Below are positions 1-64,000 of a stretch of 64,000 nucleotides of DNA, piece after piece (the first letter of the stretch is position 1; the number at the start of each line of letters is the position of its first letter). A program made the position numbers and the translations under genes. The stretch comes from Albugo candida (taxonomy: Eukaryota): positions 558,001 through 622,000 of the forward strand of contig JBDOQK010000006.1 in NCBI GenBank assembly GCA_040437565.1, in the 5' to 3' direction. A model generated the notes under the pieces. It was not told the DNA's origin. It saw nothing but the letters and a program-made list of their open reading frames with translations, and ran no database searches.

Positions 1-113
1 ATCGTATGCTTAGCGTGCTCTCATGACAATGAGACTGCATTTTATAGCGCTCATACATATTCTTAGCAGTTTCTCTCATTCCTGCCCCGCGAGAAACATT
101 CCTGAGTATCGAG

Positions 114-2594
114 ATGTTGCATCCATTCTGGCCAAATTCGATTAGACGTCACTTATCTACAAACAATTCTGCGGCATTTACAAATGTATCTGCTAGTGAA
201 GCTGGTATAGCTGCTCGAAAAGAAGGGCTCCGATATCTTACAGAAAAGTTTCATGTTTTGCAAATATTTCTGCTTGCAGGATATGGTATTATGTTCACGC
301 TTTGTGTGATTTTGATCTGCTACATGCGATACAATCGAAGTGTAGCATTTCGAGGTGATGTCAGTGCCGCACGGAAGATCATTCTTCCATGCTTTGAGCC
401 TCTGTTATGGATTCTAGGCGGTGCGACCGGTGTATACACAGTCTACTTTTGCATCGCCTTGGCACAAAACATCTATACAAATGATATAGCAAAAGTCCCG
501 ACCGAAGTGTTTTACTCTGGTCGCCAATCGGTATTTCTTTCTGTCATAGTATTCATGCTTCAGAAAAGTGTATCTATACCAGCTCTGCAGCGCACAGTTA
601 TCATCACGTTTATTTTGTCCACGTATACCATCCTGGTCGTATGGTTTATGGTGTATCGTAGCGATGGGAATCAGCTGTATTGGGCAACGACAGTCTCACG
701 GGCATTGTTGCTAGTGCTCTACACGTATGTGTTTATCAATCCTCCACAAAGAGCAAGTAAGCGAACCATTCGAGAATTTTGCTTATACGCATACGTATAT
801 TATGCGCTTCTGTTCCTTTATGGCCATTTGTTTTATCTGAAAAAGCTGTTTTGGGGTTTTACCTTAACATATTGTAATTTATTATGGGGATCATTGTGCC
901 CGCTTGTGATCTGGCGTGTTCTGAAAGCAGACACAGAGTATTGGAGAGGGATGGGCCAACGAGCTTGTGCACTACAGTCTCTATTTCGACAAAAAAACAA
1001 CATTCATGAGCTTATATCCTCACAGGGCTTGCACGTGTTGATCGAAATGCATCGGAAATTTATCATTGATTTTGCTTATTTGGAAATGAAACAACGGATC
1101 GGAATTGGTGCAAGCGCGGTGGTGTTTAATGGAATTCTGCATTCAAAAATTCCTGTTGCGATAAAAGTGTATACACCATCAGAATTTACAGAGGATACTG
1201 TTGCCCAATATTCTCACGAAGCCGCTCTTTGCGGCGCCTTGCATCATCCAAACATTGTCAAGTTCTACGGAATGTGTGTCTGCCCGCCAACGATTTGTCT
1301 TGTATCGGAATTATGTCAGGGCAGTCTTGAAGACGTAACTAGTGCCATTGCAAAAGGTCAACAGAAGGATCAACGACAGCAGTTTCTGATTGATCTTGGA
1401 TATATACTCGATGCTACAAGAGCAGTAGCGTATCTTCATAGCTTCTCGCCTCCATTTGTACATCGAGACATCAAACCAGCAAATTTTCTAGTAGACGCAG
1501 AATGTACAGTGAAACTCACTGATTTCGGTGAATCGAGAAGTCTTCCACGAAGTCAGATCAATAAGCAAAATGGTTCTTTGCTGAGCACACAGCCGGACAA
1601 TTCTACTTATAATGGGGCTTCCTTCCAATCTGTGACGGATCAGCGCTTCACAGATTCCGGAATGAAGCCTCATCGAGCAGCTATGACAGTCCGAGGTACC
1701 GTTGACTATATGGCACCAGAAGTGATCAATGGAAAAGCGGGTTTGGCCACTTATGGCGAAGCAGCCGACGTATATTCGCTAGCCATAACTATCTGGGATA
1801 TACTATGCCCAAACAGCGAGAAATATCCTCGCGTCAATTGCAATAATCACATGCAGATTTTCCAACTGGTTGTGGATGGTAAACGACCCATACTACCTTC
1901 TGATATGCACCCATCCTTAAGCGAGCTACTTCAAAGTGCGTGGCATCCGGATGCCAACATGCGGCCCTCAGCAGTCAAAATCGTTCGTATTTTAGAGAGC
2001 ATACAGGAGGAAGTACTAGCTGATTTTTCCTCACAGATTGTTTCAAAAATCGAACAGAATGTCGGAACAAAAGCTGTCAATCATTCATCGCGGAAATGCT
2101 TTACTGGGTACCACGCTAGTGAACAACTTGTCGAATCCGGTTGTGTGGACGGAATTGGCGAAGCATTACGACTCGGAAATGCGTTTATGGACGCAGGACT
2201 CATTCACCACGTGAAACACAGCAGAGCTTTCGAATACTCAGATGCGACTTATTTTTTTGACGATACAAACATCCACTTGTGTCAGCCTATCACAGCGTCC
2301 AAAGTGAGCAGCAAGGGAAGCACCCGGCATTTGGCGTCAGTAAATGGCAATACGATATGCAGTCAATCGGACCATCATTCACATACAATGAGTTTCCATT
2401 CAGATCAAGACTTGGACGGAATGTGTGAATGTCGAAAACTTGGACAAAAATTAGAGCCTGTCAAGGTCTCCCGCCGACGATTTCGTAAAAAATTAAAAGC
2501 GGTTTACGAGGAAAATATGCTGACGACTCGACTTCTTGCTAATGAAACCAGCGACTTTGACGACTTTGATCTATCCGCGCCACCATGTGCTTGA
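114..2594 (+). CDS. 7TM (GPCR-like) - TKL protein kinase - DEP domain protein
   Basis: 826-aa ORF with seven hydrophobic segments ending at ADTEYWRG; kinase motifs GIGASAVV, VAIK, HRDIKPAN, DFG, GTVDYMAPE; C-terminal DEP-like CFTG...EALRLGNAFMDAGLIHHV...F...YFF. Confidence 0.9.
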   Translation: MLHPFWPNSIRRHLSTNNSAAFTNVSASEAGIAARKEGLRYLTEKFHVLQIFLLAGYGIMFTLCVILICYMRYNRSVAFRGDVSAARKIILPCFEPLLWILGGATGVYTVYFCIALAQNIYTNDIAKVPTEVFYSGRQSVFLSVIVFMLQKSVSIPALQRTVIITFILSTYTILVVWFMVYRSDGNQLYWATTVSRALLLVLYTYVFINPPQRASKRTIREFCLYAYVYYALLFLYGHLFYLKKLFWGFTLTYCNLLWGSLCPLVIWRVLKADTEYWRGMGQRACALQSLFRQKNNIHELISSQGLHVLIEMHRKFIIDFAYLEMKQRIGIGASAVVFNGILHSKIPVAIKVYTPSEFTEDTVAQYSHEAALCGALHHPNIVKFYGMCVCPPTICLVSELCQGSLEDVTSAIAKGQQKDQRQQFLIDLGYILDATRAVAYLHSFSPPFVHRDIKPANFLVDAECTVKLTDFGESRSLPRSQINKQNGSLLSTQPDNSTYNGASFQSVTDQRFTDSGMKPHRAAMTVRGTVDYMAPEVINGKAGLATYGEAADVYSLAITIWDILCPNSEKYPRVNCNNHMQIFQLVVDGKRPILPSDMHPSLSELLQSAWHPDANMRPSAVKIVRILESIQEEVLADFSSQIVSKIEQNVGTKAVNHSSRKCFTGYHASEQLVESGCVDGIGEALRLGNAFMDAGLIHHVKHSRAFEYSDATYFFDDTNIHLCQPITASKVSSKGSTRHLASVNGNTICSQSDHHSHTMSFHSDQDLDGMCECRKLGQKLEPVKVSRRRFRKKLKAVYEENMLTTRLLANETSDFDDFDLSAPPCA

Positions 2595-2762
2595 TCGTAC
2601 TTAATCGAACAATACAAAGGACTGCATGTTCCTTAATTTTAGCCAATCATCGTATCCACACTCTAGGCGGTTGAGCACCAGTCGAGGTTTTCGTCGTCCC
2701 CTTCCTTGCGAAGAAAACTTACGAAACGGTGAAAAAAGGAACTTAAGCAAAACTAATTTGGC

Positions 2763-5174
2763 ATGAAACAAGGTTCGGGTAAACGTTTGAATGATAAACA
2801 GCGTATCGAGATCATTCAGTTATCAGAAAACAGTAAAATAACAAAGCGACAATTAGCGGATGATTATGGTGTTAGTGAAGCTGCAATTCGAAAGTTACTT
2901 CTTAAGAAAGATGAATTCCTGAAACGATATTATGACGCGCCTGAAGAGCTTCGCGATCAACGGCTACGAGGCAAAAGCGCAACACGAATGCTTGGAGGTC
3001 TAAGCAGTTATAAAAATGATTATATAACAAACTTATCAATGGACGCCATGAATTCGAATGGAAGTGCTCCAATGCTCGGTTTATTGTCGAATTCGGGAAA
3101 ATTTGATGCCGAATTGTCGAATGCGAATAGTGCGATAGTCGCGGCAGCAGCTGCAGCAATGGGAAGTAATTTCACTTCTTTATCGTCGAGTAGTTTATAT
3201 CCACAAAATGAGCCTTGGATGCAAGGATACCCGTTATTGATTGAAAAAATGACTCCATTTTTGCGTGAGTTTTGTCAGCAAAAGTTTTTTGACCCGACAG
3301 TGGCTGAATTACACGCAGGGACATCCCATTTGAAAGGACCGAACGAAGATGTCACAGGTCCAAATTTGATACAAAAGACAGTCGCACGAGTAGAAGAAGG
3401 AATGCTCGAAACTTCGGCTTGCACGACGGAGAATGATATAAGCCCCGGGATCGGTGTCGGAATCGACGGTAATGGAGTGCAAGTGTCGACATCGTCGACG
3501 ACATCAGAGGTTTATGGCGATAATCCATCACTCGAGAATCGGATGTTGGACTGGATTGGGCTTGCACGAATGTTGAGAGATATTCGATATTCTCTTCATT
3601 GCAACCCAGAACTTGGATATCGCGAAAGGAAGACACAGTCTTTTATTCGGCATTTTTGTGAGACAGGACTGAAAATCCCAAGTGAAAATATTCAAGTCTT
3701 GGCGAATACAGGACTGGTCATTGATATTTGCTGTGATAACGCGATTGTCGAAAGTACAGAGAAGCGAAAACTTCCGGTTCTGGCTTTCCGAGCTGATATG
3801 GACGCTCTTCCTATCGAAGAAATGAATAATCATCTACCTTATTGTTCCCATCAGACGAAAGGAAATCAAGATGAAAGCCGAAAGCGAAAAAAAAGACGAC
3901 ATAGCTCTACGAACAATCCGGAATCCTCATCAATTACCATACAACTTGACGAGACGACTTGTCCTCCGTCCGATCTTGCAAACAACTGTGACCAGTTGAA
4001 GACGACCTTGAACATAGAAAGCGATGTGGAATCGCCTGCCTCCGCACATGAAAAGCAAAGTATCGCAGGTCAACCACTCGAAAGGATCAAAATTGAGTCT
4101 ACAGCATTACACACGTTCAATCCCTCGTCTATGCGCGCTGATAGCTCAGAAGTTAGGCAAGAGGTTTCGGGGCTAGAATTGGACGAGATGCCACGAGCTG
4201 CAAGCGTACCCGCTGCTCACATGTGCGGCCATGATGGTCACATGACGATACTATTGGGTTTGATGACACTGATTGTTCGTCAATCACATCTTCTGCCTCG
4301 CGACTCCGTCATTCGCTTTTTGTTTCAACCGGCTGAGGAAGGTCCCGGAGGGGCACAGCGAATGATCGAAGAAGGTGTCTTAGACATTGTCGACGAAGTC
4401 TACGGCTTACACAATTATCCCTTCCCACTGTACAGCATCCACGCAAGACCTGGACCTGTGATGGCGCATGAGATCGAATTCACTATCAATATCCAAGGCA
4501 TTGGTGGACATGCATCTGCTCCTCAAGATTGCGTTGATCCTGTGTATGTCGGCTCCACAATCGTGCAAGTGTTACAGTCTATCGTGAGTCGCTCCCTGTC
4601 TCCGACGGAAAACGTCGTGATTTCTGTCACACAATTTCAAGCTGGAGATACAAACAATGTGATTCCATCCATTGCAAAGCTCGGTGGCACAATACGTAAC
4701 TTCGATTTGAAGCTTGCCGACTCGATCAAGAAGCGTGTAGAACTAATAGTGCAATCTTCATGTCGAGCGCTTGGGGCAACATGCACAATCAGCTTTGTGG
4801 ACGGTTATCCTCCGGTTGTAAATCCTTATCAGGAGACTCGACTGGTACAGCAAATCGCGCATGAAGTCGGATTATATGTGAGTCAAGAGGGTCTCCCATT
4901 AATGGCAGCAGAGGATTTCGCGTATTATTTACAAGAACGTAAAGGCTGCTTTTTTTTCCTCGGAACCAAAGAGCAGCATGATGATCCCGTCAAACGAGCT
5001 CTCCATTCCAATCGATTCGATTTCAATGACAAAGCCACACCTTTGGGTATTCGAATGTTTTTGGGTATTATTCAGGCTCGTTTTCAGTGCTTTTTATATT
5101 CTTTGGATGAGATGCAAACTTTTCAGGTTGCAATGGAAAGGATTTTGGGCGAGCCTAATTATGCGATTTGCTGA
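2763..5174 (+). CDS. M20D-family amidohydrolase with N-terminal CENP-B/psq-type HTH
   Basis: 803-aa ORF; M20D motifs HCNPELGYRE, RADMDALPI, HMCGHDGH, FQPAEEG, AEDF, LHSNRFDFND; N-terminus RLNDKQRIEII...KRQLADDYGVSEAAIRKLL is HTH-like. Confidence 0.85.
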   Translation: MKQGSGKRLNDKQRIEIIQLSENSKITKRQLADDYGVSEAAIRKLLLKKDEFLKRYYDAPEELRDQRLRGKSATRMLGGLSSYKNDYITNLSMDAMNSNGSAPMLGLLSNSGKFDAELSNANSAIVAAAAAAMGSNFTSLSSSSLYPQNEPWMQGYPLLIEKMTPFLREFCQQKFFDPTVAELHAGTSHLKGPNEDVTGPNLIQKTVARVEEGMLETSACTTENDISPGIGVGIDGNGVQVSTSSTTSEVYGDNPSLENRMLDWIGLARMLRDIRYSLHCNPELGYRERKTQSFIRHFCETGLKIPSENIQVLANTGLVIDICCDNAIVESTEKRKLPVLAFRADMDALPIEEMNNHLPYCSHQTKGNQDESRKRKKRRHSSTNNPESSSITIQLDETTCPPSDLANNCDQLKTTLNIESDVESPASAHEKQSIAGQPLERIKIESTALHTFNPSSMRADSSEVRQEVSGLELDEMPRAASVPAAHMCGHDGHMTILLGLMTLIVRQSHLLPRDSVIRFLFQPAEEGPGGAQRMIEEGVLDIVDEVYGLHNYPFPLYSIHARPGPVMAHEIEFTINIQGIGGHASAPQDCVDPVYVGSTIVQVLQSIVSRSLSPTENVVISVTQFQAGDTNNVIPSIAKLGGTIRNFDLKLADSIKKRVELIVQSSCRALGATCTISFVDGYPPVVNPYQETRLVQQIAHEVGLYVSQEGLPLMAAEDFAYYLQERKGCFFFLGTKEQHDDPVKRALHSNRFDFNDKATPLGIRMFLGIIQARFQCFLYSLDEMQTFQVAMERILGEPNYAIC

Positions 5175-5291
5175 GCATTTTACCGAAGTAAAGCATTATA
5201 AGGAAGTAGAACAGATTGTTCTTGTGTTTCAGCTATTGATAAGAAAAGGCTTTTCGATGATTCATTCCCTTCTTTCATTAGGCTAAGGTAT

Positions 5292-6103
5292 CTACAAAAC
5301 TTTTTTGATAAATTTGTTGATCTCTTCTCCACGGTTTCCTGCGTCACCGCCTTCGGCGTGATGAATGAGTTTCTTGACATAGCCTCCATTTGGAGATGAC
5401 AATTGGAATGGCCACAAAAAGTTGGATGCTGCTTTGAAATTTGGCCCGACTGTGTAGATCTCGTGGATAAGGTCCTCCATACAAATGATACCCACATGTC
5501 CAAGCGCCTTCTCGACGATCGCATTCTTGGTTAGTGGAATGCGTTGGCCGTCCACTTTTCCATAACCACGCTTGTAAACGAGTTCACGCACAGACTTAAG
5601 ATTGGGTGATCCATAAGTGATAAAAGGCTCCACAAGTCGAAGCATATTGATAGTAGCTTTGTTGAGTTTGACAAAAACACCATTTTGGATTTGGCGAAGT
5701 CGAAACAGCTGCAAGATTTTGCGTACTTTGGGAGACACGCCAATAATACCTCGAATACGAACGACAAAGGCAAGTTTGGGCTCAGCTGGGACGGATATAT
5801 TGCCTGCGCTTTTGGCTTGACGACGCAACAGAATTCGCTGCTTTTCCATCTATATGCAAATATTAGCATTACGTCGGGAGGCTTCGACGTAGTATACATG
5901 TGAGAAATGTTACCTGACGATATTCTTTGACATATTTCTCAGCGCTTTTGAACGCAATCTGACGCACTTTTTTACTGTGCGTGCGGATTGAAGCTACTTT
6001 TTGCGCCCGTTTTTCCTTCACTTGTTGGATCGTACGACGCTTTTTCAGGATCGATTCGGGCACGAGCCTACATAAGTATCAAGTATAAATTGTGAGAATA
6101 CAT
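5292..6103 (-). CDS. RPL7: 60S ribosomal protein L7 (uL30)
   Basis: [43 protein letters not shown]; intron 5913-5850 (GT..AG) and a 5' intron ending at 6068; start at 6103 or 6188 (uncertain). Confidence 0.95.
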
Positions 6104-6459
6104 ACAAGTGTATCGAGTTCTTTTCTCCCCAATCCACGGAAGAAAAAGAAGGTGAGATGGAAGTGCACTTTGGTGCAAGCTGCGGCATCCTTCCGATATA
6201 TTTGAGCGGAGTGGTTGGAAGTATACCACACACGCCATATTCCTCTATCATGCTGCCAGAGACACAATACAGAGATAATAATCGTCTTATATGTATTTGA
6301 GGAGAAAAACAAGCCTTTTCGGGACGAATGCGCTTAATTTACTCCCAATTTCTTCCTCGATTTTGCAATCTCGGAGATGGATTTGATACTGTGTGATCAG
6401 ATGATCAGCATCAATGAAGCCTTACGCACATGAAGAGTTTCATCATATCCCTTCCGTGA

Positions 6460-7100
6460 ATGGAGCATCTTGAAAACGCTTCTTACACTTTGGGAGTTTC
6501 AGCAGCCATGGGAATGAATAAAGTCGAAAAATGCCAACTGGTTCGGAAATTATGATTTTGAATGGTTCTTAAGATTCCGATCCGCTGGTTGGATGATATT
6601 GCAGGTCTTCTATATAAAGTGGTCAACACTATCCTATTTATGAGTAGCGAATCGCTTTTGTCAAAATTGGCGCTCTTCGGTGCTGGATTTTTCTTCGGCG
6701 GCGCCCAATGCGGTGCTATCTTACTCCAACTATTACATGAAATCGTCGTGATATCAACATATCGAAGAGTAAGTGCTGATAACGATGAGGCATCCTGCTT
6801 GTTGGAGACGCTACTGTTGTAGATTGCCATGGCTCTCGTAATCATCGCACTTGTACTATTATATACATTTGTCATTTTCGTTCCCCTCAACGCAATTGCA
6901 AAAAAGGTGTGCATATCGAAAGTACTCTGACGAAAAGCAATACTTTACTATTTGTATAGGAATCCATGAATGATGTATCAGCACACGCGATAACGAGCTC
7001 ATTTCGACGCGAAGTGCGGCGTCGAGGAAGCTTCAGTATGAATTATGTCCTCGATATCAAAGCGCATGTCTTCTCTCAAACAAAACGTAGCGATTTCTGA
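6460..7100 (+). CDS. Hypothetical small membrane protein (4 exons)
   Basis: Three phase-0 GT..AG introns join MEHLEN...CQL / IPIRWL...TYRR / IAMALVIIALVLLYTFVIFVPL...KK / ESMND...SDF* into one frame with two hydrophobic segments; no family recognised. Confidence 0.5.
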
Positions 7101-7226
7101 TCAATAAAATGAAAAAAGGATTCTGCTTTTTAGATAAACACCCGCGACTCAAGATGATTGATTGTGAATAACCGTAATTGAAGTTATGAATTTCTCGTGG
7201 GATTCTTATTGCTATCTCATCCTACC

Positions 7227-8219
7227 TCATCCTACCACAATTAATGTGAGCACATAAAAAACGGTCGCAGCAGCAAAAGGTACTCTCATGCATGTCGAAC
7301 CGTTTGGTTTTGTGGTGTTGCCAGTAGTGGGCTCAACATCGCAGTGCAGACCGGAATATCCGTCTTTACAGGTGCATTTCCCATCCGAAGAACATGATCC
7401 GTGCGAATTACAAGCCATCGAGGTACTTGGATCACATTTACTGCATTGATCTCCTTTGGCACCAAAATTGCATGAGCATGTACCATTGGATTGCCCACTG
7501 GAGATCACGCACTTTCCCTTTGGACCACACTGCCCGAGGTTGTTGCAATCATTTGAAATTATGGTTGCGCAGTGATTCGAGCTACTGTACCCTGCATTGC
7601 ATCGACACGAATACTCTTCCGAAAAATCCTTCATAGGTGCACAAGTTCCGTGCGCGTTACAAAGTACTGGATTTGTATCATTGACTGCCCCACCGCATGC
7701 TTGAATCTGTGTCGATGTCAGATTGGTAATGTGTCCACCATTTGACGATACGTAATTCGTAGCATCCATGCATTTGTATATTCCATTCACAGTGACATTC
7801 GTTTCATTAAAAGAAAACGTACGCGAGTAACAGTCGACGCTAGAATGACTAGTTGTATTAGAAGCAACCGACGTATTGCTCTCCGAAGCTGAGGAGGATG
7901 CTGTAACGTTATGATACGAAGTACAATTTTGGACAGGAGTAAATGCACACACGGGTTGGACAAATCGATAAGCACTAGGCCATGAGCTGAATGTTGGACA
8001 AGTACCAGCAAGTCGTCCAGAGCATATTGCACCAGTTGAGATACACATTGTGAGTTGTTCCAGTCCAGGCGTCTTGGATTCCACGGCTACACAGTCGTAT
8101 CCATTACCGTATGCGGCCATACAGTCGGAATAACTGCTGCAACGACCCGGGAACGAGCTTGCATGAGACCCGTATTTGGACAAAAAGAAAACAAAAATTG
8201 ACAAGAACAGATTCGCCAT
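7227..8219 (-). CDS. Secreted or surface-anchored Cys-rich EGF-like domain protein
   Basis: Signal-peptide-like N-terminus; EGF-like Cys patterns (CNAHGTC...CRCNAGY, CNSHGSC...CTCKDGYSGLHC); several N-x-S/T sites; hydrophobic C-terminus (GPI signal or TM). Confidence 0.85.
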   Translation of the reverse strand: MANLFLSIFVFFLSKYGSHASSFPGRCSSYSDCMAAYGNGYDCVAVESKTPGLEQLTMCISTGAICSGRLAGTCPTFSSWPSAYRFVQPVCAFTPVQNCTSYHNVTASSSASESNTSVASNTTSHSSVDCYSRTFSFNETNVTVNGIYKCMDATNYVSSNGGHITNLTSTQIQACGGAVNDTNPVLCNAHGTCAPMKDFSEEYSCRCNAGYSSSNHCATIISNDCNNLGQCGPKGKCVISSGQSNGTCSCNFGAKGDQCSKCDPSTSMACNSHGSCSSDGKCTCKDGYSGLHCDVEPTTGNTTKPNGSTCMRVPFAAATVFYVLTLIVVG

Positions 8220-8516
8220 CAGAACACTTAAGTATCAGGTTGAGAGAGCTTTTTGAAGTGAGCGTGACGTGCTCCGATGTATGCCAAAAGTCGGTGACCG
8301 TTGATCTTCATATCAGAGGCCACCACGTCAGAACGCTCATCCGAAAAATGTACGGTTGCAAGCACACGAGTGCGAGGATCCCATCCAATCAGCCGAACAC
8401 CTCTTCGACGCTTCCGCAAAAAGCAATTCTATGACTGACCTGTTATAACAGATATCCTTTCCGAGTCATTTTCAAGAGCTCATTGCGATCTATAAAATTT
8501 AACAGTCACAGCGCTA

Positions 8517-9725
8517 ATGACTTCGCATCTTCTTAAAGATGTTTATATCATTGCCGCTAAGCGAACTCCATTTGGTTCGTTTGGAGGAAAGCTTAAGAAT
8601 CAAACTGCAACAGATCTATGCGTCCATTCTTCCAAAGCGGTGGCTGTTGCCGCTAAAATCGATCCCAATGCCATTGACTCTGTGTATGTCGGTAATGTGG
8701 CACACACTTCTGCTGATGCTGCCTACATTTCTCGACATGTCCAATTACGGGCTGGTATCCCTATTGAGAAAACAGCACTTAGTGTCAATCGGTTGTGTGG
8801 AAGCGGGTTTCAAAGTATCATAAATGGCGCCCAAGCCATTCAGCTCGGGGAAGCAGAGGTCTCTCTCTGTGGAGGGACAGAAAACATGTCACAGTCTCCG
8901 TACGCGGTATACGGGCAACATGCTCGCTTTGGTATCAGTCTTGGAATGGGATTACAGCTACAAGACACTCTGTGGTCAGCGCTAACGGATACATACTCGA
9001 ATACTCCAATGGGAATCACAGCGGAGAATCTGGCGGAAAAGTACGGTGTGACTCGCGAGGAATGCGATTCTTTTGCACTGCGAAGTCAAACGTTGTGGGA
9101 TGAGGCCAATAAGGCGGGGATTTTCAAGTCTGAAGTAGAACCGCTAGAGCTTTCCAAAAAAAAATCGGGTGAAGCCGAGCAGTTTGTTGCCGATGAAAGT
9201 CCACGAAGCACAAGTATGGAGAAGTTGGCTAAACTCAAACCCGTTTTCAAAAAAAATGGAGTCGTCACTGCTGGAAATTCTTCTGGAATTTCGGATGGTG
9301 CTGGTTCTCTCCTTCTTGCAAGTAAAGACGCACTCACACAACATAACCTGAAGCCAATTGCAAGATTAATTGGGTACCACGTGGCCGGGGTGGAGCCTTC
9401 GATCATGGGATATGGTCCTGTACCAGCCATCAAGGCTCTTTTGAAGAAGACTGGGTTAACAATTGGAAACATAGACATGTTTGAAATCAATGAAGCTTTT
9501 GCTGCACAGGCGCTTGTGTGTATCCGCGAGTTGGACATTGACCTCAAACTGGTCAATCAATCAGGAGGTGCCATTGCAATCGGCCATCCACTGGGGGCTT
9601 CAGGAGCTCGTATCACGACTCATCTCGTCCATAGCCTCCGACGAACGGGAAAAAAGTATGCGATCGGTTCAGCATGCATCGGAGGAGGACAAGGAATCGC
9701 TCTTTTGATCGAAAATACTGCATGA
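8517..9725 (+). CDS. ACAA2: 3-ketoacyl-CoA thiolase (ACAA2-like)
   Basis: KRTPFGSFGG, NRLCGSG, NEAFA, GHPLGASG and CIGGGQG motifs. Confidence 0.93.
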   Translation: MTSHLLKDVYIIAAKRTPFGSFGGKLKNQTATDLCVHSSKAVAVAAKIDPNAIDSVYVGNVAHTSADAAYISRHVQLRAGIPIEKTALSVNRLCGSGFQSIINGAQAIQLGEAEVSLCGGTENMSQSPYAVYGQHARFGISLGMGLQLQDTLWSALTDTYSNTPMGITAENLAEKYGVTREECDSFALRSQTLWDEANKAGIFKSEVEPLELSKKKSGEAEQFVADESPRSTSMEKLAKLKPVFKKNGVVTAGNSSGISDGAGSLLLASKDALTQHNLKPIARLIGYHVAGVEPSIMGYGPVPAIKALLKKTGLTIGNIDMFEINEAFAAQALVCIRELDIDLKLVNQSGGAIAIGHPLGASGARITTHLVHSLRRTGKKYAIGSACIGGGQGIALLIENTA

Positions 9726-9918
9726 AGACCAGAATATCAGTGTACGAATGCGTTTGTTGAGTCTGATTAACATGTAGCTATCAGTTCTCGCACAATGTCA
9801 AACTATTCCATTCAAGTTGATACTACAAGAATGGCGACTTGTCACGCTCAAGCGCAGAAAGCGCGTACCACCTACCTGGGTTGCTCCCCTACTTGAAGCA
9901 TTTAAAACTCATTACTAG

Positions 9919-11057
9919 CTATAATACTCTTCTTTCCCGGGACCGCGTGGAGCGAATATCACGAAAGCCATACCGATCTTGATCGAAACTACGGTCACGT
10001 CCTTGTTTTCGATCGCGACTGCGTGATTGCGACCGTGATCGTGATCGTCTACGATCCCTACGGGTGTGTTCACGAGGTCGTTCACGACTATGAGCGCGAT
10101 GATGCGAGTCTCCGTATCTCGAGTCATATCGACTGGGACCGCGTGCTTGATCTCCACCACCGTGATAGCTTTCAAAACGTATCTCTCCGATAGGTTCCCT
10201 ATGAGCACACTTGATGGCTTACAAAATAAATCAGTGAATGGCTCATCGTTCAACATACCTTCCCGAATACTTCACGTTGGCGCCTGGTCCTCCTTTTCGT
10301 GTTTCTCCAATTCCTCCTCCAAACTTTCGAGGTCTCCACTCGTGAACTGTCCTTCCTCGTTCAACATCCACCACAACACGCCTTCCATCAATTTTCTTCC
10401 CGTCAGCATATTTATACGCTGCTTTTAGATCGGCTTCATGCTCGTATTCGATGAAAGCATAACCACGAGATTTTCCCTCCTCATCTTCTACGAGTCTTAT
10501 GTGTTTGACTGCCCCGAATTGCTCAAACTCATGTCGGAGTTGCTTCTCTGTAGTCTCGTAGCTGATTCTGCCCACGAATAAGGTCTTGTATGCGTCTTCT
10601 GTTTTGCGATCGTCTTGTGCGGTAGGATCCCCTACATAAACAGTGTCAGATTTTCGACCATCATTCATACTATAAATGGATCTGACATTTGGCGATTTCT
10701 TGATTAAGTTTTTCTTGATGTTTTGCGATTTGTTCGGCTCGTAGACGTTCTTTACGCTCTTTTGGAGTCTCTGAAAGTAATCGCTGGGGAGGGGGATCTT
10801 TCTCAAACTAATACATAATCGGTCCTGCCGGTTTTATTTCCTGTTCGGAAGGGTAATAGAGCGCAACAAACCTGAGAAATAAAATCTGAAATTCCCGCAT
10901 ACGGCGGCATTTTACGTTTAGTCAGTTGAGGGAGATGAGTCAACGGCCCATTAGCCTCAAAGAGCGCTCGAATATGCATAGGAAGGTGGTGAATTGCTGG
11001 TCCCATCCCGCTGCTGCTCATCTGCCCTTTCGGCGTCATTTTACGTTGAGCATTCAT
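9919..11057 (-). CDS. SNRNP70: U1 snRNP 70 kDa protein
   Basis: Exons 11057-10872, 10807-10687, 10631-10259 and 10198-9919 splice in frame; [43 protein letters not shown]-rich tail. Confidence 0.93.
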
Positions 11058-11418
11058 GATCGTGCAGAAATATATATATTCACAGGCTGTGTTGAATCAG
11101 AAAAACAGTAGGATCTTTTCTGGGTGATGATGAAACGATAGTCTATGATTATGTAGCTTCGAAAGTCGTGCAGATTTGATTGCTTTTCGATTCTCCCCAG
11201 CTTTTTTGTAGCAGAATCGACTGGAAAACAGCGGATAGTGTACCGTATTTCCAAGCATTAATTACCTCACATTCCACATAAGATGCGATTATCTGTATCT
11301 AATATTATTCAAAAAAAAGAAAGATGACATTTAGTCGCTTGACGCACTGCTTCTTTTCCAGAAAATAGCATGTAAATATCTCTACAGTACATTCACAAGC
11401 CACTATCTAATTGTGCAA

Positions 11419-13145
11419 ATGGACGCTGCTGAAGAAGATATTGAGATCTTTACTGATGGAGAACTGGAGAAAGATGTAGGGTAATTCGTAGATAGATTGA
11501 TGTTGATTTGTATCGGTGGACGACAAAAATGCTCACAGTTCGATGTTCATGCTACAGCTCAACGCAAAAGAAAGTTTGACCAAAAATCCGTGGGACTGGT
11601 GGAAGCTCTTTTCTGCTTCCTACACGGAATGTGTGGAAAGCCTCATTTCTCCTCCTCGTCCAAAATATCTCACCGCGCAATTGGGTCCGAATCGGGAGGA
11701 GATATTGCACTCGTCCGATAGCTCGCTCAGAAATAAATGCATCGTCCGTGAAGATTTACGGCTTCGAAATACACGAAATGAATGGATGGAATGCAGCTTT
11801 TGGACCACAAATCGTGAGAGCGGGGATCCCATTTTTGAGCAGCCGTGCATTATATACGTTCATGGTATCTCATCCTCACGGCTAGAAGCTTTATACATTC
11901 GACACGCAGTTCTTGGAGCTGGATTTTCTTTCTTTGCGTTTGATTGTGCGGGTTCTGGTAGGTGTGCGCTGCTACTCACACTTTAGGTTGGTCTCAATGA
12001 GTCGTTTTCGTTATGTAGGAGTCTCAGAAGGAAAATACATCTCATTCGGCTACAATGAAAAAAATGACTTGCGGACGGTGGTTGAGTACTTGTATTGTGT
12101 CAAGTCAGTGCCTAAAGTCGGGATATGGGGAAGATGTATGGGTGGTGCTTCTACGCTTATGTTTCTGCGTGAGGCTACCAGGTTCAGATTCTTTACGGTT
12201 CATGTCAAGGCGTCCGAATTTGCAACATTACCGCTGTACTATTGTCACGCAACGAAACGACTACTTTGCCCAACAGCGATGCTCACTAGATCTTGTTCTA
12301 CTTTATTGGTATCATGGAATGCTCAAATGGAGAGGGCGATGTTGAAGAAAAAGAAAAACTCTCGTCTGGTAACGGATGCAATGTTGGAGATTCTATCAGT
12401 CAATGGCGAAGATGTCAGAGGACAAGACCCATCCACGGTCCGTCATATCACTAGTAAATTCACAAAGACATCGAACAATACTCTTTTGATTCGAGGAATA
12501 CAGTCACTAGCCAAACATGAAGGTAGCGTGGCATGTTTGCTGCTTCTACTTGATACATTGCTTACGATGACTCTTGTTGCGTATTCTGTAGAGCATGAAA
12601 ACTCTTTTATCTTTGCGATTGCACTGGATAGCGTCTATTGTGACTTGAGTCGGATGCTTGTGGATATGCTGAGGGAAGTTTTAAAAAGTGCTAATAAGCG
12701 CAGCCTCCGTTTTCCTCCAGGCACCAATACAGCAGGTGCGCTTTCTCCATGCTGCTTTCTCAGTAATTCTCACTTAGTTTTACTGGTCCAGCTTCGAAGA
12801 TCATTGCTCATTCCATTTCCAAAGTTGCTGGATTCTCTGTTGGAGATGTGAAACCCATTCATGCATTGGAAAATACTCATCTCCCTTGCCTCTTTGTGCA
12901 TTGTTCCGAAGTGGATTTCGTAAGACCGGAGTACACGATCCAAATGTTTGAGGAATACAGCAGCAAGCACAAAATGTGCCTCTCATTCGATGGATCACAT
13001 CATCAAAATCGGCCCCAATTCATACTCGATCAAGTCTGTTCTCATTTTCAGACACAGTTTGCGAGAAGTGTCGAATAATGAAACGTACCGCTTCCACCTG
13101 CAGGCAATCATTTGGTTTGGATCCAATTATATATCAAAGCACTGA
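11419..13145 (+). CDS. Alpha/beta-fold hydrolase (YqkD/S33-like), multi-exon
   Basis: IIYVHGISSSRLEA, FAFDCAGSG|VSEGKYISFG..EKNDL, GIWGRCMGG, LDSVYCDL, PCLFVH...DFV, FDGSH across exons; exon edges approximate. Confidence 0.8.
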
Positions 13146-13514
13146 TTTTTGCTGAGATTTCTGTACTTGTGCATATGTATAACGGCTCTTCCCCGATCGA
13201 ATACAAATCATTACAAAGCGTTTTCTGGCATCGCCTTTCACTAATTTCCCATTTCGTATCGCTACATCGATGAATCTAGTCCTATTCCAAAGAGCTTGCC
13301 TGCATGCATTGATGATGCTTCAATTGAAATCATGCATATCATCCAAATCATCTTCACTCAGACAACACCGCATCGCGCGGAAACGCTATCTCGATTAAAA
13401 TAGTACGATAAAGCNNNNNNNNNNNNNNNNNNNNNNNNNNNNNNNNNNNNNNNNNNNNNNNNNNNNNNNNNNNNNNNNNNNNNNNNNNNNNNNNNNNNNN
13501 NNNNNNNNNNNNNN

Positions 13515-14005
13515 TGGGCTTAGCTCTGTTCAATTGCAGCGTAGTCTAGTTGCAGTACCTAATCGTAATTACTATAACCTGTTTTGTTATTTTGGTAGTT
13601 ATCTATATTAGGAGATGCTTTGGAAGACTGCTATTATTATTGGTTACGTTATAATGCTATTTGCTGCGGTAATAGCGATTACAGCCACTACTGGTGATAC
13701 TTTATTCATATGTATCTGATACGCTGGAAAGCGACAATTATGACATAATAGTTTACTGCGATCTCACTGGAAGTAGAAAGAGATATGAAGTCAAAAGATG
13801 CACGGACTAGAGAAGACGATGGTATATATTATCTGCTTTCAAAATATGAAGGCTTAGCGTGAATTTGGACGTAGCTATCTAGTTTGAACCAAATATATTT
13901 TCACGCATCCTCAGTACAACATGGAGACATGTAATTGTTCTCATTCTCGGACCCAAAATTGCCGTTCCAACAGCTCTCTTGTAACAATAAATTCCCCATT
14001 CCCAC
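13515..14005 (+). repeat. Dispersed repeat 'X', copy 1
   Basis: 13515-13623 is the exact reverse complement of 57817-57925; 13683-13727 matches the reverse complement of ~40404-40448, with weaker collinear similarity continuing to ~14005 versus ~40080. Confidence 0.7.
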
Positions 14006-14347
14006 CGCCTCTTTTCAATGCACAACGCCAAGTCTAGGCGGCCTTTAATCTAAAGTTTCTCGCCGGTATGTGTATATTGTCAAGGTGATGGCAACATAAG
14101 TGTCTATTGCATGGAAAGGTGCAAGTATCCAAGGCGATATGAAGAAATATTGAGCGAGGAGAAGAGAGGAAGCAAGGAATTTGAGACGTAAATGTCTTCG
14201 TACGACCCCATCGACTCCGGAAGAGCTAGTGTTGTTGAAGAAACCAGAATGACGTGATGAGGTTGATGATATACATGAGAAGTACATTCACTGTGTGTGG
14301 AGGCTCAAAAGTGCTTTAGGCTCGCAACTTGCAAAATTCATCCAGAA

Positions 14348-15330
14348 GGTTATGCGCCCAACGATGATATAGACGTGAAGTGATAAGCAAAGAAAGATCT
14401 TTCGCATACGAAATCAACGCCGGTATGACTTTAGCAAACGAGAGCCTCAAAATTCACGATCGTGGCTGATTCAACAATAGCAGCATAGGAAGTCAAAGAC
14501 ATTAAGACGTCGCTACCATTGCCGCGATGATCGGTCAAACTGTTAGCCAGCGATTCGTACTGCACCAAATGCGGCTGAAGCGTGGTAAATTTCAGTATCT
14601 TTTTATGTTGGACGGAAAACACATAATCGGATTGGAATGCGATAAAGAGAACAAAAGTCCAATATGATGAAAGGTGGCCGCACTTTGGAGCATTTCATAA
14701 AGTTGATGAGCGCGAAAATGTCTACGATTAGGGACCGTATGGGGCATGACGTGCAGGTCATCTTCCTGATGAGCAGTCTGTCGGATGAATAAGATATGAT
14801 CATGCGGATGATGGAGAACATTCCGCACATACAATTAATGTAATCCAAAACATGCTGCAGCGTCAATACAATTCCTCACAATGGAAGAAAATAAACGAGT
14901 TGGCTCCGAAAGCGGCCTCGATTATTATAGGCTTGCCAGCCAAGCAATCATCAATAAATAGCATGACGGAAATTTGAAGAATTTCATCTCAAGTGTTTTG
15001 ATGTACTCGGGTTGGTCATAGGAGACCAGGATTTCGACGATTCCACCTTCAATCGGAAAAATTCCAAGCAGGGAACATGCGTTATGACATTAGCTGGCAC
15101 CCCGAATTATCGGTGCGGGCGGAGCCGTGCCAGCAGACGCCCGCATTCATTTGGAAAAAGTATGGATGTACAGGCATTGAACATCACAGTGGCAATTGAC
15201 GGGCAATTGGAACTTCGGAGTACTGGAATAGGATAGTTTGTTGAAAAAAGTGTACGTACCAATGATTTTATGTCTTCTGCTACCAGGATTGCACTATCGA
15301 CAGCTGTCGGCGACCAAGAGAACTTCAAAT
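14348..15330 (+). mobile_element. Degenerate Ty1/copia LTR-retrotransposon (PBS, gag, protease remnant)
   Basis: GGTTATGCGCCCA at 14348 resembles the copia PBS GGTTATGGGCCCA; stop-riddled gag (UBN2-like) AIRTAPNAAEAW*..FYVGRKTHNRIGMR*..MMKGGRTLEHFIKL..QVIFLMSSLSDE*DMIMRMMENI; protease-adjacent ITVAIDGQLELRSTGIG. Confidence 0.75.
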
Positions 15331-16925
15331 CAAGGTTGAAAAAATGGGTCTGACGTCAAGAAAGCACAGCGATACCTTGGCTCGACGCAAAGAAATAGGC
15401 AAGATGTATATTCCGCGATATGCAATGGCTATATAATATGCCAATCAGGCATATGATAGACGATACTTTTTGCGATTATTGTATACGCGTTAAGACATAC
15501 TTTTCATTCGTAGGTATGTGAGCCTGTATCATTGAGGAACTGGGTATGATACCGTTCCCAAGATGCGATAGAGGGGTCTCAACTACAGCTACAGTCGAAC
15601 TCACACACATAAGCACAACCAAAGTAAAAAAAGTTTAGGTATCAAATGGGTGCTCAAAACAGAGAGATTCCAATGCAAGTACTACGTTATAAGAGGAGAC
15701 TGCTCGAGACATGGCTACGGGACAAGCAGCATGCGTAATTTACTTCGAGACGTACTCACCGATTACAAAATTGAACTCGATTCGAGGATTTATGGCAATA
15801 TGTCGCCACGGAGCTATTACTATCGCCAGTATGACGGGAATACTAAATGGTGCTTTGATTCTTGTCTTATGTATGGTCTGAGGCAAGCAAATATCAAACG
15901 GTACATGATGATAATGAATCTATGTGGTACTTGAGTCGGATACAACGATGCAGTACGAGCTCATACATTTTCATTTAAAAGTCTTAGTGACTTCACGTAC
16001 ATTGCAATCTACGATGTGTTTTCTGGAGTACGAAGTTCAAATGCGATCAAGTCCATTGTTTTGCTGTCAAAGCACCACTTTACGCTGTATACTATAGGTC
16101 AAGCATGATTTATCCTCGTCTAAAAAGTCGAGTAAAGCCAGAGTAAGAGAGTGATGAAGATGTTATAGCCAGCATTCATTTCGATTAGGGTCGAGGCTAA
16201 TCTATAAACTTGCCACTTAAGGTCAGGTATTGTTGAAATCTTCAACAAGGACGCACAAATACGCAAACGACCTTTTTGATTCTTACGTGAATGGTTGTTA
16301 TACATTGGAAATGGCAAAATAACAAGCCATTACGTCACGGTATTGTCAGTTGACTCGACATCTTGATCAACTACTGAGGTACAATCGAATGCTAGGCTTC
16401 CAATATTACGATTTCTGAACCCAATTGAGTCAAGTGGATTCTCCTGTCGATCTGGTCAACATGTGCAGCTTTGCGCTCACAGCGATTTAATTTAGTTTGG
16501 ACTACCTCAGAGTGAAACTGACGGGTCCGCGGAAGGTATCAAGGTGATAATGAATGGAATTGAACAATCTACTAATCAATAATTGATAGCTTGAGATTAT
16601 AAAGTCATTGTGCTCATCAATGAATATACTTTTCACTCTTTATGGTAACAGGATGTCGTGGAAGAAATCGACTCGTGGTATGCTCAATTCAATTGTCAGA
16701 TGGCAAATTGAAAGCCGAAGAAATATTTTACTAACACCAAATTCGAAGTCGTGACCTCATTGCATTGCTAGTATCAGAAGTTCGAATTCCTGATTCCATT
16801 ATACCAATGCAGGTTCACAACACTTGAGACAATTTCGAACGCGGCCTAGAGAAACTTATGCCTTCTCCGAAAGCAGTGTACGTAATTGAAGCTATCATCT
16901 TTACAGTCAGCTAGCTTATCACATA

Positions 16926-19155
16926 TCATCTCAAAAGCCTGTATTTCAAATTCACATTATGATATTCTTTCCGGATAGGGAGATACTGGGACAAAAAGTC
17001 GTGAACTGGAAGGTGTCCATCGACGAAAGAGTCTGCTAGCTGCTCGGAATTCATCTCCTTTTTCCTAATTGCATTTGATACGCTCTTCGACAATGCATCG
17101 GGCTTGTTACGCTGGATATTCACGATCAAATCAAAACGAAAGTAGCCATCTCATTTGTAGAATCATATACCGAGTATACTTCACGTTGCCGACCGTGTTT
17201 GCCTGCGAGCTCCTCTTCTGTGCATAAAATCTCGCTTCTGAGAAGCCGATTTTTCTCCTGTAAGTGCTTCATAAGAGGCTCGTTCTCGAGAGTTACGTTT
17301 GCGGTCTTGACGTTTGCTTCGATGATCTCTTCTCGAGCCTTCCGAAAGGCTTTCACAGGTGTCAACTTTAGTACAATATCCCGAAGAGCTTCCGGATCAG
17401 ACTTTAACTGTTCCAATTCACTCAGACTTTTAAGAGAAGAGCGTATAAAGATTTGTTGCTTGCAAAAAGTGACTGAGAACAACATACGATAGACTTTCCA
17501 GCTGTGGGAATTCTGTTGGTATGCAAGGCATCTGTATTTGTTGTGATTGTCTAGCAGGCGATGATTCAAAACGTTGCGATGCGGTGGGTTCTTTGGACTC
17601 TGGGTGAGGTGATACATCTTCGACGAAACGGGAGTCAATTGTAGTCGTAATCCCAGAATGCACCGTAGCTGTTACGGCTTCTCTCAAAACAGCGTTTTTG
17701 AGTTCTCGATATATTTCATTGACTACACATGAGCACTGGATAAATAACGATCAACACCTTTTGCTCAAATACTTATTGTTCCCATATTGGATTGAGGCGT
17801 CCATTGATAAAGACTGGGATGTGAAGTGACTAAACCACTAACGCTGAGCCAGCTATGTTTTACTGGAATGGTTGCCTAATCATGTAAAATTTCATAAGCC
17901 GGTAAATCGAAAAAAAGAAGCGAATCCGGTGCACCTGGACACTCGGTGGAATAGCTGGAAACCGAGGGTGTAGTGTGCTATCGAGCGTTCTTACTCCATA
18001 TGCCATGTCCTGAATAGAAGTGGCTCTTACATGATCAAATCAAGCCTTCCACTGGTCGTGTCAGCAACGTGCATGATAAAAGACTTGTGCTGACTATTTT
18101 GCGGTCGACATCCCACTTCGATAAGGTTTCTTATTTGCCACGAGCGTCTATAAAAATCGTTACACAACACTTATGACAGTCATGGTATTTCTTTTATAAT
18201 TTGGTGGCATACATGATATCGAGATCGTNNNNNNNNNNNNNNNNNNNNNNNNNNNNNNNNNNNNNNNNNNNNNNNNNNNNNNNNNNNNNNNNNNNNNNNN
18301 NNNNNNNNNNNNNNNNNNNNNNNNNNNNTGTTGCTTGCAAAAAGTGACTGAGAACAACATACGATAGACTTTCCAGCTGTGGGAATTCTGTTGGTATGCA
18401 AGGCATCTGTATTTGTTGTGATTGTCTAGCAGGCGATGATTCAAAACGTTGCGATGCGGTGGGTTCTTTGGACTCTGGGTGAGGTGATACATCTTCGACG
18501 AAACGGGAGTCAATTGTAGTCGTAATCCCAGAATGCACCGTAGCTGTTACGGCTTCTCTCAAAACAGCGTTTTTGAGTTCTCGATATATTTCATTGACTA
18601 CACATGAGCACTGGATAAATAACGATCAACACCTTTTGCTCAAATACTTATTGTTCCCATATTGGATTGAGGCGTCCATTGATAAAGACTGGGATGTGAA
18701 GTGACTAAACCACTAACGCTGAGCCAGCTATGTTTTACTGGAATGGTTGCCTAATCATGTAAAATTTCATAAGCCGGTAAATCGAAAAAAAGAAGCGAAT
18801 CCGGTGCACCTGGACACTCGGTGGAATAGCTGGAAACCGAGGGTGTAGTGTGCTATCGAGCGTTCTTACTCCATATGCCATGTCCTGAATAGAAGTGGCT
18901 CTTACATGATCAAATCAAGCCTTCCACTGGTCGTGTCAGCAACGTGCATGATAAAAGACTTGTGCTGACTATTTTGCGGTCGACATCCCACTTCGATAAG
19001 GTTTCTTATTTGCCACGAGCGTCTATAAAAATCGTTACACAACACTTATGACAGTCATGGTATTTCTTTTATAATTTGGTGGCATACATGATATCGAGAT
19101 CGTTCGTCGACGATACTTGGTCTCGGGATGTATTCGAGAATCGAAAAAAATTCAT
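16926..19155 (-). CDS. VPS37: ESCRT-I VPS37-like protein (Mod(r) domain; probable N-terminal UEV-like region)
   Basis: IPTEFPQLESLS..ELEQL..D and SEQLADSFVDGHLPVHDFLSQYLPIRKEYH (Mod_r); multi-exon; candidate ATG at 19155; span inflated by the gap-flanking duplication. Confidence 0.75.
17454..19103. repeat. Exact 775-bp duplication flanking a gap (probable assembly artifact)
   Basis: 17454-18228 = 18329-19103 across a 100-N gap. Confidence 0.85.
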
Positions 19156-20290
19156 TGTTTTCTTGATCGAACCTACCCGTAAACCCGATAAGTTCACCGA
19201 ACAACGTCTAGCTTCTTACATCTTTACAAAGCGGCCGCGCAAGCTTCACGAGGGCATGTGCGTGTAACGTGCCCATCGTCGTACACTTCATTATTCTCCC
19301 GGGGAAAAGAGCAACAATGGGACTTGGAAAGCTGAACATAGGCCTAAGCTGGTGTACATAGATCTTAAGTGAAGTATTTTGAATGTTTTATCAGCTCAAA
19401 TGGAACGAGATTGCCTGAACTAAGCTCGCCGGGCATGTCATGATAGGCATTAGCACTTGTGTTAGGGCATCGCGCTCGTTCTTGATCAATGTTCTACCCA
19501 AGGTTCCATTCAATACATCGATGGCGATGAATGTACAACTTTGGATAGGGATGATTAGTGTATGCTGCATCTTAAAGGAGATTCAATTCCGCTACTATGC
19601 TAACAAAGCCCTGCGGGAGCAGCTGCCTGTGACATGGCAACGCTGTATCACGGTTGATATAAGCCTCGCAAAAAATGTATTTTTCCATATCTTTATAGAT
19701 GATCGTGGACACTCGGCAACATTACAGCTCCAGGCTTGTCCAGCGGCAACTCGACAATATGAAACCTTTTTATTGAAATAGTACTTTTAACTGCGCAGTA
19801 GATTTCTAAGGTATTTAGTGCGTACATGTTTGTTCCATCTTTACTCACTGCAGAAGACAGTATTTGGCAGATTTAGTATGAATGCTTTTTAAAAATTCTG
19901 TTTTGGGAACTATTTTTCATCAGGTAGGTTATTGTTCTTGGATTTGTTTTGCAATTCAAATATTGCTACCTCAAAAGCCGAGTTTTTTCCGATGTTTACT
20001 CTACTTGACCTCGTGTCATCTGCGAATAAATAATCTAGCATTCTCGAATTTACGTCCCTGTGCTCATACTAGCAAGCATGGTAAAAGGTTGACTTTGAAT
20101 TGGAAGTTTGCTATGCCTCAATGGGTATGTCCCATTTTGTGTGTCCTTTGCATCAATTTTCTCATTGTAAAGGACACACAAAATGAGATATACCCATTGA
20201 GCATATCTCATTCACTAATTCCGCTTCTGATTTCGGTTCTAATCGGTTGCAAGTGCGGCTTCCTTCCGATATCAATGTCTGCAATCAGCA

Positions 20291-21300
20291 TGCAGAATCA
20301 TCCTGAAAGCCTTGCGAAGGTCAGGCCAACATGTGTCTGTGTCGTTCCTTTTCGGAATGCAACACCAGCGACTACGAACCATGCTGGCGGATGATATTTT
20401 CTGCGCACACCTCCGACGGTGACAGCGCCATCACCAATCCAGCAGCGCCTGTCTCCATAGCGCGAACCAACGTTTCAAGAAATACGACGACGTCTAAATG
20501 TGGCACATCAATCCTACAAATGCAATAAATACGACCACGAATCGACGATAGCCCCAATTGCACCAGCATCTCCAGCAGTGACTCGCGTCAATAGTCCCGT
20601 AATGCTGCGGATGCGCGCGCAACAGCGGTCCCCCTGGAGAAAGATTGTCGTCAGCGACACGAACTCCAGTCATGCCGGCAACTCCAACAGAAAAGAAACC
20701 GCGACTGAGGGAATCAGCGCAACTCAAATATGAAAACGTTCAATTATCGCGCTCTCTGGATTCAAAGACAACCCAACTTCAAAGTGCTGCACAGTGTACA
20801 ACAACTGGTACAACTTATCAACAAAACCATATGATCGATATGTAGCACAAGGACATTTTCAAGACTTCATAATTGACGGATACACAACGGGATCTTGTGC
20901 ACAAGGATCGAAATTCGACGGAGCAACTCTACCGAAAGCTATATCAACGCGACCAATCAAAGATGGAGGAGCTAGAGAAAGCCGATTTGAAGCTTGAAGC
21001 AGATGGGGTGGAGTCAAGGGGAATGCTTGAAGATTTCAAAGCATTAATGGAGAATGAGCTCAAATAGTTGGGAAGTAACAAAACAGATATAAATGAAAGT
21101 ATGTTCAATGGAAAAGGATGGATATACCAATTGCATCCAAGGAGATATAACGTATGGGCATCAAGTGCATTCGGAAAATGACCCCATTCCGTCATTGAAG
21201 GTACATAATCACATGGGTGAATTTGAAACTCAAGAACAGCGAATACAACAATCACATACAATCACATACTATAAGTGCAACTGGATCGGATGCGTATTGA
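20291..21300 (+). pseudogene. Possible decayed gene (Pro/Ser-rich region then coiled coil)
   Basis: Consecutive frameshifted protein-like fragments (TPVMPATPTEKKPRLRESAQLKYENVQLSRSL; QRDQSKMEELEKADLKLE..LMENELK*); no family recognised. Confidence 0.25.
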
Positions 21301-22470
21301 CTCGGTCGGCAGCGAACAGAACTAGCACGACGTTGCATGCAATCAGAAAGCAAGAAATCAGCGCATTTGTTCACGACCTCATCACGTCGTTATGGATACA
21401 ATGGGAAGGTATTGGGAGAGTTTTGATGATCTCATTACGCCATCTGTTGTTTGTCCATGCTGCTTGATCAGTGCCTATTAAATGAGAAGCTAGCGTATTT
21501 GAAGCTTATCGTCCTATTACCTCTTGTCCGTTTCCTACATTCATGATCGTAATTTACCAAAAGGCGCTTCATCCGGTAATACAATGCTCATAATTGAAAA
21601 TTTGCTGAAAAAATTCTTACGCTCTGCAGTCAACAAATTCACAAACCATTTGTATTTATTATGAGCGCGTCTGAAGCCAATCAAAATTGTCATCATAATA
21701 TCGACCGATTAAAAAAGCTTCTCCAGGAGTGGTTACCCTTTATGATAGGTGCAAAGAAAGAGCATTGATATTTTATGATCTCGACGCGCTTTTCACAATG
21801 CAGCAAGCTGAGTGAGTGTGGCTGTCTGCCGCATGTAAGACATTAGCTGTTGGGAGCGCACCAGATTCAATTTAAAATAAGTACGAGCTTTCTATTAACC
21901 TACATTAGCTCCAAACGAGAATCGGAAGAGGATATCATTCAGATCCAGCTTCCAGCCATTAAACGCTTGAAATAAAGTATTCTTTGTTTACTATATTCGT
22001 ACAAATACATCTTGCTGTCCGAAGTACACAGCCAACTCTCACTGCGATGAGTGGAATATCTTCTGCGTAAATTAAGAGTGCGGCCTGCCCGGAATAAATG
22101 TGAATTGGAAGCACATGCCCGTAGTTTTCTTGAAGTAGCCTCGGGCCTATATCTGGCTCCCGGCAGTCATCAAGAAAGGAGATCAATAATCAACAAAGCC
22201 GCTACGAAATGAAAACTACAGCTCACTCGCTAACTCTATTTGTGGTCAAATAAAAGCGGCTTGTATCGGCAACTGTTTCTCGATACTACACATCGTACCA
22301 TGTTGTTATATATTTTAATTGCGTTTGTATGTGTGTTCGCTGAGCCGAGACCATTAGCATCTACCTCGGCAAGCACGAGATTATCTAACGGTATCATGAT
22401 CGAAATTCAAAGCTCTGCCTAGTAGGCATCTACGTTTTTACGCATCCAGCCAGACCCATCTTAGCGCGCT

Positions 22471-22485
22471 CTCATTCAGCATTTT
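22471..22485 (+). promoter_or_regulatory. Candidate oomycete Inr+FPR core promoter
   Basis: CTCATTCAGCATTTT approximates the oomycete TCATTY..CAWTTY element; ends ~64 nt before the ATG at 22549. Confidence 0.35.
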
Positions 22486-22548
22486 AGATGACCTAGTCTT
22501 CGACGATTTGATTGGTGCTTTCAAATGTCCTATGATCCAGCCAACTAG

Positions 22549-25500
22549 ATGGAACTTGTGCATCAATTACTGACAAAGTGTCTTGATCACATAGCTCTCT
22601 ATGGAAATGAAGGAGTTCTTGTTTCAACTCTTTTTGCTGAAGTGCTTCATGATGTACCCAGCCCATCGGTAGAAATCCAGAAGTGTCTGTGGAAACTTTT
22701 GCTGGGTCAGGCTGCCAGCAGCATTATCACATTCCATGTTCGTCCCTCACAGGTCCGTCAATACTGCTTTTCATCCGCAACATCAGTATCAGGTGATGAG
22801 GAAGAAAGCTTAACGAGATCCAACGTGCAAGTCGCAAAGGAGAGTGTGCTATTTTGCACCGTCGACTGTCCTGAATTGAAACAGGATCAGCTGCATAAAG
22901 CTGCTAATCGCGATAGACTTGCATTACTGAAAGCTTTGAGCATGTTCGATGATGTGCACACACTATGGAGTAGTCTTCATGTTGTCGGATGCCACGACTT
23001 ACGACTACGTGCTCTCAATCTTCCTCCCCGGGAGTATTTTGAGCAGTCACAAATGAAGATTTTGGAGTTTATAGGACAATGTAGACATATTGGTATCACT
23101 TTCAGTGAATTACAGAAAAAACTTGAGGCAGATATGGTACGGAAGATGGAAGAGACATATGTACTGCCAGTTCATAATGGAAAATTATGTTTATTTGGTC
23201 ACGACACACTGAATAAAGACGACTTTATTGTTCATGCGAAAGGTGATAAAGATGCAAAACCCACACCGTGTAATCTCAAGAAGCTGCATTACATTCTTGA
23301 TACATTGATTTCATATCGTCTGGTTGTGAAACGGATAATGCTTGTTCAAAACCCGACTCTGCGAAGACTCAATATCCTACATCTTCCCAGATTTGCAGGC
23401 ATGTTTCATCCTGAAATGCTCAACAAAACTGCTGAATTCGTGTTCGATGATACGTATAAAGCTCAACTCATCCAATCTGCCATTAATTATCTACAAAAGC
23501 AAGTAAATAAATCCGCTGTCGTAGTGGAAATGGGATATGATTTAGGTCTGAATAGACGTCAACTGGAAGTACTCCGAACATGTATTGCACGAGAGACCAA
23601 AAAGAATGCACAAAGCAATATGAAATTTCCTTTGATTTATTATCAGGCAGCTCTACCACATCGTGGTAACTCCAACAAGGAAAAGAAGTTATTGAATTGT
23701 GTCAAGTACGTTGGTGTATGTGAGGAAGTACATGGTACATCTTCCCAGTCGCTTATGTCGCGTTCAGGCAATGAATATCAAGACTCAGTCATGGAGATGG
23801 ATACAGCGAAGCCGAAAGGAATTTTTATCGAGCTTGGCTTGATTCAACACTTGTACGATTATATCATTAAGAGCCAGGACCGCGGAACGACCATCATCGA
23901 CCTGAGAAATGAGTATAGCTTACCTGGAAGCAAATTGCCTTACAAACTACTTGGTGAAACCGTTTCTCGCTACCAACTCGTCGCACGGCAAGAACTGATA
24001 GGAAAAAACGATGGATTTCGATTCTTTAGTCGCGCAAGTGCCGATGGAAGAGAAATTATTCCTAAGGTGTGTAAAGATGATCTCCAGAAAGCCAAATGCA
24101 CACCACAACAATACCCGACAGTCAAAAACAAAGCGTCAAGAACCGATGCTGATGATGTCTCGGGTCTGGCAGCTTCTCAACGACTAGAAAACAATAATTT
24201 GACTGCCTTCTCAAAAGAAAGTGCTGGTACAAGCAGTTGGAAGAAGACCTTCAAAGACGCCATCAACAGCGAAGGTGTACACACGGTTGAAGGAAACCGT
24301 ATACAGCGACTATTCGTCATAATGGAACGAGTCGAGAAGGAAAAAATAGTGGCTTTATATTCACTTAAAGCAAGCATTATCGCTTTTGAAAGCAAAATAG
24401 CTGACAAGCGCGGGAATGCTCACATTGCAGCACTCATAGATACTCGAACTCTGCAACGTTTAGTGCTCCAACTGCAAAGTGAAAACAAACTGAAGGTTTT
24501 GAAGCGAGAAATACAACCCCGCAACGTGACGGGAAAAGTGCGGACATTACATTATGTTGTCTCTCCGTCACATGAACACGACGAGGCAATGTTTCATGAT
24601 TTCATGCACTCTTGCGCTCGTGATGAACGATTAAGACGGATCCATCAATCACAGTCAATTGAGTCGAACGTCATGATGGTAAAAGATCGAGTATACCACG
24701 ACGCGACCGGCGTGCACCGTTCTTTTGCTTCGGCGGGTACGAATGGCCTCAACACTTGCCCTACAGCCAAAGATCATTCTATGGAGGCAGCCCAGGAGTT
24801 ACAAGATACGAGCGGTAGACACCTCGGGCCAGTTCTCCAATACCGTGAGCGTGGACACCTTAAGCGATACGAGAATAGCATGATAAAACGTCAGTACAGA
24901 AAACTTGGGCTCGCATTCGGTGTCATGTTTCGAAGCAAAGTACTTCACGAGTTTCTTTGGACGTTTCTAAATCAGAATCCGAATAATCACATTCGAGAAT
25001 TTTCAGACCAGCGACATACTCACTGCACTACAGCTGAGAATGGAACATCTGGAATCCTATTTTCTCTTCAGGAGGTTTTAGATGCAATGCCTGTGAGCAC
25101 ATATATCACAATATTTGCGGGAGGCTCTCTTTTGAATGCTCAGGAGTTTGCTCAGGTACAAAATGTCATTTCTTCAAACAACACTTTCTCTGCGTTGCCA
25201 GACGATCTACGTGAACGACTTCGGTATCGTGAGCGAATGCGAACAAGAAAAGCGCTTGGAATTCTAGTGGATCTGCACCTCATTTTGCCGCGAAGATTAG
25301 CAATTGGTAATCTGAAGGACGTACTGGTCAAGAAATGTAATGACGCTGATCTCTGCGATGAATTTTCGCGAGCACTTTTTGCAAACGCCAACAACTATTT
25401 ATTTTTACTGCGAACAGAAAACGTCCGGATCGTACTATCGCTGGAAAAAGATACCGAGGGTGCAGACAACTTCAACGTAATGTGCAAGAAATTGACCTCT

Positions 25501-27939
25501 TTGAGAGTTTTCGGCTATGCAGAAGATAAATACTCGTTCGGTTTTGACCTTCCGCTGCGTTTTGATTTTATAACGTATGATCAAGTCACTCAGTACTGGC
25601 AGGCATTGGAATGTTTATGTCTCGAGAAGGTGATGGCGGAAATGTCTTCAACGTCAGCGTTGTCATGTGCTTTTAGTCGCGTACCACTTCCCGAAAGAAT
25701 TCGCACTCTGCAAATGTTTCGTGTAATCGGATGGAAGCCACACGGGCAGAAAATACGAAAGGCCAGAAATCTCCCAATTGATACTAGCGGTATTGTCTCC
25801 AGATTAATTCGAAAACGCCGTATCAGCAAGAATACACATACTGCAAAGAAATGTTTGAAAAGACAAAAGTTGTCCGAAAAATCAGCATCATCGCCAACAG
25901 CGTCAGAAACAACAAAGTGGCTGAAAAAAACAAGTCGAGAAGTCACATCTCTACCCAGTAGACGGCGTGGCACCCGATCTGCCATTTCTCTATGGACCAC
26001 TGAACAAGATGAGTTACTACAAAATTTATACATTAAGACTACAAAAGCGAATTGGCTGGCACCAATTCCAAACGAGCTGAAGGAATCTCAGAGTGTCGTT
26101 TGTTTCCGTGCCCCATGCTTTGTTGGGCTGCGCGCAAATTATAGAGAGATTGCTAAAACGCTGGGGAAAACACGGCAAGATGTGCTGCAGCGATTAAAAA
26201 AGGTATGCAATGAACCCCGCTTTTTGCTAATGATGGAGCATGCAAAACATGAACTTCAAACTAAAAATACGGTATTCAGCGATGAAGAATCTGTCATTGC
26301 GTCGAACGACCTAACAGCTCTATTCCGACGAGCTGTGATGATGAATATTTGTTCACAAGAAGAATACAACCCACTGATAGCGGAACAATTAGTATGCCAG
26401 TGGCATCCCAACAATGTACGGCTGATTTGGCGCTATTTGTGGCTCAATTCTTGGATAGTGCGATCCAGAGCATATACGCAACACGATCGAGTATTTGTTC
26501 CGAGCCAGTACCTCCGAAATTTTTTGAAGTTACAGCCGCCAACTTACCCCGTGTCTTTATTTCTTCAAGCTGCAGACCCTGATAGTATGATAGAGTCAAA
26601 TCAAGGCTACTCTCCGACCTCGTCAAGAGACTTGGCAGTCTCATCATCAGACATCCCATCAAAATGTAGTACATATCAACATTGTACTCGTGATGGAGAA
26701 ACATCGACTGACGACCAATTTTTCGAGACTGATGCAGTGCCTGGAGATTGTGCATTGGTATTGTCATGTCAGGTGCTTGGAAGCTGCATCTTGGTACCAT
26801 CATATCAGGACAATGGCAATGGAGACTTGCCAGTCAAAACTTCCATGGACGAGAAAAGATCGAAGGTTTCGTCTATCGGAAACAACGAATGCAACAACAA
26901 GACGAATGTTGTTGGCTTTGCTGCTCATGTCACAGAGTACACTGGTTGCGTGGACCATTTTGCGCTGATCGACTTGTGGCAAGTAGTGCTGAGATTTCGT
27001 TTCGAGACTACTGGTACACCGGATGTTCCTGAGCAATTACAGACGTTTTCAATGGTGCCACTTGATTCAGAAAGTACGTCCTGTTGCATTAATGACATCA
27101 ATCCAGACTGGACCGCCTTTAAGCCGCTATTGGTCTCAAACTTAGAGAATGATATCATATCAACCACAGAGAAACGCTGCGGTGAAGGAATCACTTTTGA
27201 TGACTTACTATTGTGCCTAAAAATGCCGAAATTTGCCTTGGCGGAAGATGGCAAGATAATGACTGCTATTCATTCATCGAGTCACGGAAGTCGTGTCGAA
27301 GAATTTGTGGTGGATGTACTGAATTCATGCGTGAAGAAGAATCAGCTATTGCGCGTGAATGGATACGATCGACAAATATATGTCCACCCAAAGTTCGGCA
27401 ATAAGTGGCTTCTCCACTCTTATAAGCTCGTAGCTGATCGGCGATGTCCGTCAATTGAACGCGTTGATTTTGACCTAAGCAAGGGCACACTACTATACCC
27501 TTGGTCCAAAATGGATGGAGAAGTAAATGAAATGTTTCTGGTCTCCATTCAGCGTAGAATCGTGGCTTGCTTACTGGAGAAACCAGGAATTACGGATCGA
27601 CACATCCAACGCGAACTAAATGGACTATTGACATTACAAGACACACGTGAAGTCCTTGCAATGCTGGTTCGGAAAGCCGTAATCTACTATAGGGGTATGC
27701 AGTCGCTCAACAGCGGCGGTCAAGACTGTCCTACTACTATGAAGAAGTGCATGTTATGGGACCGCTGCTTTCAACTCTCGAAAAACATTTCTCAAATAGA
27801 CGGAAGTGGTAACGGTCCGAGTATTGTCCGATTGCAGTTGCCTAAGGTGGATCACGGTCGAAAACTGGTTGAATCACATTACTTTCCTCATGTTGATTGT
27901 ATCCAGCGTTTTGGCAATATGATACAGGAAATCTTCTAA
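22549..27939 (+). CDS. GTF3C1: General transcription factor IIIC subunit 1 (B-block binding, Tfc3/tau138-like)
   Basis: 1796-aa ORF; LDHIALYGNEG (cf. DEVALEGxxG); winged-helix QMKILEFIGQCRHIGIT..EL...LHYILDTL..RLVVKR; IDTRTLQRL..L; WTTEQDELL; PWSKMDGEVN...LLEKPGI near the C-terminus. Confidence 0.8.
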   Translation: MELVHQLLTKCLDHIALYGNEGVLVSTLFAEVLHDVPSPSVEIQKCLWKLLLGQAASSIITFHVRPSQVRQYCFSSATSVSGDEEESLTRSNVQVAKESVLFCTVDCPELKQDQLHKAANRDRLALLKALSMFDDVHTLWSSLHVVGCHDLRLRALNLPPREYFEQSQMKILEFIGQCRHIGITFSELQKKLEADMVRKMEETYVLPVHNGKLCLFGHDTLNKDDFIVHAKGDKDAKPTPCNLKKLHYILDTLISYRLVVKRIMLVQNPTLRRLNILHLPRFAGMFHPEMLNKTAEFVFDDTYKAQLIQSAINYLQKQVNKSAVVVEMGYDLGLNRRQLEVLRTCIARETKKNAQSNMKFPLIYYQAALPHRGNSNKEKKLLNCVKYVGVCEEVHGTSSQSLMSRSGNEYQDSVMEMDTAKPKGIFIELGLIQHLYDYIIKSQDRGTTIIDLRNEYSLPGSKLPYKLLGETVSRYQLVARQELIGKNDGFRFFSRASADGREIIPKVCKDDLQKAKCTPQQYPTVKNKASRTDADDVSGLAASQRLENNNLTAFSKESAGTSSWKKTFKDAINSEGVHTVEGNRIQRLFVIMERVEKEKIVALYSLKASIIAFESKIADKRGNAHIAALIDTRTLQRLVLQLQSENKLKVLKREIQPRNVTGKVRTLHYVVSPSHEHDEAMFHDFMHSCARDERLRRIHQSQSIESNVMMVKDRVYHDATGVHRSFASAGTNGLNTCPTAKDHSMEAAQELQDTSGRHLGPVLQYRERGHLKRYENSMIKRQYRKLGLAFGVMFRSKVLHEFLWTFLNQNPNNHIREFSDQRHTHCTTAENGTSGILFSLQEVLDAMPVSTYITIFAGGSLLNAQEFAQVQNVISSNNTFSALPDDLRERLRYRERMRTRKALGILVDLHLILPRRLAIGNLKDVLVKKCNDADLCDEFSRALFANANNYLFLLRTENVRIVLSLEKDTEGADNFNVMCKKLTSLRVFGYAEDKYSFGFDLPLRFDFITYDQVTQYWQALECLCLEKVMAEMSSTSALSCAFSRVPLPERIRTLQMFRVIGWKPHGQKIRKARNLPIDTSGIVSRLIRKRRISKNTHTAKKCLKRQKLSEKSASSPTASETTKWLKKTSREVTSLPSRRRGTRSAISLWTTEQDELLQNLYIKTTKANWLAPIPNELKESQSVVCFRAPCFVGLRANYREIAKTLGKTRQDVLQRLKKVCNEPRFLLMMEHAKHELQTKNTVFSDEESVIASNDLTALFRRAVMMNICSQEEYNPLIAEQLVCQWHPNNVRLIWRYLWLNSWIVRSRAYTQHDRVFVPSQYLRNFLKLQPPTYPVSLFLQAADPDSMIESNQGYSPTSSRDLAVSSSDIPSKCSTYQHCTRDGETSTDDQFFETDAVPGDCALVLSCQVLGSCILVPSYQDNGNGDLPVKTSMDEKRSKVSSIGNNECNNKTNVVGFAAHVTEYTGCVDHFALIDLWQVVLRFRFETTGTPDVPEQLQTFSMVPLDSESTSCCINDINPDWTAFKPLLVSNLENDIISTTEKRCGEGITFDDLLLCLKMPKFALAEDGKIMTAIHSSSHGSRVEEFVVDVLNSCVKKNQLLRVNGYDRQIYVHPKFGNKWLLHSYKLVADRRCPSIERVDFDLSKGTLLYPWSKMDGEVNEMFLVSIQRRIVACLLEKPGITDRHIQRELNGLLTLQDTREVLAMLVRKAVIYYRGMQSLNSGGQDCPTTMKKCMLWDRCFQLSKNISQIDGSGNGPSIVRLQLPKVDHGRKLVESHYFPHVDCIQRFGNMIQEIF

Positions 27940-28148
27940 TCTAACGAGAATTTATTTCGATGTCTGAGATTTGTGTGAAACTGTATCGAAGATTGCACTT
28001 GTTGCGAATTGGAGGTGTGATGTTGTTTTTTCATCATACGATAATCAATAGATACCTTTAGAGAAAATGCTTGTTACAGCATTTGAAGCTCCAGTGTGTG
28101 CTCACATTAATCCAGGTTCTAATCAGCATCCAACAATTCTCAAACTCG

Positions 28149-29503
28149 ATGGTACTTGGCCGTCTTTTACGACAAATTCCATGTCGTCTTCGCTTCCAGA
28201 AACACATCCTATCGTCACGCCTGTTTCATGGATCAGTAGGCATCGTAGGCCTTCCCAACGTAGGAAAGTCGACATTGTTCAATGCCCTTACGAAAACGCA
28301 GATCGCCCAGGCAGCAAATTATCCATTTTGCACTATCGATCCAAATATTGCTTTAACAGCAGTCCCCGATGAGCGCGTTCATGAGCTTGCAAAGCTGGAA
28401 AACTCGCAACAGACTATCGAGACCCAGGTTTGTATCTATTAATTATGTACTCAGTGATAGTCTAATTGCTTATAGACCCACCCAGCTAGAGTTTGTCGAT
28501 ATTGCTGGCTTGGTTCGAGGTGCTTCCAAAGGAGAGGGATTAGGCATGCCGTAGTAATTGATTTCTCGAAATGCCACTCATTTTAGTATCATTGCTGGCT
28601 AATAGGAAATCAGTTCCTGAATAACATTCGACAGGTTTCAGTCATAGCCCATGTCCTTCGCTGCTTTGAAGACACGGACATTGTGCATGTGGACTCTCGC
28701 ATTGATCCTATAAGTGACCTCCTAACCGTTCGAACTGAGCTGGCTTTGGCTGATCTGCAGACAGTGGAGAGAAAGCTCGAGAATATGACCAGAAAGAAAA
28801 CGTATGATTCATTTTGGCATCAAGTTTGAGTTTTTTGACAATCTGATTTCTTGTTAGATTACTTGACAAAAAGAATGCCGTGCTCTTACATGTGCTTGAG
28901 CGATCAAAAGCTCAACTGGAGAATGATTTATATTTACAAAGATTGGACTTTGAAGATAGTGAAGAAAGAATACAATTTGAACAGCTGCAATTATTGACAG
29001 CCAAAAAAGTCTTATATCTTTGTAACGTTTCTGAAGGTGAGGCTAAAAGTGGCAACGAGATGACACAAAACGTATCGACAATGGCCAAGTCAGAGGGAAA
29101 CATTTGTCTCGTCATATCCGCAGCATTGGAGGAAGCCGCTGCAAGTTTTGAAGATGATGCGACCCAATTGGAATACCTGGAATCTTGTGGAATGGCCGAA
29201 ACAGGATTGACAAAAGTCATTCAAGCGTGCCGGGACATTTTACAATTGCAGACATTCTATACAGTTGGTCCGAAAGAAGCTCGTGCTTGGAGCATACGAA
29301 AAGGATTTACTGCAGCTGAAGCAGCAGCTACCATCCATTCAGATTTTGCACGACTTCTTATCCGGGCCGAGACGATCTCTTATCATGACTTTATCCAGGC
29401 TGGGAATGCGAAGATCGCAAAAGAGAAGGGTTTAACCCGGGCTGAAGGGAAAGATTACATATGTCAAGACGGCGATGTATTCAACTTTTTGGTAGGCAGA
29501 TAA
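28149..29503 (+). CDS. ychF: YchF/OLA1-family ATPase/GTPase, probably mitochondrial
   Basis: [70 protein letters not shown]; Arg-rich presequence [16 protein letters not shown]; three introns. Confidence 0.92.
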
Positions 29504-29599
29504 GAAATAGATCTAATCGATGCATTCTACTGTTTTGCATACGTTCTGCATAAATGTGGCTGAACACTAAGTAGGGCTCAATCAGACATAAAGCCAGCC

Positions 29600-30830
29600 A
29601 TGATTCAAGACATACATCCCATCTTTCAAGCGTTCTTAGGCACTTGTTTTACATGGGGACTGACTGCCATGGTATAGTCATACATCTTTAATCATTGCAT
29701 TGCAATATTATTGTGACACCTACCCATCTACTAATACATTTTTTATGTTGTTGCGATGATGTAGGGTGCAGCTCTTGTGTATTTGTTGGATATCGATGAC
29801 AAAGTCAAAAGTAAAAAAATGCTTGATGCTATGCTGGTGCGGCTCTTCAAATAAGTGTTCGCACCTTCCATACAGTGAAAAGTGATTGTAGGGATTTGCA
29901 GGGGGAGTGATGCTGGCAGCTTCATATTGGTCACTATTGGCTCCAGCTATTGATATTGCCCAAGAATCTCAATTATACGGCACCGATGGCCGCTGGGTGT
30001 TTCTTCCTGTTAGCATTGGGTTTGCGCTGGGAGCAGGGGCCATGCTGGCGACAGAAAGTATTTTACTTCTATTGCAATCAAATTCGATTAAATCGCATGA
30101 CATCAGTAAAAAGTGTGACGATATGCCGAAGCAAGAAACATCTGGTAATACAGGCAAGCTTGAACTTTACTCCCTTCTATTCACGGCGTGTTCTTGATAG
30201 CTTGTGCTTACAGAACACGACCTGAATCCCATGACATGTTTTGGCGTTGGAAAGAATGTGGATGAGTGAGATGCACTTTGCTAATCTTGAATTCAAGTAT
30301 ATGAACAATTCCATTAGGTCACGTCGAGTTCTGCTTTTAGTCATTGCGATCACATTGCACAACTTTCCTGAAGGTCTAGCTGTCGGTGTTGGTTTTGGAA
30401 GCATTGGTCAGAGCGTCAAGTCCACATTTGCAAATGCAGTCAATCTGGCAGTTGGAGTCGGATTGCAAAACTTCCCAGAAGGGCTCGTTGTCTCGATGCC
30501 TCTTCGACGTGCAGGGATGTCACCTTTCCGCGCTTTTATGTGGGGGCAATTGAGTGGCATTGTGGAACCTGTAGGCGGTGTGGGTGAATCGCTTTGACCA
30601 GAGACAATACAAGTTGTGACGTATTTTCATAGATACTAGGAGCCGCTTCTGTGCTGTACATCCAGCCGTTACTACCGTATGCACTATCATTCGCAGCTGG
30701 AGCCATGATTTTCGTTGTTGTTGATGACTTGATCCCAGAAGCGAATCGAAGCGGAAATTCAAAATTGGCAACTATTGGAATAATCGCAGGGTTTATTGTG
30801 ATGATGAGCTTAGACGTGGCATTTAGTTAG
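29600..30830 (+). CDS. ZIP11: ZIP-family zinc/iron transporter (ZIP11/GufA-like)
   Basis: [70 protein letters not shown]; multi-exon. Confidence 0.9.
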
Positions 30831-30873
30831 ACCGGAAAGGTCTGGCGATAGTAATCCAGCTGTGCAATTTTCT

Positions 30874-33022
30874 CTACTCATTGTCTGTTTCCTCTAGCAA
30901 GACAAATGTGGTATTTACACCATGTTGTTCATTATCAAATGTTTCGTCGTATGTCGGATTCCCACATTCGTAGTGTTTCATCAATCTGGGCGAAACTGCC
31001 AACAGGATCAAAAAACACAACAGCGCTAGAGCCAGTTGGTCGACTCTAGTGAACGTTCCAGAAGAGATTATTCGTGATACGATAGTTCGAAATGTTGCCG
31101 GTGACTGGGAGGCCATTTTGATCATCGAGGATTTCGTGACTGATATTTGTGAGCAATTTGCTGGTGCAATACCAATTTGCCGATTTTCCAGATCATAAAC
31201 AATGTTGTGATCAATCAGTACACTAGCTCCTAATATCGTTGCTCCTACTTGCGCGGTAAATGAAATTGTTCCTTCGTATCGGTTGACTCCAGCTGCGATA
31301 TAATACTGCAAGGCTTTCATGCATATTGTCGCACCGCCTTCGAAATGAAAGCATATCCGTGGTAGCGTGTCAAGCCCTTGTTTTACTGCCGGGAAATGCA
31401 TTATTGTACGAAATAAAGGTGGAAATGTTGCTCCACCTTTATTTCGTACAATAATGCATTTCCCGGCAGTAAAACAAGGGCTTGNNNNNNNNNNNNNNNN
31501 NNNNNNNNNNNNNNNNNNNNNNNNNNNNNNNNNNNNNNNNNNNNNNNNNNNNNNNNNNNNNNNNNNNNNNNNNNNNNNNNNNNNCTCTAGTGAACGTTCC
31601 AGAAGAGATTATTCGTGATACGATAGTTCGAAATGTTGCCGGTGACTGGGAGGCCATTTTGATCATCGAGGATTTCGTGACTGATATTTGTGAGCAATTT
31701 GCTGGTGCAATACCAATTTGCCGATTTTCCAGATCATAAACAATGTTGTGATCAATCAGTACACTAGCTCCTAATATCGTTGCTCCTACTTGCGCGGTAA
31801 ATGAAATTGTTCCTTCGTATCGGTTGACTCCAGCTGCGATATAATACTGCAAGGCTTTCATGCATATTGTCGCACCGCCTTCGAAATGAAAGCATATCCG
31901 TGGTAGCGTGTCAAGCCCTTGTTTTACTGCCGGGAAATGCATTATTGTACGAAATAAAGGTGGAGCAACATTTCCACCTGTAGCTTCTTCCCACGCTTGA
32001 AGAAAGGCTGATTTGACCTTCATTGGGAGATACAAAAACGTCGTTCCACTGTCAAAGACGCAGCCTCGTCCCTGATTGTAGTCGCTAGACTCGACATGCA
32101 ATGGAACGTGATCTATTTCAACGGACTTTAAATTCACAACCCAGTACTGATAAGTACTTTTCATTAGTGGAGTGTACATAATCTTGGGCTGGTTTATCAA
32201 ATCTTCAACCCCTCCCAGCACCAATTTGCCACCGTCAGTTGCGAGACACTGACTGAATACACGTTGTTTTAGTACCTTCTCACGATAGAGCTGCTCCAAA
32301 ATGGAGTCTTTATGTATTGATAAACCCATGATACCGTCTGCGGATTGCTGCATGAAAACGCCAGATTGGCGAAAGATGCACCCAAATTCAATGTTGCCTC
32401 CAAAGGCTTTCGTCTTCCCGAAAGAAATATAATCTTCTACCTTGTAAGCCTCCCACATATCGCCTTCTACGTATATCTGACCATATTTACATTTTTTGTC
32501 GACACACTCGTCGCAGTTGTCCCACACATCGAGAAAATTTGTAACGGAATCGCAGTGTACAAAATGGCCATGACTGGTTGACTTTTCTAAACGGTAAGGC
32601 GGATTCTTATGATGTTGTCCACACGCAGTACATTGATCACATAGGAAAGCTGTTCTACCACTTCCTGTGTCGATGATCAGTTCTCGTCTTTGACCCCCGA
32701 CATCTACCTCAACAGTATGCGATCCTTCTCCACGGGATACGCTGGTCTCCACATGATTTTCCGTCGAACTGTGCGTATGATTTGTGAATAATCTCTTAAT
32801 GTATCGAATAAATTCTGGTTCTTTAAGTTTCCGTTCAGCGGAACGAGCCAATAGATATTCTGATGTATTTTGTCCGCAAGATGCTTCAGTAATAAGCTCC
32901 AATTCATTCGGTACGGTCATGTGTAATTTTTTCAGTCTCAAGCGCATCAATCCAGGAATCGCTGTGATCTCGCTATAATGCCCAGCGCAGTTTAATATCG
33001 TCAAGTACAATATAGGTTTCAT
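30874..33022 (-). CDS. A1-family aspartic protease with C-terminal TM (plasmepsin V-like)
   Basis: IIDTGSG..AFLCDQCTACGQH and FDSGTT catalytic motifs; hydrophobic N-terminus; C-terminal LALALLCFLILLAV; collapsing the duplication gives one 535-aa frame. Confidence 0.9.
31044..31964. repeat. Exact duplication plus fold-back flanking a gap (probable artifact)
   Basis: 31044-31423 = 31585-31964; hairpin at 31371-31484. Confidence 0.85.
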
Positions 33023-33243
33023 GGCTCGCACATAAGATTTGAAGAGAATTGATGTTACTGTGAATATATGCTGGTGATGAGCGACCTTTAACAGCAACAA
33101 AGTGATGTTTAGCCGATCGATAACGCTTGTATATATATATACCATTCTTTGGATCAAGAAGATTACATTTTTTTGATAGTAAAAGCAAGATTATGTGTGT
33201 TCTCTGTGATAAACATATAAAGTACGATACTCGAGGTCTGGAA

Positions 33244-34184
33244 ATGGCTACTTCTGAAATGCCGTCACATATCATAGACCATGTTTATGTTGGGTCTCGC
33301 CAACATGCACGAGGGTATGACATACTGAAACAACTTAAGATCACACATATACTCAATGTGAGTCAATACGAGAGCTGTGATCTTTCTTACAGCTTTTCTC
33401 TTCCAAAGTATAGGTAACTCCATCGCGAGATACAGATCCTATTTCCGGAGTCCCGAACTTTTTTGAGAAAAAGAAGCTGTTCATGTGAGTTTCTGTCAAC
33501 TAGGTGCACCGTGTTGAAATAGTGAACCTCTGTATGACTCAGATATCGCCGGTGCGCAATATTTGACAGCAAATCAGAGGATTTGGGTCCGATTATCGAA
33601 AGCTCCGTGGATTTCATCGAAACCGCGAAACATTACGGTAAAGTTCTTTGACTTTCTTGTCTGGTAGCATATTTACCGAAATTGTAGCAAACTATTGTGC
33701 TGGCTCATACAGGGCGGATACTTGTGCACTGCAACAAAGGCATCAGTCGTTCGGTATCGTTGGTGGTAGCTTACATTCTAAAGTATCACCATCTAAGTTA
33801 CGACGAAGCACTCGCTCTAGTGAAAAAGAAAAGACCAGTTGTAAGCTTTTATGGAACAATTTCTATTCGAATTCTGGTGATTCCAATTGTGTTTGATATG
33901 CGAAGTAGGCAAGTCCCAACACTACCTTTCTTCATCAATTGCAGGCATATGCGCGAAAGCAAAATTGTCAGAAGATACCAACTACATCAGAAGTGGAGAA
34001 AGACGAACAAAGCTCACTTATAGGACCTTCGATGCGATATGCAGTCGAAACATTGATAGGGCCAAAACTACCAAAAGATATGCGAAGTACAGAATCACGA
34101 GCATGCGAGACAAACCGTGTTGAATCTGCTGAATCCAATTCAAGTCAGGAGCCACGAATCCATAAGAAGCGTAAGGTAGACTAA
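33244..34184 (+). CDS. Dual-specificity protein phosphatase
   Basis: IIDHVYVGS..A....LKQLKITHILNV and ILVHCNKGISRS (HCx5R); multi-exon; basic C-terminus HKKRKVD. Confidence 0.88.
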
Positions 34185-34243
34185 TACTGAGAACTGTTGG
34201 CATTAGCTAAGAATGAAAGAGAATAGCTGATAGTATTACGAGT

Positions 34244-36979
34244 TCATGCAAGCATCATTGTATGTTCCTGATACGAGAAATCCTCAAAATGATGACCGTC
34301 ACCTTGTTTACCCTTGACTGGCGAATCCACAGCTAGCATACTCTGAAACATCTCTGGAACATTCGTGACGTCGTCTATACTTGAAACCTCTGGTACAAAT
34401 GGTGGTGTATACTCTTTTCGTAATACCTTTTCCCAGTCAAGTGGCTCAAAAAAAGCATGATCCATGATATCTTGACCTCCCCTTCGGCCAGATCCTAGTC
34501 GTTTAGATGGATCACGATTGAGCAATTTCAAGATTAGAGATCGAGCTGACGGCGAGACATACGATGGATAGACGATTTCTGCTTGCATTATATTCTTGAA
34601 CATTTGCCGTCGGTTCCGATCCACAAACGGTGTCTTTCCGGTCAACATTTCGAATAATAGTATTCCATAGCTCCACCAATCAACAACTTTTCCGTATGGA
34701 TGATGTCGTAACAGCTCTGGCGCCATGTATTCCGCGGTTCCACATATCGTTTTCATAGCCAAATCAGCTTGGGATGCTCGTATGTCTCCATTGATTGTCT
34801 GACCTTCTTTAGAGAGACCAAAATCAGTCAATGCGATGTTCCCCTGCTGGTCGATTAAAATGTTCTCCAGTTTCAAGTCCCTGTATGCGATTTGCTTTTC
34901 ATGCAGATGCATGAGAGCGAGCAGGAGTTGGGCCATATACATACGTGCACGTTCCTCGCTGAACCTTTTGCTTTTTCGCAAGTGATAAAACATGGAGCCA
35001 CCTGGATAATAATCCATGATGAGATATAACTTTTCCGAATTCTGAAATGCATAACGGAGACGAACAATAAATGGATGATCGATCTCTTTCAGTATATGTT
35101 GTTCTGCTCGAGTGTTTTCAATCTGCCCATTTTTTACAATGTGTGATTTGACTAAAATTTTCATGGCGAAGATGTCACCCCTACTTTTTCCTTCCTTCTT
35201 TTTCACTAGTAATACCTTGCCAAATGCACCACGACCAACAACCTTGAGGAGTTCAAAGTCTTCTATAGTCATCGGTTTTTTCTCCGCCTCTTTCGCCAAT
35301 TCACGTTGACGCATTACCGCTAGTCTCTCACTCATATTCTTCATTTCATCCGCATATTGATCGTGACGGTGTGCATACAGACTTCCTGCTAATCCTAGTG
35401 CCAGTGAGTCCGAGCTCATTCCTTGACTCCTGTAGCATGCTACTTTATTTTGCAACATCGTATTGAGATCACAGCACCCTAGACACACACGTTTCGCTTC
35501 ACTAAAACCAGGAAAGAAAAGTCGCTCCGAGCAGGAAGCACAAACAACGCGTAAGCACATCCGGCAGTAGCGCTTCCGATGTAGGACAAAGCTTTTTTGG
35601 CATAAGTAACAGCAATTATTGGAAGCATCGGTGGGGAGGGTACCCATGGAATCAAGTGATGCATTACCCAAACCTTGTCCTCCTGAGCTTGAGGGAGATG
35701 AATCGTTATATGCTGTGCGATTTTGTGATCGAATCAAGTTATCAGACCGTGCCACAAATGTGTCATGAATCCACTCCAAAGTTAATTCTACTTCCCCGTT
35801 TCCTCGTGATTGAGCATCCTTTCCATGTCGTAAGGCATACCATCTTCGATCCGCGCGATTTAGCCCAATCTCATTCATTTTGATACTTACATATCCCAAA
35901 TTTGTGCTACCAAGCGGAAACATTTTATCTTTGATAGAAATCGTAATAATCTCGTCAGCATTTCCAACTGGGAACGAAAAAGATTGGTTCCATTCCGGGT
36001 CCATGGTATATTTGTGGTTTCCGACAGTCTCTTTTTTCTGTCCTACACATTGCACGACTGCGAAAGGATTGTTGTACGGTTGCCCTGTAAGCCTGGCGCG
36101 ATTTACTGTAACCACAACTTTATTTGGTAACGTGGCACGTATGGCATCAATGGCCTCATTCATTCCTAATGTAACTGCTTGAAAGAAAACAAATGTAGAA
36201 GTCTGTACTGAGTGCAGCGTCCAGTCTCGATTGGAAATATCCCCCGACGAACGACCAACTGATAGTGAGGTACATCCTAACTGGCTCCGTGATGCAGCAA
36301 TTTCTGAAAATGTTGGTTCATCCGAAGCCTCAAAATTGACACTACGTGTGCTTAGAATTTTCCGCGTGTGTGCAGAATCTGTCGGCGAAATAGTGTGTGA
36401 GGATTCGACAAAAACAATTCCAGCAACTCGAGTCGAATCCCTCTTGGATAGATTATTTAGCAATGTCTTCAGTAGAGCCCCAGCGTTGTCGTACGCGACA
36501 AAGTTGATTTCTTTTGCTGCATTTGGCATGATGTATTGCTTCCATACATACATAACATGATCTTGAGGTGTACTGGCATGTAAGATTTTCGTTCGATGTC
36601 CATGCACTATCGCCGTGTTTGTACTTGGATTCATGATGACAACTGCAAATCCACTCTGTGTCGCAGTCTTGAGGTAAGGTATCATCGAGCTTTGAAAACC
36701 GTTTTTTGCATTGATGATTTTACTCCATATGCCTGGCTTTATTCCGGGACCTGCCTGCAAAAATATGCACAGTTTTGTGCAAGTTGCGTAATTATGCGAC
36801 ACGAAAATGTTGGCTTTTGCTTCCGCTCGAGAATTTGGAATGAATATCTCACGAAGTAGTAACTCGTTTTTCATTTTTGATTGTATTTGACCTATAAGAG
36901 ACTGAACAAGTTCCTCTAGTTCATCTTCATTACGACTAGAGAAAGCTCTGTTAGCATCGCTCGAAGTTGCGCCTCGCAT
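34244..36979 (-). CDS. AGC kinase (Akt/SGK/S6K-like) with ARB2/FAM172A-like, C2 and FYVE domains
   Basis: 911-aa ORF; kinase motifs GRGAFGKV, YRDLKLEN, DFGLSK, TICGTAEY, FEDFSY; C2 (KETV...MDPEWNQSFSF); 8-Cys FYVE-like finger; N-terminal ARB2-like motifs. Confidence 0.9.
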   Translation of the reverse strand: MRGATSSDANRAFSSRNEDELEELVQSLIGQIQSKMKNELLLREIFIPNSRAEAKANIFVSHNYATCTKLCIFLQAGPGIKPGIWSKIINAKNGFQSSMIPYLKTATQSGFAVVIMNPSTNTAIVHGHRTKILHASTPQDHVMYVWKQYIMPNAAKEINFVAYDNAGALLKTLLNNLSKRDSTRVAGIVFVESSHTISPTDSAHTRKILSTRSVNFEASDEPTFSEIAASRSQLGCTSLSVGRSSGDISNRDWTLHSVQTSTFVFFQAVTLGMNEAIDAIRATLPNKVVVTVNRARLTGQPYNNPFAVVQCVGQKKETVGNHKYTMDPEWNQSFSFPVGNADEIITISIKDKMFPLGSTNLGYVSIKMNEIGLNRADRRWYALRHGKDAQSRGNGEVELTLEWIHDTFVARSDNLIRSQNRTAYNDSSPSSSGGQGLGNASLDSMGTLPTDASNNCCYLCQKSFVLHRKRYCRMCLRVVCASCSERLFFPGFSEAKRVCLGCCDLNTMLQNKVACYRSQGMSSDSLALGLAGSLYAHRHDQYADEMKNMSERLAVMRQRELAKEAEKKPMTIEDFELLKVVGRGAFGKVLLVKKKEGKSRGDIFAMKILVKSHIVKNGQIENTRAEQHILKEIDHPFIVRLRYAFQNSEKLYLIMDYYPGGSMFYHLRKSKRFSEERARMYMAQLLLALMHLHEKQIAYRDLKLENILIDQQGNIALTDFGLSKEGQTINGDIRASQADLAMKTICGTAEYMAPELLRHHPYGKVVDWWSYGILLFEMLTGKTPFVDRNRRQMFKNIMQAEIVYPSYVSPSARSLILKLLNRDPSKRLGSGRRGGQDIMDHAFFEPLDWEKVLRKEYTPPFVPEVSSIDDVTNVPEMFQSMLAVDSPVKGKQGDGHHFEDFSYQEHTMMLA

Positions 36980-37391
36980 CTGTATGAGTCACGTTGATCC
37001 TCGCGATGCAACTAGTCTTTTTAGTGAAGAGACGTTTCTAACATCTCAACAATGAGAGGATTATCAATAGACGAAATGCGTTTGATCGCATAAAATTACG
37101 TCTCTGGTAATCCAGGAAGACTGCTTTATCAGCCGTCAATACTAAAATGTATACTACTCAACAACGCTGACTCGTCAAATTGGTAATGCAGCGCCTGTAC
37201 TAGGTAGAAAAAAGTGCGGTAGAATGACATTATAGCGATCTCCTATCGACGTGCAAAAATGGGGACTTTTGCACGGACTAATATCCACGTCCTTCGAAAA
37301 CCGTCAGCGTTCTATTTTCACACTTGTTGAGATAAAGAGACGCGTAGAACATTCGGCAGACTTGTACATCCATAAAAATCTTTTGAATGAA

Positions 37392-38926
37392 ATGTCGTAC
37401 CGGGAACTTCGGAACTTGGCTGAGATGATGAGATCACTAGGATATCCTCGACCGATATCAGTTGAAAACTTCAGAACGCCAAACTTCGAGCTCGTATCAG
37501 ATTTGCTTTACTGGATGGTAAAAAAATATGACCCCTCTTGTAACGTCACGGGCGAAATCGATACTGAAGAAGATCGAGTTGAATTTGTCACACAAGTAAC
37601 TTCTGAGGTCTTGTTCAAGGCTAGAATTCGACTTAATCCAAAAAAACTGTACGCAGCGGATGGATTTGCTGTAAAAGAGCTAATTCGATTGGCTGACACG
37701 CTGTATCGGGCTTCACGTATCTCTACTGTCACACCGCAAGGTGTGTACGATGATGAAGATGAGGTTTCGATAAAAAGTATCGTAGCTTCTCGTGTGAAAG
37801 ATCCCAAAGCAACTCGTCAACTATCTCATGATTTGATGCAAAGTGGAGTGAAGCTGTACGACCTCCTGGAAGCGGAACTAGACATTCGTACCTCCCGCCA
37901 ATCAGCACTTCGCTTCCTGGATGCTTTGGGAAACAATGGCGACAATTCAATCGAAGAAAGGCACCTTGAGAGAAGTGTGAAGGAGATTGTGAATGACACA
38001 CAAAAATCTGTCGAAATTACTGAACGTCAAGTTATTGAGCTAGAAGCAGAGGAAAAAGCATTGACTGCCAAGATAAAGAAGGCACAAGTCGACCTTGAAC
38101 GCAGTGAGAAGCGCTTGAGGAGTCTACAAAATGTACGACCCGCCTTCATGGACGAATATGAAAAGCTAGAGAAGGAACTAGAACGTCAATATGCAGTATG
38201 TTTGGACTTTACCACGGTGATAATGGGGCTCAACTTGTTTATTATGCTCAGATTTATTGTGAGCGATTTCGAAACCTGGACTATTTGCAACGGGAGTTGG
38301 ATCTACATAACGCTCGGGAATTGAAACGGTTGGCAGAGAATGATCGATCGCTGAAGAAGCTACAGAAAAAGTTCCGAGATGACGAGCTTGCCATCTTACG
38401 AGGAGAACAAGAAGACCCATTGGAAAATTCTTTTGCTAATAACAATAATGATGATGATATCGCTAGCACCAAGTCTGTTCGCGCGACCAAAACATCTGCC
38501 AAGTCAAAAGAGAATTTAAGTAATTCTCCAGCGTTATCAACAAAACCAAATCTCGATTCTCGTCAACATCAAGCTGGTCACGATACTCGAATGGGACAGG
38601 CTTTACAAGTAAGAAGTAGAATGAAAGGTCAAGCCAGGCATTCAAGACAACAAGAAAAAGAAAGCGACGAAGATGAAAGTGATTCCGGTGATGATAGCGT
38701 AAGCAGCGGAGATGATGATGATTTAAGCAGTGAGGGTACTGGAGTAGATGATCAACATGATGCACAGTCCGTCTCTACGATTTCGGACTCGGAAGAAGTG
38801 TCATTAGCAGACTCAATTAATTCCCTTGACAAAGATGACGAACTGGGATTCGATGAAGACCAGGATGACTCTGAGTCCGAGCACTCAGGTTCCAGGGTCG
38901 AGTACGATTCGGATCAGAACTTCTGA
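37392..38926 (+). CDS. CLUAP1: Clusterin-associated protein 1 / IFT38
   Basis: MSYRELRNLAEMMRSLGYPRPISVENFRTPNFELV, KKLYAADGFAVKEL, VRPAFMDEYEKLE, RFRNLDYL; intron 38196-38251; acidic tail. Confidence 0.95.
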
Positions 38927-39019
38927 ATATAGCAGTAGTATCATATTTTGTAACGTTTATCACATCATGCATAGTGTGGATTCCCAAGATATCAACAGAG
39001 AAGAGAGCATGTTCTCATT

Positions 39020-40050
39020 CTCTTCTGTCTTCCGTATCATATCTGCTTCGAGTTTTATCTCTGATTCACTGAATGTGATACCAATATGTCGACATTGTCC
39101 TATATTTTCCTAAATCTTCATTTTTGATTGCTCAAAATACTCGGTCAGTCTCCGGGGAGGAAGATTGAGAGCACGTAGTCGTAGACCGTGGCATCCGACA
39201 AACAACATGCAGACTGCTCCATATTGTGCGTACATCATGAAACATACTCAAAGCATTCACTACTGCAAATCTGTCGTACTTAGCAGCTTTATGCAGTCCA
39301 GATGTTTCAATTGAGAGCATTCGCCGGTGCAAAATAGCACTCTCCTTCGCGAATCGCACTGCAAGTCCCGTAAGTCTCCATAGACACTCCTGGATTTTTA
39401 CCGATGGGCTGGATACATCATGAAGCAATTTGGCGAAAAGAGTTAAAATAAGAACTCCTTCATTTCCATAAAGAGCTATACGATCAAGACACTTTGACAG
39501 TAATTGAGGCACAATTTCCATCTAGTTTGGTGGATATCATAACCCATCCAAAAGCACCAAGATAAATGAGGGCGACAAGATGGGTCTGGCTGGGTATGTT
39601 AAAAAACACAGATGCCAATGGGCAAGGCTTGTCTAATTGACTTTGATACCGTATGGTAGTCTCGTCCTTGTCGAGGGAGATGCTAACCGTCTCTCGGCTC
39701 AACGAACACGTGAGCTCAGTCCAGTTACACAATATTAATGCACGCAAGCTGACCGTATCGAGAACACCTGTTGATATGATATGAACTTGGACCACAAAAA
39801 AAGTTACGGAGTTAGCTGCAGTTCTCAATTCGGACTGACTCCTTTGATTATAAATCTTTTTTGTCGATGGTTGCCGGGAGCCAGATATAGACCTGAGACT
39901 GCTTCAAGAAAAATTCGGGCGTGTGCTTTTTTGGTACATAGATCCCGGGCAGGGCGCCATCTTGATTAGCGCAGGAGATATTTCACTCACGCCACTAAGA
40001 GTTAGCTATGTACTTCGGAAAGTAAGATGTATCTATGCGAAAAAAGTAAT
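39020..40050 (-). pseudogene. Decayed copy A of the TFIIIC-1 5' end plus upstream DNA
   Basis: Reverse complement aligns to ~21970-23155; MEIVPQLLSKCLDRIALYGNEGVL, then deletions and frameshifts. Confidence 0.85.
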
Positions 40051-40079
40051 CAAAGAAATCTTTATGCCGCACGTGTTAT

Positions 40080-40448
40080 GTGGAATGGGGCACTCCTGTT
40101 TGCGCAATTTCGCGGCCTCTATTCGAGAATGACGAAGCTGTACAGATAATTGTTTTATATCGCTAATGAGGACACAATGTATTTTTATCTAATTGGACTA
40201 CATCTACACAAGCAGCTTTCATTTTGCGTAGTTGACCCATTACCCATTCGGTTCGTAATAACGCCTAACAACAAGAAGGAGGCTGTACTTTGCATCTTGG
40301 CCGCTGTTCATTTGTAGGTATTATACTATTCTGTAATTGTCGATATCGAGGTGTTCAACGTGAAGTAATAGTACTAGTAGCTGATCAATCTTCGTAAATC
40401 CTCCCAGCATATCAGATACATATGATTAAAGTATCACCTGTAGTGGCT
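40080..40448 (-). repeat. Dispersed repeat 'X', copy 2
   Basis: AGCCACTACAGGTGATACTTTAATCATATGTATCTGATATGCTGG (minus strand) versus AGCCACTACTGGTGATACTTTATTCATATGTATCTGATACGCTGG at 13683; weaker beyond. Confidence 0.55.
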
Positions 40449-40559
40449 NNNNNNNNNNNNNNNNNNNNNNNNNNNNNNNNNNNNNNNNNNNNNNNNNNNN
40501 NNNNNNNNNNNNNNNNNNNNNNNNNNNNNNNNNNNNNNNNNNNNNNNNATAAGGTCGGT

Positions 40560-41847
40560 AATGGAGAGACAACACGATGTAATTCTCATACTTTGCCCGT
40601 CACGTTGCGAGGATGTATTTCTCACTTTAGAAGCATCAATTTGTTCTCACTTCACAGTTGGGGCACTAAACGATGCAGAGTGCTGCGAATTGTGCGATGT
40701 GAGCATTCCCGCGCTTGCCGGCCATCTTCCTTTTCAAGGCAATAGTGTTTGCTTTAAGTGAAAATAGAGCCACCATTTCTTCCTTCTTGATCCGTCCATT
40801 ATGGGGTATAACCGCTGTATACGGTCTCCTTCTACCGTGTGTACACCTTCGCTACTGATGGCGTTTTTCAAGGTCTTCATTCATCCCGCTGCTCGTACCA
40901 GCACTTTCTTTTGAGGAGGCAGTCAAATCATTGCTCTCTGTAGTCGTTGGGAAGTTGCCAGACCCCAGATGTCCTTGATATCCGTTCTCGACGCTTTGTT
41001 TTTGACTGTCGGATATTGTTCTGGTGTACATTTGGCTTTCTGAAAGTCATCTTTACAGACCTTTGAAGTTGTATCTCTTTCTCAATTCAATTCATCTGCA
41101 CCTAAGAGACCAAAGCATCGAAATCCATCGTTTTTTCCTGTCAGTTCTTGCCGTGCGACGAGTTGGTAGCGGGAAACGATTTCACTAAGAAATTTTTGAG
41201 GCAACTTGTTCCAGGTAAACATAAAAAATCGTTTCGGCTTTGCTGTATCCATCTCCGTGACTGAGTCTTGGTATCCATTGCATGTACCATGTACCTTCTC
41301 GCATGTCACAATGTACTTTGACACAATACAATGACTTGTTCTCTTTGTTTGAGTTACCACAATGCGGTAGAGCTGCCTGAAAACAAACCAAAGGATATTG
41401 AGATTGCTTTGTGCATTTTTTGTTCGGAGTACTTCCAGCTGACGTCTATTCAGACCTAAATCATATCCCAGTTCCACCGAGACAGCAGATTGATTTACTT
41501 GCTTTTGTGAATAATTAATCGTAGATTGGATAAACTTAGCTTTGTACGCATCATCTCACCAAAGGAAAATTCATCAGTTTTGTGGAGCATCTCAGGCTGA
41601 ATCATGCCTGCAAATCTGGGAAGGTGTAGGATATTAAGTTTTCGCTGAGCCGGTTTCTGAACAAGCCTTGTCCGATTCCTGACCAGAGGCTATGAAACCA
41701 ATGCATCAAATTCTTGATGCAGCTTCTTAAGATTCCACGCTGCGGGTTTTGCATCCTTATCATCTTTCGTAGGAGGGAAGAAAAAAGTTGTCTTCATCCA
41801 GTGTTTCGTATATATAAACAAAACAAATTCACTTCAAACGGCAATAC
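40560..41847 (-). pseudogene. Decayed copy B of a TFIIIC-1 internal segment
   Basis: Reverse complement aligns to ~23160-24570 (e.g. ELGYDLGLNRRQLEVLRT, EMDTAKPK, VSRYQLVARQELTGKNDGFR) with frameshifts. Confidence 0.88.
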
Positions 41848-42354
41848 ATTTTGCTTGGAAGTCTGCGTTGATATATTCTTTGTTCCTTCACGATCCATTG
41901 TATCGAGAGAATCTCGATGTGTATTTACCAGTGTACCATAAAACTAAATCAGGTATCAGCGATATCTCTTTCCGTCTTCTTGATCCAGCAAATAATCTTC
42001 CCATATCAAGTATGATTGTATACTGTTAATAAATAATGATCGCGGAAGAGCTGTCGTTAGTTGACCCCCCCTAATTGCTCTAACAGCGTTTGTTCTTGAG
42101 CCCATTATGTTGAGAAGAAGGATGTTCCGTAGTACTTTTCGATGCATACAAAAACCGTTATCGAGAAATGACAAATAGGTTTACATGTACAGGAGCCCGG
42201 CACTTGAGCGTTTCTCTCAAAGAATCCCTTTCACACAGACACATGTGAGAAGTCTAGTATTGAGGGGTGCCTTTATCTGCGTGTGGTGTGCACGGTTCAC
42301 CGATAACCGGTTGGCGTAATCATCCTCATCATTGAGGTAAAAAACGCAAAGACA

Positions 42355-45292
42355 ATGGCTCGAAAAAAGAATCAACGATCTGGAGCGGATTTATCGGATG
42401 GAAGTGACGCAGAGCGCGTCGTGATAGAGTCCAAGTCGTCTGACAAGGATAGAGAAAAGATAGAGAAAAAAGAGAAACGTAAAGAAAAGCTGAAAGCACG
42501 AAAAGCAATGAAGCAACAAGAAACTGCTGAAAAAAGTGAAGAGAAGATTGATGATGATGACGAAGTCAGTTCAAGAAAGGAAGCTGCCACATCAATCAAG
42601 AACAATAAAAAAACGTCAAAGCATCGCAGCAGTGCCTCAAAAGTCACATCATTCGCTGCATTGAATGACAATAGCACGGATGAAGACGAGGATGATGACG
42701 ATGTAGAGGAGGAAGACAAGGGAAAAAATGGCAGTCTAGAAGCTGGCTACTCTATCAGCAGTGATAGAAATGCTACGACCGAGCAGCCCAGAGATAGACT
42801 TGATGATAAGATGAAGAAGCAAAAAAAAAAGAAAATCATTCCAACCTCGCTATTTTTTGATCCAGTAGAACCAGCTGATAGTCTTGATGGCTCGAAAAAA
42901 GACAAGAAAGACAAAATCTCGAAACGAAAGCAGAAAAAATCTGTTCTTTTGTCAACACCTTTAGAAGAACGTGTGAACACATATACTGGAGACGGTGACG
43001 CTGATGGTGATGGTGAAGGTGACGACGGTGAGGAAGGAGTCAGTAATAAAAAAGAAGGAAAGCGTCTCAGCAACAAGGAGAGAAAGCGACTAAAAGAAGA
43101 GAAGGAACGACAAAAACGTGAAGAAGAGTACCATAAAGCTGTGAATCCACTGGATGGATCGCAATTTGCTGTTTCACAACAAGCTCTCACGGAAGACGCA
43201 AATTGGGAAAATGCTACCGACATTCATATTGATAATTTCACGATCAATGCTCATAGTAAACTGCTTTTTGATAGTGCTTCGCTCCATATCAATCATGGAG
43301 GAAAATACGGTCTCGTGGGTCCAAATGGTCAAGGAAAGACAACGCTCCTAAAGATGATTGCTATAGGTGAATTAAAAATTCCACCAAAAATCGACTGCCT
43401 GTATGTCGAACAGGAAGTTGTTGCTGATGAGACTCGTGCTGTCGATGCTGTATTGAAAGCTGACACAAAAAGGTGGGCACTATTGGAAGAAGAAGCGAGT
43501 TTGCTGTCGCAATTGGAGAAAACATCAGATTCTGATCTAGATGATCGACTCAATGAAGTGTACGAGCAATTGGCAGTAGCAGATGCCGCTGCCGCGGAAT
43601 CTCGTGCTCGACGCATATTGTTCGGTCTTGGATTTGACTCGGAGATGCAAGAAAAGTCAACACAAGATTTTTCTGGTGGATGGAGGATGCGTATCTCACT
43701 AGCAAAAGCGCTGTACGTGGAACCAACACTGCTAATGCTGGACGAGCCCACGAATCATCTTGATTTGAATGCTGTTATCTGGCTCGATGATTACCTGCAA
43801 AAATGGAAGAAAACACTCTTGGTAGTTTCTCACGATGCCGATTTTTTGAATAGTGTTTGCACGGAAGTACTTCATCTAGAAAGTCGCAAAATAGCTCATT
43901 ACAAGGGCAACTATGATCAATTTCGTGAAATGGAGGTGCAAAAGCGAAAACAAATGGAGAAGGCTTGGGAAAAACAGCAAAAGCAACTAAGAAATTTGAA
44001 GGCATCCGGGAAATCTTCAAAGAAGGCCAATGAGATCGTGAAGAAAAAACGTGAACCAGGCGCACGAGCTACGAAGAAGAAGAATACCGAATCCACCGAA
44101 TCTGCACTTGTGTCGTCTGATCAGACCGATTTGCTGGAGCGCCCTCGAGAATACGTTGTGAAATTCAGCTTCCCAGAAATCAGCAAGGTCTCACCTCCAA
44201 TTCTCGAAGTCCGTGAGGTCAGTTTCCGTTACAATGAATCCCAACCGTACCTTTTCAAAAATATCGACTTTGGTATCGACACGGATTCCCGCGTCTGTAT
44301 CGTTGGACCCAATGGTGTCGGTAAAAGTACGCTACTGAAGATTATAACCGAAGAAGTTCGAGTAAGCGTAGGTGAAGTACGTTTGAACCCCCGGATTCGC
44401 GTTGGAATCTACAATCAGCATTTTGTGGATAAGCTACCGATGGGTGAAACTCCTGTAGAATATCTTCGCAGGCTCTTCAACGAACAGACATATCAACAAG
44501 GTACGATAGAGCTCCACTCAATTCAAAGATAGTGCTCATTTTCTCTTTGTAGTGCGAAACTTGCTCGGAAAAGTTGGTTTGGAAGGACATGCGCATGAGA
44601 TAAAAAATCGCTTATTGTCGGGTGGACAAAAAGCACGCGTAGTGATTGCGGAATTAGTTTTGATGCGACCTCATATTCTGATCCTGGATGAGCCGACCAA
44701 CAACTTGGATATTGAATCCATCGACGCACTCTGTGATGCCATCANNNNNNNNNNNNNNNNNNNNNNNNNNNNNNNNNNNNNNNNNNNNNNNNNNNNNNNN
44801 NNNNNNNNNNNNNNNNNNNNNNNNNNNNNNNNNNNNNNNNNNNNTGCTCATTTTCTCTTTGTAGTGCGAAACTTGCTCGGAAAAGTTGGTTTGGAAGGAC
44901 ATGCGCATGAGATAAAAAATCGCTTATTGTCGGGTGGACAAAAAGCACGCGTAGTGATTGCGGAATTAGTTTTGATGCGACCTCATATTCTGATCCTGGA
45001 TGAGCCGACCAACAACTTGGATATTGAATCCATCGACGCACTCTGTGATGCCATCAAGGAATATGATGGAGGAGTCGTGATTGTGACCCACGATGCACGT
45101 CTGATTGAATCAACAAATTGCTTATTATGGGTTGTGGGTGATCAAGATGTTGTAGAATTTGATGGTAAATTTTCAGATTATAGACAGCTTATCCTCGACG
45201 ATTTGGCCAAGAAAGCGACAGTGGAGGAAGAACGATTGCAAGACAGGGCGTTGAAGAAATCTCAAGCCCGCGCAACATTGAAGTCAAAGTAG
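42355..45292 (+). CDS. ABCF1: ABC-F family translation-associated ATPase (ABCF1/ABC50-like)
   Basis: Charged N-terminus; two ABC domains ([26 protein letters not shown] and [26 protein letters not shown]); no TM segments; intron 44501-44552; 44533-44744 repeated at 44845-45056 across a gap. Confidence 0.92.
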
Positions 45293-45563
45293 CTAATGTT
45301 AGATAACATTTCAACGATAACATTTACNNNNNNNNNNNNNNNNNNNNNNNNNNNNNNNNNNNNNNNNNNNNNNNNNNNNNNNNNNNNNNNNNNNNNNNNN
45401 NNNNNNNNNNNNNNNNNNNNNNNNNNNGTTAGATAACATTTCAACGATAACATTTACGATGTTTTGTCAATATTACCTCATTGGATGAAATTATTGCAAA
45501 TGTGTCAAAATTCATTGGTTCGGAGGAATCGACTCGATTCGGCTTTCGATAACACTTGCAAAC

Positions 45564-46170
45564 ATGGCGGAAAAAGGTCCTGTGACTGTGCGTACGCGCA
45601 AATTTCTTCGTAATACACTTCTAGCACGCGTCCAAATGGTAAGCTGGTCGGGTTTATGTTCAGAAAGGGACTCAGGAAGTAACTCTGCGGTGGTGGTGTC
45701 AACTTTAGGTCGTTGAGGTGATCCATCCTGGACGTGCCAATGTTCCAAAAGCGGAACTGCAGGAAAAAGTCGGAAAGGTCGGTCTATATCGATGATAGTG
45801 AGGCTCGACAAAATCATTATCTCTTTTCTCAGATGTATAAGGTGAAGGACACAAACACAGTGGTTCTTTATGGATTTCGAACACAGTTTGGTGGCGGTAA
45901 AAGCACGGGTTTCGGACTTATTTACGACTCTGTGAACGACGCGAAGCGCTTCGAACCGAAATATCGTCTGATTCGCGTACGTTCAGCTTCGACTGAAACA
46001 AAGCAGAATCATGATATTGATCTTGCATGTTTTTGTTATATTAGCAAGGGCTTGCCGAAAAGGTGGAATCATCCCGTAAGCAGATCAAAGAAGCGAAAAA
46101 TCGGAAGAAGAAAATCCGAGGAGTTGGTCGTCGTATTGCACGACACAAAGCCGCGAAGGCTAACAAGTAG
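45564..46170 (+). CDS. RPS24: 40S ribosomal protein S24 (eS24)
   Basis: Four exons: [19 protein letters not shown] / [17 protein letters not shown] / [29 protein letters not shown] / [16 protein letters not shown]. Confidence 0.95.
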
Positions 46171-46247
46171 AGATGAAAACCAGTCACAGAAACTCGCATC
46201 CGCTGTCTGTTCAACTTTTTCTGAGCCACGGTACAAGAACATCTTGT

Positions 46248-47435
46248 TTCTTGATTATATTGTAAGAAAACGTGCCATGATTTGCGAGATTCACATTTTC
46301 TCAATAAGTCTTTACCATCATATTCTCTTTGCATTCATTCGCGAGATTTTCGAATGAAAAAAAAAATGCAGATTCTGGCGAATATGTATTCAGCACCAGC
46401 CTAAATATTGTCGACGCATGCTACACTTTATCAGCTAATAATGCAGCAGGTGTGTATCGATACCGCCATTGCCGCTGGTGGTCCATTCTTACTATAATGT
46501 GTTCTATCGGAATATGTGACGACAGCCAAAACCCCACCGACTTCGTCGGCAAAAACCAATTTTCCTGTGCTGCTGACGCGCGACTTGCTGCCTGAGTTTG
46601 CCGCGCTACTTTTACGTTGATCTCTCGGTATGCTATCTGTCCTTTCACACGGTTCATCTGGCTCCTTAGTGTCGATACTGCGTCGTTGCTTCTCCTTTGT
46701 GTCAATTCCTTCAAGTTTTGCATCGTCTACGTCTTTTCCTTCCGCTTTAATGNNNNNNNNNNNNNNNNNNNNNNNNNNNNNNNNNNNNNNNNNNNNNNNN
46801 NNNNNNNNNNNNNNNNNNNNNNNNNNNNNNNNNNNNNNNNNNNNNNNNNNNNTGGTAAAGACTTATTGAGAAAATGTGAATCTCGCAAATCATGGCACGT
46901 TTTCTTACAATATAATCAAGAAACAAGATGTTCTTGATTATATTGTAAGAAAACGTGCCATGATTTGCGAGATTCACATTTTCTCAATAAGTCTTTACCA
47001 TCATATTCTCTTTGCATTCATTCGCGAGATTTTCGAATGAAAAAAAAAATGCAGATTCTGGCGAATATGTATTCAGCACCAGCCTAAATATTGTCGACGC
47101 ATGCTACACTTTATCAGCTAATAATGCAGCAGGTGTGTATCGATACCGCCATTGCCGCTGGTGGTCCATTCTTACTATAATGTGTTCTATCGGAATATGT
47201 GACGACAGCCAAAACCCCACCGACTTCGTCGGCAAAAACCAATTTTCCTGTGCTGCTGACGCGCGACTTGCTGCCTGAGTTTGCCGCGCTACTTTTACGT
47301 TGATCTCTCGGTATGCTATCTGTCCTTTCACACGGTTCATCTGGCTCCTTAGTGTCGATACTGCGTCGTTGCTTCTCCTTTGTGTCAATTCCTTCAAGTT
47401 TTGCATCGTCTACGTCTTTTCCTTCCGCTTTAATG
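46248..47435. repeat. Exact duplication plus fold-back flanking a gap (probable artifact)
   Basis: 46248-46752 = 46931-47435; hairpin at 46853-47000. Confidence 0.85.
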
Positions 47436-47524
47436 TTGTCCCCTTGCGAGATGTGTAAGTGACTCTCATTACTCTCATCTATTTGAATCGGATGAACTAC
47501 TGATTGAAAAAGACCATAAACCAT
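47114..47524 (-). CDS. Small hypothetical protein with KLVFADEVG motif and C-terminal CCIIS
   Basis: Open frame of ~136 aa, charged and low-complexity, ending in a CaaX-like box; start uncertain (possible upstream micro-exon). Confidence 0.55.
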   Translation of the reverse strand: MVYGLFQSVVHPIQIDESNESHLHISQGDNIKAEGKDVDDAKLEGIDTKEKQRRSIDTKEPDEPCERTDSIPRDQRKSSAANSGSKSRVSSTGKLVFADEVGGVLAVVTYSDRTHYSKNGPPAAMAVSIHTCCIIS

Positions 47525-47783
47525 CAACCTGTCTGCGACTTGATGTGATTATGTGCCACGACCGAAAGACATGTGGCAAGATGAGTTTTTGCCACCCGGG
47601 CACTTTTGACTTCCTATTTATACCGAAGTAATTTCCAGGGCTATAATAAGACACGAGGTTGTTCTATATTGCACCTCTCCATCAGGGATCCAATTGATTT
47701 GTCGCTATCAAAATCAGTGCGTTTCGACATCAAAATTTCAATTCGCTTGGTTTTCTTGTTTAGACTTCCCATCCACCAAATTT

Positions 47784-49445
47784 TTACAAAAGTGAGTTGC
47801 TTTGTTGCTCGTCCTCTTCGCTGTCAGCCATTGATTCATGAATCTGATGAGCTGATGTCTGTGATTCCTTTGCTGGTATCTGCTCCATTCGAGCATACAG
47901 TGTACTTGTCACTTGTGGTCGCCAAAGAATCGTGACTGCACAAAATGTGCAAAAGACCAAAAAATGCTGGATCGCCCAAAACCGCCACATCTTTTCCCGA
48001 TTCAATGGAATTACCTCCATGTACCTACATTAAAGCATTAATCAGCCAGGATTAGAAAGCATGCTAGATGCGTACGCAAGTGTTATCGCGATCTCGAGCA
48101 GAATGGAGAGCAAGCTGTACGCGACTAAGATACGGTGCAAACAAGTGTACATTTCCAGTTTTGCGTGTTGTCCGAATCTTCTCAAGTTTTGGCGAGACAA
48201 TGAGAGTGAATTAAATATCCAGCTCATGAAGCAAGCATTCGTTGCTATTCCAAGTATTCTCCACTCGATCGATGGGTATGCGATACCATTTGAAAGATTT
48301 ACAATGTGACTTAACCGGAGGCAGCATGCAGATGCAAAGTAACAGAGGCTAAGACCAAGCAGAACTGTGACTTCTGGCCGTGTGATACTCTGGCGAACGA
48401 TACCATAGCCAAGACATATCAATGCCGTCAAGACTCGTGCAAAGCATCCCGTTGTCACTTCAATTACCGTCGCAAATAAAACGCTTGCTGGATAAGGACA
48501 ACAGATCGGATCACCGTTTCTATTCAGCATATCGAGTGTAAAGAACCAAATAGCTGCTTCACCTTTGAGACATTTTTCATCAGTATCTATCATCGCAGCG
48601 ACGTATATAGATATATACGCACTTGTAGCCAGAAGCAATTCAATGAATAGCAAATATTGCAAACGGAATGCAGATCTGTGATATCGAGCCAGAAGCAACG
48701 AATAATACAAATCGACAAATCCATAAAGGACTGCGAGGATGCCACTGTAAATTCTGAAGATTAGCGAAAAGTGTGAATATATAAATGTCAAATGAGACCT
48801 GACTGGAAGTCGCTCAATCAGAAGAGCAGGAAGATATCCGAAACTATTTCGAAACGATACTGAAGATGCCAAATGAACGAGTGATTTCCTTGTAGATTCG
48901 ACCGCTATGTCTTTTGAATCCCAGCATGAAAATATTCTGGCAGTGTAATCTTCATTCTTCTCAGGCTTCAAGTTGATAGTAATTAAGGAAGTCTCATTGA
49001 TGATTTTTTCTTGCAATACGAAGTCACGCTTCTCCTCCTTTAGTCTTGATACGATATTGAGTTCGAAATTTGAAGAATAAGAATGACACAATGCGAGTGT
49101 TTGCATGTCGGCGGGTAGATTGGAGTTGCTATAGATAAGGGCCACAGCTCGAATAAGCGGCTCTGTTCCTGAGTGTTCTGCTCCTTTCTTCACGACTGAG
49201 TCTCCATTGATGTCAAGTAAACTGATATTTGCTCGTAGAGATACCATGGGAGTCATCGTATTCGCTGGGAGTATTCCTAAGAAAAACACGTTTTTGGAAT
49301 TCGCAAACACGAATTCCGTAAAGTGTATATTAGCGTTCACTTCGGTAGCTCTGTGAATGGATCCTAATGACACATGAAAACGCAATGTGCACCACAGAAT
49401 CGTTGGTGCAAACACGCTGCCAACTGATTTCGAAAGCGTTCGCAT
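47784..49445 (-). CDS. GOST-family seven-TM protein (TMEM87/GPR107-like)
   Basis: Signal peptide, lumenal domain, FRNSFGYLP, RVLTALICLGYGIVR, WIFNSL....L....QHAKLEMY, ILWRP; several short introns. Confidence 0.85.
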
Positions 49446-49524
49446 TAAATTTCAGGAATTAAATGGAGAAGATAATTCGCCAATCCATACACACCTTTTA
49501 TTAAGAGTTAAATGTGTGCCACCG

Positions 49525-52500
49525 TCAAAAATGGTGAGCCTTATTTCGAGAGCGCAGGTACCAGGCCGCACAAAACGCCACAAACACTGCACATAGAAGA
49601 ACCAAATGCAAATTTGCGGTCGGAAATAACTCTGATGGAAGTGAGTCACGTCCAAAATCTCTTGCTGCATGTTTGTCGGCTTCATCCAATACAATTTGCT
49701 TCACAACATACCGAGGACCGATATCGGGTGGATCCGTGTATTCGTCCTTTGTATTTGCCGAATACACATTCTTGGGTTTACAGGGCTTGATAGGAGCCGT
49801 CTCGGGACTCTTTTTGATGTCCTGCAGCAGTTGCTCGTTGCAGGCTGCGGGCAAATTCTGATATTCGTGCACACGGAATAAGTCTTCGATGATATTGAAA
49901 GTCACTAACCTTTGTTTCCCCTTTATACGCATCGCAAATCTCTTTCAGGATGACTTCATAAGTGACTGCAAGCTCGGAATCGCCGATCTTTTTCCCGTCC
50001 AGCACAACCTTTTCGCCACAAAGTGTGAGATCAAACTACGAATGAGCAAAGAGACGAACATAAGGCATCCACGCTGGTTTCACGACTTCCACTTGCTCAA
50101 TTATCTATAACACGAACTCAGGTGTAATCCTGAGTGAAGATAGTAGCTCCGATGGAAGCACCTTTTTGAGTAGGGCAGAGCTTTTGGTTAGGTAGCACTT
50201 TTGCAGTGCTTCTCCTGACTTTGGATCCAACTCACAATTAGCAGCCATTGTGTCCCATGAATGTGTTGAATGATGATAATTCTCCACACACTGAGAGAAT
50301 TTATCTTGAGCGCGTGATCGGAATAGGAAGAGGCAGTCTTACGCTAATGTGGTTGAGTTGGACGGTGACATTTTGAATTTCTAAGTTGATACAGCTGAGC
50401 CATTTATGTGCATTACATTCTTCATCGCCACCTTCGCAAATGAATTTTCCAGAAGGAGACACTGATGTCCCGGCGCCAGGAATTGAGCTACAATAAGATC
50501 TGTAAATTGAAAGAAGCCGTTTCCGTTAAATCAAACTTGTCATACTGAAACTCTATAATCCGTTGGAATCTATGGAAGACAAGGCTCAATAAAATGAATT
50601 TTCTCGTTCTACTGAGCAATAAGCACGAACCCGATATCATTCAGGAGTCTTGGTAAAACTTTGACCATAAAAATCCTGCTGGCTGGACTATGACCGGTTA
50701 TAAGTAGATACTTCGCGTCATTGTCAGACTGGAGCCTACCAAAACGCTCTCCAGTACACCTTCATATCCTGCTTGTAGAACCTATCGTGGCCGTTCCGAA
50801 GCCTATTCTGGTTAGAAGCCGGACCAGTCTTGTCGACTGGATCACCCGTGTTTCTCGACAAGCCAGGAAAATGGTTGCATGTATTTGGGTAAAACTAAAG
50901 AGGCCAATAAGTGATTTCCCCAAAAAATAGACTGGCCTACTCGTATATCTCCTTTGTATGCTCTGCAAAGCTCCTCTTCTAACGCTAAAAGCCCAACTGC
51001 CATTGTTGCGTTCCCAAGAAGCCTCCCATCCAGTGTGATCTACACCAGATCAAAATGCTGATACTAATCCTTGATATAGTCATGAAGCACGAACGTGTGG
51101 AAGCCATAGGATTCGACCACCAGCTTCATCTGAAAGCATCTAATCCAGTGATTTGGCAAGATTCGCAATGAAAAAGGAACTGCCGGCAGAGCTGCTGTAT
51201 CCTACCTTTTTGAGTATCTTTTCGCTTCTGTCCTGAAAACAATCAGAAAGTTCCTTCAATTCGCTTGGCAAAACACATGCGACAATATTTGAATCCCAAT
51301 CATTGAGATCGCCCGATTTAAAAGCTTCTAAACACTATCACGCAGCGAGCTAATACCAAGNNNNNNNNNNNNNNNNNNNNNNNNNNNNNNNNNNNNNNNN
51401 NNNNNNNNNNNNNNNNNNNNNNNNNNNNNNNNNNNNNNNNNNNNNNNNNNNNNNNNNNNNCTCCTGACTTTGGATCCAACTCACAATTAGCAGCCATTGT
51501 GTCCCATGAATGTGTTGAATGATGATAATTCTCCACACACTGAGAGAATTTATCTTGAGCGCGTGATCGGAATAGGAAGAGGCAGTCTTACGCTAATGTG
51601 GTTGAGTTGGACGGTGACATTTTGAATTTCTAAGTTGATACAGCTGAGCCATTTATGTGCATTACATTCTTCATCGCCACCTTCGCAAATGAATTTTCCA
51701 GAAGGAGACACTGATGTCCCGGCGCCAGGAATTGAGCTACAATAAGATCTGTAAATTGAAAGAAGCCGTTTCCGTTAAATCAAACTTGTCATACTGAAAC
51801 TCTATAATCCGTTGGAATCTATGGAAGACAAGGCTCAATAAAATGAATTTTCTCGTTCTACTGAGCAATAAGCACGAACCCGATATCATTCAGGAGTCTT
51901 GGTAAAACTTTGACCATAAAAATCCTGCTGGCTGGACTATGACCGGTTATAAGTAGATACTTCGCGTCATTGTCAGACTGGAGCCTACCAAAACGCTCTC
52001 CAGTACACCTTCATATCCTGCTTGTAGAACCTATCGTGGCCGTTCCGAAGCCTATTCTGGTTAGAAGCCGGACCAGTCTTGTCGACTGGATCACCCGTGT
52101 TTCTCGACAAGCCAGGAAAATGGTTGCATGTATTTGGGTAAAACTAAAGAGGCCAATAAGTGATTTCCCCAAAAAATAGACTGGCCTACTCGTATATCTC
52201 CTTTGTATGCTCTGCAAAGCTCCTCTTCTAACGCTAAAAGCCCAACTGCCATTGTTGCGTTCCCAAGAAGCCTCCCATCCAGTGTGATCTACACCAGATC
52301 AAAATGCTGATACTAATCCTTGATATAGTCATGAAGCACGAACGTGTGGAAGCCATAGGATTCGACCACCAGCTTCATCTGAAAGCATCTAATCCAGTGA
52401 TTTGGCAAGATTCGCAATGAAAAAGGAACTGCCGGCAGAGCTGCTGTATCCTACCTTTTTGAGTATCTTTTCGCTTCTGTCCTGAAAACAATCAGAAAGT

Positions 52501-53111
52501 TCCTTCAATTCGCTTGGCAAAACACATGCGACAATATTTGAATCCCAATCATTGAGATCGCCCGATTTAAAAGCTTCTAAACACTATCACGCAGCGAGCT
52601 AATACCAAGGCAATTGCGCTTCATCATTTATCAATTCTCACAGCAAGTTTCTCCAGCCATATGTAAGGCTCCTTGGTCGCTTTTTCTAGAAGGCATGCGT
52701 GCCATTTATGCCCCTCACACTCTGACGGTCCATCTTCACACACAATCTGCGACTTTTGTATTGCCATTCCCCCAATCGGCAATAATCTATATTAAATGGC
52801 TCAAAATCAGAGGTATGACGCGTATCAATCGCACCGAAATGTGACTATATCCCGAAATCTCTCATCCTTGATAATGGGGATGATGACGCTCGCAATAAAG
52901 TACTGGCAAGCCGCACTAAGAGAAAGATGATCATCGCATTCAGCGCATTTTCTGGGCTTCGAAAAACTTCGTACCAAAATGTTCGGTATCGAATCTTGAC
53001 CTCTACTTTCTCGGATTTTACCATACTGCTCGAAAGCTTTGGATTGCAATCACACAGAAGCAAATAGCAAGACAACAAGAACGCAAGGAAGGGCTGCATT
53101 CGGTGATGCAT
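49525..53111 (-). CDS. Tandem two-domain GILT-like thiol reductase, type-I membrane protein (14 exons)
   Basis: Manual splicing: signal peptide; VKIRYRTFCAAC...CEDGPSECEGHKWHAC...WLPHITLDG...LCRAYKG; MKVYWRAFCPAS...CEGGDEECNAHKWLSC...WMPYVVLDG...ICDAYKG..LPAAC; TM LVLLCAVFVAFCAAWYL. Span includes the gap duplication. Confidence 0.85.
50212..52609. repeat. Exact 1149-bp duplication flanking a gap (probable artifact)
   Basis: 50212-51360 = 51461-52609. Confidence 0.85.
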
Positions 53112-53253
53112 GTCTTTCGCTATTTGGCTGAAAAAAACACGTTATTACAAACTTAGTAGTAGCAAAAAAAGAAGTCAATCTAGCAATAGCCTCGATTAAT
53201 TCTTGATTTAGATGCATGCATATGCCAATACTTTGATACGTATTCGATTGTTA

Positions 53254-54888
53254 TTACTTATGGGTGAATGTTGCTGCCAAGTTGGAATCACTTGATTTGG
53301 AGTGCACCGCCGCGCCATTTATTGTAAGATGTGTCACTTTATCGTACGGAAAAGGTCTTAGACTGGATTCATGGAAAAACCCGATTTTTTGACTGCGCCG
53401 AAGCAAAATCGTATAGATGCAATCGCTCGGTCGATACTTTTGTATACGACCAGAGCCAAAATAGGAGGCTAGAACACGCTCTCCCAAGTGAAATCGCTGG
53501 TGCCCTGTGGTGGACTTTGAGCTTGCCGCTACTACTGCAGACATGTTTTGTGCGATATTTGTCATGTGCCCGGTTGCTGAGGCCCTCGCAGATACGGATG
53601 CTGATACCATCGATTGCTTGGTTTTCGAGATAAAGGACGACAAACGGCGTTGTCCGTTCGTTATGTCATTCTCTAGCTTCAGCATTCCTGTGTTGACCGC
53701 AGTTGGTGTGTCAGCATCATCCGCATTCACGTTCAGTAATTTCATGCTAGTAAGGCCAATAAAGTGTTTTCCATCAAGCTGACTACTTGCGGACTGCTTT
53801 CGCACATTATTCCAGGTTTGCAGGAATTGGCGTCGCTGCAATTCCACAGTATCGGCTTGGAAATACCCGGTCACATTCTGTGAATACTCTAATATAAAGA
53901 TCTTATTCGAGTCACGCACTTTCCTGACTGTGGCCAGGCCAAAGGCCGTCACCGCAACACAATCCTCAAGATCCAGATTGAAATTTGGTGCACTCGGATC
54001 CTTTCCCGCTGATATGCTTTCACACTCCATCTTTTTACGCTTTGCTTTCGCCATGCGGTACATTTTATTGGCATATGAAGATTCGCGTATTGAAGTGACG
54101 CCATTGAATAGATGCTTCTTTGTGTGTTGCATAAGCTGAACTGTTTGACCTATTGCAGTAGTAGGAATTCTCTCAAACTTGTTTCGTGACGCTTTCATTT
54201 TCCAAACGTGTTCATTGTCCCACCTCCAATCAAACGCAAGTCCGTACATGTCACCGTCTACGTAATAGTGTTCTATAAGAGCATACCCCCACCGCGTTCG
54301 CACTCGTTCTCCGACAACAGCCTTGATCTCCCGAAGGATTTGACTCGGCTGTAGATACGCGGTTCCTAATGCAACGACTTGTATAACGTAAATATTTTCT
54401 TTGGAGAGATGGTCCTGTATGGTCCCAGTACCGAATGTTGTCATAACACAAGCTTTCCGACTATAGAGTCCACTATAAACTTCACGCTGATGAACGGAAA
54501 AAGGTAGTGAACGCGATCGCTCTGATCGAGTTGCGGGTTGTTTGCTATCTTGATCGGCACTATTATGCTGGTTGTCGGTTCGTGCAATCAAACTTGCACG
54601 TCGACCAAGTGTTTTGCACCATTCACTGGCTGCCACAATATTATGTTCGATAGATGTTCCGCGACGTCGACACGGTGCTGTAGATGGATCGTCATAATAT
54701 AGGTGTGCAGCCATTCCTCCATCTTCATCAATTTCAACGGTAGATGCTAGGATCGAGTGCTTATCCGATGCATATGGGCCATCTACGTTGACCTCAGAAA
54801 GTGATTTACGACGCACATAAGATATCATTCTTGGCGGAATGATTGCACGAATGCCAGTATATCGTTTATTCAGATCGAGCGAAACCAT
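53254..54888 (-). CDS. Hypothetical protein with four V-x-T-x-F/W-G-x-G/A small beta-barrel-like repeats
   Basis: 544-aa ORF; repeats VMTTFGTGTI, VRTRWGYALI, AVTAFGLATV, VLASYFGSGRI. Confidence 0.75.
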   Translation of the reverse strand: MVSLDLNKRYTGIRAIIPPRMISYVRRKSLSEVNVDGPYASDKHSILASTVEIDEDGGMAAHLYYDDPSTAPCRRRGTSIEHNIVAASEWCKTLGRRASLIARTDNQHNSADQDSKQPATRSERSRSLPFSVHQREVYSGLYSRKACVMTTFGTGTIQDHLSKENIYVIQVVALGTAYLQPSQILREIKAVVGERVRTRWGYALIEHYYVDGDMYGLAFDWRWDNEHVWKMKASRNKFERIPTTAIGQTVQLMQHTKKHLFNGVTSIRESSYANKMYRMAKAKRKKMECESISAGKDPSAPNFNLDLEDCVAVTAFGLATVRKVRDSNKIFILEYSQNVTGYFQADTVELQRRQFLQTWNNVRKQSASSQLDGKHFIGLTSMKLLNVNADDADTPTAVNTGMLKLENDITNGQRRLSSFISKTKQSMVSASVSARASATGHMTNIAQNMSAVVAASSKSTTGHQRFHLGERVLASYFGSGRIQKYRPSDCIYTILLRRSQKIGFFHESSLRPFPYDKVTHLTINGAAVHSKSSDSNLAATFTHK

Positions 54889-55538
54889 ATTCTAACTTGT
54901 AAGAAAATACGAGGATGGGTGGAAAAATAGAAATTCCTGGCTTTCAAAAGCGATGTAGAATAGGTGTGACTTTTACATTCTCCGTACCTTCCATGTGCTC
55001 AAATAGGACGGGTTGAAAGCTGTAAAGAAACGCCTGAATATCTGCTATTTAGAGGGTATATCTGTGTTTTTCGTGATCAACGGTCCAGTCAGATAATCTT
55101 TTTTGCCAGTGTAATAATTGTTGAAGTCACGATGTGTCGATGTCAGAAAACAGGTGGTATTACGCTCTGATGTTATGGTGTTCAAAGTAAAGTGTAGTGC
55201 GAGTAATCAATTTCAAATATACCATTTGTCCTCTGGCCAATGAGTATAATCAGATTAGGTGGCTGCGAGCATGCAAACATCTGATACATGCAAAAGCCTG
55301 TGGATAGAGGGGGATCTCAGAAAGAGGCTGGCAACTCGAAAAGAAAAAGTAATAATCTGTTAAACGGCAAGCTGTTATCCTTGGTTTCGAAAGCAAGCTG
55401 CGTCTTCATCGCTTCTTGATTACTACAAAATATTCCCTTTGACTGACATAAGAAAACACGGCATGAGTTGTCAAAGGTCTTATGCAAACCTACAGCTCCT
55501 CTCATTTAAGTTGCGATTTGAACTACAGATGGATAATT

Positions 55539-57055
55539 ATGATTGCTGAGAGCAATATTACATATTTACCCATGCATCAAAAACCAATGCAACTGACGTC
55601 GATCACGACACTTTCAGGGTTGATCGAGTATCACAAAAGAGAGCTTGAAGCTCTTGAATTTGCTCCTAATCACCTCACCGAAACTTCTCATCATAATGGG
55701 CGCCTCGTTCGAGTACGTGGGCTATTATTCCGAAAGAGAAAACTATCGTCAGTGTTGCGTGAAAGTGTAAGAGTAGAACTAACATGTCGATGCAATCCAC
55801 CTTAGCAAGGGGCTCGTATTTGGGGATCTACATCTCGATGATGATCGTATGTATATAAAAGTTGATCTCAATAATCTTAGTCTCATCTTCTGTCGATAGA
55901 GCTAGTGGAGTGCATGTTTCAAAGAAAAGCTGGACCGTCCGATGGTTTGAGCTCAAATTCATCGATTCCGGATATGTACTTTGTAACCCATGACTTGCAT
56001 TTGGGAGATCTGATTATTGTGGAAGCGATAATACAAACAAAAAGCTTGTCATCGTCGTTTGCTGCCAAAGTTGTGTTGGATGTACACAGTGTCTTGCTAA
56101 TCGAACCTTGGAAGGCTATACACCCTTCAGCTCGATTTGATGCAGTTTGTCGCGAGTCAGATCGTATTCTTCATTCTGCAAAAGTATCAACCCAGGTGGC
56201 TACAGCAGGCAAATATATCAACATGGTCTTGATTCAAGGGAAAAATGCCTGCAAGTATCATTTTAATGGAGGAAAAAATGGAACCTCGTGCTTACGTGGT
56301 GCAGATTGTCATTTTTGGCATGGAGAACTAGACGATTATGATAAAAATAAGAAGATATGGGCTCAAAAGCGCATACAGCAGCGTCTGGAATTAAGTCAAT
56401 TAGATGGAGATGATATTGACCCTCATTCGAAAGCCTTCAAAGCAAAAAGAGCACGCATCTTTTGTGAGTGGCTGAGCAGTACTTTTGGAGAAAAAGCTTT
56501 ACGCCAGGGCTCTGGTGTCGTTGATGTTGCTGGTGGTAGAGGTGAGATCTCATTTGACTTATGGAATCGACGCGGAATTCCAACGACACTAATAGATCCA
56601 GTATGAGAAGCATCCTATTCTCCTCATGTTTTGATCATAATCAATGAAATTGTGATTCGTAGCGGCCACTAGTCGTCTCAAAGAGGAGACTGAAACAACT
56701 CGCTAAGTATGGGCGAGAACAGTGTCCACATATCGAATCATGCCTGACAGATGAATTGATAGCAAAATTCGGAAAGCTCTTCAATTCTTGCTCATTACTG
56801 GTCGGCATGCATCCCGATGAAGCCACAGAAGCGATTGTTGACACAAGCTTAGCACTCCGAAAACCATTTGCAGTCGTCCCATGCTGTGTTATGACTCGAA
56901 AATTCCCTGAGCGTCGCAGTCGAGATGGAACATTTGTAGCCACCTACAGCAATTTTGTACAATACTTGATGGAAAAAGATGCAAGAATAAAGACGTCTTT
57001 TCTTCCATTTGCAGGTCGAAATCAAGTTCTTTATATCGATAGTAAAATGAAATAA
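55539..57055 (+). CDS. OB-fold + CCCH zinc finger + SAM-methyltransferase-like protein
   Basis: Spliced VRVRGLLFRKRKLSKGLVFGDL; CKYHFNGGKNGTSCLRGADCHFWH; VVDVAGGRGEIS...TTLIDP; LVGMHPDEATE..VD..L...KPFAVVPCCV; three introns. Confidence 0.75.
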
Positions 57056-57744
57056 TTTCGTCGATTGCAAATTCACTCTGAGGTAAATCGTTGCTTTCAA
57101 ACCCTTTCTATGATGATTGAAAGGCAGTACAATGAAATCAAATGGCAGGACTCACTGCGACACTGTGCAAAAGATGCGCTGATACAATGAAAGGATTATA
57201 AACACTCAGCAGTTCAGTCAAGTAATGGTTTGTAGCAGACGAGGTCGTTGACATTCGATAACAAGCGCGTTCATACGGTAAGACACTACTGAGAATCTTT
57301 CGAGCAAGCGTGGTGAATGGAGAAGAATCATTGACAGAGCCTGTGATTGGGTGCAGAAGCAGATAGATCTGCATCGAGGATCGTAAATCTTTATTATATT
57401 TGTATTTATTCTTAGCTCTCTATATTCCTCTATATTTCATTCGAATGGCTATTTTCAAGACGAAATACGTCCATGCCAACCTATAAAACGGTGCTGAAAC
57501 TTGTCACTACTTCATAAGTATGATGCGTACTGACGCCTGAACAGCAAAATCACAAATCTGACGTCTCGCACGCTACTCGCAGTACAATCTTGTAAATGAT
57601 AGTAGCGAACTGCTCACTTTAGTTATTTTTGTAAACAAGGGGGTAGCGAAACAAATCAATTTGACCAGTATGATCATTTTATGCCGTGACATGTCTATAT
57701 TCGCAGTCAAACACACCTAGTAGGATCAAAACGTTAGGAATATT

Positions 57745-57925
57745 AGTCGGATGCCTATAATCACAATTAATCGCAGCTAGTAGTATTGTAACGTAAGAAA
57801 TAGTAGTCCGAGCCTCCCAAAGCATCTCCTAATATAGATAACTACCAAAATAACAAAACAGGTTATAGTAATTACGATTAGGTACTGCAACTAGACTACG
57901 CTGCAATTGAACAGAGCTAAGCCCA
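57745..57925 (-). repeat. Dispersed repeat 'X', copy 3
   Basis: 57817-57925 is identical (inverted) to 13515-13623; diverged similarity continues ~70 nt further. Confidence 0.75.
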
Positions 57926-58051
57926 TGATGACGTAATGAGGTCATCAAAAGNNNNNNNNNNNNNNNNNNNNNNNNNNNNNNNNNNNNNNNNNNNNNNNNN
58001 NNNNNNNNNNNNNNNNNNNNNNNNNNNNNNNNNNNNNNNNNNNNNNNNNNN

Positions 58052-58990
58052 TACAAGTTTTATCTGTAATTCACTGAAAGTGATACCAATTTGTCGACAT
58101 TGTCCTATAAACTCCAAAATCTTTATTTGTGACTGCTCAAAATACTCTGTCAGTCCCCAAGGACGAAGATAAAGAGCACGTTGTCGTAGACCGTGGCATC
58201 CGACAAGCAACATGCAGACTGGTCCATATTGTGCGTACAGCATCCACCATGCTCAAAGATTTTACTACTGCAAATCTGTCGTGCTAAGCAGCTTTATGCG
58301 GTTCATCTGCTCCAATTGAGAGCATTCGCCGCTGCACAATAGCACATTCTCCTTTGCAAATCGCACTGCAAGTCTCGTTGTTGATTTTCTCATCATCTGA
58401 TCCTATTGTTGCGGATGGAAAACACCATTGATAGGAGCTGCGAGGGAGGAACATGGAATGTGATAGTGCTGTTGGCAACCTGACCCAACAAAAGTTTCCT
58501 CAGACACTGCTGGATTTCTATCCATGGGCTACATACATCATAAGTCACTTTGGCGAAATGAGTTGAACAAGAACTCCTTCATTTTTATAGAGAGCTATGT
58601 GAACAATACATTTTGACAGTAATTGACGCACAACTTCCATCTAGTTGGCTACATCATCGGACATCTGAAAGCACCAATCAAATTGTCGAAGACTAGTTTT
58701 TTTGAAATGCTGAATAAGGGCAAGAAGATGCATCTGATAGAAACGCAGATGACAGTAGACTCTTTCATCGTTTGACGATGGTACCGTACAGAAACCTCGT
58801 ACTTGTCGTAAGAGATGCTAACCGATTTTCCGCTCAAACAACATGTGACAATGTCGCGGTTATACTTTATAAACATCTGTTAAGCTGACCGTATCGAGAA
58901 CACCTGTTGATATGATATGAACTGTTCTCAGACCACAAGTTCTCAATTCGCAGTGACTCCTTTGATTATAAATTTGTATTGTCGATTGAA
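58052..58990 (-). pseudogene. Decayed copy C of the TFIIIC-1 5' end plus upstream DNA
   Basis: Reverse complement aligns to ~22180-23125; EYFEQSQIKILEFIGQCRQIGITFSELQIKL; frameshifts; truncated by a gap. Confidence 0.88.
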
Positions 58991-60235
58991 AGCCCCATTG
59001 CACATGCATGAATTCTTCGTGGGTCTGGCTATATATCGTACTCTCTCGGAAGATTCGGAAGCGATGCACATTCCCATTGATTCGGATCAAGACATACGGC
59101 GCGAAAGAACGCTCGCTTGTCGACGCAGACAACATATTCGCGGTCACGTTAATACCATCAGCAACCCAGTAATCCAACATATCAAAGTTGCTGTTCAAAC
59201 AATCGAGAATCGAGTCACCGCGGAGAAGTACACTCAGCATCTTAACTGACTTGGCCTGCATAAAGGGGTTAGACTCCGTTCTCCGTATGAATCATCCGCA
59301 CTTGTTCTGTATTCCGCTGGATGGGTGGGATGAATCATTGCAAGTGCTAGGCCGGTAGATACCCACTTGTGTCGAAAAATGCTGCGTCCTTGGCCACGCA
59401 CAAAAAATACCACGGTAGATCCAGGCATCTGGACTTCGTCGCTACCTTTATTCATAGCAAACACAATTGTAGGAGCGCAAGATATCGAGGCGTCTGCACT
59501 ACCAACGTGGATATCTATCAACGATGACGTCATCTTCTTCTATGCTACGACTGAGCGGAAAAAGTCAAATACATCTTTGCGTTCTACTATTGCATTCGCT
59601 ATCTCTGTGAAATGATTATGCGGAGACAATCACCCGCCCAAGCTGCTTAGCTTACAACTCGTTTTCGCGTCATTTAATTAGATGAGTTACAGGGGAGTGG
59701 ACATGTGCTCTTAAGCCGATTAGTTACGACTTTGAACGCATTTTCGATAGATGTCTATACCTTTTATTGAAACCATTTCAATGCTGACTACGTCTTTCGA
59801 TGGTCCCACAAAACTTTCGAGAATGTCGACTCAGACGAAAGATTGCAATCTCAAATGGAAGCTCATGGATTAATAAAGCACCGCTATTCAATATGGAAGA
59901 CTGATCTTTCAATTTCTACGAGTATATCAGGAAGGAAGAACGACAAAACTATAAGCAAAATACTGAATTGAATTTATATGCTAAACCTGAAGACAAATGG
60001 ATGTACGCCCGGCTTAACTGCTACAATCGTTCTCTCCCATAATGCGACAATGTAAAGTGTCCATTTCCCCAGGCCGATGAGCAAAAAAACTCTCGCAAAT
60101 AAAAGTCAATTGACTTCGTTCAGCAACAAATGTTAATGTGGCATTATCGCAAACTAATAGGCAGGTAAGTGTACGTGATCAATACTTTGGGATCATATTT
60201 GCACCGCCGACATTGTATCGCCTCTGGAGTATAGA

Positions 60236-63200
60236 CTATCGGAGCCGTGTAGCCACTTTGTGAATGTATTCCATCAATACGGGAAACAAAGCCGTGACAC
60301 TGTCATTGATAAGACCAAGAAAAAACTGTTCTGCTTGCTCATCGGTCAAATCAAGTCGAAATTTTTCTTGAACTTTTTGCAATGTGGTTTCCGGATCGTT
60401 GGTTAATTCTTCGATTCCTGCATCAACCATCAAACTCAAAAGATTTAATATGAGGTCGGCACTTTTTCGCAACCAGTTGTATGCTTGACAGCAATAGGTT
60501 TTGAATCGAAGATAATGAACACTTTCCAGGCCACCCATTCCTTCGACCATCTCTTTTGTTAATTTGAAAGGTGGAGGTAGCAGTTTCGGATCAGCTCCAA
60601 AAATAAAGCCAAAGTCGATATGAAATAAATGGCCCTCTGTCTTCATCATCAAATTATCGAGATGACGATCTCCGATCCCCAACAAATATGTCAACACGCA
60701 GTACCCTGCAACAGACTTTATGTAGTTACTCAGTGCTTCCGGGGCAACACCGTAATCACCATGCGGATCAGGATGATGCTTGCGCAAGAAAGAGAGAACT
60801 TGCGGAGATTCAAAATTGGATACGACGTACGAAACTGGGTACGAATCTTGCACAAATTCCATAAGTCCATTGTCGGTACCAGTTGCCAGTATTCGATAAG
60901 GAGTCAGCTTGAGGTCTAAATTTACTTTTTTCAAAAGGCGGTCCATGAGGATGAACATTTGCATAATGAGCTGATCTTGGCGCAGATCATCCCCATTTTT
61001 GACCATAACTTTGTACATTGGACCCTCACGATCCCTATTCAAGTACTGGATCATTCTTGCTGGGAGAGACTCACGTATAACACTTGACTCGTTATAGCTA
61101 AGTGATCGGCTTGGTGCTTGTTCTGTAATATCTCCATTTGAGCTTATCATAGAAGCATTTAGAGTCACGGCACCACTTTGTGCTTGTGGAGATTGTACTG
61201 TCTGGAATTGAATAACAGCTGGATACAACGCACTTTTGAACATTTTGGTCGAGGCAGGAGCAATGCCACTAAGATAAATGTTGGGGTCCAATGGCAAGCG
61301 AATCAGCATTCCTTTTGGCCATGGCAATTGCTTGAGATATTGCCGGAGTTTTTCTTCTTTTTGATCCTTTTTACCTTTTTCTTCTCTTGCTTTAGCTTGA
61401 CAAGTCAGGATTCGGTCCATAAAGTCTCGCTGTGCCATCAACATCTCATACATAAGCCGTTTCTCTTCATCTTGTTTCAACTCGTCCATCATTTTAGTCA
61501 ACACAACTCGAAAGATCTCAGCGTCCAGGCTCACATCGCTGGCTTCAACACGAAGGTACCAATAAAAATAATTGGCCATCTGAAAGCTGGTGGTGGAGCG
61601 ATCGATCAGAAACCGTGCCAGCGGCCCAAGTGTTTCGCCAGATATCTGGCCAAATCGTTCAGACTCGGCATCGCTGTTAGGTATGCCTCGATTTGTCTCA
61701 TCCGATGTAGCAGCAGGTCCACGGGATGTTGATGTCTTTTTCTCATACCTTAACGCCTGAACCAGCTGAAGTAGATAATCCAATATTTCTTCATTTGTTG
61801 CTTTTGAGAGGGTGGAAACAGCAAAGTTGCGGATATTTTCATGCTTGAACTCCTTTTCTCGTCCAAGAAGCTTGAGAGCATCGGCAATATCGATTTCACA
61901 CCACTGATGCAATAAATCAATTGCTTGTTTGACTTCTGTTTCATCATTCCAGTCCACAGAGAGTAGAAATTTGATAACTGCTTTTTTATTATCCGTCAAT
62001 GTATATCTGAATTTCCATAGTAAATCTTTGTCTTCGTTCTTCAAAGAGTCCGTGGGAGTTGCTAGTAATACCTCAATACGAGCTTTCTCGTTTCTGGAAG
62101 GTTTGAGATTCGGATCGATCGATCCGCGCAGAATATCTCGAGCAAGTTTTCGGTACTTTCGCTCCGCCGGATTTTCAGCATTCATATCAGGATCCCAAAT
62201 AGAAATCAATAATCCTGGATCTGATNNNNNNNNNNNNNNNNNNNNNNNNNNNNNNNNNNNNNNNNNNNNNNNNNNNNNNNNNNNNNNNNNNNNNNNNNNN
62301 NNNNNNNNNNNNNNNNNNNNNNNNNCAAGAAGCTTGAGAGCATCGGCAATATCGATTTCACACCACTGATGCAATAAATCAATTGCTTGTTTGACTTCTG
62401 TTTCATCATTCCAGTCCACAGAGAGTAGAAATTTGATAACTGCTTTTTTATTATCCGTCAATGTATATCTGAATTTCCATAGTAAATCTTTGTCTTCGTT
62501 CTTCAAAGAGTCCGTGGGAGTTGCTAGTAATACCTCAATACGAGCTTTCTCGTTTCTGGAAGGTTTGAGATTCGGATCGATCGATCCGCGCAGAATATCT
62601 CGAGCAAGTTTTCGGTACTTTCGCTCCGCCGGATTTTCAGCATTCATATCAGGATCCCAAATAGAAATCAATAATCCTGGATCTGATGAAGATAGGTGGA
62701 ATTTCCCTGGTGTCATTCCAGTTGTCGAAACTGCTGATGTCGTATCTGAATCGTGAAGGTAATTGATACCGCCTGCTCCATTCGTGCTAGTATGAGCTCC
62801 ATTACTTGCCAGGCTCCCATAATGACCCATTGTTGCGGTTCTCTTAGGCAAATTGTATTCTCCTGTCGTAGTCGTAGTCGAACCAGTAGAATTGGCTGCG
62901 ACCGTATGAGCCATAAGATTTCTTTGTGAGTAAGGTTCTTCCTCATAAATGACCGGGTATTCGAAAAAGGGCATCTCAATCCACAGCACAGCGTGGTCTC
63001 GATATACACAAAACGGACTCCAAGGCTCATTTTGTCCAGGTGGCTCGTACCCTCGTCTTATTCTCGATATTCTCCTATCTGTCACCCCATCCATCCATTC
63101 GTTACTTGGAATTTCCTTCCGATCATATTTCTCTCTTAACTTATCTAATCGAAAGCATTCTTGTTTATTCCACTCATCATCCACTTCAAAGGGTGTCGTA

Positions 63201-63748
63201 GAGGCTGGAGACGGATCTGCTTCTCGATCCTTCCAAATACGAAGTCCCTGAAGACCATCTCGCAAAACGCCATGGTGCGTGAATAGAGGGATTGTGCTTC
63301 CCCCCAGTGGTGTCCATCCAACACCCCATACATTCACAACCAAATGCGCGTGACGCGTCAGATCGCGATAATTAAGCGGGAAAGATAGCCATTCGTTCCA
63401 ATATAAGCTTGTTTCACTACATTTAGTCGGCCCTTTAGTGCTGATTAACATCGGGTGCATTGGTAAGCCGTCGGAGAAAATCTGTGCCGTCACAAAAACT
63501 TCACTCATTGCAGAATCACGTAATTGCTCGAGTTCATTGCCTACAAATTGCTCTAGACTCAGACGATACAAATCAAAGGATAAAAAGGTGGACTTTGTTT
63601 CGACATCTTTATTATTGGAAAGGTTTTCTACTGATGAAAGCGGACCGCAAAACGGTGACAATTCAATGTAAGATATCTTGATCCGAATACTAGATTTTAT
63701 GCCGCTGCTGAGATAGTATCGATATTCGCGCATTCCGCCGTATATCAT
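60236..63748 (-). CDS. VPS34: Class III phosphatidylinositol 3-kinase
   Basis: PI3K-C2 (WNEWLSFPLNYRDL), helical domain (YLLQLVQALRYE), catalytic motifs KNGDDLRQDQL, GIGDRHLDNL, HIDFGFIFG; 61864-62225 repeated at 62326-62687 across a gap. Confidence 0.96.
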   Translation of the reverse strand: MIYGGMREYRYYLSSGIKSSIRIKISYIELSPFCGPLSSVENLSNNKDVETKSTFLSFDLYRLSLEQFVGNELEQLRDSAMSEVFVTAQIFSDGLPMHPMLISTKGPTKCSETSLYWNEWLSFPLNYRDLTRHAHLVVNVWGVGWTPLGGSTIPLFTHHGVLRDGLQGLRIWKDREADPSPASTTPFEVDDEWNKQECFRLDKLREKYDRKEIPSNEWMDGVTDRRISRIRRGYEPPGQNEPWSPFCVYRDHAVLWIEMPFFEYPVIYEEEPYSQRNLMAHTVAANSTGSTTTTTGEYNLPKRTATMGHYGSLASNGAHTSTNGAGGINYLHDSDTTSAVSTTGMTPGKFHLSSSDPGLLISIWDPDMNAENPAERKYRKLARDILRGSIDPNLKPSRNEKARIEVLLATPTDSLKNEDKDLLWKFRYTLTDNKKAVIKFLLSVDWNDETEVKQAIDLLHQWCEIDIADALKLLXXXXXXXXXXXXXXXXXXXXXXXXXXXXXXXXXXSDPGLLISIWDPDMNAENPAERKYRKLARDILRGSIDPNLKPSRNEKARIEVLLATPTDSLKNEDKDLLWKFRYTLTDNKKAVIKFLLSVDWNDETEVKQAIDLLHQWCEIDIADALKLLGREKEFKHENIRNFAVSTLSKATNEEILDYLLQLVQALRYEKKTSTSRGPAATSDETNRGIPNSDAESERFGQISGETLGPLARFLIDRSTTSFQMANYFYWYLRVEASDVSLDAEIFRVVLTKMMDELKQDEEKRLMYEMLMAQRDFMDRILTCQAKAREEKGKKDQKEEKLRQYLKQLPWPKGMLIRLPLDPNIYLSGIAPASTKMFKSALYPAVIQFQTVQSPQAQSGAVTLNASMISSNGDITEQAPSRSLSYNESSVIRESLPARMIQYLNRDREGPMYKVMVKNGDDLRQDQLIMQMFILMDRLLKKVNLDLKLTPYRILATGTDNGLMEFVQDSYPVSYVVSNFESPQVLSFLRKHHPDPHGDYGVAPEALSNYIKSVAGYCVLTYLLGIGDRHLDNLMMKTEGHLFHIDFGFIFGADPKLLPPPFKLTKEMVEGMGGLESVHYLRFKTYCCQAYNWLRKSADLILNLLSLMVDAGIEELTNDPETTLQKVQEKFRLDLTDEQAEQFFLGLINDSVTALFPVLMEYIHKVATRLR

Positions 63749-64000
63749 CGTTCGATTTCGACTCTTAGCGAATTACGTGTGGTCGAAGGATATTGGTAAT
63801 ACTGGTAATATTTACTTTTATAACGCCGCCATCGTTTCTCCCATCCTAATCGTCCTGTTCTAAGTGAACAAAAGCATTATTCTCCCTCAGTGAGAGCATC
63901 TAACTTGGCTTCCATTCGGGCCATTGCAGTCGCCAATTTATCGATATCCGCGGTATGCTGACCTAATGTATGGAACATAGCGCCTTGTTGTGTCGCAAGC

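What the first reader, a model, noticed from the sequence alone, without database searches (positions are those of the whole stretch)
34244..36979. ARB2/FAM172A-like domain fused to a C2-FYVE-AGC kinase
Seen: aa ~55-265 read IFVS...KLCIFLQAGPGIKPGIWS..I....SSMIPYLKTATQSGFAVVIMNP...TPQDHVMYVW..YI....INFVAY, followed by C2, FYVE and an intact AGC kinase in one intronless ORF. Known: the first segment parallels FAM172A/Arb2 (IFxS..KLxVLIHGSG..AGQW...QIPFI..A...GYGVIVLNPN), an alpha/beta fold linked to Argonaute complexes and class II HDACs; FYVE-kinase fusions are known in oomycetes. Inference: a membrane-recruited kinase with a possible link to small-RNA or chromatin machinery. I know of no characterisation of this four-domain architecture.
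Basis: partly seen in the sequence, partly recalled or inferred. Interest (0 to 1): 0.7.

Follow-up and report, generated by a model that had tools for sequence, protein, structure and literature searches.

The report
Known oomycete Arb2-C2-FYVE AGC kinase

Summary
Window 34244-36979 (-) is one 911-aa ORF. Pfam finds Arb2 (E 7.7e-25), C2, FYVE and a protein kinase domain, all above the curated cut-offs. Spliced RNA-like contigs cover the ORF without a joint.

The architecture is not new. The protein is 90% identical to an annotated Albugo laibachii kinase. Among the best 120 relatives listed, 19 carry all four domains, from Albugo to Saprolegnia. Judelson & Ah-Fong 2010 list the Phytophthora infestans ortholog PITG_06776 as "ARB2, C2, FYVE". 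I found no functional study of this clade. A paralog, PsZFPK1, has been knocked out.

New detail:
- The Arb2 domain folds like the Arb2 domains of Clr3 and Hda1 (Z 18.6 and 18.4).
- It has Asp where stand-alone Arb2 proteins have the Ser of VAHSYGG, so it is probably not a serine hydrolase.
- The FYVE finger reads RKRYCR instead of RRHHCR and has no upstream Trp.
- The C2 domain keeps only one of the four aligned calcium-ligand Asp positions of synaptotagmin-7.
- The kinase is Akt/S6K-like and complete.

A link to small RNA or chromatin has no support here.

The parts
34244..36979 (-). Whole gene: single-exon ORF of 911 aa plus stop codon
   Evidence: ORF list and translation. It is 90% identical over 100% of its length to an A. 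laibachii protein of 911 aa. RNA-like spliced contigs cover it without a joint.
36137..36937 (-). Arb2 (alpha/beta-hydrolase-like) domain, aa about 15-281
   Evidence: Pfam PF22749, aa 15-223, E 7.7e-25. AlphaFold2 model has pLDDT 90.7. The best structural matches are the Arb2 domains of Clr3 (5ikk, Z 18.6) and Hda1 (5j8j, Z 18.4), with generic hydrolases at Z 14.5 or lower.
36479..36499 (-). Nucleophile-elbow position, VAYDNAG (aa 161-167), with Asp164 in place of the Ser of VAHSYGG
   Evidence: Motif table from the profile alignment. In the model this turn lies between strand 157-163 and helix 166-176. Orthologs carry D, E or N here.
36395..36406 (-). ESSH motif (aa 192-195), the counterpart of TDSVH in stand-alone Arb2 proteins
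   Evidence: Position 192 is acidic in 120 of 127 ungapped kinase rows. His195 is replaced by Gln in the Saprolegniales orthologs.
35831..36118 (-). C2 domain (aa 288-383), probably calcium-independent
   Evidence: Pfam E 1.5e-9. In the alignment to synaptotagmin-7, SDPF is NNPF here, and only D351 remains of the three Asp of the loop-3 region.
35468..35629 (-). Variant FYVE zinc finger (aa 451-504) with eight Cys
   Evidence: Pfam 30.1 bits against a cut-off of 27.8. phmmer hits RUFY1, Vps27 and EEA1.
35561..35578 (-). RKRYCR (aa 468-473) in place of the PI3P-binding R(R/K)HHCR motif
   Evidence: Alignments to EEA1, Vps27 and RUFY1. All clade members read R(R/K)(R/K)(Y/H)CR, whereas the paralog clade c2 reads RRHHCR.
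34448..35257 (-). AGC protein kinase catalytic domain (aa 575-844)
   Evidence: Pfam E 6.8e-72. The best solved relatives are AKT2 (6.9e-87), AKT1, S6K1 and RSK2. K607, D701, N706, the DFG motif at 719-721 and the APE motif at 753-755 are invariant in 14 orthologs.
34748..34750 (-). T-loop Thr744 (TICGTAEY), the expected PDK1-type activation site
   Evidence: Motif scan. It aligns to the KTFCGTPEY segment of AKT2, after a 9-residue activation-loop insert.
34271..34288 (-). C-terminal hydrophobic motif FEDFSY (aa 898-903), with Ser902
   Evidence: Motif scan. F898, D900 and F901 are invariant, as is the D885-S886-P887 turn-motif candidate.

Best explanation
This gene is the ortholog, in an Albugo-like genome, of Phytophthora infestans PITG_06776. 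That protein is a member of an oomycete-wide clade of Akt/S6K-like AGC kinases with a fixed domain order of Arb2, C2, FYVE and kinase.

Shown:
- The four domains and their order.
- Conservation of the architecture across oomycete orders.
- A complete catalytic apparatus, with a T-loop Thr744, a Ser-Pro turn-motif candidate and a hydrophobic motif FEDFSY.
- An Arb2 fold whose nucleophile Ser is replaced by Asp.
- A FYVE finger without the two His of RRHHCR or the WxxD Trp.
- A C2 domain lacking most calcium ligands.

Inferred:
- The kinase is switched on as other AGC kinases are, by phosphorylation of the T-loop and the hydrophobic motif by PDK1-type and TOR-complex-type kinases.
- C2 and the variant FYVE give weak, calcium-independent attachment to an endomembrane, or bind a protein partner.
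- The Arb2 domain is a non-catalytic regulatory or self-association module, as Arb2 domains are in Hda1, Clr3 and FAM172A. Self-association could add avidity to the weak lipid binders or control the kinase.

The overall logic resembles SGK3 (PX plus AGC), Sch9 (C2 plus AGC) and Akt (PH plus AGC).
For: Domains.

Orthology and spread:
- 90% identity to an A. laibachii 'RAC family serine/threonine-protein kinase'.
- 19 of the 120 listed relatives carry Arb2, C2, FYVE and Pkinase together. Named sources include Albugo, Pythium, Bremia, Hyaloperonospora, Phytophthora, Saprolegnia, Thraustotheca and Aphanomyces.
- 109 of the 120 carry Arb2 plus Pkinase.

Published catalogue: PITG_06776, AGC/AKT, 883 aa, 'ARB2, C2, FYVE' (main-text passages; Table S1).

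Kinase-domain tree: the 14 C2-FYVE rows form one clade with SH-aLRT 100.

Kinase: closest solved relatives are AKT2, AKT1 and S6K1. Catalytic residues are invariant. T744 and FEDFSY are present.

Arb2 domain:
- Model pLDDT 90.7.
- Clr3 and Hda1 Arb2 domains are the top matches by Foldseek and by VIA-align 2, at Z 18.6 and 18.4 against 14.5 or lower for generic hydrolases.
- Stand-alone Arb2 proteins read VAHSYGG / FTDSVHS; ours reads VAYDNAG / FVESSHT.
- Orthologs have D, E or N at the elbow and Q for His195 in Saprolegniales. That pattern does not fit a conserved catalytic triad.

Other Arb2-kinase fusions carry PH, PX or FYVE modules.

Arb2 homodimerisation is reported for Hda1 (abstract and passages) and for FAM172A (passages).

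In the paralog PsZFPK1, the N-terminal region 2-321, the FYVE, the kinase domain and the T-loop Thr are all needed for function (section 3 read).

Transcription: spliced contigs cover the gene.
Against: - No experiment exists for this clade, so the roles of C2, FYVE and Arb2 are inference.
- PsZFPK1-GFP was cytoplasmic, like free GFP, and deleting its FYVE did not change localisation. That argues against strong membrane recruitment in at least one paralog.
- An acidic residue is conserved at the elbow, and H141 and E192 are almost invariant. The pocket may therefore still do something, such as binding a ligand or carrying out unusual chemistry.
- I could not establish whether PsZFPK1's N-terminal region is an Arb2 domain, because its sequence was not in hand.
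- Which kinases act upstream was not examined.
Confidence: 0.72

Rival explanations
1. One reading: the Arb2 domain ties the kinase to Argonaute, small-RNA or chromatin machinery. It would bind Argonaute or histones, so the kinase would phosphorylate nuclear silencing factors.
For: The domain belongs to the Arb2 family by Pfam and by fold. FAM172A binds AGO2 directly (abstract and passages). The Hda1 Arb2 dimer binds histones (abstract and passages). Judelson & Ah-Fong describe the domain as chromatin-associated.
Against: In every fused relative seen here the Arb2 domain sits next to lipid-binding modules (C2, FYVE, PH, PX) and an Akt-like kinase, not next to chromatin or RNA domains. According to the passages read, the FAM172A residue important for AGO2 binding lies in its NLS loop. 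Our model shows no long disordered insert: only residues 81-100 dip, to pLDDT 72-80. PsZFPK1-GFP showed no specific nuclear localisation beyond that of free GFP.
Confidence: 0.08
2. The Arb2 domain is a working hydrolase with an acidic nucleophile (Asp164, with His195 or His141 and Glu192). The protein would then be a bifunctional hydrolase-kinase.
For: Asp sits exactly at the strand-turn-helix elbow. H141 is kept in 125 of 126 ungapped kinase-linked rows, and position 192 is acidic in 120 of 127. From my own knowledge, some alpha/beta hydrolases use an Asp nucleophile; a haloalkane dehalogenase, LinB (1iz7), is among the structural matches.
Against: The elbow residue is Glu in four kinase-linked rows and Asn in one. 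The small residues around the elbow are degraded (A-Y-D-N-A-G against H-S-Y-G-G). His195 is Gln in the Saprolegniales orthologs. The largest group of kinase-linked Arb2 domains has Gly at the elbow (77 of 135 rows) yet keeps H141 and E192, so those residues are conserved without catalysis. The solved Arb2 domains are described as lacking a triad (passage).
Confidence: 0.07
3. The four-domain protein is an artefact: two or more neighbouring genes read through as one ORF, or a pseudogene.
For: None beyond the general risk. Some database relatives are clearly mis-modelled, for example P0008 with an added deaminase domain and several truncated models.
Against: It is one uninterrupted ORF. Orthologs have the same length and domain order in at least ten named oomycete species. 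Catalytic residues are invariant. RNA-like contigs are continuous across it while introns are removed in both neighbouring genes.
Confidence: 0.01

Closest known systems
Phytophthora infestans PITG_06776 (AGC/AKT; Judelson & Ah-Fong 2010, PMC3019232)
   Same: Ortholog. It has the same domain order, 'ARB2, C2, FYVE' plus an AGC kinase, is 883 aa long, and the sequence printed in Table S1 closely parallels the Phytophthora-type orthologs aligned.
   Different: It comes from a different genus. It is catalogued only, with no functional data. The 2010 text says no other kinase bears Arb2 and that diatoms lack an ortholog. Here Arb2-kinase fusions also appear in Triparma, Pinguiococcus, Ochromonas, Nannochloropsis and Aureoumbra.
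Phytophthora sojae PsZFPK1 (Ru et al. 2023, PMC10381902)
   Same: An oomycete AGC kinase with a non-canonical FYVE finger and a long N-terminal region. The T-loop Thr, the FYVE, the kinase domain and the N-terminal region are all needed for growth, oospore formation and virulence.
   Different: It is a different clade. Its FYVE motif is RRIPCS, its hydrophobic-motif site is Ala, and no C2 or Arb2 is mentioned. Our ortholog should be one of the uncharacterised PsZFPK2-5, but Figure 1 is not held, so I cannot say which.
Arb2 domains of S. pombe Clr3 (5ikk) and S. cerevisiae Hda1 (5j8j)
   Same: They are the best structural matches: Z 18.6 and 18.4, with 223 and 214 aligned residues. They are non-catalytic alpha/beta-hydrolase-like domains that dimerise.
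   Different: Sequence identity is only 12-13%. They are C-terminal to a histone deacetylase, not N-terminal to a kinase. Histone binding is untested here.
FAM172A-type stand-alone Arb2 proteins
   Same: They match the same Pfam family. They share the KLxV..G..PG.WS, GYG..V.NPN, S.SPE.H and (D/E)S.H motifs.
   Different: Stand-alone representatives keep VAHSYGG with Ser at the elbow (80 of 133 ungapped non-kinase rows). Ours has Asp. The representatives are unnamed, so the label 'FAM172A-type' is my inference. No AGO2-binding loop was identified here.
SGK3 (PX-AGC), yeast Sch9 (C2-AGC), Akt (PH-AGC)
   Same: It works like them: an Akt/S6K-type catalytic domain with a T-loop and a hydrophobic motif, preceded by lipid-binding modules. 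That Sch9 is targeted to vacuolar PI(3,5)P2 and phosphorylated by TORC1 comes from the abstract listed. The rest is from my own knowledge.
   Different: No Arb2 domain in any of them, from my own knowledge. The lipid specificity of our C2 and FYVE is unknown.

Membership tests
Arb2 domain (Pfam PF22749) | Profile score above the curated gathering cut-off | tested here: met
   88.2 bits against a cut-off of 26.8, E 7.7e-25, aa 15-223, profile positions 33-260. The first 32 profile positions are absent in this clade.
Arb2 domain (Pfam PF22749) | Alpha/beta fold closest to the solved Arb2 domains | tested here: met
   Foldseek top hits are 5ikk (E 3.3e-8) and 5j8j. VIA-align 2 gives Z 18.6 and 18.4, against 14.5 or lower for other hydrolases.
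FAM172A-type Arb2 with serine-hydrolase-like motif | H-S-x-G-G nucleophile elbow with Ser | tested here: not met
   Ours reads VAYDNAG (Asp164). Stand-alone representatives read VAHSYGG.
FAM172A-type Arb2 with serine-hydrolase-like motif | Binding to Argonaute | not testable with these tools
   Needs co-immunoprecipitation or pull-down.
Arb2 domain as dimerisation module (Hda1, Clr3, FAM172A) | Homodimer through the arm region | not tested
No homodimer prediction was run.
C2 domain (PF00168) | Profile score above cut-off | tested here: met
   38.5 bits against a cut-off of 22, E 1.5e-9. phmmer hits solved C2 domains.
Calcium-dependent C2 (synaptotagmin / classical PKC type) | Asp calcium ligands in loops 1 and 3 | tested here: not met
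   In the synaptotagmin-7 alignment SDPF becomes NNPF, and of the D.D....D stretch only D351 remains, so 1 of 4 aligned Asp is kept. Which Asp are calcium ligands is from my own knowledge.
FYVE zinc finger (PF01363) | Profile score above cut-off and eight zinc-binding Cys | tested here: met
   30.1 bits against a cut-off of 27.8. Cys pairs at 457/460, 472/475, 480/483 and 499/502. Hits to RUFY1, Vps27 and EEA1.
Canonical PI3P-binding FYVE | R(R/K)HHCR motif | tested here: not met
   RKRYCR at 468-473, aligned to RRHHCR of EEA1 and RKHHCR of Vps27 and RUFY1. The same variant is found across the clade.
Canonical PI3P-binding FYVE | WxxD motif before the first Cys, and RVC motif | tested here: not met
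   There is no Trp in the stretch LDSMGTLPTDASNN before the first Cys, and none in the orthologs. RVC is present at R497-V498-C499. The motif definitions are from my own knowledge and from the passage.
AGC protein kinase, Akt/S6K-like | Complete catalytic residues | tested here: met
   K607, E626, D701, N706, DFG at 719-721 and APE at 753-755 are invariant in 14 orthologs. Pkinase E 6.8e-72.
AGC protein kinase, Akt/S6K-like | T-loop TxCGT motif and C-terminal hydrophobic motif FxxF(S/T)(Y/F) | tested here: met
   T744 in TICGTAEY and FEDFSY at 898-903. The best solved relatives are AKT2, AKT1, S6K1 and RSK2. The Pkinase_C profile is only weak, at E 0.034.

The most novel reading that the evidence does not exclude
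The Arb2 domain is a hydrolase-derived sensor. Its pocket has lost the catalytic Ser but keeps H141, E192 and an acidic residue at the elbow. It would bind a small molecule, a lipid head group or a phospho-peptide and so gate an endomembrane AGC kinase. This would be comparable to the way the alpha/beta-hydrolase fold became a hormone receptor in plant GID1. Arb2-AGC kinases would then be a stramenopile-wide signalling family with a regulatory module not used by any characterised AGC kinase. The Ser-retaining FYVE clade (GYSYGG plus RRHHCR) might still be a true hydrolase-kinase.
Probability: 0.12. Interest if true: 0.6.

Novelty: already known. Interest (0 to 1): 0.25.

Why it matters
As a discovery it matters little. 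The architecture has been in print since 2010 and is in public annotation.

As an open problem it has some value. Arb2-AGC kinases seem confined to stramenopiles: every named source seen here is an oomycete or an ochrophyte alga. They are absent from the hosts of oomycete pathogens as far as this survey goes. One paralog is needed for growth, oospore formation and virulence in P. sojae.

Knowing what the Arb2 module does to the kinase would explain a lineage-specific way of controlling an Akt-like kinase. It could also point to oomycete-specific inhibitor targets.

The motif comparison made here (Ser kept in the FYVE-only clade, Gly in the plain clade, Asp/Glu in this clade) gives a concrete starting point for that work.

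Tried and rejected
- Complex prediction of the Arb2 domain (aa 15-282) against the kinase domain plus tail (aa 560-911) gave no verdict (score 0.00, controls not run). It says nothing either way.
- The look-up of sequencing runs listed no holder on record as RNA. The RNA nature of X1, X2 and X6 is inferred only from the GT..AG joints seen.
- phmmer of the Arb2 domain alone against PDB sequences found nothing meaningful: one hit at E 0.55 to NDUFA2. The relationship to solved Arb2 domains is visible only by fold.
- Searching for shorter relatives of the Arb2 part found only 4 fragments or truncated models and no close stand-alone paralog. This search is limited to proteins that share exact words with the query.
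- No whole genome is held for this window, so the number of Arb2 proteins in this genome could not be counted. The second Albugo paralog (relatives P0008 and P0012) is not in the window.
- I considered a mis-joined gene model and rejected it (see rivals).
- I could not tell which of PsZFPK2-5 is the ortholog, because figures are not held and I did not open that paper's supplements.
- Taxonomic spread outside stramenopiles was not systematically tested. Most representatives carry no names, and only 10 clusters were looked up.
Full report
**The observation**

The window carries a single ORF of 911 aa at 34244..36979 on the minus strand.

Pfam-A finds four domains above their curated cut-offs:
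- Arb2 PF22749: aa 15-223, E 7.7e-25, 88.2 bits against 26.8.
- C2: aa 288-383, E 1.5e-9.
- FYVE: aa 451-504, E 5.4e-7, 30.1 bits against 27.8.
- Pkinase: aa 575-844, E 6.8e-72.

So the observation, including the Arb2 call made by eye, is correct.

**Gene model and expression**

I laid contigs of four public runs on 33200-39200.
- In X1, X2 and X6, contigs skip short GT..AG segments in both neighbouring genes. Three skips (33357/33414, 33484/33543 and 33840/33909) are seen in all three runs and one more (33636/33687) in X2 only; these lie in the phosphatase gene. A further skip at 38195/38252 lies in the Cluap1 gene.
- The same contigs run unbroken from 33909 to 38195.
- X9 carries the unspliced form.

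I take the spliced contigs to be RNA-derived. The ORF is therefore in transcribed sequence and has no intron removed.

Caveats: the runs are not on record as RNA. A contig that spans several genes is not a single transcript.

**Which organism and which family**

The best relative is a 911-aa Albugo laibachii Nc14 protein. It is 90% identical over the full length and is named 'RAC family serine/threonine-protein kinase'. The window is therefore most likely from another Albugo species; this is my inference.

Of the 120 relatives listed (out of 1417 with E ≤ 0.001 among 8000 scored candidates):
- 19 carry Arb2, C2, FYVE and Pkinase together. Named sources are Albugo, Pythium oligandrum, P. insidiosum, a 'Plas…' record (name cut off), Bremia, Hyaloperonospora, Phytophthora cinnamomi, Saprolegnia, Thraustotheca and Aphanomyces.
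- 109 carry Arb2 plus Pkinase.
- The other 11 are truncated forms: 5 lack Arb2 and 6 lack the kinase.

Fourteen orthologs align end to end, with mean column identity 57%.

I built a kinase-domain tree of 52 rows. I chose 54 proteins; two were dropped because my pattern for the glycine loop did not match them. The tree puts the 14 C2-FYVE proteins in one clade with SH-aLRT 100. Albugo contributes two lineages, P0001/P0002 and P0008/P0012, joined at support 87, which is below the star threshold.

**Already in print**

Judelson & Ah-Fong 2010 (PMC3019232; passages read, Table S1 searched):
- Table S1 lists it as AGC/AKT, 883 aa, accessory domains 'ARB2, C2, FYVE'. The sequence printed there is clearly orthologous to ours.
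- A second protein, PITG_01365, is listed as 'FYVE, ARB2'.

Ru et al. 2023 (PMC10381902; abstract, section 3 and figure legends read):
- They used PITG_01365 to define five FYVE-AGC kinases in P. sojae, PsZFPK1-5.
- They knocked out PsZFPK1, which has FYVE motif RRIPCS, T-loop T602 and Ala at the hydrophobic-motif site. The knock-out reduced growth, oospore formation and virulence.
- The N-terminal region 2-321, the FYVE and the kinase domain were all required.
- The GFP fusion was cytoplasmic, like free GFP, whichever domains were deleted.
- They do not mention Arb2 or C2 (0 occurrences).

Our clade reads R(R/K)(R/K)(Y/H)CR, so it is not PsZFPK1. It should be one of PsZFPK2-5.

Searches for 'PITG_06776', 'ZFPK', Arb2 domain/kinase/oomycete, kinome/Phytophthora/FYVE/AGC and FYVE/C2 domain/AGC kinase/oomycete found no functional study of the C2-containing clade in the library searched.

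**The Arb2 domain**

I predicted aa 1-285 with AlphaFold2, using 70 relatives as the alignment. The model has mean pLDDT 90.7 and pTM 0.88.
- Foldseek against the PDB ranks Clr3 (5ikk, E 3.3e-8), the Hda1 Arb2 domain (5j8j) and the Hda1 complex entries first, followed by ordinary alpha/beta hydrolases.
- VIA-align 2 gives Z 18.6, 18.4, 17.5 and 17.1 for these four, against 14.5 or lower for the rest.

I built a profile from the query's columns and aligned all proteins in hand to it, giving 305 domain rows. This is a biased sample: 121 proteins came from the full-length search and 150 from the Arb2 search, and some are fragments.

| Position | Rows with a kinase motif (135) | Rows without (170) |
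|---|---|---|
| 164 (elbow) | G 77, S 21, D 19, E 4, A 3, N 1, Q 1, gap 9 | S 80, G 32, D 13, A 6, H 1, N 1, gap 37 |
| H141 kept (ungapped rows) | 125 of 126 | 132 of 134 |
| 192 acidic (ungapped rows) | 120 of 127 | 120 of 127 |
| H195 kept (ungapped rows) | 82 of 123 | 99 of 124 |

The kinase/non-kinase split is by a simple pattern of mine. Several of the D rows without a kinase are truncated models of this same clade.

- Stand-alone Arb2 proteins typically read VAHSYGG, FTDSVHS and S.SPE.H.
- Our protein reads VAYDNAG (Asp164), FVESSHT and ASTPQDH.
- In the model, Asp164 sits in the turn between strand 157-163 and helix 166-176, which is the nucleophile elbow.
- Within our clade the elbow residue is D, E or N, and His195 is Gln in Saprolegniales.

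I read this as a domain that has lost serine-hydrolase chemistry but keeps a conserved pocket.

The FYVE-only paralog clade keeps GYSYGG together with a canonical RRHHCR. This is the more interesting case for catalysis, but it is not this gene.

**How far the fusion spreads**

An exhaustive phmmer search with aa 1-275 found 734 representatives at E ≤ 0.001, 324 at E ≤ 1e-10 and 17 at E ≤ 1e-30.

I scanned the 150 listed representatives against Pfam: 84 at E ≤ 1e-5 and 66 at E ≤ 1e-8.
- 24 have Arb2 plus Pkinase (17 and 7).
- Five of these have PH domains in front of Arb2 and the kinase (P0154, P0158, P0164, P0198, P0230).
- Other partners are RhoGAP (P0146), FYVE (P0219, P0036) and TPR (P0178).
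- Most of the remainder are Arb2-only proteins of about 250-450 aa.

A PX-Arb2-kinase form appears (P0047).

Among the ten clusters I looked up, the named ones are Pythium oligandrum, Aphanomyces, Nannochloropsis oceanica and Aureoumbra lagunensis. One search adds Triparma, Pinguiococcus and Ochromonas. Every named source is a stramenopile. I did not test other lineages systematically.

**C2, FYVE and kinase**

C2: in the alignment to synaptotagmin-7, SDPF becomes NNPF. Of the D.D....D stretch only D351 is kept. From my own knowledge of C2 calcium ligands, this points to a calcium-independent C2.

FYVE:
- The eight Cys are present.
- In the alignments to EEA1, Vps27 and RUFY1, RRHHCR/RKHHCR corresponds to R468-K469-R470-Y471-C472-R473, and the following Gly is Leu.
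- No Trp precedes the first Cys.
- RVC is present.
- Canonical PI3P recognition is therefore doubtful.

Kinase:
- The catalytic domain is closest to AKT2 (E 6.9e-87), AKT1, S6K1 and RSK2.
- The catalytic residues are invariant.
- There is a 9-residue activation-loop insert relative to AKT2.
- It carries T744 in TICGTAEY, an invariant D885-S886-P887, and FEDFSY at 898-903.

**Mechanism**

What is shown:
- An intact Akt/S6K-like kinase with the usual regulatory phosphosites.
- It is preceded by two degenerate lipid-binding modules and a non-Ser Arb2 domain.
- The whole arrangement is conserved across oomycetes.

What is inferred:
- Activation by PDK1-type and TOR-complex-type kinases.
- Weak, calcium-independent membrane or partner binding through C2 and FYVE.
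- A regulatory or self-associating role for Arb2, by analogy with the homodimerising Arb2 domains of Hda1 and Clr3 and FAM172A.

The single complex prediction I ran, Arb2 against the kinase domain, gave no verdict and is not evidence either way.

**Verdict**

The gene is an ordinary ortholog of a catalogued but functionally untested oomycete kinase. Interest is low. The residual open question is what a hydrolase-derived domain does for an AGC kinase.

Noticed in passing
window 33200-34023 (+): A dual-specificity phosphatase gene lies immediately downstream of the kinase's stop codon, on the other strand; the ORF piece 33697-34020 matches DSPc at E 1.3e-15. It has four short GT..AG introns (56, 58, 50 and 68 nt) removed in contigs of X1, X2 and X6, with the 50-nt one seen in X2 only.
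   Followed up: partly
window 37251-38926 (+): A Cluap1 (clusterin-associated protein 1) gene, Pfam E 2.7e-86. From my own knowledge this is an intraflagellar-transport component. Its two overlapping ORFs (37251-38324 and 38198-38926) are joined in frame by removing a 56-nt GT..AG intron at 38196-38251.
   Followed up: partly
window 31439-33157 (-): An ORF of the eukaryotic aspartyl protease type (Asp E 1.5e-23, TAXi_N, TAXi_C) is interrupted by a 100-N gap at 31485-31584. The window holds ten such 100-N gaps.
   Followed up: no
proteins P0034-P0046 (paralog clade; e.g. PITG_01365): The Arb2-FYVE-kinase paralogs keep a canonical serine elbow, GYSYGG, together with ESSH and a canonical RRHHCR FYVE motif. 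They are the best candidates for a catalytically competent Arb2 domain fused to a PI3P-binding kinase.
   Followed up: partly
protein P0008 (A. laibachii, 1140 aa): A second Albugo paralog, 64% identical, carries an N-terminal dCMP/cytidine deaminase domain (PF00383) in its database model. This is probably two neighbouring genes merged, since its close relative P0012 (906 aa) lacks it.
   Followed up: no
window 35504: All four runs laid read G where the window has A. On the coding strand this is TTT to TTC at Phe492, a synonymous change.
   Followed up: yes
window 1401-1964 (+): tblastn finds a weak second kinase-like stretch, 26-29% identical to the C-lobe of the kinase domain, E about 1e-9. 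It was not examined further.
   Followed up: no
proteins P0154, P0158, P0164, P0198, P0230: These oomycete proteins of 1160-1480 aa have several PH domains, then Arb2, then an AGC kinase. Pythium oligandrum and Aphanomyces are the named sources. I did not see this third way of combining Arb2-AGC with lipid-binding modules described in the papers read.
   Followed up: partly
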